Shown piece after piece: positions 1 to 64,000 of a stretch of 64,000 nucleotides of DNA. How positions within the stretch are numbered: the stretch's first letter is position 1; every line of letters starts with the position of its first letter. Made by a program: the position numbers and the translations under genes. The notes below the pieces were generated by a model. The model was not told the origin of the DNA. It worked only from the letters and a program-made list of their open reading frames with translations, and ran no database searches. The DNA comes from Chiloscyllium plagiosum. Lineage: Eukaryota. The DNA lies in the NCBI RefSeq assembly GCF_004010195.1, contig NC_057720.1, positions 41,616,518 through 41,680,517 on the forward strand, given 5' to 3'.

Positions 1-740
1 CCGCAAGAAATGCAAAACTTGCGCCCACACCTCCCCCCTTACTTCCCTCCAAGGCCCCAAGGGATCCTTCCATATCTGCCACAAATTCACCTGCACCTCC
101 ACACACATCATTTACTGCATCCGCTGCACCCGATGTGGCCTCCTCTATATTGGGGAGTCAGGCCGCCTACTTGTGGAACGTTTCAGAGAACACCTCTGGG
201 ACACCCGGACCAACCAACCCAACCACCCCATCGCTCAACATTTCAACTCCCTCTCCCACTCCACCAAGGACATGCAGGTCCTTGGACTCCTCCATCGCCA
301 GACCATAGCAACACGACGGCTGGAGTAAGAGCGCCTCATCCTCCGCCTAGGAACCCTCCAACCACGAGGGATGAACTCAGATTTCTCCAGTTTCCTCATT
401 CCCCCTCCCCCCATCTTGTCTCAGTCCCAACCCTCGGACTCAGCACCACCTTCCTAACCTGCAATCTTCTTCCTGACCTCTCCGCCCCCACCCCCACTCC
501 GGCCTATCACCCTCACCTTAACCTCCTTCCACCTATCGCATTTCCAATGCCCCTCCCCCAAGTCCCTCCTCCCTACCTTTTATCTTAGCCTGCTTGGCAC
601 ATTCTCGTCATTCCTGAAGAAGGGCTCATGCCCGAAACGTCGATTCTCCTGTTCCTTGGATGCTGCCTGACCTGCTGCGTTTTCCAGCAACACATTTTCA
701 GCTCTGATCTCCAGCATCTGCAGTCCTCACTTTCTCCTCC
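1..740 (+). mobile_element. Penelope-like retroelement 3' fragment (GIY-YIG endonuclease remnant plus hammerhead-bearing tail)
   Basis: One frame reads CTSTHIIYCIRCTRCGLLYIGESGRLLVERFREH...HPIAQHFNS...LGTLQPRGMN (GIY-YIG-type, internal stop). CTGAAGA-AGGGC-TCAT-GCCC-GAAACGTC follows at 614-641. The same family recurs at about 33.4-35.9 kb. Confidence 0.85.
614..641 (+). ncRNA. minimal hammerhead ribozyme motif in Penelope tail
   Basis: CUGAAGA core, extra A, stem II GGGC/GCCC, GAAA, palindromic ACGU stem III, GUC cleavage triplet. Confidence 0.7.
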
Positions 741-1419
741 AAGGTCGTGAATAATCAATTTCAATTTGATACAAAGCCCAAGAAGAGATAACATCCTTGG
801 CAAGTGTGCAGGGATTATAACAAAAACTGAAGTAGATGTCTTTCTAATGTTTACCTAAAACAAAATTACAGATCAGTCAGGCTTGGATGTCAGACAAGGG
901 AGCAAGGAGCAGACAAACATGGATTCTTGGTGCACACTCATGAATGGTATGAGGCAGAAAGCACTATTACTGGACATTCTCTGGCTACAATAGTTAATAG
1001 TGAAGCAAAGCTGGAGTTTAGAGAAGCGATATTTGATCAGGATGGTGTCAATGGGCAAATCCAAAAGCTGCAATGATATTGAGAAAGGATGGTTGCCAGT
1101 CACTAGGATGTAATTTATCTATATGGCAATAGTAATACAATAGATAGAATGGAGGTTTAATTGAAGAAATTCAAACATTAAATGCCAAAAGCAATGGGCA
1201 TAGATCTAGAAGATGACAAATTTCAAGGAAAGGGAGACTAAAAATTTCAGAGAAACTCTGAATCACTCCCCTGCTCTTTGATTGCCTGTTGAAGTTTGTC
1301 ACCATCCTAAGATTACATGATGTGGCAATATGGCCGCACTGCCCTGAATGGAGGATTTGAAATTAACATATTTAACAAACAGACCTGGATTAAATGTGGT
1401 TATATGATTATGTCCTCTC

Positions 1420-3371
1420 ACTTTGTTCCTCTGAGACAGGCAAGAAGGGGTAAGATAAAGGAACCTTGGATGATGAGAGCGGAAGAGCTTCTTGTCAAAA
1501 GAAAGAAGGCAGCTTACTTAAGGTGGAGGAAGCAAGCGCCTTGCTCAGCTCTAGAGGATTACAGGCAGGCGAGGAAGGAGCTCAAAAATGGTCTGAGGAG
1601 AGCCAGGAAGGGGAACGAAAAAGGCTTGGCAGGAAGGATTAGGGAAAATCCAAAGGCATTTTACACGTATGTGAGGAATAAGAGAATGATCAAAGAAAGA
1701 GTAGGGCCGATCAGGGATAGCATAGGGAACTTGTGTATAGAGTCTGAAGGGGTAGGGGAAGCCCTAGATGAATTTTTGCTTCTGTCTTTATTAAAGAAAA
1801 GGACCTTGTAGTGAATGAAACCATCGAAGAGCAGGTAAGCATGCTGGAACAGATAGAGATTGAGGAAGCTGATGTGTTGAAAATTTTGACAAACATGAAG
1901 ATTGACAAGTCGCCAGGGCCAGACCAGATTTGTCCTCGGCTGCTTTGGGAAACGAGAATTGTGATTGCTTCACCACTTGCGAAGACCTTTGCATCCTCGC
2001 TCTCCACTGAAGTCGTACCTGAGGACTGGAGGGAGGCAAATGTAATTCCTCTCAAGGAAGTAAATAGGGAAATCCCTGGCAATTACAGACCAGTCAGTCT
2101 CACGTCTGTTGTCTGCAAGGCGTTAGAAAGGATTCTGAGGGATAGGATTTATGACCATCTAGAAGAGCATGGCTTGATTAAAGGCAGTCAGCACGGCTTT
2201 ATGAGGTGCAGGTCATGCCTCACAAATCTTATTGAGTTCTTTGAGGATGTTACTAGACAAGTTGATGAGGGTCGAGCAGTGGTTGTGGTGTATATGGGCT
2301 TCAGCAAGGCATTTGATAAGGTTCCCCATGGTAGGCTCGTTCAGAAGGACAGGCGGAATGGGATACAGAGAAATTTAGCTGTCTGGATACAGAATTGGCT
2401 GGTCGACAGAAGACAGCGAGTGGTTGTGGAAGGAAAATATTCTGCCTGGAAGTCAGTGGTGAGTGGTGTTCCACAGGGCTCTGTTCTTGGGCCTCTACTC
2501 TTTGTAATTTTTATTAACGACTTTGATGAGGAGATTGAAGGATGGGTTAGCAAGTTTGCAGACGACACAAAGGTTGGAGGTGTCGTTGACAGTATAGAGG
2601 ACTGTTGTAGGCTGCAGCGTGACATTGACAGGATGGACTGAGAGGTGGCAGATGGAGTTCAACCTGGATAAATGCGAAGTGATGCATTTTGGAAGGAGAG
2701 GGATCTTGGTGTGCAGGTACATAGATCCCTTAAAATTGCCACCCAGGTGGACAGGGTTGTTGGCTTTCATTAACAGGGGGATTGAGTTTAAGAGCCGTGA
2801 GATCTTGTTGCAGTTCTATAAAACTTTGGTTAGACTGCACTTGGAATACTGTGTCCAGTTCTGGTCACCCTATTATAGGAAAAATGTGGATGCTATGGAG
2901 AGGGTTCAGAGGAGCTTTACCAGGATGCTGCCTGGAATGGAGGGCTTATTTTACGAAGAGAGGTTGACTGAGCTCGGACTTTTTTCATTGGAAAAAAGAA
3001 GGAAGAGAGGGGACCCAATTGAGGTGTACAAGATTATGAAAGGCACAGAGAGAGTTGATAGCCAGAAGCTTTTTCCCAGGGCAGAAATTGTTAACACGAG
3101 GGGTCATAGTTTTAAGCTGTTTGGTGGTAAGTATAAAGGGGATGTCAGAGGCGGGTTCTTTACGCAGAGAGTTGTGAGAGCATGGAATGTATTGCCAGCA
3201 GCAATTGTGGAAGCGAGATCATTAGGGATATTTAAGAGACTGCTGGACATGCATATGCTCACAGAAATTTGAGAGTTCGTACATTAGGTTTACCTCACAT
3301 GAGGATCAATGGTTGGCACAACATCATGGGCTGAAGGACCTGTTCTGTGCTGTACTGTTCTATGTTCTATC
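1420..3371 (+). mobile_element. 5'-truncated CR1 LINE (ORF2 reverse transcriptase, frameshifted)
   Basis: ORFs 1811-2641 and 2619-3272 contain KSPGPD, NYRPVSLTS, FSKAFDKVPH, SGVPQGSVLGP, FADDTK and LEYCVQFWSP; ends in a (TTCTATG)n-like tail. Confidence 0.95.
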
Positions 3372-5709
3372 TACCTGAGCAATATAATCCACCTCATCTG
3401 AAATGACCAATTAACCAATGTCAGCATCCATTATTGTCAAGATGGGAAGGTCTCCAACTTTCCCTGGCCAGTAGAACATCCCCTGCATCATTTACATAGA
3501 TGAATGCTCTGGAATATGTGCAGAATTTCCCATATTTTGCCAATCACATCTCCCAAGGGACAACCATTAATGAAGGCCAGCACTGTCAATTGTGCCAGCA
3601 CTACCTTACTCAAGCTGCAATGGATGTCAACAAAGGACTTGGTCTATAGGCTATTGCATTGACCACCCACCTTTACTGCAGTAAAACTTTATTGGTTACC
3701 AGTGTCACATCAGCACCCTTGAAATCTTCCACCAATGATACCTATATCAAATCCTGTACATTAGATAGAAAACTACCAGATCAAATTCAGCATCCTCCAT
3801 GAAGGTGTACATACTGATATTGAAGTCTTGCTCCTGAAGAACCAACTCCAATTGATGGTCATTGCGTTTGGATACCCAAAATCCACCTCCCTTAGTTCCC
3901 TTCTCCCACTTGTCACTGGCAACACCAAAGGGTGGCTGAAAGTAGATGCAATAATACCCTTAAGGTTATCCTAAAACACAGAGGCATTAACATCACCAAC
4001 TGGAGGAGAAAGCTGTCAGCTATTCAGCATGGCACCTCTTGATCTCTCACAGCAGAAACCAATTCAAATTTCAGTGAATTGACCATGAGGTGGAATGGTG
4101 GAAGCAGAGGATGAAGGAATCCATTTCATTCACTCAATGTACCTCTTTTGCAGAAAAAAAAGTGGATCCATAATGGGGCTCCTCAAGTCATCTGAAGACT
4201 CAGCCAGCTTGTGAGACATCATTCTCGATTCTGAATGACTACTACTAACATTAACAGTTAAGTGTGAAACCATGTTAGACATTAGACAAGAGGCACTGGA
4301 ACATCATGATGTCAAAAGCTGAAGTTTGAGACACAACAGTCGTTGTTCACTAGAATGTAATTTGGACGGATTAAGGTAATATTAATAACATATTACTACT
4401 TCATGAAAAATGGAAACTTTGTTGCAGAAACTCAAATATGCAATAGCATAAACAAAGGGCCCAGACTTGGAAACTGACAAAACTCCAAGGAATGAGAAAC
4501 TGGAAATTGTGCAGTAGTTTATAATGGTGGGAGTTCTAAGATAGGATAGTAAATTTTAAAGGAGGGAGACAATACGAGAAGGTGACAATTTACAATATTT
4601 TCCATCATAAGATCCAGAAAGTTACATTCGTGATTAGCAGCTTTATGCAATACAGTCATACTAGGTGGTATTGAGTCTCCTAGAGCAAAGTAGGATATAA
4701 TCTAGAGAGAAAGGTGCTTAGCCAGGACCAGAGTGAAGATTGAGAAACCTTGAAGTAATGTGGCTTTGTTAGCCTAAAGGCACAGAGTATCAGCAGATAC
4801 GAGGTGAAGGTTGGCCTGAAGCAGCGTTGAGAAAATTGGAAAATTGACTACAAACAACAATATCCAGTTCCCCAGAACATGTTAAATGCACAGATGCAGA
4901 TCAGGTGTTAGAATAGCAGTTCAACAGAGAATGTTGTGTTGATAGAAGGTGGCAACTATCATGAAGATCTAATGAAAGGTCATTGACTCTGTTCGTAACA
5001 GTATTAAATCTGTTTCTCTGTCTACTGATGCTGCAGGATGTATTACTTTTTTTTTAGTAATGTGTGATTTAATGGTAATTAAAACCTAGAAGAAAAAAGT
5101 CTTTCCAAAACAAACACAGCAGCAAAGCTAAAAAGACAGCCACATTCTGAATTTCAGTCTGATGCTTAGCACATACAAGGTGGAGGGGATAAGTTGTAGA
5201 TTATGAAAGGCTTCCTTAAAAATTGAGACAACTGTAAAGTTTGGTGTAGTATCTGATGCAAAATTGCAGCACTTTGTTATTTTATGTATCAATCATCTAA
5301 AATTGATTAAGGAACTCAAATACAAGTGGAATTATTTTGGAAATTTTAATAAATGATTTAAACTGCATTAGTCACAAGGTTAGGTTTCCTTTTTTTTGTT
5401 TTGAATGGGTACTTCCATTATTACTAAATCTTCGACCTTATTTATCACAACACTCTTGATATTGTAACAAGATGAAAATGAAGACTCATGATGCATTATT
5501 TACACAAATGCAGACAATGAAAGAAAGGGGAGGCCACATACATACACCAGATTTCTAATAGCATAGATTATGGTCACTAAAAATTCCACTACTTCAACCT
5601 AATTCATGTTATTCTAATAACATACATCAAATTTACTGTAAAAACAAATTATGTCACAGCAGATTCATTTCATATACTCTTGTACCACATTCAACAGTTT
5701 TTCTATTTT

Positions 5710-6280
5710 GCAAATGGGATGCGAGCATCACTGGCTGGGCTAGCATTTAATAATTATCGCTAATTGCTCTGGACAAAGTGGTTGTGAACTGCCTTCATCA
5801 AAGTGTAGAGACATCCATGGTGCTATTAGGGAGTCCCAGACATAATACCATTAAATATCAAGTGGCAATGGTTAGATTCTCATTTATCGGAGTTGGTCAT
5901 TGTCTGGCACTCATGTGCCGTGAATTTTATTGACTGCAGCTCAAGCCAGGATATTGTCCAGATTTTAGACACACATTACATCAGTATTGAGCCATCACAA
6001 ATAGTGTGAGCAGTGCACAATCATCAGCTTATATCCCCACTATGATCATGGGACAGTTATTGATAAAGCAACTGGGGAAATTGTGTCTTAGGAATTCCTG
6101 CAGTGATGCACTTAGACATAGGTGATAGGCCTCCAACAACCACCATCATCTTTCTTTGGCTAGGAATGACTGCACTCTGCAGGGAGTTTCCCTCCTGACT
6201 TTCACGGACTCCAGTTTTGCAATTTGCTGCCACTGTTGCCTTAATGTCAAAAGGCAGTCACTCACACCTCAATTGTTCTG
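5710..6280 (-). mobile_element. old LINE fragment (L2/CR1-clade 3' region)
   Basis: Similar to repeats at about 21.9, 42.4, 50.2 and 60.3 kb (TGGGATGTG...CTGGCTGGCCAGCATTT...); highly degenerate. Confidence 0.5.
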
Positions 6281-7925
6281 TTATTGCATATTTATTATTA
6301 GAGTTTGAGTACAAACTTAAATCTACAAAGAATCTTCACAACTTCAAAGCACTTCATTGCCAACGTAGTTACAGACAGACACAAAATCCTACCACAAGGA
6401 TATTAGAAGGGGTTGGATAGGAACTGCCAAGAAAACTATTTCCCTGAGTTTGTGTACGCTTTTACAAGTTTATTTTCTGTCTCCCTTGGCCGCCATTAGC
6501 ATCACGATATTTAATTCTAATAGGACTGCATGGGACTGGTTTTGTAGGCCAGCTGAGTTCTTTCCACTTCTTTTCTTCTATCAATCTGAAGAATGTCATG
6601 TAGTTAACTCTCATTATAGAGATCTGAACACAATCTAGATACTCCAGTAAACTGCTCAGGGAGCATTATCTTGTCACAGATGCTGTCTTTCAGATGAAAC
6701 ATTATACACAGGATCCTTCTCTTGCCTAAGGAAAATATGAAAGTTCCCATTACACTATTTTGAAGAGAAAAGGCTGCTCAGCCAATACCATTGCAAACAT
6801 TTGATAATTGTATTATTGATGATTGTGGGAGCTCACCGTGTGTAAATTAGTTTCCATTTTCTGGCCACTGAAACAGGTCCTAGGACTTTAAAGTATTTAA
6901 ATTACCGTAAAGTGCATCAGTTTACCCAATGATCATGCTCTGTAAAAATGTTTTTTTTCTCAAATCTTTGTATACTGATTTATTAAGATGGAGAATGTTA
7001 CTGCCATTCTTCAGGCTAGGGCAGACTATTAGAGGGAGGCAATGCACTTCCACTGTTTAAAAAGACTTTGATAAAACTCTGGAAAACTGTAGATATTTTC
7101 TTGAGTAGGAAAAACATTCCCCTGCAAATGGAGACAAAATAAGACAATAAAAAGGAACAAAACAGTTTCAAATTTTAAATGATCACTTATTTGCTGACTT
7201 TACTCATTGTTCAATATATAAAGGTGGCCATTAGGACAGGTTTGATATTCATACATCGACAAAAAGTTTTGATTTGTCAGTTAACTAAATCACAAATTTT
7301 CTTCTGATATCCCAAGAGAGAAATAAGAGGTTTTCTTTGTTTTCTCAATCTGCATTTTTCCAATGAGAAACAACTGTATTGTGACTGGTCAACTAGTCCT
7401 CACAATTGTTAATGTGCTTTAGTACACAGTACATTAATGGCATCAATATTTTGCACAGTGTTTGTTCTTTGTTTTCAAAACTGTCTGAACTTTGACATTT
7501 AACATTTGTAGACATGAGAATAGAATATACCGTGTCTCAAGTGAGCCTTTGTATAACCATTACTTTTAATAATCAGGTATACTAAATATACTAAAGAAAC
7601 AATGAACTTGCTTAAGATTTCATAACCAAAACATCACCTAAAATCACTAATAAAAACTGTAAAGTTACTTTAGAAATCACTCAATAACATTTTCTTCCTA
7701 TTCACAAGACAATAGCAGAAATATTAATCTTCTGCCCAAACCCAAAAGCTGTAGAACTGCTTTATGATGCAATTCATATGTCAAATGGAATTGTTGCAAA
7801 TAGCATCTCAAAATCATAACAAAAAAGTACAAAAACTTGTCAACATGAAACAAAGATATTTGAATTATATCTACAAACAGGTGTTGAGATGCAATGGAAA
7901 TGTGTAATTGTGGTTAGATAGAACT

Positions 7926-7968
7926 TCACTCATTTCCTCTTCGACTCTTCTTGTGACTCTTCTTTGAT
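7926..7968 (-). CDS. PRPF38A: pre-mRNA splicing factor 38A, coding exon 10 (last; ...SKKSHKKSRRGNE*)
   Basis: TTTAG acceptor, TGA stop; the ten exons sum to 939 nt = 312 aa plus stop. Confidence 0.95.
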
Positions 7969-8057
7969 CTAAATATACAGTATGAAAGTTATTAGAAACA
8001 ATGCAATCAATCATTCTATAGGAATTAATAAGAAAAAATGCCTGAAACTAATAATAC

Positions 8058-8106
8058 CTTTCAGGTGATTTAGAATGACTTCTGTGTCTGTGGCTTCTGT
8101 GATGAC
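8058..8106 (-). CDS. PRPF38A: PRPF38A exon 9 (GHHRSHRHRSHSKSPER)
   Basis: AG/GT flanks, phase-compatible, RS-rich tail. Confidence 0.95.
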
Positions 8107-8320
8107 CTATTTGAAAAATGTAATAAGTATGAGTCATTTAAACATACATTAAATGGCAAACAGCCTCTCTTCTGCTCCTAGCACCGAAACACATTCTTCT
8201 CCTTGAAAAATGGAAACTAACCTACAATATTAAGATATATCCCCAAGGTCACTTCAGAGTGCAGTTAAGAATCAACCTCGTTGGTGTCGAACTGGAGTAA
8301 CATAGAGGCCACACTAAATA

Positions 8321-9423
8321 AAGTCAAAAGTCACACAACACCAGGTTATAGTCCAACAAGTTTATTTGAAATCACAAGCTTTCAGAGTGCTACTCCTTCA
8401 TGAGGTGAAGTGAAGCAAAGCACACAGGCACAGAACTTATAAGCAGAGAGATCAAAAGGTCATACAAGTGGTGTGAGCGTAGTGTCGACAGGCTGAATAA
8501 TAAGTCTCTGTAGGTGATCAAAAGTGTCAGACAGTGTGAGTAAAGTGTCAACAGCTGAATAGCAAGTGAAAGGATGATCGAAAATCCAACCAATTGAGGC
8601 AGAGATATAATTATAAAAAATTAAAAATAAGGTGGTGTTGGAGACAAACCAAGTAAGTGGAATAACATGATAGGTGTAAGAGTTGCATGCTGAAGGTCTA
8701 AACAAAACAACAAGCAATCCAAACTGTACAAACTAAATTAAGGTAGAGAGATCATAATAAGTTATCAAGGTGATAGTGTCAAAAAATGACAGTAAGGAAG
8801 AATTTACAGATACAGAATAGTATGTCAGGGTTACAAACCCATGAAGATGGCCTCAACTGTGAGCTTGTAGTCATGTTGCGTTATATGTAACCCTGCCATA
8901 CTGTTCTGTATCTGTAAAATCTTCCTTACTGTCGTGTTTTGACACTATCACCTTGATAATTTGTTATGGTCTCCCTACCTTAATTAGTTTGCAGTTTTAG
9001 ATTACTGGTTACTTTGGTTAGACCCTCAGAATACAACTCATACATCTATCATGTTATTCTAGCCATTTGAATTGTCTGCAGTACCTTAGTTTAATTTTTT
9101 TGTAATTATTTCTCTGCCTCAATTAATCGATCATCCTTTCACTTGCTGTTCAGCTGTTGACACTTTACTCATAGTATCTGACACTTTTGATAACCTGCAG
9201 AGACTTATTATTCAGCCTGTCGAGACTCCACTCACACCACTTCTATGGTCTTTTGATTTCTCTCCTTGTAAATTCTGTGCTTGTGTGCTTCTCTTCACTT
9301 CACATGACAAAGGAGCAGCACTCCAAAAGTCTGTAAATTCAAATAAACCTTTTGAACAATAACCTGGTGTTGTGTGACTTCTGACCTTGTCCACCCTAGT
9401 CCAACACCAGCACCTGCACACCA
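8321..9423. mobile_element. Penelope-derived fold-back insertion (two diverged inverted arms of about 500 bp)
   Basis: About 8321-8835 is the diverged reverse complement of about 8886-9390; both arms carry the degenerate hammerhead plus the GGACTATAACCTGGTGTTGTGTGA-type tail. Confidence 0.75.
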
Positions 9424-9569
9424 GATGAAGGTAGCCAATGCCTTACCAGAAAGGAAATTACTGTACTATTCTTATAATCAACCATTGCTAGCTTTGAAGT
9501 CATTTCTTTCTCCACTAGTTTACACATTCAGACCAGTAAGTGTCACACCATCGACAGTGAAGCAATGAC

Positions 9570-10720
9570 AGAAAATTCTGAAGCAGAGAATTAATCTTTA
9601 CTTAGAGAGGTAGGATTTAATCAAGAATAGTCAGAAAGGCTTTGTCAGAGGGAGGTCACGCCAAAAACTTTGGTTGAGTTTTTCATAATCAGACGTGTAC
9701 ATGAGAAGGTATGGAATCCGGGTTAACTTGGCAAGTTGGATCCAAAATTGGTTTGGTAGTAGAAAACAGGGTGGTGTTAGAAGGCTATTTGTGTACTGGA
9801 GTCCGGTGTGTAGCAGTATACTACAGGGATCAGTTGTGGGACCCTTATTGCTTGTGATATATACAAACAACATTGAAGAAAATGTGGAGAATGATAACTT
9901 GGTTTGAGGATGATATGAAGATTGACTGAGTGGTTGACAGTAAGGAAGAAGGTCTTAGATTACAGAAGGATATACACGGGTTGATCAGATGGGCAGATCA
10001 GTGGCAGATGAAATTTAACTCTGAAAAGTGTGAGGGTGGTGCACTAATGAAGAAGTAACAAAACAACGGTGTACTCAACGAATGGCAGGGGACTAGGAAG
10101 CTTAGAAGAAGACAGTGATCTCTGGATGCTTGTTCACAAATCCTTTAAGGGGTCAGGACAGGTTAATGGATGGTCAGGAACACTTATGGACTATTTTCCT
10201 TTATCAGTATGGCATAGATTAAAGGTTACAACATGTAAGGTGTGATTGCACTAGAGGAGGTACAGAAAAGATTCATCAGCATGATGCCTGGGGTGGAGCA
10301 GTTTAGCTATGAAGAGAGATTGGATAAGCTCAGGTTGTTTTCTTCAAAGCCGAAAAGGGACCTCTTTGACGTTTATAATATTACGAAGAAGATGGATAGG
10401 GTGGATAGAAAGCAGCTGTGTGTCTTAGTTGAAAGGTCAATAACAAGGGGGCATAATTTTAAGGTGAAAGGCAGGAGGTTTAGAGAGGGTTCGAGGAAAA
10501 ATAGTTTCACCCAGAGGGTGGTAGGAATCTGGAACACACTGACTGGGAGGGTAGTTGAGATGGGAAACTTCATAATCTTAAAAAGGATGAACACTTGAAA
10601 TGTCGTAACATTCAAGACTATGGTGCAAGAGCTGAAAAGTGGGACTAGCATAGATTGAGTAGTTTTGTCAATGCAGACTTAATTGGCCAAAGGGCCTCTA
10701 CTATACTGTATAATGCTATA
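9570..10720 (+). mobile_element. degenerate CR1 LINE 3' fragment
   Basis: Remnants of WIQNW, QGSVVGP, TRGHNFK and FTQRVVGIWN. Confidence 0.85.
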
Positions 10721-10758
10721 ATTTAAAACTGCCAAGGTGGGATATGAACTCATGTTCT

Positions 10759-11692
10759 GGATGTACGTTTGCTCACTGAGCTGGAAGGTTCATTTCCAGA
10801 CGTTTCGTCACCCTTCTAGGTAACATCTTCAGAGGGCCTCCAGGCGAAGCACTACTGATGAATCCTGCTTTCTATTTATATGTTTGGGTTGGTGATGTCA
10901 TTTCTTGTTCTTTTTCTCAGGGGTAGTAGATGGGGTCTAACTCGATGTGTCTGTTGATAGAGTTCTGGTTGGAATGCCATGCTTCTAGGAATTCTCGAAC
11001 GTGTCTCTGTTTGGCTTGTCCTAGGTTGATGTATTGTCCCAGTTGAAGTGGTGTCCTTCTTTATCTGTATGTTGGGATACTAGTGAGAGAGGGTCATATC
11101 ATTTCGTGGCTAGTTGATGTTCATGTATCCTGGTGGCTAGTTTTCTTGCATGGTATTTTGTAATTGAACAGCAGCTAATGAACTTGAAAGACCCTATACA
11201 GACAACAAGCAAAACTAATGTAAGTGTAACAAACACAACATTGGACAAACAGACAGAAAACTAGCCACCAGGATACATAAGCATCAACTAGCCACGAAAC
11301 GACATGACCCTCTCTCACTAGTATTCTTGCATACAGAAAAGGAAGGGCACCACTTTGACTGGGACAACACATCCATCCTAGGACAAGCCAAACAGAGACA
11401 CACACAAGAATTCCTAGAAGCATGGCATTCCCGCAGAACTCTATGAACAAACACATCGAGTTAAACTCCATTCACACCCCCTCCAAGAAAAAGAACAGGA
11501 AATGACATCGCCAACCCAAATAAATCCAACATATAAATAGAAAGCAGGAATCATCAGCAGTGCTTCGCCCGGAAGCCCACTGAAGACGTTACCTAGTAGG
11601 GTGACGAAACATCTGGAATGAACCTTCTAGCTCAGTGAGCAAACCTACATCCAGAACCTCAACCTGAGCTACAAATCTTCTCAAATCTCGCT
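10759..11692 (+). mobile_element. Penelope element with inverted 5' arm, GIY-YIG remnant and 12-bp TSD
   Basis: The + arm encodes IGQTDRKLATRIHKHQ...HHFDWDNTSIL...EAWHS. 10754-11150 is inverted relative to about 11255-11657. AACTCATGTTCT occurs at 10747-10758 and 11693-11704. Confidence 0.88.
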
Positions 11693-12491
11693 AACTCATG
11701 TTCTATTATTGCTGGCCTGTAACATAAGTACCACACACTTACACAAGCTGTGATTCTTTAATCTCAAGCACAAATAATTTGGAGGTATTTAATTTGTATG
11801 GTCAATACAGACACATAAAGCATCTGAGACACTAAACAGATAGTATATATGGTAACATTAAATTGCTCTTTCATAGTTAACTAATTTCTCTTAAAGATTA
11901 TTTGAGTTTAGCAAATAAAATTTTTAGAATTATGTCACATCAAGTCACACAGTGGCTTTGTATCTCATCAGTGAATCTTGAATGTCAATTTTGTTTCTTG
12001 GACTCAGAAAGGTTTGTAATTCCAGTTTGAATTTCTTTGATGTGACAATTTTCCACATATTTCTTTCCCTCTTTGACCGTTCAAGCATTCAGTACGTATT
12101 GGGAAATTTTCCTCTTCAGATTGCCCCACTTTACCTTTTTTTCTCAATGATTTAAACTCCCTCTTACAATATTGGTCAACCTTTCTTTTAAATCTTTTTA
12201 GTTATAAGCTGTCCTGATCAAATTTTGGATTTCATTAGCAAAGAACTCCAAAGACAACATGTTTACATTTTCTTTAAATTCCAATATAAGATGTAAGCCA
12301 ATCACAAAGTTTGTCTTTAAAAGGTTGTCCAACATCAATCAGCACAAATTAGAAAGGACAGCACAGGAAATCAATTCCTTTTACAGGCTTCATTGCAGAT
12401 ATCAGCCATCAAATGTACAGACTGCATATAAGCATCCAATCTTGAAAGTATAAAAAGCAAGTTGTCAAACTGAAGTTTAAATATAAAGTAC

Positions 12492-12589
12492 CAGGCGATT
12501 TGGATCGTGATCTGTGACGTCGATCTCTAGACCGACTACGATGACGTCTAGGACTTTTGCTGCGATGTCTTTCACGACGTGGCGATGGG
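12492..12589 (-). CDS. PRPF38A: PRPF38A exon 8 (RS-rich)
   Basis: SPSPRRERHRSKSPRRHRSRSRDRRHRSRSKSP; AAG acceptor, GT donor. Confidence 0.95.
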
Positions 12590-12675
12590 CTTCAGTAAAA
12601 CAAAGATGCAAAATGAAAATTAAAACAATGGATACTCAGTTGCTGAAAATACCTAGAAATGAGAAATCACCATAC

Positions 12676-12702
12676 CTTCTTCGCTTAGGGGATCTGCTTC
12701 GT
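12676..12702 (-). CDS. PRPF38A: PRPF38A exon 7 (27-nt microexon)
   Basis: TTTTACAG|ACGAAGCAGATCCCCTAAGCGAAGAAG|GTATGG; keeps frame. Confidence 0.93.
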
Positions 12703-13138
12703 CTGTAAAATATGAAAGAAAGAAAGAAGTTATGACTTTTTAACATTTCCTTTGATTAAAAAAGTACTTTGTACTTTAAGTGTAATTTTAGTTAAAGTTG
12801 GTCTCTTTTCTCAAAGTTATGATTAATTGCTGCAGCTGCACACATTAACACACTGCTGTTAAACTCTAAAAAACAATGAAACCTAACTTAAAAGGAGAGA
12901 TTTATCACAATAGCCAGTTGTGAAATGAATTATTGTCATTAATTCTTCCACTTGTGGAAAACAAGGACTAAAGAAATTTAAAATGCTGCATATCAGACAT
13001 AAAAACATAACATGCTGAAAATACAACCGATATGCTAATCTATCTGTTTTCTTTTCATATGCTGATTATTGGTTGTGAATTTCCACATTGTATTTTATTT
13101 CAAACATTGGAAATTTAAAACTTCAGCTGTTTTCTTAC

Positions 13139-13251
13139 CGTCTTGGTGTTTTGCTTCGACTTCTTCGATATCGTGGAGATGGTGATCTTCGAGGCCGATC
13201 AAGATCACGGTAGCCGCGTCGTGGAGGCTCTGGTGATGGAACTCTGTCACC
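13139..13251 (-). CDS. PRPF38A: PRPF38A exon 6
   Basis: GDRVPSPEPPRRGYRDLDRPRRSPSPRYRRSRSKTPR; AAG acceptor, GTAAG donor. Confidence 0.95.
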
Positions 13252-14034
13252 CTTGAGGTTATTGTACAGAATGTACAGAAAATTAAGAGCAGAAATTGAC
13301 AGTTACACAATAGACTTTTCTGTTCATCCTGAGTACTTAGTTACAGAGTTCATCTAACACAAAATTAACTCTGTCTCTGCACCCAGAAGAATTACATTGT
13401 TATACAAATAATGCAAAAAAATGTGATTCTAAAACTGAAGCTGCCTAGGTCTACCTAAGTTGTATATACGATCAAGTAGAAACTCAAGAAATATTTAAAT
13501 TTGGTGATATATGTGATAAGATATGGATGGAGAAAGAAGGCATGAAAAAAGCTGTTCAAAATACTTATAAATATAAAAAGGAAAGTACCGCCTCAAATAT
13601 ATCGAATACTAAAAAAAGTTTTACCTCAAAATAAAACATATCAGCATTTATTTCAATAAAACAGCACTGAAACCTTAAATTATGGAAGTTTCATGATAGT
13701 TTTGAACATTAAAAATACTTAAATACATCAGTCCTATCTTTAATAAAATCTGGATCGACAGAAATACATGCAGTTTATTAAGAACAGATGTGTGGTGTTT
13801 AGGGTTATTAATGTGACTGGTCATTTTGATAGGTATACATCTTTAATTAGTACCAACACATACTGGAAGACTGAAGTTTGCCTTATTTGGACCAATTCAT
13901 CCTGAAAGATGTTTAAAATGTGCACGATAGGACAATAAATTTATTCCTCTTAGAAAGAAGGTTGAAGACATTTTTAAAAAACAATAAATAAAATTATATT
14001 AAATTAAATATAAAACCATTTGGTGTATATAAAC

Positions 14035-14145
14035 CTTATCATCATCCTCATCTTCATCTTCACTTGTGTCTACATCGTCCATATCTTCCTCCAATGCACT
14101 GACTCGAGCATCCAGCATTTCTGCTTCTTCCAACACATAGCGTTT
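14035..14145 (-). CDS. PRPF38A: PRPF38A exon 5
   Basis: KRYVLEEAEMLDARVSALEEDMDDVDTSEDEDEDDDK; TAG acceptor, GT donor. Confidence 0.96.
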
Positions 14146-14789
14146 CTAGAGAAAATAGCTCATGATAATGCAGATTTACATCACTGACAGTGAATAGTTC
14201 AAGGTCAATGAAAGCTTTGTAGCTGCAAAATTCAGAACATGTTGATTGGACATTAGGAATATGTTAACAACTTACTTTCATACTGCAGGCAGCAATTTCA
14301 CTTGGCAAAGGGTTACTCTTTTACTCTTGTATAGGTAAAACCTTGAAAATATGTAACTAGTGTCGCACTTTTGCAAACCATTAGAACTATATTTCTACCT
14401 GCATAATTCTAGTTTATGGGCTTTTCAGATATAAATCGAACAATTTACTATGTGGTTTGGAATCCTGTGACCTCCCCCCTCAATGTCCTTTTCCCTTTCT
14501 AAACACTGAAAGCAAGACTTAAAGGTTATTTGATTGGAGAAAATCACAAGCAATTCTGTCAGCTGTCTTAGTGCAGCCTCTTTATACAAATTATCTTCAA
14601 CTGCATCCATGATGTTCAGCTCGACAAGGGATCAAATAGGGTGTTGTCTGCTATTGATTTCGGTGTTTACCACCATCAGCAACCTCTCTGACAACAAAGC
14701 AATCAATGACACTTTGAAGGACTTGGACAGCATCCTGTCTTGAGTTCACAATGGTAAGATATATTCATATAACTCAAGTGCCAGACAAG

Positions 14790-14917
14790 AGATGAAGGGC
14801 TTTTGCTCAAAACGTGATTTTCCTGCTCCTCCGATGCTGCCCAACCTGCTGTGCTTTTCCAGCACCACTCTAACCTAGACTCTGATCTCCAGCATCTACA
14901 GTCTTCACTTTTGCCCC
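14790..14917 (+). mobile_element. short Penelope-tail insertion with 11-bp TSD, inside an older LINE fragment
   Basis: TGCCAGACAAG at 14779-14789 and 14918-14928; begins inside a decayed hammerhead (GATGAAGGGCTTTTGCTCAAAACGT). Confidence 0.75.
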
Positions 14918-15754
14918 TGCCAGACAAGGGAAGCCATCCAAAGTGACACCACTGCAAAGTTCACCAATGTTTTCTCATTATCTATAAAGGCTCATGCAAG
15001 AAGTGTAATGGAATACTTGCATCGTACCTGGATGGAAGAAACATCTGCTATACTCAAGAAACTTGGTACTCTGCAGAACAAAAGAGTTTTTGACTGGTTC
15101 CCCGACTCGTGAACTCAACCTGATTACCAATGTATGCACATATCTGCAATATTTACATGATGCACTGTAGCAACTTACAATGGTTATGCTGATAGCATCT
15201 GCCAGCTCCATGACCTCTACCATTGGTGACAAGAGCAGCAATACAATGGTAATCGCAAAATTCTTTCCATAACACATGCCAGCCTAACTTTCATTTTAGA
15301 GGATAAAATCTTTAAATTTTTTAACAGTACAACTGGTATCTTTGTGCCAAACAACTTCCTTGTTCTGAACAGGAAGTGAACTTGATATTTTATACAAAAA
15401 TTAACAGTGTCAGAGCCTTTTCCCATTGAAAGATGTATCCAGAGTGTTGACAAATTACTGATCTACTATTGTAACAAATATAAAGTTACCATAGTCCTAC
15501 TAAACCATAGGGCTGCTTTCTCATTAGAAAGACTGGTGGTAGTCATAACCTAGCAAGTGCACAAAACAAACCTAACACATGAGGTTAGTATCAGATTGAT
15601 CTTACAAGGAGATAAGAGAATGGATTAATATTTTGAAGATTCGTTTCACTATGTTAGAAGATCTATGTAAAATTGCTCAAGATATTAAGTAGTGAATGTA
15701 AATCATAAATAGCTTGTAGCTCAATTAAGAAAAATGTTAGGGAAGTAATTAAGG

Positions 15755-16998
15755 AAGTACTTGGAAAGGCAAGGACTGACTAGGGATAGTCAACATGGCT
15801 TTGTGCATGGGAAATCATGCCACACAAACTTGATTGAGTTTTTTGAAGAAATAACAGAGGATTGATGAGGGCAGAGCAGTAGATGTGATCTATATGACTT
15901 CAGTAAGGCGTTCGACAAGGTGGGATTAGTAAGGTTAGATGTCACAGAATGCAGGGAGAACGAGACATTTGAATACAGAACTGGCTCAAAGGTAGAAGAC
16001 AGAGGGTGGTGGCAAGTGTTGTTTTTCAGACTGGAGGCCTGTGACCAGTGGAGTGCTACAAGGATCGGTGCTGGATCCTCTACTTTTTGTCATTTACATA
16101 AATGACTTGGATGCGAGCATAAGAGGTACAGTTTGCAGATGACACCAAAATTGGAGGTGTAGTGGACAGCGAAGAGGGTTACCTCAGATTACAAAAGGAT
16201 CTAGACCAGATGGGCCAATGGGCTGAGAAGTGGCAGATGGAGTTTAATTCAGATAAATGAGAGGTGCTGCATTTTGCGAAAGCAAATCTTAGCAGGACTT
16301 ATACACTTAATGGTAAGGTCCTAGGGAGTGTTGCTGAACAAAGAGATCTTGGAGTGCAGGTTCAGAGCTCCTTGAAAGTGGAGTCACAGGTAGATAGGAT
16401 AGTGAAGGCGGCGTTTGGTATGCTTTCCTTTGTTGGTCAGAGTATTGAGTTCAGGAATTGGGAGGTCATGCTGCAGCTGTACAGGACATTGGTTAGGCCA
16501 CTGTTGGAATATTGCGTGCAATTCTGGTCTCCTTCCTATTGGAAAGATGTTGTGAAACTTGAAAGGGTTCAGAAAAGATCTACAAGGATGTTGCCAGGGT
16601 TGGAGGATTTGAGCAATGGGGAGAGGCTGAACAGACTGGGACTGTTTTCCCTGGAGCGTCAGAGGCTGAGGGGTGACCTTATAGAGGTTTACAAAATTAT
16701 GAGGGGCATGGATAGGGTAAATAAGCAAAGTCTTTTCCCTGGTGTTGGGGAGTTCAGAACTACAGGGCATAGGTTTGGGTGAGAGGGGAAAGATATAAAA
16801 GAGACCTAAGGGGCAACTCTTTCACACAGAGGGTGGTATGAGTATGGAAGGCATTTGGATGGGTATATGAATAGGAAGGATTTGGAGGGATATGGGCTGG
16901 GTGCTGGCAGGTGGAACTAGATTGGTTTGGGATATCTGGTCAGCATGGACGGGTTGGACAGAAGGGTCTGTTTCCATGCCTGCACATCTCTATGTGAC
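15755..16998 (+). mobile_element. CR1 LINE 3' fragment
   Basis: RT and C-terminal remnants (QRDLGV, LEYCVQFWSP, RLRGDLIEVYKIM) and CR1 3' UTR. Confidence 0.93.
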
Positions 16999-17975
16999 TC
17001 ACTAATGTGATGTCTTCACCCTCTCGTAGTTCTACAAACTGTGCCCCTCGATAATATACTCATCAATAAAACCAGTTTGTCCCATCACCTTGTAGATTAA
17101 AAATCTGATGTTCACAATATCTGTTAGCTTTCAATATTGACTGTACCTATACTGAGTGATTAATACCATTTTTAGAGACTTCTTCACTAAGGTGATAGTT
17201 TGTAAGACTGCACTTTCAGATTTAATATATTGTTATAACAACCCTCTCCCAATGAGGTACTTACCAGACCCTCTGGTTCAGCCACTTGACAAACATCATT
17301 TCTAGGCTCCAGGTATTTTTTTATACCTCATTAACAATGCCATACCACCCTTACCAAGAAACTCCCCCTCCTGATATAGCCTCTTTGTCCAGTGCTTCTG
17401 TTACACTCTCTAATCTTGCTGGATTTAAAGAATGCCCTTTATCTTGACTGTTAAAGTGCTAAACCATAGGAAATCAAATAACTGTAGCGATAAACATTCG
17501 CACACATTGTGTGCACAGTTGAATGTGAAGAGTTAAGATATACATTGAGGAATCAAGTATGTATCACATAATATTCCTTCATCATTCCAAACTATTCCTT
17601 CATCATTAAAAAAGTCATTAACCTCAAGGAAAATAAACTGCATTTTATTGCAAGACAAGTTAACATATCCAGTTCTTGGACATCCAGATGCAGTCTTGGT
17701 GCATCAGGTTACATGGCTACCAAAAGTCCTCTGCTTTCTTATGATGGTAGCTACCCTTTATATGTGAGCCTAAAATGTGAATGCTGGCAAGTTATTTAAT
17801 CATGTTGTGGGATGGAAGATAGTGGTGAATGATAGCCTAGCGTCCCACCCGACATCTGCCCATGCATACTTTTTCAATTAATGAGAAGGATGTGCAGGGG
17901 TGTCAATTCTGAATGGTAGATACAATTAATTAGAGAAAGAAAACATATAATATATCACTTTCCAAAAATCTATAC

Positions 17976-18061
17976 CTGAAGTCTGGGCAAGATAATATCA
18001 CAAACTCGCTCTTCATGGAGTAGCTCATCCATAAATTCATCCACATGAATAAGTTCAAAAT
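17976..18061 (-). CDS. PRPF38A: PRPF38A exon 4
   Basis: FELIHVDEFMDELLHEERVCDIILPRLQ; AAG acceptor, GT donor. Confidence 0.96.
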
Positions 18062-18681
18062 CTTGAGGAGAAAAAAAGAGATAATATAAAAACAAAAATG
18101 AAAGATCCATAAAACATCAAAAATGAAAGATCCATTTTGATTTGTAGATTACTCATAAGTAAAAGGTGACCATTTAAGAACTGATTAACCAGCTTGGAAG
18201 AAAATTAAATTATCTCGAATTAGACCTCCATTTGGTTAGGTTTGATGCAATATCGTTATTTTTCTTCTACTAACAATATTCTTGTGGTTTACCTAACAGT
18301 CTTTCATTAATTTTTAACTTAATAGAATAATAGATTGGCTTAACACAAAAGACTCAAGCATGACTCAAAACACTAGACCTCTGGACTGGTTTAATTTACA
18401 TCCATCAAGGATAATGTAATGAATTTCAAAGATTTAACCATCAAAAGTTAATTGAATTTTGTTACTGAGAGTGAATACTTGAGTCAACTGAGATTAGAAA
18501 TTATTGCAATGTTAAGCTGTTGTGACTAAAGCAATATCACAATTGTGAAAATCTATAACCATCATTAGTGATCAAAGTATTGTTTCTTCTATCAAGGGAT
18601 CTTTCAAAGTTTCATCCACAGGGCCCTCAATTCTGCAAAGCAATTAGGTTTCACTTTTACTCGTGGTTAGAGCAACTTTAC

Positions 18682-18803
18682 CTCCATCTCTCTTCTGCCT
18701 CTTCACTTTGCGATAATCATTATAGAGTGGTTCCAGATATTTATAACAATCAATGGCAGAACCTGTCAGTCGCATGTACAATGCACCCAACAGTCTAACA
18801 TAC
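18682..18803 (-). CDS. PRPF38A: PRPF38A exon 3
   Basis: YVRLLGALYMRLTGSAIDCYKYLEPLYNDYRKVKRQKRDG; CAG acceptor, GT donor. Confidence 0.97.
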
Positions 18804-19406
18804 CTGGGATGAAAACCAACAAAAAATGCATTAAACTTAATTTGCAAGCAGTTGCTTTATTTTTTTAAAATCTAATATTGTCAGATAGCAAAGAACTTGG
18901 CTATGCATTAATAAAGGATGCACAAGAAAACATTTGACAAAAATTGCAAATGTAAGGCGCAGTGGTTTAAGACATTTTGATGTTATGGAGGGTAACTAAT
19001 ATTCAATGGTCATTAATTACCTTTCATTATAATGAAGAAACAAATTTCACTTTCTGCAGTTTCATCATATATGTAAGGAAAGGATAGGACTATCCCACCT
19101 TTTTATTGAAGGATCATGCTGAAGGAGTTAATTTTATATGTGTAGCTTCCCCATTGAAATTGGTGTTTTTCACGTTTATATCAAGGCAGATGATTCAACC
19201 AAGAATTGTAAAGCCATGCATGTCTTTGTTCTCAGAGTCCCAATATGTACATTTTTCAACAGGAAACGCCAAAGAGTAAAAAGAACCAGTAACTCTGGCT
19301 ATTTGTTTATACTTTAACACTGTGCCCTCAGTCTGGTCTATAAATGGACAATGAACATTGGAATTGATAAAATTATAAATTATATGATTCTATAAATAAT
19401 ACATAC

Positions 19407-19566
19407 TTAAAATCTTCATTCTTTATAAATTCAACAATAATATCCTTTTCAGGCTGAATTTGAAGCATTTTAAGGGTCAGACAAAGGAATGGTGATGGTT
19501 TAATATTCCCACCATAGACGCCACCAATATATTTCAGTTCCATAGCTTTATCCACAACCAATTCCG
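19407..19566 (-). CDS. PRPF38A: PRPF38A exon 2
   Basis: ELVVDKAMELKYIGGVYGGNIKPSPFLCLTLKMLQIQPEKDIIVEFIKNEDF; TAG acceptor, GT donor. Confidence 0.97.
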
Positions 19567-20322
19567 CTAAGAAACAAAAAAGAAATCCATTTACTACAAT
19601 ATTTATACAGCATAGAACATCTATAATTGAATCAATCTGCTTTCATACTTAAACAAAATGAGAACTTTTGAAACATTACACATCAGATTTGTATTATTGT
19701 AGCAAGGAAAGCGTAAAAATGAACAGACTAAATGTAGTTGCGTGCAAAGTTTGGCATGAACTGGAATTTTGCACAAATGCATACTTCGCATCAACAACAA
19801 ACCCTTTAAATCTTATTTTTTGCCAACTACAAACCACCCTAAACTCCCTTTCTTTCAAAGTCCTTGACTGTGCTGTTGCCTCTTGAACCGTTGTATCTTT
19901 CTCAGAAGTCTGCACATTAATCCCTCTAATCATTCTTACCTCAATATAAAGTGACTTTTATCAAAGTCACAAACAACATCCTAAGTGATTGCCACAAATA
20001 CTAAATATTCCTCTTCATTTCTCTGTAGATGTGGCTGACCACACCATCCTCCTTCATCACCATCCAACTAGGCAAGTCTGCATTTACATGCTTCCATTCT
20101 CATTTATTTAATCTTAGCCAAGAGTAACAACCTTCATATCATGGACATTATCTCGTTCCATGTGAAGATTTTGAGAGATGGTGGGTTAGTAAACTGGATA
20201 ACATTTCTTCCTGGATGACAACACAGTCTCAAAATTCTGCTGAAGCATGAATGGAGGTTATTTGGTATCAATAGAAAAATATGCAGAGATGGGTAAGCAG
20301 AACAGACAAACATTTGGAGAGA

Positions 20323-20447
20323 CAATAACCTGATGAAGGAGCGTCGCTCCGAAAGCTAGTGTGCTTCCAATTAAACCTGTTGGACTATAACCTGGTGTTG
20401 TGTGATTTTTAACTTTGTACACCCCAGTCCAACACCGGCATCTCCGA
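20323..20447 (+). mobile_element. 125-bp hammerhead-containing Penelope-derived retroposon with 11-bp TSD
   Basis: ATTTGGAGAGA at 20312-20322 and 20448-20458; CTGATGA-A-GGAGC-GTC-GCTCC-GAAA-GCTA at 20330-20358. Confidence 0.8.
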
Positions 20448-21026
20448 ATTTGGAGAGATGTAATTTAATGAGGTTGCGTGAGTTAATACATGCTGTGAAG
20501 AAAAACAAGGAATGGAATAATAGGAGAGTACAGGTGGTCTACACTAAAACTTTTGAGGGGCAGATAGCAGCAGTTTTGAAAGGTCATGTAATTGAGGAAA
20601 GTTCGAATATCAGCTAGTACAAGTTATGAAAGGGATGGAATGGACAAGGTGAAGGTACAGAGCAAGTAGTGGATTCTGTGGAATGATGAAGAAGTGACCC
20701 TGGACCCGAAACATTAACTCTACTTTCTCACCACAGATGCTACCACATCTCAACACCACAGATGTTAAGATTTTCCAGCAGCTTCTGTTTTTGCTAGTGG
20801 GTTTTGTCGCTCAAGAGAAACTACAAAATAAGCTAAAACGCAATATGCAATATATCTGCGAACTCAAACGAGGACAGGAATATGAAATGCCATTACCGTA
20901 ACCGAGATTCTGCTACCAGCCGAGAATACTAAAGCATTTACTGTCTAGACAAGGAGTTAGCGGCCCAGACTCCAGCCACAATTATGTCCTGAAGCTCAGT
21001 GTTTGACCGTATGTCTTCATTCTCAC

Positions 21027-21156
21027 CTGTCAGCCCGAAACATTCCTCCTTCCAGTACTTAGATTCATAGATGCGGGTCCGGATAATTTTCTCGATCAAA
21101 TACTGTGGGTTGGTTCCATGGATGCTATGAGCATCTTTCACAGTTCGGTTCGCCAT
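21027..21156 (-). CDS. PRPF38A: PRPF38A exon 1 (ATG at 21156)
   Basis: MANRTVKDAHSIHGTNPQYLIEKIIRTRIYESKYWKEECFGLT followed by GTGAGA donor. Confidence 0.98.
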
Positions 21157-21218
21157 AGCAATCCCGACAGGCAAAGCGCCACCTCAGTCGGTACTTGCGG
21201 GTGAGCCCCAAAACCCCA

Positions 21219-21368
21219 CGGCCGGGCAGACTCTCCAGTAATAGCGCCCCCCGCGGCCGGGCAGACTCTCCAGTAATAGCGCCCCCCGCGGCCGGGCAGA
21301 CTCTCGGTAATAGCGCCCCCCGCGGCCGGGCAGACTTTCCGGTAATAGCGCCCCCTGCGGCCGGGCAG
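21219..21368. repeat. 35-bp tandem repeat, about 4.3 copies
   Basis: Unit CGGCCGGGCAGACTCTCCAGTAATAGCGCCCCCCG with 0-3 differences per copy. Confidence 0.95.
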
Positions 21369-21404
21369 TCTTCCTGTCGTTTCATTTTACTGCCCCCAGA
21401 ATAC

Positions 21405-21433
21405 TTTTCGCGGTCGCCGGAATGGCGCGAAAA
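21405..21433. promoter_or_regulatory. inverted pair of E2F sites
   Basis: TTTTCGCGG at 21405-21413 and GGCGCGAAAA at 21424-21433; ORC1 is an established E2F target. Confidence 0.75.
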
Positions 21434-21667
21434 CGTCGCATTTCGGTTGGACGTTGTGTAGGTCGGAGCTAACATTTCTGTAGTTGAAGATAGCGGAGAG
21501 CTTCTTGGGCTGGAGTCACTTTTCATTCTTGTGATCTGAAATATTTGTATGAGTATTTGAATTGATGTTTCTTCCGAGTTGAGCAGAAGAAGTTCGATGG
21601 AGACGAGTCTATGAGTGTTATTTAATTTTAGTTTTTATTATCTGAATTTTACTGAAACGTGGCTGAA

Positions 21668-21771
21668 ATGAGCAAATATTTAACAAGGTTGAAGGACCGT
21701 GAAAGATACGTTTATACTTGGTTGGGAAAACCTCTTCATATCAATCGCAAACTGCGGCAATCGGATTATGA
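21668..21771 (+). CDS. ORC1: origin recognition complex subunit 1, coding exon 1
   Basis: MSKYLTRLKDRERYVYTWLGKPLHINRKLRQSDY resembles the vertebrate ORC1 N-terminus; GTGAGT donor is in phase with the next exon. Confidence 0.9.
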
Positions 21772-22001
21772 GTGAGTTCAAGTTGCATTTTGTCCTCTTC
21801 CAGTCTGTTGAAAGTCTGTGTCTTTGGGATTAGAATGTAAAGTCCCTTGAATCTGAGAGTGTTCCCTCTAGGATTGTCTGCACTGTCACCATATATTAGG
21901 TTGATTATCATTAATCTATTTATGGTATGTGGGTCTAGACTAGTATTTATTGCCCGTCCCTATTTGCTCTTGAGAAGGTGGTGATGCCTTGTTGAACAGC
22001 G

Positions 22002-22402
22002 TTAAAAATTACACACCAGGTGATAGCTTTCAGAGCGCTGCTCCTTCGTCAGGTAGCTTTGGAAAAGGATCATAAGACATAGAATTTCTTTTCTTATAAC
22101 CTTTTGCGATAAATTCTGTGTCTTATGATCGTCTTCCAAAGCTATCTGATGAAGGAACAGTGCTCCGAAAGCTAGTGCTTCCAAATAAACCTGTTGGACT
22201 ATAACCTGGTGTAGTGTGATTTTTAAGGTTGTTGTCCAACAGATTTATTTGGAAGCACACCAGCTTTCGGAGCACAACCTGGCGTTGTGATTTTTAACTT
22301 TGTACACCCCAGTCCAACACTGGCATCTCCAAATCATGACAACAACCTGGTGTTGTGTGATTTTTAACTGTGTCCACCCCAGTCTAACACTGGCACCTCC
22401 AT
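22002..22402. mobile_element. Penelope-derived fold-back with two opposed hammerheads and tandemly repeated tails, nested in an old LINE
   Basis: About 22024-22087 pairs with 22111-22175; the ACAACCTGGTGTTGTGTGATTTTTAAC-type tail occurs three times. Confidence 0.75.
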
Positions 22403-22714
22403 TTTTTGAAGCGCTGAAGTTCACCTACTGTGGGTTGCATTTCAATCCCATTAGCGAGGGAATTCCAGGATTTTGACCCAGAACCAGTGAAGGAACGACA
22501 ATGTATTTCCAAGTCTGGTTGGTGAGTGGCTAGGCACGGTACTTTTAAGTGGTGATGTTCTCATGTATCTGCTGCCCTTTTCATTCTCTAAGGAAGTGGT
22601 TCTGGATTTGGAGGGTGCTGTTTCAGGAACCTTGGTAAATTTATTCAGTGCATCTTGTAGATGGTACATGCTGCTGCTGCACTGTAACAATGATGGACTG
22701 ACTGAACCTGACTG

Positions 22715-24975
22715 GTCATAGAGTCACAGAGATGTACAGCACAGAAGGAGACCCTTTGGTCCAACTCGTCCATGCCGACTAGATATCCTAATCTAATCAA
22801 GTTCCATTTACCAGCACTTGGCCCATATCCCTCTAAACCCTTCCTATTCATATATCCATCCATTCATATATGCCTTTTAAATGTTGTAATAGTACCAGCC
22901 TTCACCACTTCCTCTGGCAGCTCATTCCATACACGCACCACCCTCTGCATGAACAGCTCGCCTTTTAGGCCCCTTTTAAATTTTTTCCCCTCTCACCCTC
23001 CACCTATGCCCTCTAGACCTGGACACTCACACCTTAGGGAAAAGACTTTGTCTATTTATCCTATCCATGCCCCATCTTTATAAAATCATTTCCCTAACAG
23101 AGTTCTAGGATATACCTGATCAGGTCAATGGGATTTATCCACTTTTATATGTTTTACAACATCCAGCACCACTTTTTTCAGTGACATTTTTCAAGATGTC
23201 ACCATCTATTTCCCCACATTCTATATCTTTCGTGTCCTTCTCCATAGTAAACGCTGATACAAAATATTTTTTTAGTATCTTCCCCCCATCTCTGGCTGCC
23301 TTGCTGATCTTTGAGGGGCCCTATTCTCTCCCTTTTGTCTTGAATATATTTATAAAATCCTTTAGATTCTCCTTAACTGAGTTTACCAAAGCTATCTCAT
23401 GTCCCCTTTTTGCCCTCCTGATTTTCCTCTTAAGTATACTCCTACTGCCTTTATAGTCTTCTAAGGATTCACTCGATGTCTGCTGTCTATACATGACATA
23501 TGCTTCCTTCTTTTTCTTACCCAAAACCTAAATTTGTCTAGTCATCCAGCATTCTCTACACCTACTAGCCTTGCCTTTTCCCTAACAGGAATATACTGTC
23601 TCTGGACTCTTGTTATCCCATTTTTGAAGGCTTCCCATTTTTCAGCTGTCCCTTTACCTGCAAGCATCTGTCCCCAATCAACATTTGAAAAGTTCTTGCC
23701 TCGTACTGTCAAAATTGGCCTTCCTCCAAGTTCAAACTTCAACTTTTAGATCTGGTCTATCTTCTTCCATCATTATTTTAAAACTAATAGAATTATGGTC
23801 GCTGGCCCCAAAGTGCTCCCCCACTGACACCTCGGTTATCTGTCCTGCGTTATTTCTCCAAGAATAGGTCAGGTTTTGCACCTTCTCTACTAGATACGTC
23901 CACATACTGAATCAAAACATTTTTTTATACACACTTAACAAATTCTTCTCCATCTAAACACTGACAATCCCAGTCTATGTTTGGCAAGTTAAAGTCCTCT
24001 ATTATAACCACCCTATTATTCTTACAGACAACTGCGATCTCTTTACAAATTTGTTTCTCAGTTTTCTGCTGTTGGAGGCCTATAATACAATCCAATATGG
24101 TGATCATCCTTTTTGTATTTTTCAGTTTGACCCAAATAACTTCCCTGGATGTATTCCCAGGGAGATCCTCCCTAAGTACAGCCATAATGTTATCCCTTAA
24201 CAAAAACACTACCCCCCCCCGGCCCCACCTTTCTATCCTTCCTATAGCGTTTTTATCCTGAAGCATTAAGCTGCTAGTCCTGTCCATCCCTGAGCCACAT
24301 CTCTGTAATTGCTATGATATCCTAGTCCCATGTTCCTAACCATGCCCTGAGTTCATCTGCCTTCCCTGTTAGGCCTCTTGCATTGAAATAAATGCAGTTT
24401 CATTGACCAGTTCTGCCTTATTCTCTGCTTTGTTCCTGACTGTTTGACTCGCTCCTTTTCCCAACGGCACCAGTCTCAGATTGATCTCTGTCCTCCCTAT
24501 TTCCCTGGGTCCTATCCTTCCCCCCTTACTAGTCTAAATCCTCCCAAGCAGCTCCAGTAAATCTCGCTGTCAGTATGTTAGTCCCCTTTGAATTCAGCTG
24601 CAATCCCTCTTTCTTCTACAGGTCGCTTCTACCCCAGAAGAGATTCCTGTGATCCAAAAACGTGAACCCTTCTCCCCTACACCAGCTCCTCAGCCAAGGA
24701 TTCATCTGCTCTATTCTCCTATTCCTACTCTCGGTAGCTCACAGCACCGGGAGCAATCCAGATATTACTACGTTTGAGGACCTCCTTTTCATATTCCTGT
24801 TTAACTTTCTAAATTCACCCTTAAGAATCTCATCCTTTTTCCCTCCTGTGTTGTCAATTCCAATGTGTACAACAACCTCTTGCTGGTCCCTTTCCCCTTT
24901 GAGAACAGTCTGCGCCCTCTCTGAGACATTCTTGATCCTGGCACCAGGGAGACAACACACCATTCTGATTTTTCG
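22715..24975 (-). mobile_element. internally deleted CR1 LINE (ORF1 esterase part, ORF2 endonuclease part, 3' end)
   Basis: Minus frames give VCCLPGARI..VVVHIG (SGNH-type ORF1), RGGGV..DFNLPNIDW (APE endonuclease) and KWEAFK; CR1 3' UTR at about 22715-23075. Confidence 0.88.
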
Positions 24976-26098
24976 GATGTTAAGCTTCTTGGTGAATGTT
25001 TTTTGTAGCACATCTTGTAGATATCACACAAAGTACACAAGAAGGCTAGAGCTTTGCACAGCAGCAGAGGTTCCCTCAAGCACCAACGATGACAATATGA
25101 ATAGCCAGTTCTGTCAACATTTGTACTTATTTAACATCGCACTGTTCTGTCAAGAGACCCACAGAAACAGTGTCGCTACTTCGACCTTGCACATCTGAGA
25201 ATATTGAGAAATCAGTGAATGGGCTGCCACTGTACATTGGTGGAGGAGTGAATGCTTAAGATGCTGATCAAACAGGATGCTTTGAACTACGTAGTGACTA
25301 TCTCCATCAGTGTTGGAGCTACATCTATCCAGGCTAGTGTAGAATATTCCATGACATTCCCAGGACTTGTGCAGGAATGCCTGTCATTGATAGTCCAAAC
25401 ATGAATGTTATCAATATTATTCGGTGTGTGGGCACAGACTAATTCAATATCTTGGGATCTATGAATTATAATGAATGATGTGTCATCACCATCAAAAGTC
25501 AGTGGGAATTTTCAATGCTGAATGGTGACATAGAAATTTCTTGATTTAATAAATATTCTTCTAGTACTTCTTGGTTAATTTTAGCATTGTCAGGAAGTAG
25601 GTTATACCATTTACTGTCATGCCCCAGTATTTTTCTTGACTCCAAATAAATTGTATTGTAAAACTGCATACAAAAGACTGCAAAGGCTCTAAGATCACCT
25701 GATGTCATTTGTTGATTGAAACCAAGAGGAACAAAATGAATACTGTATTCCAGACTGATATGAATCAATGCCCTTCAGTGAAACTAATTTAAAAAGGTAT
25801 GATCGTCAACACAAACACTGTCTCAAATCACCCACTTTATTTGGAAAATAACTATAAATTGTAAAAAATCATTAAGATAAGACAGCAGTGTTTGTAACGT
25901 GCTTTTAAAATCAGCTAGAAGTTGCTTGCAGGCAGAGTTTCTCTGTTAGCCATGAAACTAGCTACAGTCCAAACGGCCATGGTAATTAATAGCAATAACT
26001 TGTAAGCAGGTAATCCAAATAGAGAAGGAGTCCCTCAGCTTGTTCCAATTTCAAGTTCACTTGGAAGCCAACGTCTCAGAAATTAAACTGCAGGAAGC

Positions 26099-26304
26099 GT
26101 GATGTGGATGTGCCAGTGTTTGTCTGGGGTGCATAATGTCAGAAGTCATACAACACCAGGTTATAGTCCAATGGGTTTATTTGAAACCACAAGCTTTCAG
26201 ACCCCTTCTCTCCACTTCACCTGATGAAGGAGCAGCGTTATGAAAGTTTGTGATTTCAAATAAACCTGCTGGAATATAACCTGGTGTTGTGTGATTTCTG
26301 ACTT
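26099..26304. mobile_element. short Penelope-derived fold-back insertion with 10-bp TSD
   Basis: TGCAGGAAGC at 26089-26098 and 26305-26314; inverted tail arms around a decayed CTGATGA...GAAA. Confidence 0.75.
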
Positions 26305-26850
26305 TGCAGGAAGCATCACAGCTTACTGAAAATTCTCTGTAAAAGACTCTCACTTCAACTTCAAAACATCAAAACCATTCTAAGAAACCAGGCCTGCTTT
26401 TTGGAAGGTGGAGACCAAACAAGAGACTGAATTAATCATAATTTGTAACCAGTTTACAGCTTTGCCTGTAATCAGCTTTGTACGGGTGTGTGTTTGTTGT
26501 GGAAATAAGTGTCTGCAACACTGTATTTTAATTTCATGGTAAATAGGTGAGAATAAATAAAGACAAAATAAGTGCCAAACCATGTCATCCTGTCAATGAT
26601 CTTGCTTTTAGTTCTTAACAATTTGGAGAAGGTGGGTGGAGAAATTGAATGAGGTGTAATTAACACTCCATATCAGTGTCAGGGCTGTCAGATTTACAAT
26701 AAAATTTATCCCAATGAGAAATGCTCAGCTATCACCTTTACTGTAAGTCTATGTCTAGGAATGCCGAATAGGAACATTCGCGTTGAGAAAATCATCTCTT
26801 TTAAAGACTGTGGTTCTCTGAGCAATCACCTATTTATCACTTGAGCTTGT

Positions 26851-27515
26851 GATAATTTTAGGAAAGGGAGGAGAAATAATTAAATTAAAAATACAAAAGT
26901 GGAAGTGGAAAAGCATCATGGCAATTTTGAAATACATTATACAATGCTGGGTTTTTGGGTGCTGTGTTTATTCAAGATGTCATCTGTCTTTATCCTTGGT
27001 GTTGAATATGTTTATATCATTGCTTTAGATTCCTGTGATGCAGTGGTAAGACCCCTATCTCTGAGCCAGAAAGATCAACACATCTGAGCAAGTTGATTTA
27101 TCACTGAGCACAAGGCATCAAAATTGAATATTTAGACCTACTTATTTGAGTTAACAAATCTTGCTGGTAGGGCATTATGGAAACATCTATTGCTATTTGA
27201 AATAGACATGGGATCTTATTCATCCACGTGAAACAGCACAGATGGCCTTGGATTAACATAATTTCTGAAAGATGCGTCTCTGACAATACAGAGGTCTTCA
27301 GTGCTGCACGGGAATGACAACCACAGTTTTAAGCTCAAGTCTTTGGAGTTGAACATAGTCTTCTGACTGTGATAAAAGTCCCATTGACTGAGCCATGACT
27401 GACACTTTGCCTATGTTTTAATTGTATAATGTATTTCAAAATTGCCACGGTGCTTTTCCACTTTCACTTTTGTATTTTTAATTTAATTATTTTTCCTCCC
27501 TTTCCTAAAATTATC
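26851..27515. repeat. 95-bp AT-rich inverted repeat (26851-26945 / 27421-27515)
   Basis: Arms are reverse complements with about 4 mismatches. Confidence 0.9.
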
Positions 27516-27821
27516 TGAATTCATCATTGAGAAATTTGAATGGAGTGTTACTCATGCAGTTGTTTGCAGCTGCATAAAGATAATAAAGCAGTAGAACTAT
27601 GTCAAAATATGAGAATTTGTAATTGTAAAACATTAAACATAAGCTTGCTATTTATTCATTGAAGGTACAATTGTCATGCAATCCATGTTAGATCCCTGCA
27701 AAGAAAGAATTGCTGCAAATGCATTCCTTGTACAATTTCTATATGCTACTTGTTGAGAAACGTTGAAAAATGTTTTACCATGCTTCATATTTGTAAAAAT
27801 TTGTTTTTTTTGCTTCTTCAG

Positions 27822-27946
27822 AGGTGTCCAGGTAGAATGTGAAGGAGCTTCCAAACATTGCATCAACATTAATGATTTTGTTTTAATCAAAAGTGAAGAT
27901 GAGGATCAACCATATGTAGCGAAATTGCTAAAGTTAGTTGAGGATG
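27822..27946 (+). CDS. ORC1: ORC1 exon 2 (BAH domain start)
   Basis: GVQVECEG...ININDFVLIKSEDEDQPYVAKLLKLVED; CAG acceptor, GTAAG donor. Confidence 0.93.
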
Positions 27947-28166
27947 GTAAGGACAGTTCTCCTGTATAACCTCATGATTGCTTCTGCTTCGAATATGTGC
28001 AGTGAACTGAAAGTTGTTACATTTACAGGAAATATTAATTACACAAATATTAGTAGTGTGGCACATGATGGGTTCATGAATTACCTATGTATATTTATGC
28101 CTTTGGCTGTATAAATCCAGATTGGACCATTCTCCTTGCTTTTTACTGTGGTCAACTGAGCTATGT

Positions 28167-28315
28167 CGGTTAGAGTGGTGCTGGAAAAACACAGCAGTTC
28201 AGGCAGCATTCGAGGAGCAGTACTCCTCAGATGCTGCCTAAACTGTTGTGCTTTTCCAGCACCACTCTAATCTAGAATCTGGTTTCCAGCATCTGCAGTC
28301 CTTGTTTTTACCTGA
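28167..28315. mobile_element. tiny fold-back Penelope-tail insertion with 9-bp TSD
   Basis: GAGCTATGT at 28158-28166 and 28316-28324; TTAGAGTGGTGCTGGAAAA is inverted with TTTTCCAGCACCACTCTAA. Confidence 0.75.
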
Positions 28316-28525
28316 GAGCTATGTAGCTATATACCAGGAAAGATTCCATTTAGGGTACAAGCGAAAGAATGTGCAAATAGGAATTCAACTTTGGATTGTG
28401 TTGAAGATCATTTAATTTAAAACTCTGTCGACTCTGGTACCTCTATTTTTGAACACATTGTTTGAAGCAAGCCTGTTTGTTTTCAATATCATTTTTAATT
28501 TTTGCTGGCTTATTCTTCTCACCAG

Positions 28526-28704
28526 GTGCCCAGCAACATCCGTCCAAGACTGCAGTGGTCCAATGGTTTACTCGTATTGAGGAAATACCAAAATCAAAAC
28601 AGAAACTATTGGGAAGAGAGGCCCACCCTAGAGAGATCTTCTTATATGAAGTCCCTAATTGTGATGATTGTATCAGTGCAGAAACCCTGATTAAGACTGT
28701 AAAA
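28526..28704 (+). CDS. ORC1: ORC1 exon 3 (BAH domain)
   Basis: AVVQWFTRIEEIPKSKQKLLGREAHPREIFLY...ISAETLIKTVK; CAG acceptor, GTAAGT donor. Confidence 0.95.
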
Positions 28705-29446
28705 GTAAGTCTTGATTATGTAAGTTAATTGAGGCTGACACATTAATTACAGTGTTCCATTGTCAGACATGCTAGGCTTTTGGATGTTGTATTTATTCAA
28801 GGTGTCATCGTCTTTGTCCATGGTGTTTAATAAGTTTATATCATTGTTTTAGATTCCTGTGGTGCACTGGTAATGCCACTATCTCTGAGCCAGAAAGATC
28901 AACGCATCTGAACAAGTTGCTTTAAAACAAAAGGTTACACCATTGCTGCTTGTGGGATATTACTGTGCATGAGCTATCTGCCTGATATATGTATTGAACA
29001 TTACCCATATGCTTTAAAATGGAATTAATATCTTGTAAGGTAGAAGAAATGAAATGAAAGCTTTTGGTAACTAAAACTGAAATTGAACAATTCCTGAGCA
29101 GTTTTGTCCATTTGTATATTCATGAACTATCAGTACAGATATGGTGTTGGAAAGGTTTTTAAAAATCATTCAGTTAAGGATATTCAATTAAAAGTAGCCG
29201 AAAAGCTATGCTGATTGTTTTTGTCATTATAAAGATGTAAGAGAAACTTCTTAGTTTGATTAATTGTTTCTACTGTGTCTTGTTCATTGTTGTAGCATTG
29301 TTGTATCTATCCCTGTGAGTAGGCTAAGTTCTGCATGGCCTAGAAGTGGAAGAATGAAGTACAGGATTTCCACAGATTTCACACTGCTTTACTGTACATA
29401 GAAGTTACGACCTTCACGTTATTGCAGTTTAAGGAGGAAGAATTGG

Positions 29447-29770
29447 GCGGCATGGTGGCTCAGTGGTTAGCACTGCTGCCTCACAGTGCCAGGGACCCGC
29501 GTTCGATTCCCGGCTCGGGCAACTGTCTGTGTGGAGTTTGCACATTCTCCCCGTGTCTGCGTGGGTTTCCTCCGGGTGCTCCGGTTTCCTCCTACAGTCC
29601 AAAGATGTGCAGGTCAGGTGAATTGGCCATGCTAAATTGTCCTGAGTGTTAGGTGGATTAGTCATGGGTAAATATAGGGGAATAGGTGGGTTGCTCTTCA
29701 AACGGTCGGTATGGACTTGTTGGCCCGAAGGGCCTGTTTCCACACTGTAGGGAATCTAATCTAATCTAAT
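29447..29770 (+). mobile_element. full-length tRNA-derived V-SINE (HE1-like)
   Basis: Pol III A box TGGCTCAGTGG, B box GTTCGATTCC, V-core GTGTGGAGTTTGCACATTCTCCCCGTG, (AATCT)n tail. Confidence 0.9.
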
Positions 29771-30664
29771 CAGTAGCGCTGCGTCTGTACTAGTTTGTTC
29801 GGCTGAAATGATGACGTAGCTTGGATCAGAAAAACTTATTTTCTCTTTGTGATGCATTTACTCCCCATTCCTAGGTGTCCTGAAAAGCAGTAAAACTGCC
29901 TTGTGATGCAAGCCTGATCAAGTAAAGATGGTAAAGGTTTCATCCCTGATGACATGAGTGAAGTGAATGGATTTTAGACAATTTAGCAATTCTTATGGTA
30001 ATTTTAATCCATATATTAAAAGATTGTGACATTTAATTTCATATGAACTGATCATCAGCATCCCTTGAAAAGCCACATAAAATCTCTTCCCCAACCATTT
30101 CCTTTGCGAGCTATGCTTAGAATTTGCACAATGATTTGAAAGTTGAATTAATCCTGTAGTGACATGGGGATGTTATGGCCTAGTGGTATTGTTGATAGAC
30201 TAATGATCCAAAATCCCAGGTAATGTGCTGGCGACCTGGACTTGAATCCTGCCATGGCAGGTAGTGGAATTTGAATTTATAAAAATCTGCAATTAAGAGA
30301 ATAATGATGACTATGAAACCGTTATTGATTGTTGGAAAAACCTATCTGGTTCACTAATGTCCTTTAGGAAAGGAAACTGCCATCCTTACCTGGTCTGGTC
30401 TATATGAATCCAGACCCATTACAATGTGATTGACTCTTAATTGGCCTCTTGGCAAATAGGAATGGGCAATATATCTGGCCTTGCCAGTGATGCCCATATC
30501 TCATGAATTTATTAACAGAAAAGGATGACTTTGTTTTTATTTTCTAAGTCTTAATTAAGTACTATACAAATTTGTAATAATTTATTACTTTTCACCTACA
30601 TGTTTGGTAAAGTAGAAAGTAGCCCATTCTTGAGTTCTGATTTATTCTGTAGCTCTCTTCACAG

Positions 30665-30840
30665 ATTCCATAGAATCCCTGCAGTGTGGAAACAGACTCT
30701 TCAACCCAACAAGTCCACACCAACCCTCCAAAGAGTAACCCACCCAGACCCATTCCCCTATATTTACCCCTGACTAATGCACTGAACCTACACATCCCTG
30801 AATACAATGGACAATATAGCATAACCAGTTCCCCTAACCA
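30665..30840 (-). mobile_element. HE1-like SINE 3' part
   Basis: Reverse complement of the tail of the 29447-29770 SINE. Confidence 0.75.
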
Positions 30841-31687
30841 ATACTGAGTTTGTGGTATTACATTATAAATCTCTGTTTTGGCTGACCTTTTTTAGGAAAT
30901 GTGAACGTTCTGTGAACTCCGTCCATTTGGAATTTCAAAGTATCTTGGCAAGAGTGAATATGGAGCAATAAACTAATGCTTTCCTAGGGAACTATGCAAT
31001 GAGGTGATTGTTTGAAGATTTTGTTCGCCTGCAGAGGCCCCAAGGCGGTAGAGTAGGTGTGGGTGCAGTTAGGCCTCAAACATTACTGATAAATCAGTGC
31101 GGTTAGACACTTAGTTGTGGTCAAGTAAAATGTAGTATTGGCTAGAATCTATGCAGTCGGTTTGGGAATTGCTTATAAGAATTATAAACAGAATTATGAA
31201 TATGATTGTGCAAGACAGATACATTTGAGGATGCAAACCAATCAATTTACAAATTCATTCATGGCCTTTCCTCAGACATTGACTGACCTATTGATTTCTC
31301 AGTGTGGTAAACAGACACATTTCCAGTGGAAATCTGCCACTTGCTATATTGTATTAAATTGGCACCGGTGCATCTTGCAGACTGTAAGCATGAAGGCAGA
31401 TGGCCAATATTTGGGTACCTTGGACCTCACCAGTCAGTACAGGATGCCCATATTTTGTTTTTTATTTTGGGCACTGAACTGAAAAATTATGAATCCACGT
31501 TTTAAAAAAATAATTTTTGAATGGAAAATCTCATGTAGATATGAGCTGGTAATGTCCAGTATTTGTTGCTTAAAAGCTCATATTTATCTTGGCCTTGCTA
31601 CAGTTGGTACTAAATATTCATGAATAGCATTGAAGAATGTTTTACATTAATTCTAAATCTTTCTTATAACATCTAAACTTATTTTAG

Positions 31688-32129
31688 GTTTTCCAGATTG
31701 ATCCTGAGGAACCATTTCCTTCCATTGAACCTGGTGATGATTCTCTGTTTGTTAAGTTAAAGTGGGATGGAAAACGTTTTAACGAGCTCCCTAAAAATAC
31801 TTTTTCCATAAAGAAAGTTAATAATCACTATAAGAATTTGGATTCCTTACCCAAGAGGGTACAGAAGATGTCCTGTGAGAATTCCTTTCCAAAGCAGCGT
31901 GACATTGTTGGAGACTGGTGTAATTCAGAGGTTTACAGGATTGACAGTGGAGATGGAACATTGAGCAGAAATGTTGTTAACCACCATTCCAAACATCGTG
32001 CTTTCATGGTGAATGAAGGGAAATTTAACTGTTCTGATCAGAAAAATTCCAACGGTAGGAAGCGGAGTACAGAAATCACAAATGTGGAGAACAGCAGTTC
32101 GAAAGTAAGGAGGAAGCTTCCTCTTTCTG
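31688..32129 (+). CDS. ORC1: ORC1 exon 4 (BAH end and start of disordered region)
   Basis: VFQIDP...LFVKLKWDGKRF...KVRRKLPLS; open frame, TAG acceptor, GTAAGT donor. Confidence 0.9.
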
Positions 32130-33012
32130 GTAAGTAAGTGTCTCAGAGCCTGCACCTAAATTTTAATGTTTGTGCTGCACCTAATTTTTGATGTGCTTTG
32201 TGCATCAAGAACAGGAAATATACAGAAATAGAATGGAGATGTAAAATGGCAGGTCTCTAATAATTACTTTGGAGGAGATGCTGAATTTCCAACTCACAAT
32301 AAACCAAAGGCTGAAGGTAACCATGGTCTTGAGACGTTGAGATCTAATTTGTCTAGGGATTTTCCTTGTTATAGTATTTCATTTGCTGTTTTGGACATAC
32401 CTGGAAAGTTGTGGTCATGGATTCAATCTTGTCATTCACAGATCTCTTTGATGAAAGGCCGCTCAAGCAAGTTTCAACCATTCTGTGAGATCATGGATGA
32501 TCTGTGTCCCTACTCCATAAACTTGCCTTTGGCAATAGTTTTGCTTAAAAAAAATCCCTCTCAGATTTAAATTTAGCAACTGATCTCGTATAATACTGCC
32601 ATTTGTGGAAGAGAACATGTAACCTGAATACTGATTTTGTAATACAGCCAATACAGCTGTATTAAACTAAAATACAAGCACATTTATCGACTTTCTGGAC
32701 TGCCTGTATGTAATCTCAGCAGACATTATTAAGGAACTCCATATTGGGAGTTGCAATACATGGGTGCTAAGTATTCCCTCTCATCTTATAAATTTCTACA
32801 TTCTATATGAAGGCCATTTGTATGTTGGGATAGATTATCTGAGTAGTTGTGTTCTCTGATTCTTGATACAGAACCAGTTTAGTTTCTTTGAGGCTCTTTA
32901 ATTAATGACAGTGTTGCAGAAAACAATTATTTTTTGATTTAGCAATGCCCTTTATGTACTTAGATATTTGTGGTTCTTGACTAAATGATTTAAATTTTTT
33001 TTCCATTTGCAG

Positions 33013-33358
33013 ATTTTAATAAGAGTAATCTAGGAAATATTTTGTCAGAATTGTTAGGTGAAGATGGTGATAAGGACACTTTTGCTGCAAAAATACCTCG
33101 ACTGGTGGAATCTGCAGCTATGAAATACACACAACATTTTAATGGTATTTCAGGTGATGCTCTTTCACCCAGGAAGAAGTTGCAGAATGAGTCACCTGGA
33201 AATTATACCATCTCTCCTATTAAACTGATTGGAGACAACGAGATGAACACTCAAGTTGCCACTTTGAAATTGACACCTATTCACATCAAACCAAAAATTA
33301 AGCAGCAAGTCTCTTCAAGCCAGTCCCGAAAGAATGACAAAATAACTGATTTGCACAG
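33013..33358 (+). CDS. ORC1: ORC1 exon 5 (disordered region)
   Basis: Open phase-1 to phase-2 exon with SP/TP sites; CAG acceptor, GTAAGT donor. Confidence 0.85.
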
Positions 33359-33437
33359 GTAAGTTGCGTAATGTTTTAATCTTTCCAATGTCACATTTTT
33401 AATTTCTTAAGTAGAGGAGGGGAATTCATAGTCAAAA

Positions 33438-33858
33438 TTAGAGTGGTGCTGGAAAAGCACAGCAGGTCAGGCAGCATCCGAGGAGCAGGAAAATCGACGT
33501 TTTGGGCAGGAGCCCTTCATCAGGAATGAGGCTGGAAGCCTATGTGTAAATTTATATTTCATTGCTATGTTGATGTAGCACCTAATCTTCCGCCTAGGAA
33601 CCCTCCAACCACGAGGGATGAACTCAGATTTCTCCAGTTTCCTCATTTCCCCTCCCCCCACCTTGTCCCAGTCAAATCCCTTGAACTCAGCACCGCCTTC
33701 CTAACCTGCAATCTTCTTCCTGACCTCTCCGCCCCCAACCCCACTCCGGCCTATCACCCTCACCTTGACCTCCTTCCACCTATCGCATTTCCAACTCCCC
33801 TCCCCCAAGTCCCTCCTCCCTACCTTTTATCTTAGCCTGCTGGACACACTTTCCTCAT
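33438..33858. mobile_element. Penelope fragment with inverted 5' part
   Basis: 33438-33530 is the minus-strand tail of the 1-740 family; about 33585-33858 is the plus-strand LGTLQPRGMN region. Confidence 0.8.
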
Positions 33859-34360
33859 ATTATAATATGATAATGAAAACAGAAAATGCTGGGAATGATC
33901 TGGAAATCGGGCAGCCTAAAGGCATTTTTGGAGAGACTATTAATGTTTCAGAACAATGAACTCATTACTGGAAGGAGGATTGAAGTACAGTTACTCACTT
34001 GATTAAGCTTTTTTAAGAACTAAAGAGGGTTAACGAGGACAGAGCAACAGATGTGATCTATGTGAACTTCAGTAAGGTGTTCGACAAGATTCCCCATGGG
34101 AGACTCGTTAGATCTCATGGAATACAAGAAAAACTAGCCATTTGGATACAGAACTGGCTCGAAGATAGAAGACAGAGGGTGGTGGTGGAGAGTTATTTTT
34201 CAGATTGGAGGTCTGTGACCAGTAGAGTACCACAAGGATTGCTGCTCGGTTCACTACTTTTCGTCATTTATATAAATGATTTGGATGTGAACATAGGTTT
34301 AGTTAGTAAGTTTGCAGATGACACCAAAATTAGAGGTGTAGTGGACAGTGAGAAAGGTTA

Positions 34361-35865
34361 GAGCTGAAAATGTGTTGCTGGAAAAACGCAGCAGGTCAGG
34401 CAGCATCCAAGGAGCAGGAGAATCGACGTTTTGGGCATGAGCCCTTCTTCAGGAATGAGGAAAGTGTGTCCAGCAGGCTAAGATAAAAGGTAGGGAGGAG
34501 GGACTTGGGGGAGGGGCGTTGGAAATGCTTTCCCCTCCCCCCCCTCGAAATCAGCACCGCCTTCCTAACCTGCAATCTTCTTCCTGACCTCTCCGCCCCC
34601 ACNNNNNNNNNNNNNNNNNNNNNNNNNNNNNNNNNNNNNNNNNNNNNNNNNNNNNNNNNNNNNNNNNNNNNNNNNNNNNNNNNNNNNNNNNNNNNNNNNN
34701 NNNNNNNNNNNNNNNNNNNNNNNNNNNNNNNNNNNNNNNNNNNNNNNNNNNNNNNNNNNNNNNNNNNNNNNNNNNNNNNNNNNNNNNNNNNNNNNNNNNN
34801 NNNNNNNNNNNNNNNNNNNNNNNNNNNNNNNNNNNNNNNNNNNNNNNNNNNNNNNNNNNNNNNNNNNNNNNNNNNNNNNNNNNNNNNNNNNNNNNNNNNN
34901 NNNNNNNNNNNNNNNNNNNNNNNNNNNNNNNNNNNNNNNNNNNNNNNNNNNNNNNNNNNNNNNNNNNNNNNNNNNNNNNNNNNNNNNNNNNNNNNNNNNN
35001 NNNNNNNNNNNNNNNNNNNNNNNNNNNNNNNNNNNNNNNNNNNNNNNNNNNNNNNNNNNNNNNNNNNNNNNNNNNNNNNNNNNNNNNNNNNNNNNNNNNN
35101 NNNNNNNNNNNNNNNNNNNNNNNNNNNNNNNNNNNNNNNNNNNNNNNNNNNNNNNNNNNNNNNNNNNNNNNNNNNNNNNNNNNNNNNNNNNNNNNNNNNN
35201 NNNNNNNNNNNNNNNNNNNNNNNNNNNNNNNNNNNNNNNNNNNNNNNNNNNNNNNNNNNNNNNNNNNNNNNNNNNNNNNNNNNNNNNNNNNNNNNNNNNN
35301 NNNNNNNNNNNNNNNNNNNNNNNNNNNNNNNNNNNNNNNNNNNNNNNNNNNNNNNNNNNNNNNNNNNNNNNNNNNNNNNNNNNNNNNNNNNNNNNNNNNN
35401 NNNNNNNNNNNNNNNNNNNNNNNNNNNNNNNNNNNNNNNNNNNNNNNNNNNNNNNNNNNNNNNNNNNNNNNNNNNNNNNNNNNNNNNNNNNNNNNNNNNN
35501 NNNNNNNNNNNNNNNNNNNNNNNNNNNNNNNNNNNNNNNNNNNNNNNNNNNNNNNNNAAACTCAGCACCGCCTTCCTAACCTGCAATCTTCTTCCTGACC
35601 TCTCCGCCCCCACTCCCACTCTGGCCTATCACCCTCAACTTGACCTCCTTCCACCTATCGCATTTCCAACGCCCCTCCCCCAAGTCCCTCCTTCCTACCT
35701 TTTATCTTAGCCTGCTGGACACACTTTCCTCATTCCTGAAGAAGGGCTCATGCCCAAAACGTTGATTCTCCTGCTCCTTGGATGCTGCCTGACCTGCTGT
35801 GCTTTTCCAGCAACACATTTTCAGCTCTGATCTCCAGCATCTGCAGTCCTCACTTTCTTCTCCAC
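34361..35865. mobile_element. fold-back Penelope insertion with 12-bp TSD, spanning the gap
   Basis: TGAGAAAGGTTA at 34349-34360 and 35866-35877; the left arm is the reverse complement of the right-arm tail. Confidence 0.85.
34603..35558. other. assembly gap (956 N)
   Basis: Run of N. Confidence 1.
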
Positions 35866-36724
35866 TGAGAAAGGTTACCAAAGATCATAATCAGATGAGC
35901 CAATGGGCTGAGGAGTGGCAGATGGAGTTTAATTTCGATAAATGTGAGGTGCTGCATTTTGGGAAAGCAAATCTTAGCAGGACTTGTACACTTAATGGTA
36001 AGGTCCAAGGGAGTGTTGCTGAACCGAGGGACCTTGGAGTGCAGGTTCATAGCCCCATGAAAGTGGAGTCCCAGGTAGATAGGATAGTGAAGAAGGAGTT
36101 TGGTATGTGTTCCTTTATTGGTCAGAATATTGAGTATAGGAGTTGGGAGGTCATGTTGCGGCTGTACAGGATGTTGGTTAGATCACTTTGTGCATTTCTG
36201 GTCTCCTTCCTATCGGAAGGTTGTTGTGAAACCTGAAAGGGTTCAGAAAAGATTTACAAGGATGTTGCCAGGGTTGGAGCTTTAGGGAGAGGTTGAATAG
36301 GCTGGGGCTGTTTTCCCTGGAGCATTGGAGGCTGAGGGGTGACCTTATAGAGGCTTATAAAATCATGAGGGGCATAGATACGATAAGTTGACAAGGTATT
36401 TTCCTTGGGGTGTGGGAATCCAGAACTAGAGGGCATAGGTTTAGGGTGAGAGGGGAAAGATATAAAAGAGACCTAAAGGGCAACATTTTCACTCAGAGGG
36501 TGGTGCGTGTATGGAATGAGCTGCCAGAGGAAGTGGTGGCAGCTAGTACAATTGCAGCATTTAAAAGGCATTTGGATGGGTTATATGAGTTGGAAGGGTT
36601 TGGAAGGATATGAGCAAGGTACTGGCAAGTGGGACTAGATTAGGTTGGGATATCTGGTTGGCATGGACGGGTTGGACCAAAGTGTCTGTTTCCATGCTGT
36701 ACATATCTATGACTCTATCTTCAC

Positions 36725-37530
36725 CATGGCCACTGGAACCATGCCTCTCAGTATTGTGTAAGCTTTAATGAGATACAGCCCCCTCCCGACTGTCCTTCTC
36801 AACTCCACCAAGTATAGACCCAGAGTCCTCAACCATTCCACATATGACGAGTCCTTCATCCCTGGGATCATTCTTGTAAACCACCTCTAGACCTCCTTCC
36901 TTACATGCAGAACCCAAAACTACTTGCAATATTCCAAATGCAATCTTACCAGGGCCTTCTCCAGCCTCAGCAATATATTTCTGCTGTAGTATTCTTGTCG
37001 TCTTGAAATGTATGCTAGCATTACATTTATCTTCCTGACTGCTAACTACACCTGCACCTTAAGAGAATCCTGAACTAGTTCTCCTAAGACCATTTGTACT
37101 TCAAATTTCTGAAGCCCTTCCCCATTTAGAAAATAGTCCATGCCACTATTCATGCTAAAGCACATAACCTCACATTGTATTCCATCTGCAACTTCGTTGC
37201 CCGCTTTTCTACCCTGTCCAAGTCATTCTGCAAGCCTCCTTGCTCCCTCAACACTACCTGTCCCTACACCTAACTTTGTCATTTGTAAACTTAGTAACAA
37301 TGCCCTCTGTACCTCCGTCCAGATCGTTAATGTACAATGTGAATAGTTGTGGTCCCAACACTGACCCCTGTGGAATTCAACTAGACATCGACTGCCATCC
37401 TGAAAAACAAAACACCCCTTCTTTGCCTTCTGTCAGTGAGTCAATCCTCTATCCATGCCGATACCTTGCTCCTAACACCATGGGATCTTATCTAATTTAG
37501 CAGCATCCTTATCAAAGGTCACCTGGAAAT
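36725..37530 (-). mobile_element. older CR1-type LINE fragment
   Basis: Minus strand shows remnants of GIPQGSVLGP and RLHLEY-like motifs. Confidence 0.7.
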
Positions 37531-37673
37531 CCAAATAGCTGGGTATTAAGTTAAACATTTAAGTAAACCTTTGGTACGAAATCTATCCCATTGTTTTTAA
37601 TGGGTCTTGTGTAATTGTACACTATTTTCAATCAATGAAGCAGTTTCTATTTTGTCTGCTTTAATTATTTTAG

Positions 37674-37781
37674 GCCAAAGAGAAAGGAAAATGAAAGTAA
37701 GATAGAAAATATCACTGAGACTCCAAGGTCTCGAAGAAAGTCTGCACGGAACTGTTCAGTTATTCTGAAACAGTACTTAAA
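37674..37781 (+). CDS. ORC1: ORC1 exon 6
   Basis: PKRKENESKIENITETPRSRRKSARNCSVILKQYL; TAG acceptor, GTAAGC donor, phase 2-2. Confidence 0.85.
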
Positions 37782-37826
37782 GTAAGCTTTTGCAATTATT
37801 AATGTTGCTTCTATTTTCTCTTCCTG

Positions 37827-39300
37827 CAAGTTTGTATCATCGATAGTCACAGGTGAGGTGCTGGAAGACTGAAGGTTGGCTAACGTGGTGCCACTGTTTA
37901 AGAAGGATGGTAAGGACAAGCCAGGGAACTGTAGACTAGTGAGTCTGACGTCAGTGGTGGGCAAGTTGTTGGGGGGAATCCTGAGGGACAGGATGTACAT
38001 TTATTTGGAAAGGCAAGGACTGATTAGGGATAGTCAACATGGTTTTGTATGTGGGAAATCATGTCTCACAAACTTGATTGAGTTTTTTTGAAGAAGTAAC
38101 ACAGAGGATTGATGAGGGCAGAGCGGTAGGTCTGATCTATTTGGACTTCAGTCAGGCGTTCGACAAGGTGCCCCATGGGAGACTGATTAGCAAGGTTAGA
38201 TCTCCTGGAATACAGGGAGAACTCAAAGGTAGAAGACAGAGCGTGGTGGTGGAGAGTTGTTTTTCAGACTGGAGGCCTGTGATCAGTGGAGTGCCACAAG
38301 GATCGGTGCTGAGTCCTCTACTTTTTGTCATTTACATAAATGATTTGGATGCGAGCATAAGAGGTACAGTTAGTAAGTTTGCAGATGACACCAAAATTGG
38401 AGGTGTAGTGGACAGCGAAGAGGGTTATCTTAGGTTACAACAGGATCTTGACCAGATGGGCCAATGGGCTGAGATGTGGCAAGATGGAGTTTAATTCAGA
38501 TAAATGCAAGGTGCTGCATTTTGCGAAAGCAACTCTTAGCAGGACTTATACACTTAATGGTAAGGTCCTAGGGAGTGTTGCTGAACAAAGAGACCTTGGA
38601 GTGCAAGGTCACAGCTCCTTGAAAGTGGAGTTGCAGGTAGATAGGACAGTGAAGTAGGCGTTTGGTATGCTTTCCTTTATTGGTCAGAGTATTGAGTACA
38701 GGAATTGGGAGACCATGTTGCGGCTGTACAGGATATTGGTTAGGCCACTGTTGGAATATTGCGTGCAATTCTGGTCTCCTTCTTATCGGAAAGATGTTGT
38801 GAAACTTGAAAGGGTTCAGAAAAGATCTACAAGGATGTTGCCAGGGTTGGAGTATTTGAGCTATGGGGAGAGGCTGAACTGGCTGGTGATGTTTTCCCTG
38901 GAGCATCAGAGGCTGAGGGGTGACCTGATAGAGGTTTGCAAAATTATGAGGGGCATGGATAAGGTAAATAGGCAAAGTCTTTTCCCTGGGCTGGGGGAGT
39001 CCAGAACTAGAGGGCATAGGTTTAGGGTGAGAGGGGAAAGCTATAAATGAGACCTAAGGGGGCAATTTTTTCACACAGAGGGTGGTACGGTTATGGAAAG
39101 AGCTGCCAAAGGAAGTGGTGGAGGTTGGTACAATTGCAACATTTAAGAGGCCTTGTGGATGGGTATATGAGTAGAAAGGGTTTGGAGGGATATGGGCCGG
39201 GTGCTGGCAGGTGGGACTAGATTGGGTTGGGATATCTGGTCAGCATGGACGGTTTGGACTGAGGTATCTGTTTCCATGCTGTACATCTCTATGACTCTAT
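37827..39300 (+). mobile_element. CR1 LINE, 5'-truncated
   Basis: ANVVPLFKK, FDKVPH, SGVPQGSVL, FADDTK and LEYCVQFWSP with frameshifts; ends CTCTATGACTCTAT. Confidence 0.95.
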
Positions 39301-39744
39301 AAAGGAATCTCTGATTTTATGCTGTACAAATTTGATAGCAAGTGCAGTGTGATGTATTTTAGATTGAAGTTCACTTTTCAGTTTTAATAAATTGCGTGAT
39401 ATTGTGATTCATTTCTTGAATTTGTCATAAAATTAAAGATAGCTATTTGATTGAGAGTGTCTGAAATTTAAATGTAAAGACAGTCTTTCATTATGAATTA
39501 AAAGATTATACTAGTCCATCAGTTTTGAGTGAGGAAGACTCTTAATGTGGAACACCAAACACAAGTAGAAATGGAGAAGGTGATGTCTTTCACAGGAGTT
39601 TGTATCGTGATAACTTATGCAGAAAAAGTGGTTATATGGAAACCATGTTATTCTCATATTCATCGTCATTTTTCTAGAAAATTCTGTTTATAGTTTTTCT
39701 TCCCTTCTCTAATTGGCTAACTGCCTGCTGAGGATATTGATGAA

Positions 39745-40060
39745 ACCTGTGATGTTCTGCATTACTGCAGTTCCCTCTCCGACATGACCATCCTCAGCCC
39801 TCCTCCATTGCCACAGTGAATCAGACCACACATTTGAGAAACAGCATCTCATCTTCTGCCTGGGGAGTCTGCAGTCCCAACAACTCAATATTGAGTTCTC
39901 CAATTTCAAATAACCTCCCTTCCCATCTCCTGACTCCCTTTTCAGCTCCTCCTCCTCCCTTCCCTTTGAAACATTGACTTCTCCACCTGCCTGGCTTGCT
40001 ATATTCTTCCAGCCTCCTGCTTGTCCATTTTGGATTCCAGCATCATCACTACTTTTTAAT
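39745..40060 (+). mobile_element. degenerate Penelope-like fragment
   Basis: EKQHLIFCLGSLQSQQLNIEFSNF resembles the GIY-YIG C-terminus of the 1-740 element. Confidence 0.6.
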
Positions 40061-40340
40061 CTCTAACCCTCTGATACCCAGCAATACGTCCATTTTTGAA
40101 GCTTAGATGTTGAGTGTCAGCATCTGCTTACTAACTCAGCATTGGCCATGATGAAAACATTGTCTGTCTCCATGTATCATTATCTGGAGTGTGTTTATCC
40201 AGTTAGCATTTGAAGGATACCCTTGACCTTAATTTGAAACCTGCACTGACTGAAATACTGTAAATTCCTTTACACGTATCAATTTTTCATTACCTAGCAC
40301 AGTTACTGTTGTAAACTTTGTTGCACTTGGATTCCAACAG

Positions 40341-40566
40341 TATTATTTCTAAACACAAATCTTCACTTTATATAAGCAATGATCAGGATCACGAAGCATC
40401 TGATGAAGATGAATACTTTCCTGGCAAAGAACAATGGAGTGAAAGTAGCAGTGAGAATGAGGAGCAAGAGGATGATGTAAAATTTCGGAAGAAATCAACA
40501 AAAATGTTTGTTCCTAAAACACCAAATACCACAGCAAAGAAGTCTGTTAAAACACCAATCAAAACG
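40341..40566 (+). CDS. ORC1: ORC1 exon 7 (acidic/basic disordered region); acceptor uncertain (40341 or 40377)
   Basis: SDEDEYFPGKEQWSESSSENEEQEDD...KTPNTTAKKSVKTPIKT; GTATGT donor; both AGs are phase-compatible. Confidence 0.8.
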
Positions 40567-41084
40567 GTATGTTTTGACCTGTCTCTTCTTTATGTCTAAA
40601 GAAGCTCTTATTGTCAGTTTTTATATTCCTCGCTGGTTTGCTCTCGTCGTTTATTTTCCCTGTCTCTGTTATCTTTTAAGCTTTCCTTTACTGGATTTAG
40701 AATTTATCCTAGTCTTTAGGGCTATCACTGACTTCTGCCTCATTATGTATGTTTTTTTCCTTCAACTTTAATTTCCTTGGTTAGCTTTGAGTAGTTTATC
40801 TCTTTCTTTAGAATCTTTCTTCCTTATTGGGATGTAAGTTTACTGAAGGTCACCTCTTTCAATGTCTGCTACCACATGCTTCCTGTCATTCCTACTAATC
40901 TGTCTGCCCAACTAATTTTATCCTCACTTCATTGCAATGCCCTTCATTTAAGTTAAACACAGTTGCTTCTGACCCAAGTTTCTCACTTTCGAACTGAGTA
41001 TTAAAATCTATCATGTTATGACCAATGCTTCTTAGGGGATCTTTATCTATTATTCATTGGCTATTACCAGTTCCAAAATTAAGT

Positions 41085-41835
41085 TAGATAAATGTGAGGT
41101 GCTGCATTTTGGCAAAGCAAATCTTAGCAGGGCTTATACACTTAATGGTAACGTCCTCGAGAGTGTTGCTGAACAAAGAGACTTTGGAGTGCAGGTTCAT
41201 AGCTTCTTGACAGTGGAGTCACAGGTAGATAGGATAGTGAAGGTGGTGTTTGGTATGCTTTCCTTTGTTGGTCAGAGTATTGAGTACAGGAGTTGGGAGG
41301 TCATGTTGCGGCTGTACAGGACATTGGTTAGACCACTGTTGGAATATTGCCTGCAGTTCTGGTCTCCTTCCTATTGGAAAGATGTTGTGAAACTCGAAAG
41401 GGTTCAGAAAAGATTTAAAAGGGTGTTGCCAAGGTTAGAGGATTTGAGCTATAGGGGCTGGGACTGTTTTCCTTGGAGCATCGAAGGCTGAGGGGTGACC
41501 TGATAGAGGTTTACAAAATTATGAGGGGCATGGATAGGGTAAATAGACAAACATAGGTTAGAGTGAGAGGGGAAAGATATAAAAGAGACCTAAGGGGCAA
41601 CTTTTTCATGCAGAGGGTGGTACGTATGTTTGAATGAGCTGCCAAAGGAAGTGGTGGAGGCTTGTACAATTGCAACATTTAAGAGGCATGTGGATGGGTA
41701 TATGAATGGGAAGGGTTTGGAGGGGTATGGACCGGGTGCTGGGATGTGGGACTAGATTGGGTTGGGATATCTGGTCGGCATGTACGTGTTGGACCGAAGG
41801 GTCTGTTTCCATGCTGTATATCTCTGTGACTCTGA
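41085..41835 (+). mobile_element. CR1 3' fragment nested in an older minus-strand LINE remnant (about 40.65-43.4 kb)
   Basis: DKCEVLHFG, LEYCLQFWSP and CR1 3' UTR. Confidence 0.9.
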
Positions 41836-43970
41836 GATAGCCTGTTTCCTGGTTGACTCCATGGTACATTGCTCTAGTCAACAATCCCTTATGCACTCTA
41901 TGAATTTGTTGCCATGGCTACCCTTTCCAATTTGATTATCCAATCGGCATGAAGATTAAAGTCACCCATAATTATTGCTGTATTCTTTTTACATGTTCAT
42001 TCTATTTGTTCATTTATACCCTTTCCCACAGACCAGTTACTGTTTGGAGTCTGGACACCACTATCAAAATGGACTCTACATCATTCAGGACTAGATCATC
42101 TTTCATAACTGTCCTCACTTCAACTTATTGTAATGGTGCTACCCCACCAACATTTCCATCCTTCCCATCTTTCTCAAAGCTCAAATATTCTTGAATGTTA
42201 AGTTTCTGGTTTTGATCTCCTGTGTAACCATGTTTCCATAATGGTTATGAGATTATAATCACTAGCTTCTCAAGGGCAACTAGGAAAACTCATTAAACGC
42301 TGGTCCAGCCAATGACACCCACATTCCATGAGTGAATAGCAAAAACTTTTAAGTTTGTCATTAGTTCATTCACGTTATTTAAAATACTTTGAGTGAAGTC
42401 TTAACATTTTTTCTAAAGACATGTAGAATGTGTGTGTTGCTGGCTGGCCAGCATTTATTGCCTGTCATCATAGCTCTTGGAAAAAGTGGTGGTAAGCTGT
42501 TTTCTTAACCACTGCAGATTTCATACTGTAGGTTGATCTACAAAGCAGTGAGTTGTGGAGGGAATGAATGTTTATGGTTGTGGCGCTAATCCTGTATCTC
42601 AATCATTTCTTAATATCATGTGGAGTAGATCAAAATAGCTGAAGACTGGTGTCTGTGATGCTGGGGACCACTGGAGGAGGCCAAGACTGATCATCCACTC
42701 AGCACTTCTGGTTGAAGATTGCTTAGAATGCTTCAATCATACCTTTTGCTTTGATGTGCTGAGCTCTTCCATCATTGAGTATGGGGATATTTGTGGAGCC
42801 TTCACCACAGAGTCTTCTGTTTTTGAATTTACCTACAGTTTAATGCATCCTTGGTACAACACAACATTCCTTTTATTTTCTGGTAACAAGCAACCCAACT
42901 TCTAGACTGCAATCCGATCTTCTCCTTCACCTTTGATTTTCTAATTTTCCAAGCAACTGATCCCCTCCCATCCATACAATTTGCCTGTACTCTGGTTCCA
43001 GTATAATTCAGGTGGAGCATGTCCCGTTGGAATAGCCTACTCTTGCCCCGCTACTAATGCCAATGTCAATCCATTTCTCCCATACCAATCTTTAAGCCAC
43101 ATGTTTACCTCTTTAATCTTGTTGACCCTATGTAGTTACCTCATGACTTGGGTAGTAATTTAAAGATTATTGCTTTTTAAATTTTTTGTTTTTTAATTTA
43201 GCCACTTGCAGATCACATTTATTCAGCAGGACCTCTTTTGCCTATATTGTTGGTATTTACATGGACCATGACAATTGAATCTCTTCCCCACCTGCTCCAA
43301 GTTCCTCTGTAGCCCAGACAAGATATCCTGAACCCAGGTACCAGGCAGGCATAGCCTTTGGGACTGTCTACCTTTGGCATGGAGAACAGTGTCTATTCTA
43401 CTGATAATACAATCCCCAGTTACAACTACATTTTTTTTTTCTCCCCATTCTCATCCACACAGGGAATAATTCAAGTCTTTTGCACTTAACTACAGTTGGC
43501 ATATGAGGCAATTGGCGTTATCAGGTGTGAATGAATGCAATATTATCATAAAAATGTAGAGTTCCTAGGTTGAGTTATTTCTCTTGGGGTTAACACTCAA
43601 TAAACCCAAGTGGTTGTTTTATGTGTATTAGATTCTGCATTTCTATTTTATGCCCACCTGAATAATTAGTTCATAATCTCATCAGGTACATTTAAATGTA
43701 TTTGATAATTTCAAGGAAATGCCGCATAACAAAGTAAATACAGTGAGAGTTTAATGATGATGCATTGTTTACAAAAGGTGACTTTAAAACATTTTTCCTC
43801 TTTACCTCAAATTATTTGAGTATAAGAGGCATTATTGTCTATGTTCTCAATGCAGGAGTTCAAATATTAAATTGTTTGTCAAGTTGGTGACAATGCAGTA
43901 GATTTTTGACAATATCTGTAAAAGTCTTTTAATCAAAGTATGTTTTTTATTTTTTTTAAATTATGTTCAG

Positions 43971-44077
43971 CCTTTGTCACGGTCTCCAAGGACAATCTGC
44001 CATCCAACTCCTAGAATTCCTCTGAGGAGTCAGCTGGCTAAAACACCTGGGAATATATTGGAAGAGGCCAGAGCAAG
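43971..44077 (+). CDS. ORC1: ORC1 exon 8
   Basis: PLSRSPRTICHPTPRIPLRSQLAKTPGNILEEARA; CAG acceptor, GT donor. Confidence 0.94.
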
Positions 44078-44649
44078 GTACTAAATACAAATATATTTGC
44101 TGAAGCACACTGGGTTAAGATCTGCTCAAAAATAGAATTTGGTAAAGTTTAAATAGTTGAGAACCTTAAAAATGAGCTGACAATTATACTTTTATTATCA
44201 GTTAACTACATTCAGAAGAATAAGTGTACACAGTTTTATTATGACTACTAAAGGCTTAGCATAATGTACCTTCTTATTGGTAATTTAAAGTCTTCCTATA
44301 ACTGTTGAGTTTTTAACACAATATTATATTGTTTACATAATTTCATATATTTTAAATAATTTTGAGGAAATTGTGTTATCAAGGAGTTAAAAAGACTTAT
44401 TAACAGTCTTGGTTGTAAAAAAAATGGAAATTGCTAGACTTGTATTGTTGGGATTTTTTTCCCAGAAACTGAATTTAATGTTCTGTATTATTTAGGTAAG
44501 TGGAGAGAGGATTAGTTTATTAAAATAATCAAGTTATTCTAGCGTAATGAAGGAAAAAATGGCTAGCCAGTTTCAAACCCTTGATTTATTTTTTGTGTTG
44601 ACTCCTTATGAGCATAGTTTTGTGAAGTGCGATTCCTAAGTTTCTCTGA

Positions 44650-44820
<171 letters not shown>

Positions 44821-46236
44821 TGATGCATTATGTTCACGAAATGGTTGCCTTCCTTTTTTGGCGATGCATTTTGAATATTTTACTCATTTAAAGATCGATA
44901 GAAAAGAGGATGACTGCCCTTCTCGGAGGAACTTTACTGGGTGAGAGACCAAATTGGAATAAATCTGTGCTTTTTTTGCAGACCAACTTGCTGTCTTTTG
45001 AAAATGGTTGGGAAGGAACTGTTTTCAGTTATGTACACTGAAAAGAAAGACAACCCAGAATAGAAAATTTGAAAAGGATTATTGGAAAAACCTAAAGAAT
45101 AAATAAAGGTGGTTACTGAATAGAAACCTAGAAATTAGGAGCAGGAGTAGGCCATTCAGAACTTCAGGCTAGCTGTATTATTCACTATGATCATGGCCTA
45201 TATTCTATCTCAATGCCATTTTCCTGCTTTCTTCACATATCCCTAATGCCTTTAAAATCTAGAAAGATTATCTGTATCCTATTCTTAAATATGTTCAATT
45301 ACTTGCCCTCCACTGTTTTTTGTAGTAGAGAATTATGTAGGTTCACTACTCTTTGAAGAATTTTTTTTCATCATGGCACTGCTAAATGGCCTACCTGGTA
45401 TTCTGGGGCTGTGACTCCTGATTTTGGATGGTAATCAATATGAAGTTTCTTCAGTAAACTCTAATGGTTACATGCCAGTTTTTTAAACCATGATATTGTT
45501 TGAGTGCAACCAATCTGAAGATGCAGATTGCCATGTGTTCATGGCTGAAAAAAATAAATGTAATCTGAATTTGGCGTTGTAATGATGTCAAAGTCATCTG
45601 TGTTTGCTGTCATTATTTGCTCACTCTTACACAGAGCGCATTGTTGAATCCTCAACAATAGAAATCACTTAATTGACAAGAACCTCCATTTTCACACAAA
45701 TAATCTGTCTGTAAAATGAAGTCATTGGAAAGGCTTTGCCTTATTGATGGGGATGTAACTGTTATTAAGGCACACTAAGTTCATAATTACTGTTAAGCAG
45801 CCTCTGTGACCCAGAGGACCTAATTATTGTATATGTGACATGTCTTTTTTTCAATGTTTTGAGAAAAACAGACATTTAACATTTCAGCTTACACTTTGAT
45901 ATTTTGTGTATATACCCATCCTAATTTTTCTGTAAAATAATTACTGCCCTTCACTTTTTAAATCTTTTTTTACATCCTGGATTGCAGTTTGAGAATTCTT
46001 CAGTGTGACAGATTTATTGCTTAGTGTTCTTAATGACATAATTGTTGCCTGGAGATGATCTCAAACTGACAACGAATGTAAGTAATCTTGGGAATGGAGA
46101 AGTCCATACAACTGACAATTATATCTTTTATATTTTCATGGTTAGTGATGAATGATGTCAAATTCATCAGTGACTGCAGAATCAAGACCAATGAGGTTTT
46201 AATTTTTGTACTGAAATAAAGTCTTGTTTTTCACAG

Positions 46237-46408
46237 ATGTATGTATATTTCTGGGGTGCCAGGGACAGGAAAAACTGCAACAGTGCATGAGGTGATGCGA
46301 TGTCTGCAATATGCAGCAAAAGAGGATGACCTTCCATCCTTCCAATTTATAGAAATCAATGGCATGAAGCTTACGGACCCTCATCAATCTTATGTCCAGA
46401 TATTGCAG
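46237..46408 (+). CDS. ORC1: ORC1 exon 10 (AAA+ Walker A)
   Basis: [19 protein letters not shown]...[19 protein letters not shown]. Confidence 0.98.
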
Positions 46409-47135
46409 GTATAAATCTAATTTTGAAATCACAATGCAATCTGTGCTGTAGAGTTTACAATATTATTTAGTTTATTATCCCCAAAGGAAGAAGGAACTTA
46501 AATTTATATATTGAGTTGTATTCCAAACAGTGCCTTGCAGGGAAAAAAAAATTGTTAGGTGTATGAAAAACAAGGCTCCATGGAAATGTATCAGGTAACT
46601 GTTTTGGTTATCAGATGTATGTTGACCAGGAACTGAGGTATGAATATGCTCCTCAGTACATAATTTCCTGAAAAAAAATACTATCCGTTTAGCTCAGTTG
46701 TTAGTATTTTACACTTGCGTCTGGTTGTGTATTTTGACGACACTTACACTTCAACGCAATCACATTTGAGTGCAGTATTAGATGTCAGCATGTCATTCTT
46801 CAGGTGGAATATTAATCCAAAAACATGTCTGCTCGATAGGAATTCCGCCTTAAATACTTTAGGTGGAGAGCTGTCTGCTGTCCAAGTCACCATTCTTCTT
46901 TCAGTCAGCATCAGAAAAACTGATGAAACCCCAGTCTTACATTTTCTCTTGGAATTTTCCTGTGCTAGGAATGGCCACAATATTTGATGCAAGTGTTAAA
47001 GTGCAAAATGTAATCCGTTGCAACTGATCTGCTATGTTCATTTGAGTGATAAAAGAAACATTGTTTATGGCAGTTATCTTTCTCATTATAATGCAGGAGT
47101 GTTGTGAATTTTAAAAAAAAGTTTCTGCTTCTTAG

Positions 47136-47243
47136 TTATTGACAGGACAAAAAGCCACTGCAGACCATGCTGCTGCATTGCTTGAAAAGCAATTTGGTGC
47201 ACCAGCACCAAAGAGAGAGACCACAGTGTTGTTGGTGGATGAG
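47136..47243 (+). CDS. ORC1: ORC1 exon 11 (Walker B)
   Basis: [20 protein letters not shown]...TTVLLVDE. Confidence 0.98.
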
Positions 47244-48717
47244 GTAAGGATTTAGCATATAAATTTATAGTATTGCATAGTAAAAGTTTGAATTGTCTTC
47301 TCTAGTACCACAGGCAGTTTCTGAGTTACAATTAGATTCTGTTCTTGAGTATCATTAAGTCAGTTGTGTGCTAGTCACAATACTATTCAGTATAATATAA
47401 AATAGCCGTTCGAAAGTGTACGAGCAAATGTTCACATATTGAGTTTTTGAAGTGAATATTAATACATCCTTCGATGAGTTCTTGTTCACAATGATGAGCA
47501 TTCATAAGTTGGATGTTCATAGATCAGGGACTTCATGTACGTAAAATTGCTGGTGACATTTGCTGTTTAATAACAGTTAAAACCTGACATGTGCAATGCC
47601 ATTAAAGTTTTATGTCCAGTATTTTAGATTGACTTTTTCCATAACAAAGATGTTTTTCTCACCAGATAATGCTTCATTGATTCACATCAGTTTTTACAGT
47701 TTGCTATTTAATGCTTATCATAGTCTTTTGCACCCCCATTTTAAATAGTATTTGAAAATTATGAACAGAAATGCAAATTTTAATTTTGTTTAGGAAACTT
47801 GAAAATGATATAAGGTCGTAACAGATTAGTTAAACTTCATCAGCATATAGCAATGATGTAAGTCACTGTCTTCGAACCCCAAAATGATCATTCTGTGTCT
47901 ACTGTAATATTTGTAATCTTGGTATTCTATTTGATTCTGAGATGAGTTTCCTACCACACATCCACATCATCATTCCTACCTCCTATGGGTGATCTTATGT
48001 GGTCCTAAATCCTTCATCCGCAACTTTAATTATAGACTTACCTGGGCCTCTGTGGTGTTAATTGTATATTAATTGAGTATTGAATGAATTCAGGTGGCAG
48101 GCAATACCTGGGAATCCATTTATTTTTCAGTAGTTGTACCTCAGTCTCTCTAAGTCTCATTCCTCCAATAAGATACTTTTTAAAAGCACCAGGTGACTCG
48201 AGCCTTTTAGGTGGATCAGAGTCAAAAGTGGTTTGATGGTTGTAAAGTACCAATCTTTTATTAGTTGATGTTTCGTCTTATAAAAAAGCAATGATACATA
48301 ACACACTACTGTAAACCGAACTGCAGCAATTTGTCAAGCTTGCTTTAATGATATGACCTTCCCTGTCACCTCAAACAGTAAGATTTATGAGAACAAGAAG
48401 ATTCTGGAAACAGCATTGTCTCCTCGATATTATATGTCTACCTGTACATGGCTGTCCCTTTGTTGCTAGATCAAATATGCTGCAAATATTTACCTAAAAC
48501 CATTCGGAGATTAGTCAAGAAAATGACATACATTAACAGCCACCATATGAACTGGAATGATAAATGTGCTATCTTCCACAACGTGATTTTCCTGGAAACA
48601 TTTTTTTAAAATGCTGCTTGCATTGTTGCATGATCTTGTGAAATTATAATTAAATCAAACTAAGCAAACCTTTGAATTCACTCCTTAACTTCAGTTTTCA
48701 ACATGTATTACGCTTAG

Positions 48718-48867
48718 CTTGATCTCCTGTGGACACGGAAACAGGATGTAATGTATAACCTGTTTGATTGGCCCACACGAAAGCAGGCAAAATTGGTGGT
48801 TGTGGCAGTAGCCAACACGATGGATTTGCCAGAGAGGATTATGATGAACCGGGTGGCAAGCAGACTG
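48718..48867 (+). CDS. ORC1: ORC1 exon 12
   Basis: [19 protein letters not shown]...[19 protein letters not shown]. Confidence 0.98.
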
Positions 48868-49098
48868 GTGAGCATTATCTATTCCAGAAATAATTGCTAT
48901 TTGATTTTCTAGTAAACTGTGCAACCGTTAAAGATACTTGATGTGAAATTCCACTGTAAAGTTGCCTCTTGTTTGTGTTGTTTATCTTTTTAAATACAAA
49001 TGGTGCATGTGTTTTGCTTAATTGTTGGCATTGTAGTGTTGTGTTGTATAGCTGTAAAAGTCAGAAACTTAATAGATTGTTCATTTCTTTCAAAATAG

Positions 49099-49218
49099 GG
49101 ACTGACCAGAATGTCCTTCCAACCGTATACTTTCAAACAGTTGCAGCAAATCACTTGCTCAAGACTGAACCGATTAAAGGCTTTTGAAGATGATGCTATT
49201 CAGCTAGTAGCCAGAAAA
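49099..49218 (+). CDS. ORC1: ORC1 exon 13
   Basis: [18 protein letters not shown]...[13 protein letters not shown]. Confidence 0.98.
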
Positions 49219-49421
49219 GTGAGTACAGTTGAATAAAGCTGACAGTTGATCAATTGAAGATGATTTGTTTTTAAAACAAAAACTTTTATCAAGAGAAACA
49301 GCAGACTTGCAGATAGAATATTGCGGGAAGGAAAATAGCACACCTTTTTCATCTGAGCAATGGAATTGGATATCAACCACTTATGTATATAAATATGAGG
49401 CTACTCTTTTGTACCATGCAG

Positions 49422-49591
49422 GTAGCAGCTCTGTCTGGTGATGCAAGGCGTGCTCTCGACATTTGCAGGAGAGCTGCTGAAATATGTCAATATTCAGAAG
49501 CTCAGAAAACTACATCCAAACTTGTAGGAATGCCTCATGTGGTACAGGCTCTTGATGAAATGTTTTCCTCACCATACATTACTGCTATAAG
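49422..49591 (+). CDS. ORC1: ORC1 exon 14
   Basis: [22 protein letters not shown]...[11 protein letters not shown]. Confidence 0.98.
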
Positions 49592-51072
49592 GTACATAAT
49601 TAAATGCTATGTTGACATGACTTGATTGAGATTATTTACTTTAGAAAAGTACATTTTACTATACAGTGTTCCTTCGGTGATTTCCAGTTTGAATTTGGTG
49701 AAATGTTTCATGTGTCTGTTGAATTGTTGTTGGTGCTCAACTTGTGTTCTCCCATTTTCTCCTCTTCTCTCTTGATAAGATTTTTAGAGCATTGTATTAA
49801 TGGGCTTGTCACCTCCAGTGAATTAGGATTGGTTCTTTGATGGCCAAGAATCCCCTTCATATCCTTGTGCTTTTTCCTGTTATGCGTGTGGCCTATTGGT
49901 CTATCCTCTAAGGCCCTATTACCGCTGCAAAGAAACTCTGAAAAAGAAGTTGTTTTAGGGAGAAGCACTGGAAATACCAGTCAATTGTGTCAGGAAGCAA
50001 GTGTGCCTCAACAAGAAATCTTAAATCTTGCCAAATATTATTTTTGTGTACTTAATTGATTCAACTGACAAGAAATACTGTCCAACTGCTGAAATCCTCA
50101 GTTGTGCTATTGCTTTTTCAGATTTAACAATTATGGCGCTCTTTTGGCTGGTCTTCCATTTTCCTTCAGACAATTTAGGTTTTGCTGGTTCATAAAGCAC
50201 TTAATGTCCATTTCTAATTGCACTTGAGAAGGTATTGGTGCCTTCTTGAAATGTTGCAGTTCATGTTGTAAGTATACTGCAGAGCAGTCAGAGAAGAAGT
50301 TCCAGGATTTTAACCCATAGGCAGTGAAGGACAATATATTTCTAAGTCAAGGATAATTTATGGCTTGGGGGTGATGTTATCATACATCTGTTGCTCTTGT
50401 CCTGGAGAAGTTGCAGATTTGGAAGATGTTGTCGAAAGAGATTCAGTGATGGTGGTTCCATTGAATGTCAAAGGGCAACTGTCAAATTTTCTCTTATTGG
50501 ATTTGGCCATTTCCTGACACTTTTGTGGTGTGAGTGTGACTTGCCACTTATCAGCTTAAGCCTGAATGCCATCCAAATCTTGTTGCATTTGGACCAGGAG
50601 TGCTTCAGTGTATGAAGCCGTGAATAGTGCTGAACATTCTGCAATCACCAATGAATATTGCCATATCTGACCTTTAGGGTGGAAGGAAAGTTATTGACGA
50701 AGGTTGTTAAGCCTCGAACTACATTGAGGAACTCATGCAGTGATACCCTGTGCCTGAGATGATTGAACTCCAATGTGCCAATCCTCCGATGTGCTAGGTT
50801 TAACTGCTTCTGCTGGACAGTTTGTCCTTTGAGTCCCGTCGGTTTCTGATGTGCACGGGCTCCATAATTCCTCTATATCGAGGCAAGTAGCCCTCGCTTT
50901 TCCTCAAGTTCAGTTCCTCTGTCCATATTTAGTTTTGAGATAGTAATTAGGTCAGGAGTTGAGTGACCCTAGTAGACACCCTACTGAGCATCATTGAGCA
51001 GCTTGTCGCTTAGTAAGTGCCTGTTGATAGACTGGCTGGCATAAATAATGCTGGAGGTCTTAGGAGGGCAAG

Positions 51073-51716
51073 TGTGGTGAAAGGGTTAAAATTGTGTCCC
51101 AATACATGTGTGAATCTAACCGAAAATGGAAGGTGTCGCTTAGTCCCGTGTGAATCTTATTACACACCTTCCCGTGTGAATCTTCTTATCTGTATGTGAC
51201 CAGAATGGAATGTGTTTTTCAGCCTTGCTCTGCTGTTCACATGAATGTTTAGATCTCGAAAAGAGTATATCAGCTGGAAAAGTCTCCAGTTCGGTAGAGT
51301 CTGCTCCGGGTCTGGTTTATACTCACTCTACGTGTTACCGGAACTGGGAGCCGTCAGTTCTCTTAGAGCGGTTGCCAACAACCCACGCTCAGCGGTTAAA
51401 CGCAACCCCGGAGCAGACTCTACCGAACTGGAGACTTTTCCAGCTGATATACTCTTTTCGAGATCTAAACATTCATGTGAACAGCAGAGCAAGGCTGAAA
51501 AACACATTCCATTCTGGTCACATACAGATAAGAAGATTCACACGGGAAGGTGTGTAATAAGATTCACACGGGACTAAGCGACACCTTCCATTTTCGGTTA
51601 GATTCACACATGTATTGGGACACAATTTTAACCCTTTCACCACATTCCACTGCTTGGCCCAATACATGTGTTACATTATGATTCACACATGTATTGGGAC
51701 ATAATTTTACACCACA
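51073..51716. mobile_element. unclassified 644-bp TG...CA palindromic element with 5-bp TSD
   Basis: GCAAG at 51068-51072 and 51717-51721; termini TGTGGTG / CACCACA; perfect 238-bp inverted repeat 51073-51310 / 51407-51644. Confidence 0.85.
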
Positions 51717-51764
51717 GCAAGATAGGTCATCCACTTGGTATTTAGTCATAGTTATACAGAATGA

Positions 51765-51995
51765 AGCTTTTCCCTCTAAACCACCTGCTTCTTTTCTTAA
51801 AAATGTGTCCCACTTGTTAATTGACCCCTCTGCTAAGAGGAAAGATTTCTCCTTGTCATTCTTGTCTATGCCCCTCAGAACTTTGTACACCTCGATCAGG
51901 TAGCCCCCTTAGCCTTCTCTCCTAGAAGGAAAACAACCCCAGCCTACCTAATTTGTCTTCATAGCCAAATAAGTCCTCATAGGCAACATCCTGGT
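51765..51995 (-). mobile_element. CR1 3' coding remnant
   Basis: Minus frame reads LIEVYKVLRGIDK. Confidence 0.7.
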
Positions 51996-52297
51996 GAAAA
52001 AAAACTGAAAGATCTATGATTTTGGAAATCAAAATCACAAACAGAATTTGCTGGAAAAACTCAAAGTTTTCAGGGTGAAAGTCTCATCTTCCACCTTCTG
52101 TAAGGTTGAGCTCATCCCATATGTTGCTGTGATATTAGTATTGTGCATACCTGTGCTTCAGGTCTACCCACCTGTCCCAATTTAACAATGTTATTAGTTC
52201 TTTGGGATAAGAATATAATTGATCAGTTATAATTTGAAAGTTTCAAGTGACTGAAATTGCAGGTTATGTTGCCAATAACTTCCTTTCTGTGCTACAG

Positions 52298-52385
52298 AAA
52301 TGCATCTGCCCAGGAACAAATTTTTATGAGAGCTGTGCTTGCTGAATTCCAACGACTTGGTCTAGAAGAAGCAACATTTCAGCAG
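52298..52385 (+). CDS. ORC1: ORC1 exon 15 (winged helix)
   Basis: NASAQEQIFMRAVLAEFQRLGLEEATFQQ. Confidence 0.97.
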
Positions 52386-52959
52386 GTAGTTACTCACAAG
52401 TTTTTAATCTTCTCCTCAGTAATTCCATGCAATGTCCTTTTTTTCCAGAAAAACTGTGTTTTTACTGAATTGGGGAGGATGTGGCAGCTATCTGCATATT
52501 TCATACATGCACAAAAGGCTATTAATACATTCTGTATGTCGACCATTTTAATCCATAGCAAATCAGTCAAAGTCTTTTTATATTTGTTTTACATGTGGTC
52601 AGTAAATGTACCAATAATTTCAGCAAATAAGCTATCAAACTTGGCAGTAATCATATTTCAGCTATCCGTCCTTATTCATTTCTCCCATGGCTTGGTGTAA
52701 TTTTCATTGAATTGTTGGTCTCAAGACTCAGGTAATGTTCTGGGGACCAAAGTTCAAATCCCACCATGACAGATGATGGAATTTGAACTTTAAAATATTG
52801 TCCAATTTCAAATAAAGCTTGTATGCAGATCTTGTGAAATTGATGCGCTTGTTTATTTCACAATATCATGGGAAGAGGTCAATGACTGTTCAGGTACAGA
52901 ATGGCTGCTCTGCACTGATGAGTCATAACCTCTCCACAGGCATTATTGTTGTATCATCA

Positions 52960-53160
52960 TCGTCTTCCCAAACCATTTGGGCTGCTCTTTTATGAGAGAA
53001 GCGACTGGTGGTGATTTAAGCCACCAGACCTCAGGCAAGGGAAGAGGTTGAGAAGGGAAGTCCTTCATGGTAACCTCAAACGGTGATGGGAATTGAACCC
53101 TCGCTGTTGGCATCAAACTGCTCTGCAAACCAACAATCCAACCAACAGAGCTTAACCATA
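52960..53160 (-). mobile_element. tRNA-derived SINE
   Basis: Minus-strand B box GGTTCAATTCC; related tail fragment at about 15480-15550. Confidence 0.6.
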
Positions 53161-53649
53161 CCCTTACAGGTATATGCAGTTTATAAAGGGTTACAACTGG
53201 TTGATAGTTGATTACAGAACAATACAGGTCTAACTATGATAGATAGTATTAATATTAAAAGGGGTAGCAATACAAGTGGTCTGACTGCCTTGATTAGGTG
53301 AGCAATCAGTCGCATTCCATGCATCATGGCTCATGGTCTGTGGTCATCAATATTAAGTAGCTTGGAGAAATCTTGTCTGCGGGGCCATTGTTGTAGCCAG
53401 GGTTCCCCAAAGAGAGAAACCCTCAAACTGCTTTTCATGTTTTACCTCAAAGTTGAGTTGAAAGTATGTTGGTAGACGAAATTAAAATTTTAATGTCTTA
53501 ATTCTTCAGCCAAAGCTACTATGTGCTACATTACAAAAACTTCATGTTGTATAACTTCTGAGTTTTTTATGCTTACCAACATTTAATATAATATTTTATT
53601 CAAAGTTCAGGATTCTAAATTTATTATTCTGCCATTATCATTTTTCCAG

Positions 53650-53841
53650 ATCTACCAGCAGCACATCGGACTATGTAGAATAGAAGGTCTGCAGCCTCCA
53701 ACAATGTCCCAAACCATGTTGGTTTGTACAAAGCTTGGGGCCTGTCGTCTACTACTTGTTGAGTCTAGTAAAAATGATCTTTACATGCGAGTGCGATTAA
53801 ACGTTAGCCAGGATGATGTCATGTATGCTTTAAAAGAGTAA
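53650..53841 (+). CDS. ORC1: ORC1 exon 16 (last)
   Basis: [13 protein letters not shown]...[17 protein letters not shown]; the 16 exons sum to 2739 nt, in frame. Confidence 0.98.
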
Positions 53842-53982
53842 TTTGTTAAATTTCTGTAATGCAATATGAACTGTACGATGCAGTTTTAATAATGTAATTC
53901 TTATCCAATATTAATCTTTTTAACAACTTTAGATTTTTCTATAGAAACCTTTAGGGACAATGTTATTTTAAGCTCTTTGTAT

Positions 53983-53988
53983 AATAAA
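53983..53988 (+). terminator. candidate ORC1 polyadenylation signal
   Basis: AATAAA about 140 nt after the stop, with GT/T-rich sequence downstream. Confidence 0.6.
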
Positions 53989-54164
53989 AAATTCTTAAAT
54001 CTGCATTACATGTTTTGGCATTTTCAATGGAGCTTAATACAAGACCACAAGTGCTGTATTACACTGTGCTATTTCTCTACATACTAAATGTTATTTATTT
54101 CCCACCTTATTCCCCATGCTAAACACTGTTTCTTAATAAAGGCAAGTAACATGTTCCTGCGCAG

Positions 54165-54560
54165 CCCGGATGGCTCAGTAGTTACCATTGTTGTCTCACA
54201 CCACCAGGAACCCAGGTTTCATTCCACCCTTGGGCAACTGTTTGTGTGGAGTTTGCACATTCTTCCAGTGTCTTCATGGGTTTCATCTGGTTTTCTCCCA
54301 CAAACTAAAGATGTGGAGATCTGATGGATTGGCTATGCTGTTTGCCTATTATTTACTTATCTATGCTACTTAACTATGTGATCTGCCTATATTGCTCACA
54401 AGACAAAGCTTTTCACTGTGCCTCGGTACACATAACAATAAATTCAATTCAATTGGCCCATAGTTTTCAGGGATGTGCAGACTGGATGGATTAGCCATGG
54501 GAAATGTGGGGTTACAGGTGGGTCAAGGTGGAATTCCCTACACTGTAGGGATTCTGTGAT
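54165..54560 (+). mobile_element. HE1-like SINE interrupted by a short LINE-tail insertion (about 54338-54450)
   Basis: A box and V-core present; the insert ends AATAAATTCAATTCAATT and the SINE tail then resumes. Confidence 0.75.
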
Positions 54561-54929
54561 TCCAAGTGAACTGTTAGATGCTGCAAGAAACCTGCCTGAG
54601 GGTGACTGCTTGTTTCCTTCCTGTGAAATGCTGAGTGTGTTATTATTTTTATGAATGAAAAATGCAAAATTTCTTTCAACCATGATATGGTCACTGACAG
54701 TAATATTTAGTTATTTAATTTTACCTTACCAGTGAAACAGAATGAACCCTTATCACCAAATATCTACAGGCTGAATCTTTTGATTTGTGGAGAGTGAAGT
54801 CAAACTCTGAGAATATGAGGTTTTGTAGATTGTGTCAAAATGCAATGAGTCCAAAGTTTGGAATATAGGTTTTTTAAAAAAATGCAATTTTATGATGTCT
54901 CTCAAAATAGAAATACTGTTCATTGGTTG

Positions 54930-55662
54930 TGCTAGCGCGGATGAAATGATATCAGTCCGAGCCCAGAGTGCGGTTCAACAATCGGTAACGTTTATTGATA
55001 CAGTACCACCGGCGGAGACCAACCGAGGTCCGAATCTGGGCTGTTCTGCTGTTCCCGCGTGCTGCTACACATTATATACCTTTCTTTGTCAGGATGTGAG
55101 GATTTTGAGTATGAATGGGATGAGAGTTCCCCATCATCGCTGGAGTAGGTGCAAATGGTGGGTTTCCTGCCGTCCCAGGAGAGTTGCAATGTACACACAA
55201 TAGGGTGCTAACTGGATTATGTAAACGGGTCTGGGTACTATCTACTTGTTTCTCTCTGTGATGGCTGGGGGCTAGCACCCCCCTTTGTTCCCTTGGGGTG
55301 CTGGTGTGTATTAGTCTGTTCGTTCTTGTCTGCTGGATGCCTGACCTTTGTGTCAGGATGGTTCTGTATTGATGAATATGGGTGTGTTTCAGTCAGTCTC
55401 TTGATTTGATTAGGAGGTGGGTTTCCATATTAATTAGCTCCGGAGTTTCGGTCTACGAGTCATGGTTAGTGTCTGGCCTAGCGTGGATCTGATCTGTCCT
55501 GTGGCTCCCATCTCCCGGTCACGTGGGCGGACCGGCAGCTCCTGAGTTCTGTGGGTTTAAGCTGCGGCTGCCGTTTTTAAAACACAAAATGAATTCCTAT
55601 AGTTTTACCAATGTAGGCATAGTCCCGTGGCAAATGCGGGGCGGCTCTGATATCCGCTTGCA
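54930..55662 (-). mobile_element. solo LTR (ERV class I or Gypsy-like), 733 bp, 4-bp TSD
   Basis: GTTG|TGCTAGCG...CGCTTGCA|GTTG; minus-strand TATATAA at about 55072-55078 and AATAAA at 54991-54996; CpG-rich. Confidence 0.85.
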
Positions 55663-56875
55663 GTTGTATATATTGCAATAAGATCATCCATGTTCAAAAT
55701 TGCCCCTTGTTTTCCATTAAAAACATTAAATTGTATGTAAGCCACTTTCTTAACATTAAATGCCCCAATTCATAGAAAACTTACTTTCACTGCACATTGG
55801 CAATTCTACACACCACAAACAAATGGGGAATGGAAACCAGTAACCTCATAAAAGAGCAACATTGAACTGGAGAAAGGCCAGGATGCAAATTTTGTGAGAT
55901 CTACTCCTTTACATGGGAGTTTTATACTCCTATAAACATTTTAGCTTGTGCATGGTGATTTAAATTTCTTGATTTTCCTGCTGAAGAAAAATAAACAAAG
56001 TTCATGTAGTTTGCTTTTGAATTATTTAGTACAACAATGGAGTAATTGTTTTGATTCTTAAATTGGTCTCTATCATCATGTCCAAACATCCAGATAAGGA
56101 AAATACAGTAGGAACAGTTTTGAGAACCTTGGCACCCAAATTCTCATGTTTTACCCAATTGTGTTTATATATACAAATTACACATGCACAGTTTTTTGGT
56201 CATTTCTGAATGTTGATCCAAATCATTGCTTTAATGTGGTCAATATAAACAGCCAGATCAACAAAGTATACTGTACTTCTAATTGGCTTGCTGTAAAAAA
56301 ACTGCTACTGTTTTTATTCAGATGGTACAAAGTGGAAAAGGCAACAAATATTTGTAGCTCTTTATTTAAGTGTGCTGAATCATGCCTTAATGAGCTACAA
56401 AAGGTAATATTGACAAATGTAGACGAACACAGGAATCTTAAATGTTCAATGTATCTAACAGTCCTGAGTTCATGGAAAGGCATTGAATGAGAGTTGATGG
56501 TCAAACTATAGTCAAGTGATACAGTCAGTGGTATATATTTCTAAGGAAATGTTAAATTGAGATCTACTTTCCACCGTAAATTGATGGAAAAGATCTTGTA
56601 GCAATATTCAAAGAGTAGGGATCCCCCAACACCAGTGAAACATGTTCCATATGTAGTGTTACATGTGATGTACAATACAAAACCGGTGACTAGGCCAAAC
56701 CAGGTCATGCTCCATTTCAGTTTCCATCTTTTCCCTTATAAATCAATCATGGGAACTATTTCCTTATCCCACACTGTTTAGTTGTTTCCACAAACATTTA
56801 CTTGTTCATCTTTTCCTCTGAGATGTTTGCTGATCATTTGGCTGCCACCAAGCAAGCGGCTATGAAAATACATTA

Positions 56876-57560
56876 GATAAAAGCAAATTACTGCAGATGC
56901 TAGAATTTGAAACCAAAAGAGAAAATGCTGGAAAATCTCAGCAGGTCTGGCAGTATCTGGAAGGAGAGAAGAGCTGATGTTTCGAGTCGAACTGACCCTT
57001 GTCAAAGCTTTAAAAAAAAGGGGAGAAATAGGAAGGTATTTATATGAGGCTGAGAGGTGAGTCATGGCTCCAGAAGCAAAGATAGCAATAAAGAGATGAT
57101 AATGACAGCGTATAGGGAGATTAGGAGCTGTGAATGACCAAGGCTGAAGCCAGTGCTGCGTGACAAAATATGGGGGCGGGGGCGGAAGGGTGAAGCAGAG
57201 GCAAAATGGAAAACAGGGGAGAAGGGTAGCAAAGGGAGAAGAGGAGAGAAAAAAGTGATGAGAGAGTGGGGAGCGAGAGAAAGGGAGACAATCAAGAAAT
57301 AAGAGGTACAGAAGTGAAAAAAAATATTAAAAAGATAAATGAAATAAAATTATCTGAAGTTGTTGAATTCAATGTTGAGACCGGTAGGCTGTAACGTGCC
57401 TAATCGGAAGATGAGATGCTGTTCTTCCAGTTTGCGTTGAGCTTCACTGGAACATTGCAGCAGGCCAAAGACAGACATGTGGGCATGGGAGCAGGAGTGT
57501 GGTTGAAGTGGCAAGCCACAGGGAAGGTCCGGGTCCTGACTGCATATGTTGGTAGCCTGA
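56876..57560 (-). mobile_element. Penelope-like fragment
   Basis: Minus strand encodes HFNH...EEQHLIFRLGTLQPTGLNIEFNNF, a pyrimidine-rich UTR, a decayed hammerhead and the tail. Confidence 0.8.
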
Positions 57561-57599
57561 AGGTCACAAACATGCTAAATGAATGCAAATCTTTTTCAC

Positions 57600-57952
57600 T
57601 CGAAAATCGAGCGCCCTGCCGCTTTCAATATATTGTGTTAAAGCAGAAGTGGTAAGCGACGTGAAAGGTTTGCAAAGATCAATGATGGGGCGAAGCGGAC
57701 CGGACAGAATAAACGTGTTGTATTGAGTTTGCGCAGAATCAACCGCCGGACGCGCGCGTTGTTGGACGAAAGTGGCGCCTCGGGCCCAGACTCTCCCTGT
57801 GGGGTTAACGTGTTCACCACTCCGTCCTCCTGACTCCGTCACGTACAGCGTCAGTTGGCGGAAGTTGTTGTTTTTAAACCCGACAGCTTGTTTTTTTCTT
57901 CTCTATCTGCTGCTGTTAAGTTTCTAGTGGGTTCGCGCCTGTCAGATGTACC
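57600..57952 (+). promoter_or_regulatory. CpG-rich promoter / 5' UTR of CC2D1B
   Basis: CpG-dense; ETS-like CGGAAGT near 57859 and CRE-like CGTCACGT near 57837. Confidence 0.7.
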
Positions 57953-58018
57953 ATGTTTGCAGGAAAAACCAAGAAGAAGCCGCCGAGCAAAGGCCAAGGA
58001 GTAGCAACTGCCAAGCAA
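57953..58018 (+). CDS. CC2D1B: coiled-coil and C2 domain-containing 1B, coding exon 1
   Basis: MFAGKTKKKPPSKGQGVATAKQ followed by GTGAGC; matches the CC2D1 GQGVAAAKQ motif; synteny with ORC1. Confidence 0.88.
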
Positions 58019-60334
58019 GTGAGCACGATAATGACTTGAAGAATGAGAACAACTTGGTTATTACTTTTCAGTGCGTTTCCGGCAGAAATGTGCGGGTCTG
58101 GCGGCGGGCAGTGTGCTGTGAAATGTTTCTATAGTGTTTCACAATATTATTAACTTAAAATTGTTTATCAGCCGCCCCTCCCAATATGACAGTAAATCGA
58201 AAAGCTGTGAATGCTGGACATCTGAATTAAAATTAGAAATTGCTGGAGAAACTCAGAACTGAAAGCTTCTGGGGTGAAAACAGTTCCGATGAAGAGTCAC
58301 CGGGCTCGAAGCGCTGACTTGCATTCTTTTCATTGATGCTCACAGACTTACTGAGTATCTCCAGCAATTGCTGGTTTTGTTTCACCCTCTTATAAATTAC
58401 ATTTTACACTTATCTCAGGCATTTTAAAATTGCTCCAATACCTTTAGTTTAAAATACACGCTCATATTGTCATAGTGAGCTAATCTTATTTTGAAAAGAA
58501 ACCAAGTGCCGTTTACGTTTTACAGATTGGTGTTACTGCAAGGCGACAGGTGTGTCATGTCATATGATTAGGTGGGATGTTATTAAACATCTTATTGAAC
58601 ATTGTAGAATATCCACCAGTGATATCGAACACTTTTATTCTATACATTTGTTCTATAAATTCTTTTAAGATTATAGAGCTATTTGTGATATAAAATGCAA
58701 AGATTTTTCTGGGCCTTCAGGAATTAGTGCAATCCCTGTATTGATAGTGTTCCCATAAACCAGAGAACCTCCGGTTTTTGAGCCGTTAATAGTGGTGATC
58801 CATGTCAAGGAAATGAATGCATGTGGCTTATACTCAAACTTAGGGATGCAAGCATTGGGAAATAGAGCTTGACCAATTTAGGCAACAGCGGGCACTCGGG
58901 TGGGGTGGGGGGCACACCTGAGTGGTTAACTGCCTTAACTACAGGCCTTATTCCCAACTCCAGAAATGTATCTTTATGTACCACTATGCTGCTTACATTT
59001 CTAGCGTCAACAATCTTTAATTTTTATTCAGCAACTGGGTGTAATTGCCAATGTTTGTAAACATAGCACTACAATTAACTAGATTAATACTGACCAGAGG
59101 GTTAGTGCAACTGCAGACAAGGAAATCTTATCCTGTTTGTTTGAGTTTGACTTGAATCCAGGCCCAGTGGCAAAATGCAACAAGTAATTATTAGTGTACA
59201 ATGTAATTTTAAAGTTAAATCTGTAATTTTATATTTTAAGCATTTTCACTTTTTTTCATTATGGCTTGTGTCCTTGTATGCTAGCTGGCACGTGAGTACA
59301 GATATTTCCATATAGTAAAGTGGTAATATTTGCTAAATACTGGGTACATTTCAATTAGATGGGAAGTAGAGGTGGCTAGATTACCTGCAGCACAAATATT
59401 TAGGGGCCCCTCTTGTGGCATGGTGGGAGTGTCTCTACCCCTGGACTAGGCTCAAGTCCGACCTGTTCTGGAAGTGTATATTAACACTTTTCTGGACAGG
59501 TTGATAAGGAAAATGGGTTAGTTGGATTTTTAAAAAAAGTTTATCAGTTGCAGGTAGGTGTTATACAGTGGATGAGAGTTCACATGGTCCTCCAGAAAGA
59601 TTCAGGTATGTTTGAATAATTTGTTACTTCCTGAAATTCTGTTAAGGGCCCCTAAATGACTACAGTAGTGAGCATTGTATGCCTTGGTGACTTCATGTTT
59701 GATTCCCAAATTATGGGAAATTAAATGGATCCCAGCCTAAAAACAAAAAATCAGCTAAATTCCTGTGCATCATCACTGTTTAGAGAACTCACGCAGAAGA
59801 TACTTAATGATGACAAGGCGCTTCAGTTAGTCTCTTTTGTCACGTGATTATTTTCAATCCCGGCCAATGCAAGAGCAGTTGCCTTTTGACCAAGGTTACA
59901 GAGAAATTCTCTACAAATGTTCCCTAACACAAGCTACAATTTCCAGAAGAAAATTAGAAAGGAAAACCAAGATCTCTTTCTGCAAAACAGCGCATGAAAC
60001 ATTACAAACAAACCTAAAATGAGAACATAATGTCATTGGTGAGAGTAGGGTTAGAAATATTGTCAGGTGTTCTGAGTTTTATTATATGCTAAAGCATTGG
60101 AGAAAGTGATGAAAAATTACTATAATACCAGAACTGAGAAGGTACATCTTTCAGAGAAAAAAAATGAACAAATTGAGCAAGTGATCCCTCAGTGATGAAG
60201 AAAATTATGAAAAAGGTTTGATAGGGTAAATGTCAGGAGATAATTTTCTTCCTGCAGGTGAGGCCAGAGGTAAGAACCATAAATGTAATATAATTGCTAA
60301 AAAAAATCCAGAAGTGATTTTTTTTTAAACTCAT

Positions 60335-62405
60335 TCATGGGATGTGAGCATAACTGGCTGGCCAGCATTTGTTTCCTGTTCCTAGTTGCCGTTGAGAAGT
60401 TGATGGTGAGCTGCCATTTTAAACTGCTGTAGTCCACCTGCTGTGGGTTGACCACAGTGCTGTAAGGGAAGGATTTCCAGGATTTTGACCGGCAACAGTA
60501 AAGGAGCAGTGATATGTTTCCAAGTCAAGATGGTGGGTGACTTGGAGGGGAACTTGCAGGTGGTGGTAGTTCCTATGTATCTGCTACCCTTGCCCTTCTA
60601 TATGGAACTGGTTGTGGGTTTGGAAAGTGTTGTCTGAGGATCTTCATGATGATGGTCAGACTTTGAGGAGTTAGCTGGTGAGTTACTCACCACAGTATTC
60701 ATAGCCTTTGACCTACTCTTGTTGCTGCTGTGTTTGTGTGATGAGTCCAGTTGAGGTTCTGGTCAGTGGTAACCCCTAGGATCTTGACTGTGGGGATATC
60801 AGTGATGATAGTGCCATTGAATGTCAAGGGACAGTGGTTAAATTATGTCTTATTGGAAATGGTCATTGCCTGGCATTTTTGTAGCACAATTATTACTTGC
60901 CACTTGTCAGCCTAAGCCTGGATATTATGCAGATCTTGTTGCATTTGAACGTAGACTGCTTCTAACGAGCCACGAATGGTACTGAGTATTGTGCACTCAT
61001 CAGCAAACATCCCACTTCTGACCTTGTAATTGAAGCAGCTGAACATTGGTTGGGCCCTGGACACTACACTGAGGAACTCCTACCGAGAGATCCTGGAACT
61101 GAAATAACTGATCTCCAACAACCACAACCATCTTCCTATGTATTAGGTATGACTCCAACCAGTGGAGAGTTTGCTCCCTGACAGTCATTGATTCCCGATT
61201 TGATAATGTTCCATCATAAGGTGAGAAGTTTACCATCTACAAGGCAGAAGTAAATAGCGTGCTTTAATACTTAGCACTTGCCTCAGTGAATGCAATAGCA
61301 CTTCAGAAGCTTGATACCATCCAGGACACAGTAGCCCACTGATCTCAGTAGCAGTAGTGTGTACCTGTCAGAGAAATTAGCCCAATAAAGCAGAGATCAC
61401 GCTAGCCAGATCAAGTGAAATTGATACGCTGGAAGAGAAATTGACGAGTCTGACACAGAACTGACAGCGTGTATTGGTAGATAAAGGATTCTCTTCCCCG
61501 AGCTGTGAATCAAACTAGGTTTTATAGGAATCCTGTACGATGATGTTAATTAAAAATAGGGAGCATATAATGTATTTGATAATTAAGTAATCCAGTTACG
61601 ATGGTGATAATCACAAAGCAGTTATCAGAAGAATGTCCTGGTTGTAGATGCAATGTGGCATCCTGGCAGCATCAATCAGTTCTTAATGGGATCAGGAGAT
61701 TCCACCTCTCTTCGAGGGTAGGTGAGAATGTCCCTTTTAAAGCAGTAAGACGTTTGCATTGTTTCTCTCCTGTGAGCGAGGTATTCTGGTGCCTCTCCAT
61801 CTGACCTGTCCTTTGTGTGGCTTTGGTATCACTGGGGTACGAGACTGCCCTTAGGGCTTTGGGACAGCTGTGTTGGATCGGGTCCAGGAAGTTTATTGTT
61901 GGTTTGTCTTGGGAAGTATATTCCCTGATCTGCGAGTGACTGTGGTCATGTCTGGTTTCTCTTGTCAGCTTGTTTGGTCAATGCTGAGGCATTCTTGTAT
62001 AGTTTGGACAGGCCTGATTTTCTGTGTTCTGTTGTGGCCAAAATGTGGGTAGGCAGGGTGGCAGATCTTTTCCCATAGTGCTATCTACAAGATGCACAGC
62101 AGAAATTCAAAGATCCTTCGACAGCACTATCCATACATGCAACCACAATCATCTAGAAGGGCAAAGGCAGCACATACCTGGGAATACTACCACCTGCAAG
62201 TTTCCTCAAAGCCATTCACCCCCTTGATTTGGAAATATATTGTTGTTCTTTGCGTTGTTTAGTTCAAATCTTTGAATTCTCTTCTTAATGGCAGTGTGGG
62301 TCTAGCTGTAGTACATAGTCTGCATTTGTTCATCAAGAAGGCAGCTCACCACCCAAGGATAACTAGTGATGGCCCAGCCAGCAATGCCCATATTTCACAA
62401 GTGAT
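60335..62405. mobile_element. two oppositely oriented old L2/CR1-clade LINE fragments
   Basis: Minus part has WLESYL and GVPQCSVQGP remnants; the plus part (about 61215-62405) ends in the reverse complement of the 60340 tail. Confidence 0.65.
61366..62080. mobile_element. about 710-bp LTR-like insertion inside LINE tail
   Basis: Splits host GTGTGTACC|ATCTACAAGATGCAC; starts with TGT; right end and TSD unclear. Confidence 0.5.
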
Positions 62406-62771
62406 TGCTTAAAAATTATACATTAGGTCTTTTTAACAACAAAATTTGGGATAAAAGAACAGGAGCATATGTTGATGGTAGGATTTGAGTGGAGCATAAG
62501 CAGTTTTTTTGGGCTGAATGGCTTACTTCTGTGCTGTATGTATGTAATACAACACAGTACACTGGTTGCAGTCTGCTATATGTGCATACCCCCATTTGTT
62601 TTCCATTAACTGGGTGAGAATATAAATTTTGATGGAAAGAATATGATGTAAAGAAATGCAACTAAGAGGCATTTATTTACTGTTGACATAATTGCAGTTA
62701 ACTTCGTTATATATTCCAGGTTAATTAGTAACTGTATGAATGTTTTATGACACTGATCTTTTTTGACACAG

Positions 62772-62907
62772 CTTGGCCTGTTTGTAGACTTCTCGCCTGA
62801 GGATATGATGATGAATACAAATGGGGATGATGATGGAGACCTGGAAGCAGAATTAGCTGAAATAACTGGAAAGAAGTCTGTTACTAAACCAAAGTCTAAA
62901 GGCAAAT
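62772..62907 (+). CDS. CC2D1B: CC2D1B coding exon 2 (gene continues beyond window)
   Basis: LGLFVDFSPEDMMMNTNGDDDGDLEAELAEITG; CAG acceptor; donor inferred as GTTGGT. Confidence 0.9.
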
Positions 62908-63009
62908 GTTGGTATACTTTTTTTAAAAATCTGGTTTACTGGTTTAACCTTGTTTGTAATTTAATAGCAACTATTATTTCCTGAAAGCCTTCATTTTAAA
63001 AAAAAAAGT

Positions 63010-64000
63010 TTAAGAAGGGCGGTAAAGACAAGCCAGGGAACTGTAGACAGGTGAGCCTGACCTCTGATGGGCAAGTTGTTGGAGGGAATCCTGGAATCCT
63101 GAGGGACACGATGTACGTGTATTTGGAAAGGCAAGGACTGATTCGGGGTAGTCAACATGGTTTTGTGTGTGGGAAATCATGTCTCGCAAACTTGATTGAG
63201 TTTTGTGAAGAAGTAACAAAGAGGATTGATGAGGGCAGAGCAGTAGATGTAATCTACATAGACTTCAGTAAGGCGTTCAACAAGGTTCCCCATGGGAGAC
63301 TGATTAGCAAGGTTAGATCTCATGGAATACAGGGAGAACTAGCCATTTGAATACAGAACTGGCTCAAAAGTAGAAGACAGAGGATGGTGGTGGAGGGTTG
63401 GTTTTTAGACTGTAGGCCTGTGACCAGTGGAGTGCCACAAGGATCGGTGCTGGGCCCTCTACTTTTTGTCATTTACATAAATGATTTGGATGCGAGCATA
63501 AGAGGTACAGTTAGTAATTTTGCTGATGACACCAAAATTGGAGGTGTAGTGGACAGAAAAGAGGGTTACCTCAGATTACAACAGGATCTGGATCACATGG
63601 GCCAATGGGCTGAGAAGTGGCAGATGGAGTTTAATTCAGATAAATGCGTTGTGCTGTTTTTTTGGGAAAGCAAATCTTAGCAGGACTTATACACTATATG
63701 GTAAGGTCCTAGGGAGTGTTGCTGAACAAAGAGTGCAGGTTCATAGCTCCTTGAAAGTGGAGTCGCAGGTAGATAGGATAGTGAAGGCGGCATTTGGTAT
63801 GCTTTCCTTTATTGGTCAGAGTATTGAGTACAGGAGTTGGGAGGTCATGTTGCGTCTGTACAGGACATTTGTTAGGCCACTGTTGGAATATTGCATGCAG
63901 TTCTGGTCTCCTTCCTGTCGGAAAAATGTTGTGAAATTTGAAAGGGTTCAGAAAAGATTTACGAGGATGTTGCCAGGATTGGATGATCTGAGCTGCAGGG
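63010..64000 (+). mobile_element. CR1 LINE fragment running off the window
   Basis: SQHGF, DFSKAFNKVPH, SGVPQGSVLGP and FADDTK. Confidence 0.95.

Follow-up and report, generated by a model that had tools for sequence, protein, structure and literature searches.

Locus and Host Intron

The window analysed here, a 64-kb stretch of the Chiloscyllium plagiosum genome, carries two gene loci that lie head to head: exons of the PRPF38 (PRP38) family on the minus strand, near 19-21 kb of the window (about 19.4-21.2 kb), and exons of ORC1 on the plus strand (about 28-54 kb), in which BAH, AAA, lid and winged-helix domains were found. We take this layout to be that of PRPF38A and ORC1 in other vertebrates. 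Directly upstream of the first PRP38 exon found, in what is likely a shared promoter region, lies a GC-rich tandem array (21214-21368) made of 4.5 copies of a 35-bp unit that are 95% alike.

The insertion described below is hosted by a plus-strand ORC1 intron of 2706 bp (49592-52297), delimited by its GT...AG splice sites and by the peptides of the adjoining exons. This intron sits between an AAA-lid exon and a winged-helix exon (Pfam AAA_lid_10, Cdc6_lid and Cdc6_C), and one of the exons upstream matches ORC1 chains in PDB (E 2e-27). To the left of the insertion lies a decayed reverse-transcriptase fragment of a non-LTR retrotransposon (LINE) on the minus strand (50439-51037), recognised with named LINE proteins of sharks and amphioxus as tblastn queries (best E about 1e-20); LINE reverse transcriptase makes up the left flank until about 30-40 bp from the flanking duplication (TSD). 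For a better-kept relative located at 60.6-61.0 kb, an HMMER search gave proteins of whale shark and sawshark as the best named matches, in support of a shark-like host. When the element and one TSD copy are removed in silico, an open frame crosses the junction of the resulting virtual empty site. The junction peptide may resemble the linker upstream of the reverse transcriptase in shark LINEs; aligned to two amphioxus LINE proteins, it scored no better than shuffles (p = 0.25 and 0.93). No LINE copy spanning the insertion site is present in the window, and the named shark proteins stop short of this region. Other LINE reverse-transcriptase copies are located at 1772-3269, 15.7-17.0 kb, 35.8-41.8 kb and 63.0-64.0 kb, some of them 90-98% alike, including three within ORC1 introns at intervals of about 2.6 kb.

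Architecture of the Insertion

The whole element measures 644 bp and consists of a 572-bp palindromic core followed, at its right, by a 72-bp extension. The left arm of the core is a 238-bp TIR that starts with TGTGG (51073-51310, plus strand), and the right arm (51407-51644, minus strand), which keeps an intact inner terminus, is its exact reverse complement (0/238 mismatches by self-comparison); the pairing cannot be extended by a single base, either inward or outward. Between the arms lies a unique, unstranded spacer of 96 nt (51311-51406) that is rich in CpG (7 CpG, observed/expected 1.09) and folds only marginally (z = -1.9, with 6/200 shuffles as good). A motif scan places a TATAAA hexamer in this spacer, near 51321 on the minus strand, and reports neither AATAAA nor ATTAAA on either strand of the element. 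The extension (51645-51716, minus strand) carries a third, outer right terminus and a hairpin with a 14-bp stem (z = -4.9, 1/200 shuffles as good). Outside both outer ends stands GCAAG, at 51068-51072 and at 51717-51721, neither copy having an assigned strand. The first-pass annotation had described this arrangement of perfect inverted repeat, spacer, hairpin-bearing extension and paired GCAAG, and each part lies where it had been placed.

Each of the three termini reads TGTGG inward, which fits the pattern TGTNR. No separate duplication encloses the inner 572-bp palindrome, as its left flank ends in GCAAG and its right flank begins with TTCCA. The inner right terminus stops exactly at the element's first base, with no flank copied. 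The outer right end is a near copy of the left end: once a single 7-bp gap is introduced, the two agree at 36 positions out of 37 and differ by 1 substitution. Additionally, a 10-bp subterminal motif occurs in three direct copies per arm (at 51108, 51148 and 51174 in the left arm) and once more in the extension, and the left arm contains a small internal 9-bp inverted pair (51127-51135 and 51163-51171).

The extension is largely a patchwork, in which 51 out of 72 nt trace back to the arm's terminal 44 bp. A 14-bp stretch of these recurs in inverted form at 51658-51671, another of 30 bp is repeated with 1 mismatch at 51680-51709, and the arm's terminal heptamer closes the extension at 51710-51716. 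The remaining 21 nt have no match to the core above chance (random stretches do equally well in 99% and 87% of trials), and no part of the extension derives from the flanks, the longest flank match being 6 nt. Across the junction of arm and extension (51641-51649, plus strand), 9 bases repeat 51503-51511 of the right arm. This direct repeat, which has a chance probability of about 0.01 and was spotted post hoc, is a possible slippage microhomology and is treated here as a hint only.

Controls Against Chance

The inverted repeat stands far outside the background of the window. The fold of the element reaches z = -51.7, a value attained by 0/20 shuffles, and the next-longest perfect inverted repeat in the 64 kb is 69 bp, the longest perfect direct repeat being 65 bp. 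Two random 5-mers of the window match with P = 0.0014, a probability that about doubles given two possible right ends. The signature of TG...CA ends plus TSD needed a control of its own, because 30 segments of the window pass by a 7-bp end match. Specifically, a scan of the whole window for a 7-bp TG...CA end match together with a 4-6-bp flanking duplication yields these 30 segments, 4 of them with a 5-bp duplication, and among those 4 only the element at 51068-51721 has ends that stay homologous for more than about 8 nt. All other TG...CA candidates of the scan, save two matches inside the element, were judged to be chance matches or parts of other repeats.

Coding Capacity and Sequence Searches

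The element was said to encode no recognisable protein, and this is borne out by the four stop-free frames of at least 72 aa that overlap it, none of which has a Pfam match at E <= 0.001. The longest of them, a 125-aa open frame across the spacer, has no homologue among 3 candidates and reaches a sub-threshold Pfam score (E 0.09). Within the window as a whole, the domain scan covered 146 of the 160 stop-free frames of at least 72 aa and returned no transposase, integrase or LTR-type domain. Likewise, self-comparison of the 64 kb found no second copy of the element, and the longer or further copies envisaged by the first-pass annotation are absent from this stretch.

Searches of larger collections gave a similar picture. 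The element matches none of 72,556 plasmid and 50,697 phage records, and a 22-nt terminal motif has no exact match in GTDB genomes. These collections are mostly prokaryotic and uninformative on copy number in the shark; the blanks therefore argue against a prokaryotic origin. Rfam gave 0 matches in the window at the gathering score, the best local match reaching 21 bits (E 0.2) where 98 would be needed. No description of such an element is among the matches listed by literature searches, and it may already be catalogued as an unclassified repeat; none of the literature consulted reports, for any vertebrate, the combination of TG...CA ends with long TIRs and a TSD of 5 bp.

Relative Age

The element had been called young, an attribute that holds in relative terms, whereas the absolute bound is loose. 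The absence of differences over 238 bp bounds divergence at 0.63% per arm (95%). With 7e-10 mutations per base in each generation, this equals about 9 million generations; the rate, possibly of another species, is that given for the epaulette shark (95% CI 1.4-14.1e-10; PMC10587355). Arm-to-arm conversion would loosen this bound further. The evidence for relative youth comes from base composition and from the neighbourhood. CpG observed/expected is 0.69 in the element vs. 0.30 for the window, its unique CpG number 14 where 4.7 are expected (p = 4e-4), and 2.5% of 1255 same-size window tiles, the element itself included, are equally CpG-rich. The other fold-backs of the window have decayed to about 81% arm identity. 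Because CpG has been kept here and those fold-backs stand at about 81%, the sequence supports an element younger than its neighbours, with relative youth as the extent of the claim.

These neighbours also put the fold-back structure into perspective: it is real in our element, but long fold-backs are not rare in the window, where decayed insertions of about 1070 and 900 bp occupy 8320-9388 and 10754-11657. The former ends in a repeat that is present five times in the window (family D16) and that we take to be Penelope-like; a GIY-YIG domain is found at window positions 2-325. A further structure at 26851-27515 has AT-rich 95-bp inverted arms, 96% alike and 475 bp apart, with neither TG...CA ends nor an evident TSD, and a middle that by its look is presumably a SINE piece. 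It may have arisen as an inverted duplication by template switching, or be a further small TIR element.

Origin of the Insertion

We favour, with moderate confidence, a non-autonomous TIR DNA element with a MITE-like core of 572 bp, moved in trans by an integrase-type DDE enzyme. This reading draws on the exact arms, the termini, the TSD, the repeated subterminal motifs near every end, the lack of a canonical poly(A) signal and the retained CpG. DNA-transposon ends commonly carry repeated subterminal sites. The notion of a non-autonomous insertion with an integrase-type footprint, already put forward in the first-pass annotation, gains from the occurrence of TGTNR at all three ends and from the precedent that TDD-4/5 set for a 5-bp TSD combined with long TIRs (PMC2836005). 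Weighing against it are the single copy in 64 kb, which leaves n = 1 as the basis for both TSD length and family structure; the lack of a transposase or integrase in the 146 of 160 window frames scanned; a target site that matches neither metazoan Ginger1 nor Ginger2; the rarity of three-TIR elements, with 13 among about 28,000 tomato MULE copies (PMC3310237); and 21 bases of the extension left without explanation.

Mechanistically, a DDE transposase of integrase type, supplied in trans, would bind at the subterminal motifs and, after cleavage at the CA-3' ends, join these to the target with a 5-bp stagger, which would create the GCAAG pair. The extension would then be an error-prone, patched re-copy of the right end. 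In the simplest route, the 572-bp unit would insert first, and slippage or templated repair would subsequently add the 72-bp patch beyond the former terminus, ahead of the TSD, so that the arms would be identical while the outer end is ragged. Alternatively, patching may have taken place in a donor copy, the 644-bp form then moving by its outer ends, with the same sequence as a result. As for the identity of the arms, the family may be recent on a slow clock, or arm pairing may keep converting the arms.

A possible, though on balance doubtful, alternative is a rearranged solo LTR or LTR-end product of a Gypsy, BEL or ERV-like element. On this view, the ends and the TSD would be the work of LTR integrase; the palindrome would stem from a single copying-back of the U3 end, either when reverse transcription ran off a linear end or through template switching at a later time; and the 72-bp piece would represent either a duplicated U3 terminus or the other LTR end proper. 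By prior odds, TG...CA ends with a 5-bp TSD at such a length more often belong to a solo LTR. The size of 400-650 bp is that of solo LTRs, and short direct repeats such as those in the arm could be enhancer repeats; the end repeats usual for LTRs, in turn, are short. Set against this last point is the likeness of the outer ends over 37 aligned bases. The motif scan for a U3-R-U5 layout is divided, as the one TATAAA on the minus strand of the spacer would suit an LTR and the lack of AATAAA and ATTAAA on both strands would not; nor did the 146 of 160 window frames that were scanned contain an LTR-type protein domain. The ends themselves agree with an LTR, as LTR elements and retroviruses make TSDs of 3-6 bp (PMC10045372), most often of 5 bp (PMC6839031), and share TGTNR ends, the motif of both Ginger and Gypsy (PMC2836005). 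Abundance points in the same direction, with 1787 Gypsy vs. 19 Ginger sequences among the fish consensus sequences of FishTEDB (PMC6404401). Against this, the fish palindromes treated in the consulted part of PMC4255032 are described there as MITE-like only.

It is improbable that the palindrome arose by self-nesting, or by alternative-end transposition, within a family with asymmetric ends, i.e., a long left end and a short right end whose 37-bp TIR is imperfect. In such a scenario, the right end of one copy would have received another in opposite orientation, the middle would have been deleted, the palindrome would be private to this locus, and the enzyme could belong to Ginger2/Tdd or to an unclassified superfamily with a 5-bp TSD. 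The inner terminus is indeed joined cleanly to new sequence, like a strand-transfer junction, and the contrast between an outer right end that differs by a 7-bp gap and 1 substitution and arms that differ by nothing suits an older, separately evolved right end. Alternative transposition reportedly gives such rearrangements in Ac/Ds. Nested insertion with loss of the inner TSD has, moreover, been named as a possible source of extra TIRs (PMC3310237). However, two events are needed, an insertion and a deletion, the spacer junction shows no left partner of an inner TSD, and the extension looks pieced together from the terminal 44 bp next to it.

Equally little weight is given to the proposal that the insertion is real and its perfect palindrome is partly a product of assembly, similar arms of a multi-copy family having been collapsed or a longer interior dropped. 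In its favour, the assembly contains a gap of 955 N (34603-35557) whose flanking inverted pair resembles a fold-back at the end of a contig; exact identity reaches no further than 69 bp in any other repeat pair of the window; and homogenisation could hide a few arm differences. The inverted pair around the gap (34355-35833; 174 bp, 97%) may itself be a contig-end assembly artefact. Yet the gap is 15.5 kb away from the element, which contains no N; the 96-bp spacer is unique; the second arm breaks off at the very terminus and includes no flank; and the unique extension, TSD and flank beyond it all lie within the length of one read. A simple fold-back artefact, we infer, would yield none of these unique junction features.

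Implications

If the favoured TIR element belongs to a family, cartilaginous fishes can readily be probed with its ends for a DNA transposon of the integrase type. In its boldest form, which we consider rather unlikely, the locus represents an undescribed and possibly mobile shark family with the 572-bp palindrome as its miniature, moved by a retroviral-type integrase with a 5-bp stagger; it would be either the first vertebrate lineage akin to TDD/Ginger2 or a pair of copied-back LTR ends that borrow the integrase of an LTR retroelement. Interest in the Ginger elements stems from their place as the link between cut-and-paste transposons and LTR elements (PMC2836005). Additionally, the locus keeps a terminal duplication in a readable state, and the process behind such duplications was left open for MULEs (PMC3310237). 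As for the host gene, a perfect 238-bp inverted repeat with a short spacer within an ORC1 intron is predicted to be capable of forming double-stranded pre-mRNA, as a duplex of 238 bp, or of being unstable, and in yeast both the closeness and the identity of arms raise instability (PMC10164571). Should the insertion be a single rearranged relic, it matters little.

Comparison With Known Systems

Among described elements, TDD-4/5 of Dictyostelium (Ginger2/Tdd) would be the nearest model, by analogy. These have 5-bp TSDs and TIRs of 260 and 297 bp, and share with the shark element the TGTNR ends, the length of the TSD and long TIRs, of 238 bp here (PMC2836005). In contrast, TDD-4/5 are 3.8 kb long, encode an integrase-like transposase and reside in an amoeba, whereas the present element is a 644-bp, non-coding, three-ended insertion in a shark, the two being compared by description only. 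Measured against Ginger2/Tdd in general, the termini fit TGTNR and the 238-bp TIR falls within the range of 45-297 bp (Table 2 in PMC2836005), while the 5-bp GCAAG, known from n = 1 site, fits TDD-4/5 and fails the RTATAY pattern of animals.

Metazoan Ginger1 and Ginger2 likewise have TGTNR ends, TIRs of about 40-270 bp and non-autonomous derivatives, e.g., Ginger2-1N1_NV (252 bp), but their TSDs are 4 bp long, CCGG or CCGT in Ginger1 and at AT-rich RTATAY in animal Ginger2, as opposed to the 5-bp GCAAG found here (PMC2836005). Ginger1 is excluded on this ground (PMC2836005). Elsewhere the TSD of Ginger2 is given as 4 or 5 bp, next to 6 bp for Polinton and 3-6 bp for LTR elements (PMC10045372), or as 6 bp (PMC6839031). 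The element is not filed as Ginger because metazoan Ginger1 and Ginger2 make 4-bp TSDs and because it has no transposase. The suffix DR in the names of Ginger elements we take to denote zebrafish, so that Ginger1 presumably reaches fish. In the supplementary alignment of PMC10045372, a study that states the use of 30 Ginger2 and 23 Ginger1 entries, at least 21 names are Ginger1, two of them ending in DR (Ginger1-1_DR and Ginger1-2_DR), and at least 24 are Ginger2, none with a suffix recognised as vertebrate. For cartilaginous fish, the consulted part of PMC3424704 reports only the domesticated GIN2 gene.

The doubled right terminus, flagged in the first-pass annotation, is present but not unprecedented. 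MULE TSDs are 8-10 bp long. Among 61 multi-TIR elements of tomato MULEs, out of about 28,000 copies, 13 have one extra solo TIR (type 3), mostly as single copies, and slippage, recombination and nesting were proposed as origins of the extra TIRs (PMC3310237). Type 3 elements have in common with the shark element non-autonomy, an extra tandem terminus at one end and a TSD on the outside only; they differ in superfamily, in their plant hosts and in the size of the extra TIRs, which are at least 100 bp there, as opposed to a 72-bp patchwork here (PMC3310237). By analogy, they may serve as a precedent for an extension arising from slippage.

DIRS1-type elements, Helitrons and Cryptons are not known to make a TSD, and the internal region of DIRS1 is complementary to its own ends; these three are ruled out by the 5-bp TSD and by a spacer that has no match to the termini in self-comparison. 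Solo LTRs (Gypsy, BEL, Copia, ERV) share TG...CA ends, a 5-bp TSD, size and lack of coding capacity with the element, whose TSD falls within their 3-6-bp range (PMC10045372). They are set apart by the absence here of a canonical poly(A) signal, by ends alike over 37 bp and by one perfect inverted repeat that makes up 74% of the length. Transib and RAG-like elements have a 5-bp TSD too, but their ends begin with CAC and carry an RSS-like heptamer and nonamer, in place of TGT (PMC1131882). Vertebrate Polinton/Maverick elements were rejected despite their integrase and TIRs of 46-1447 bp, given their AG/AGT repeat ends and 6-bp TSD (PMC8097293), and IS3EU/GingerRoot was rejected for its 6-bp TSD and ends that are mostly TA...TA, the TSD here being 5 bp with a differing sixth base (PMC6839031; PMC10045372). 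IS481EU fits by its TGT...ACA ends, and the 5-bp TSD is near the shortest of its classes (near 4, 15 or 25 bp), but its host group, the parabasalids, does not fit (PMC10045372). Palindromic, MITE-like insertions are also described in the coelacanth, with other TSDs (PMC4255032).

Taken by analogy, the shark element would work like a TDD-type miniature, and it may or may not belong to Ginger2/Tdd. Its kind is known, both as a non-autonomous TIR element and as one with an extra solo terminus; what is new is the combination of these ends with this TIR length and this TSD in a vertebrate, seen in one copy.
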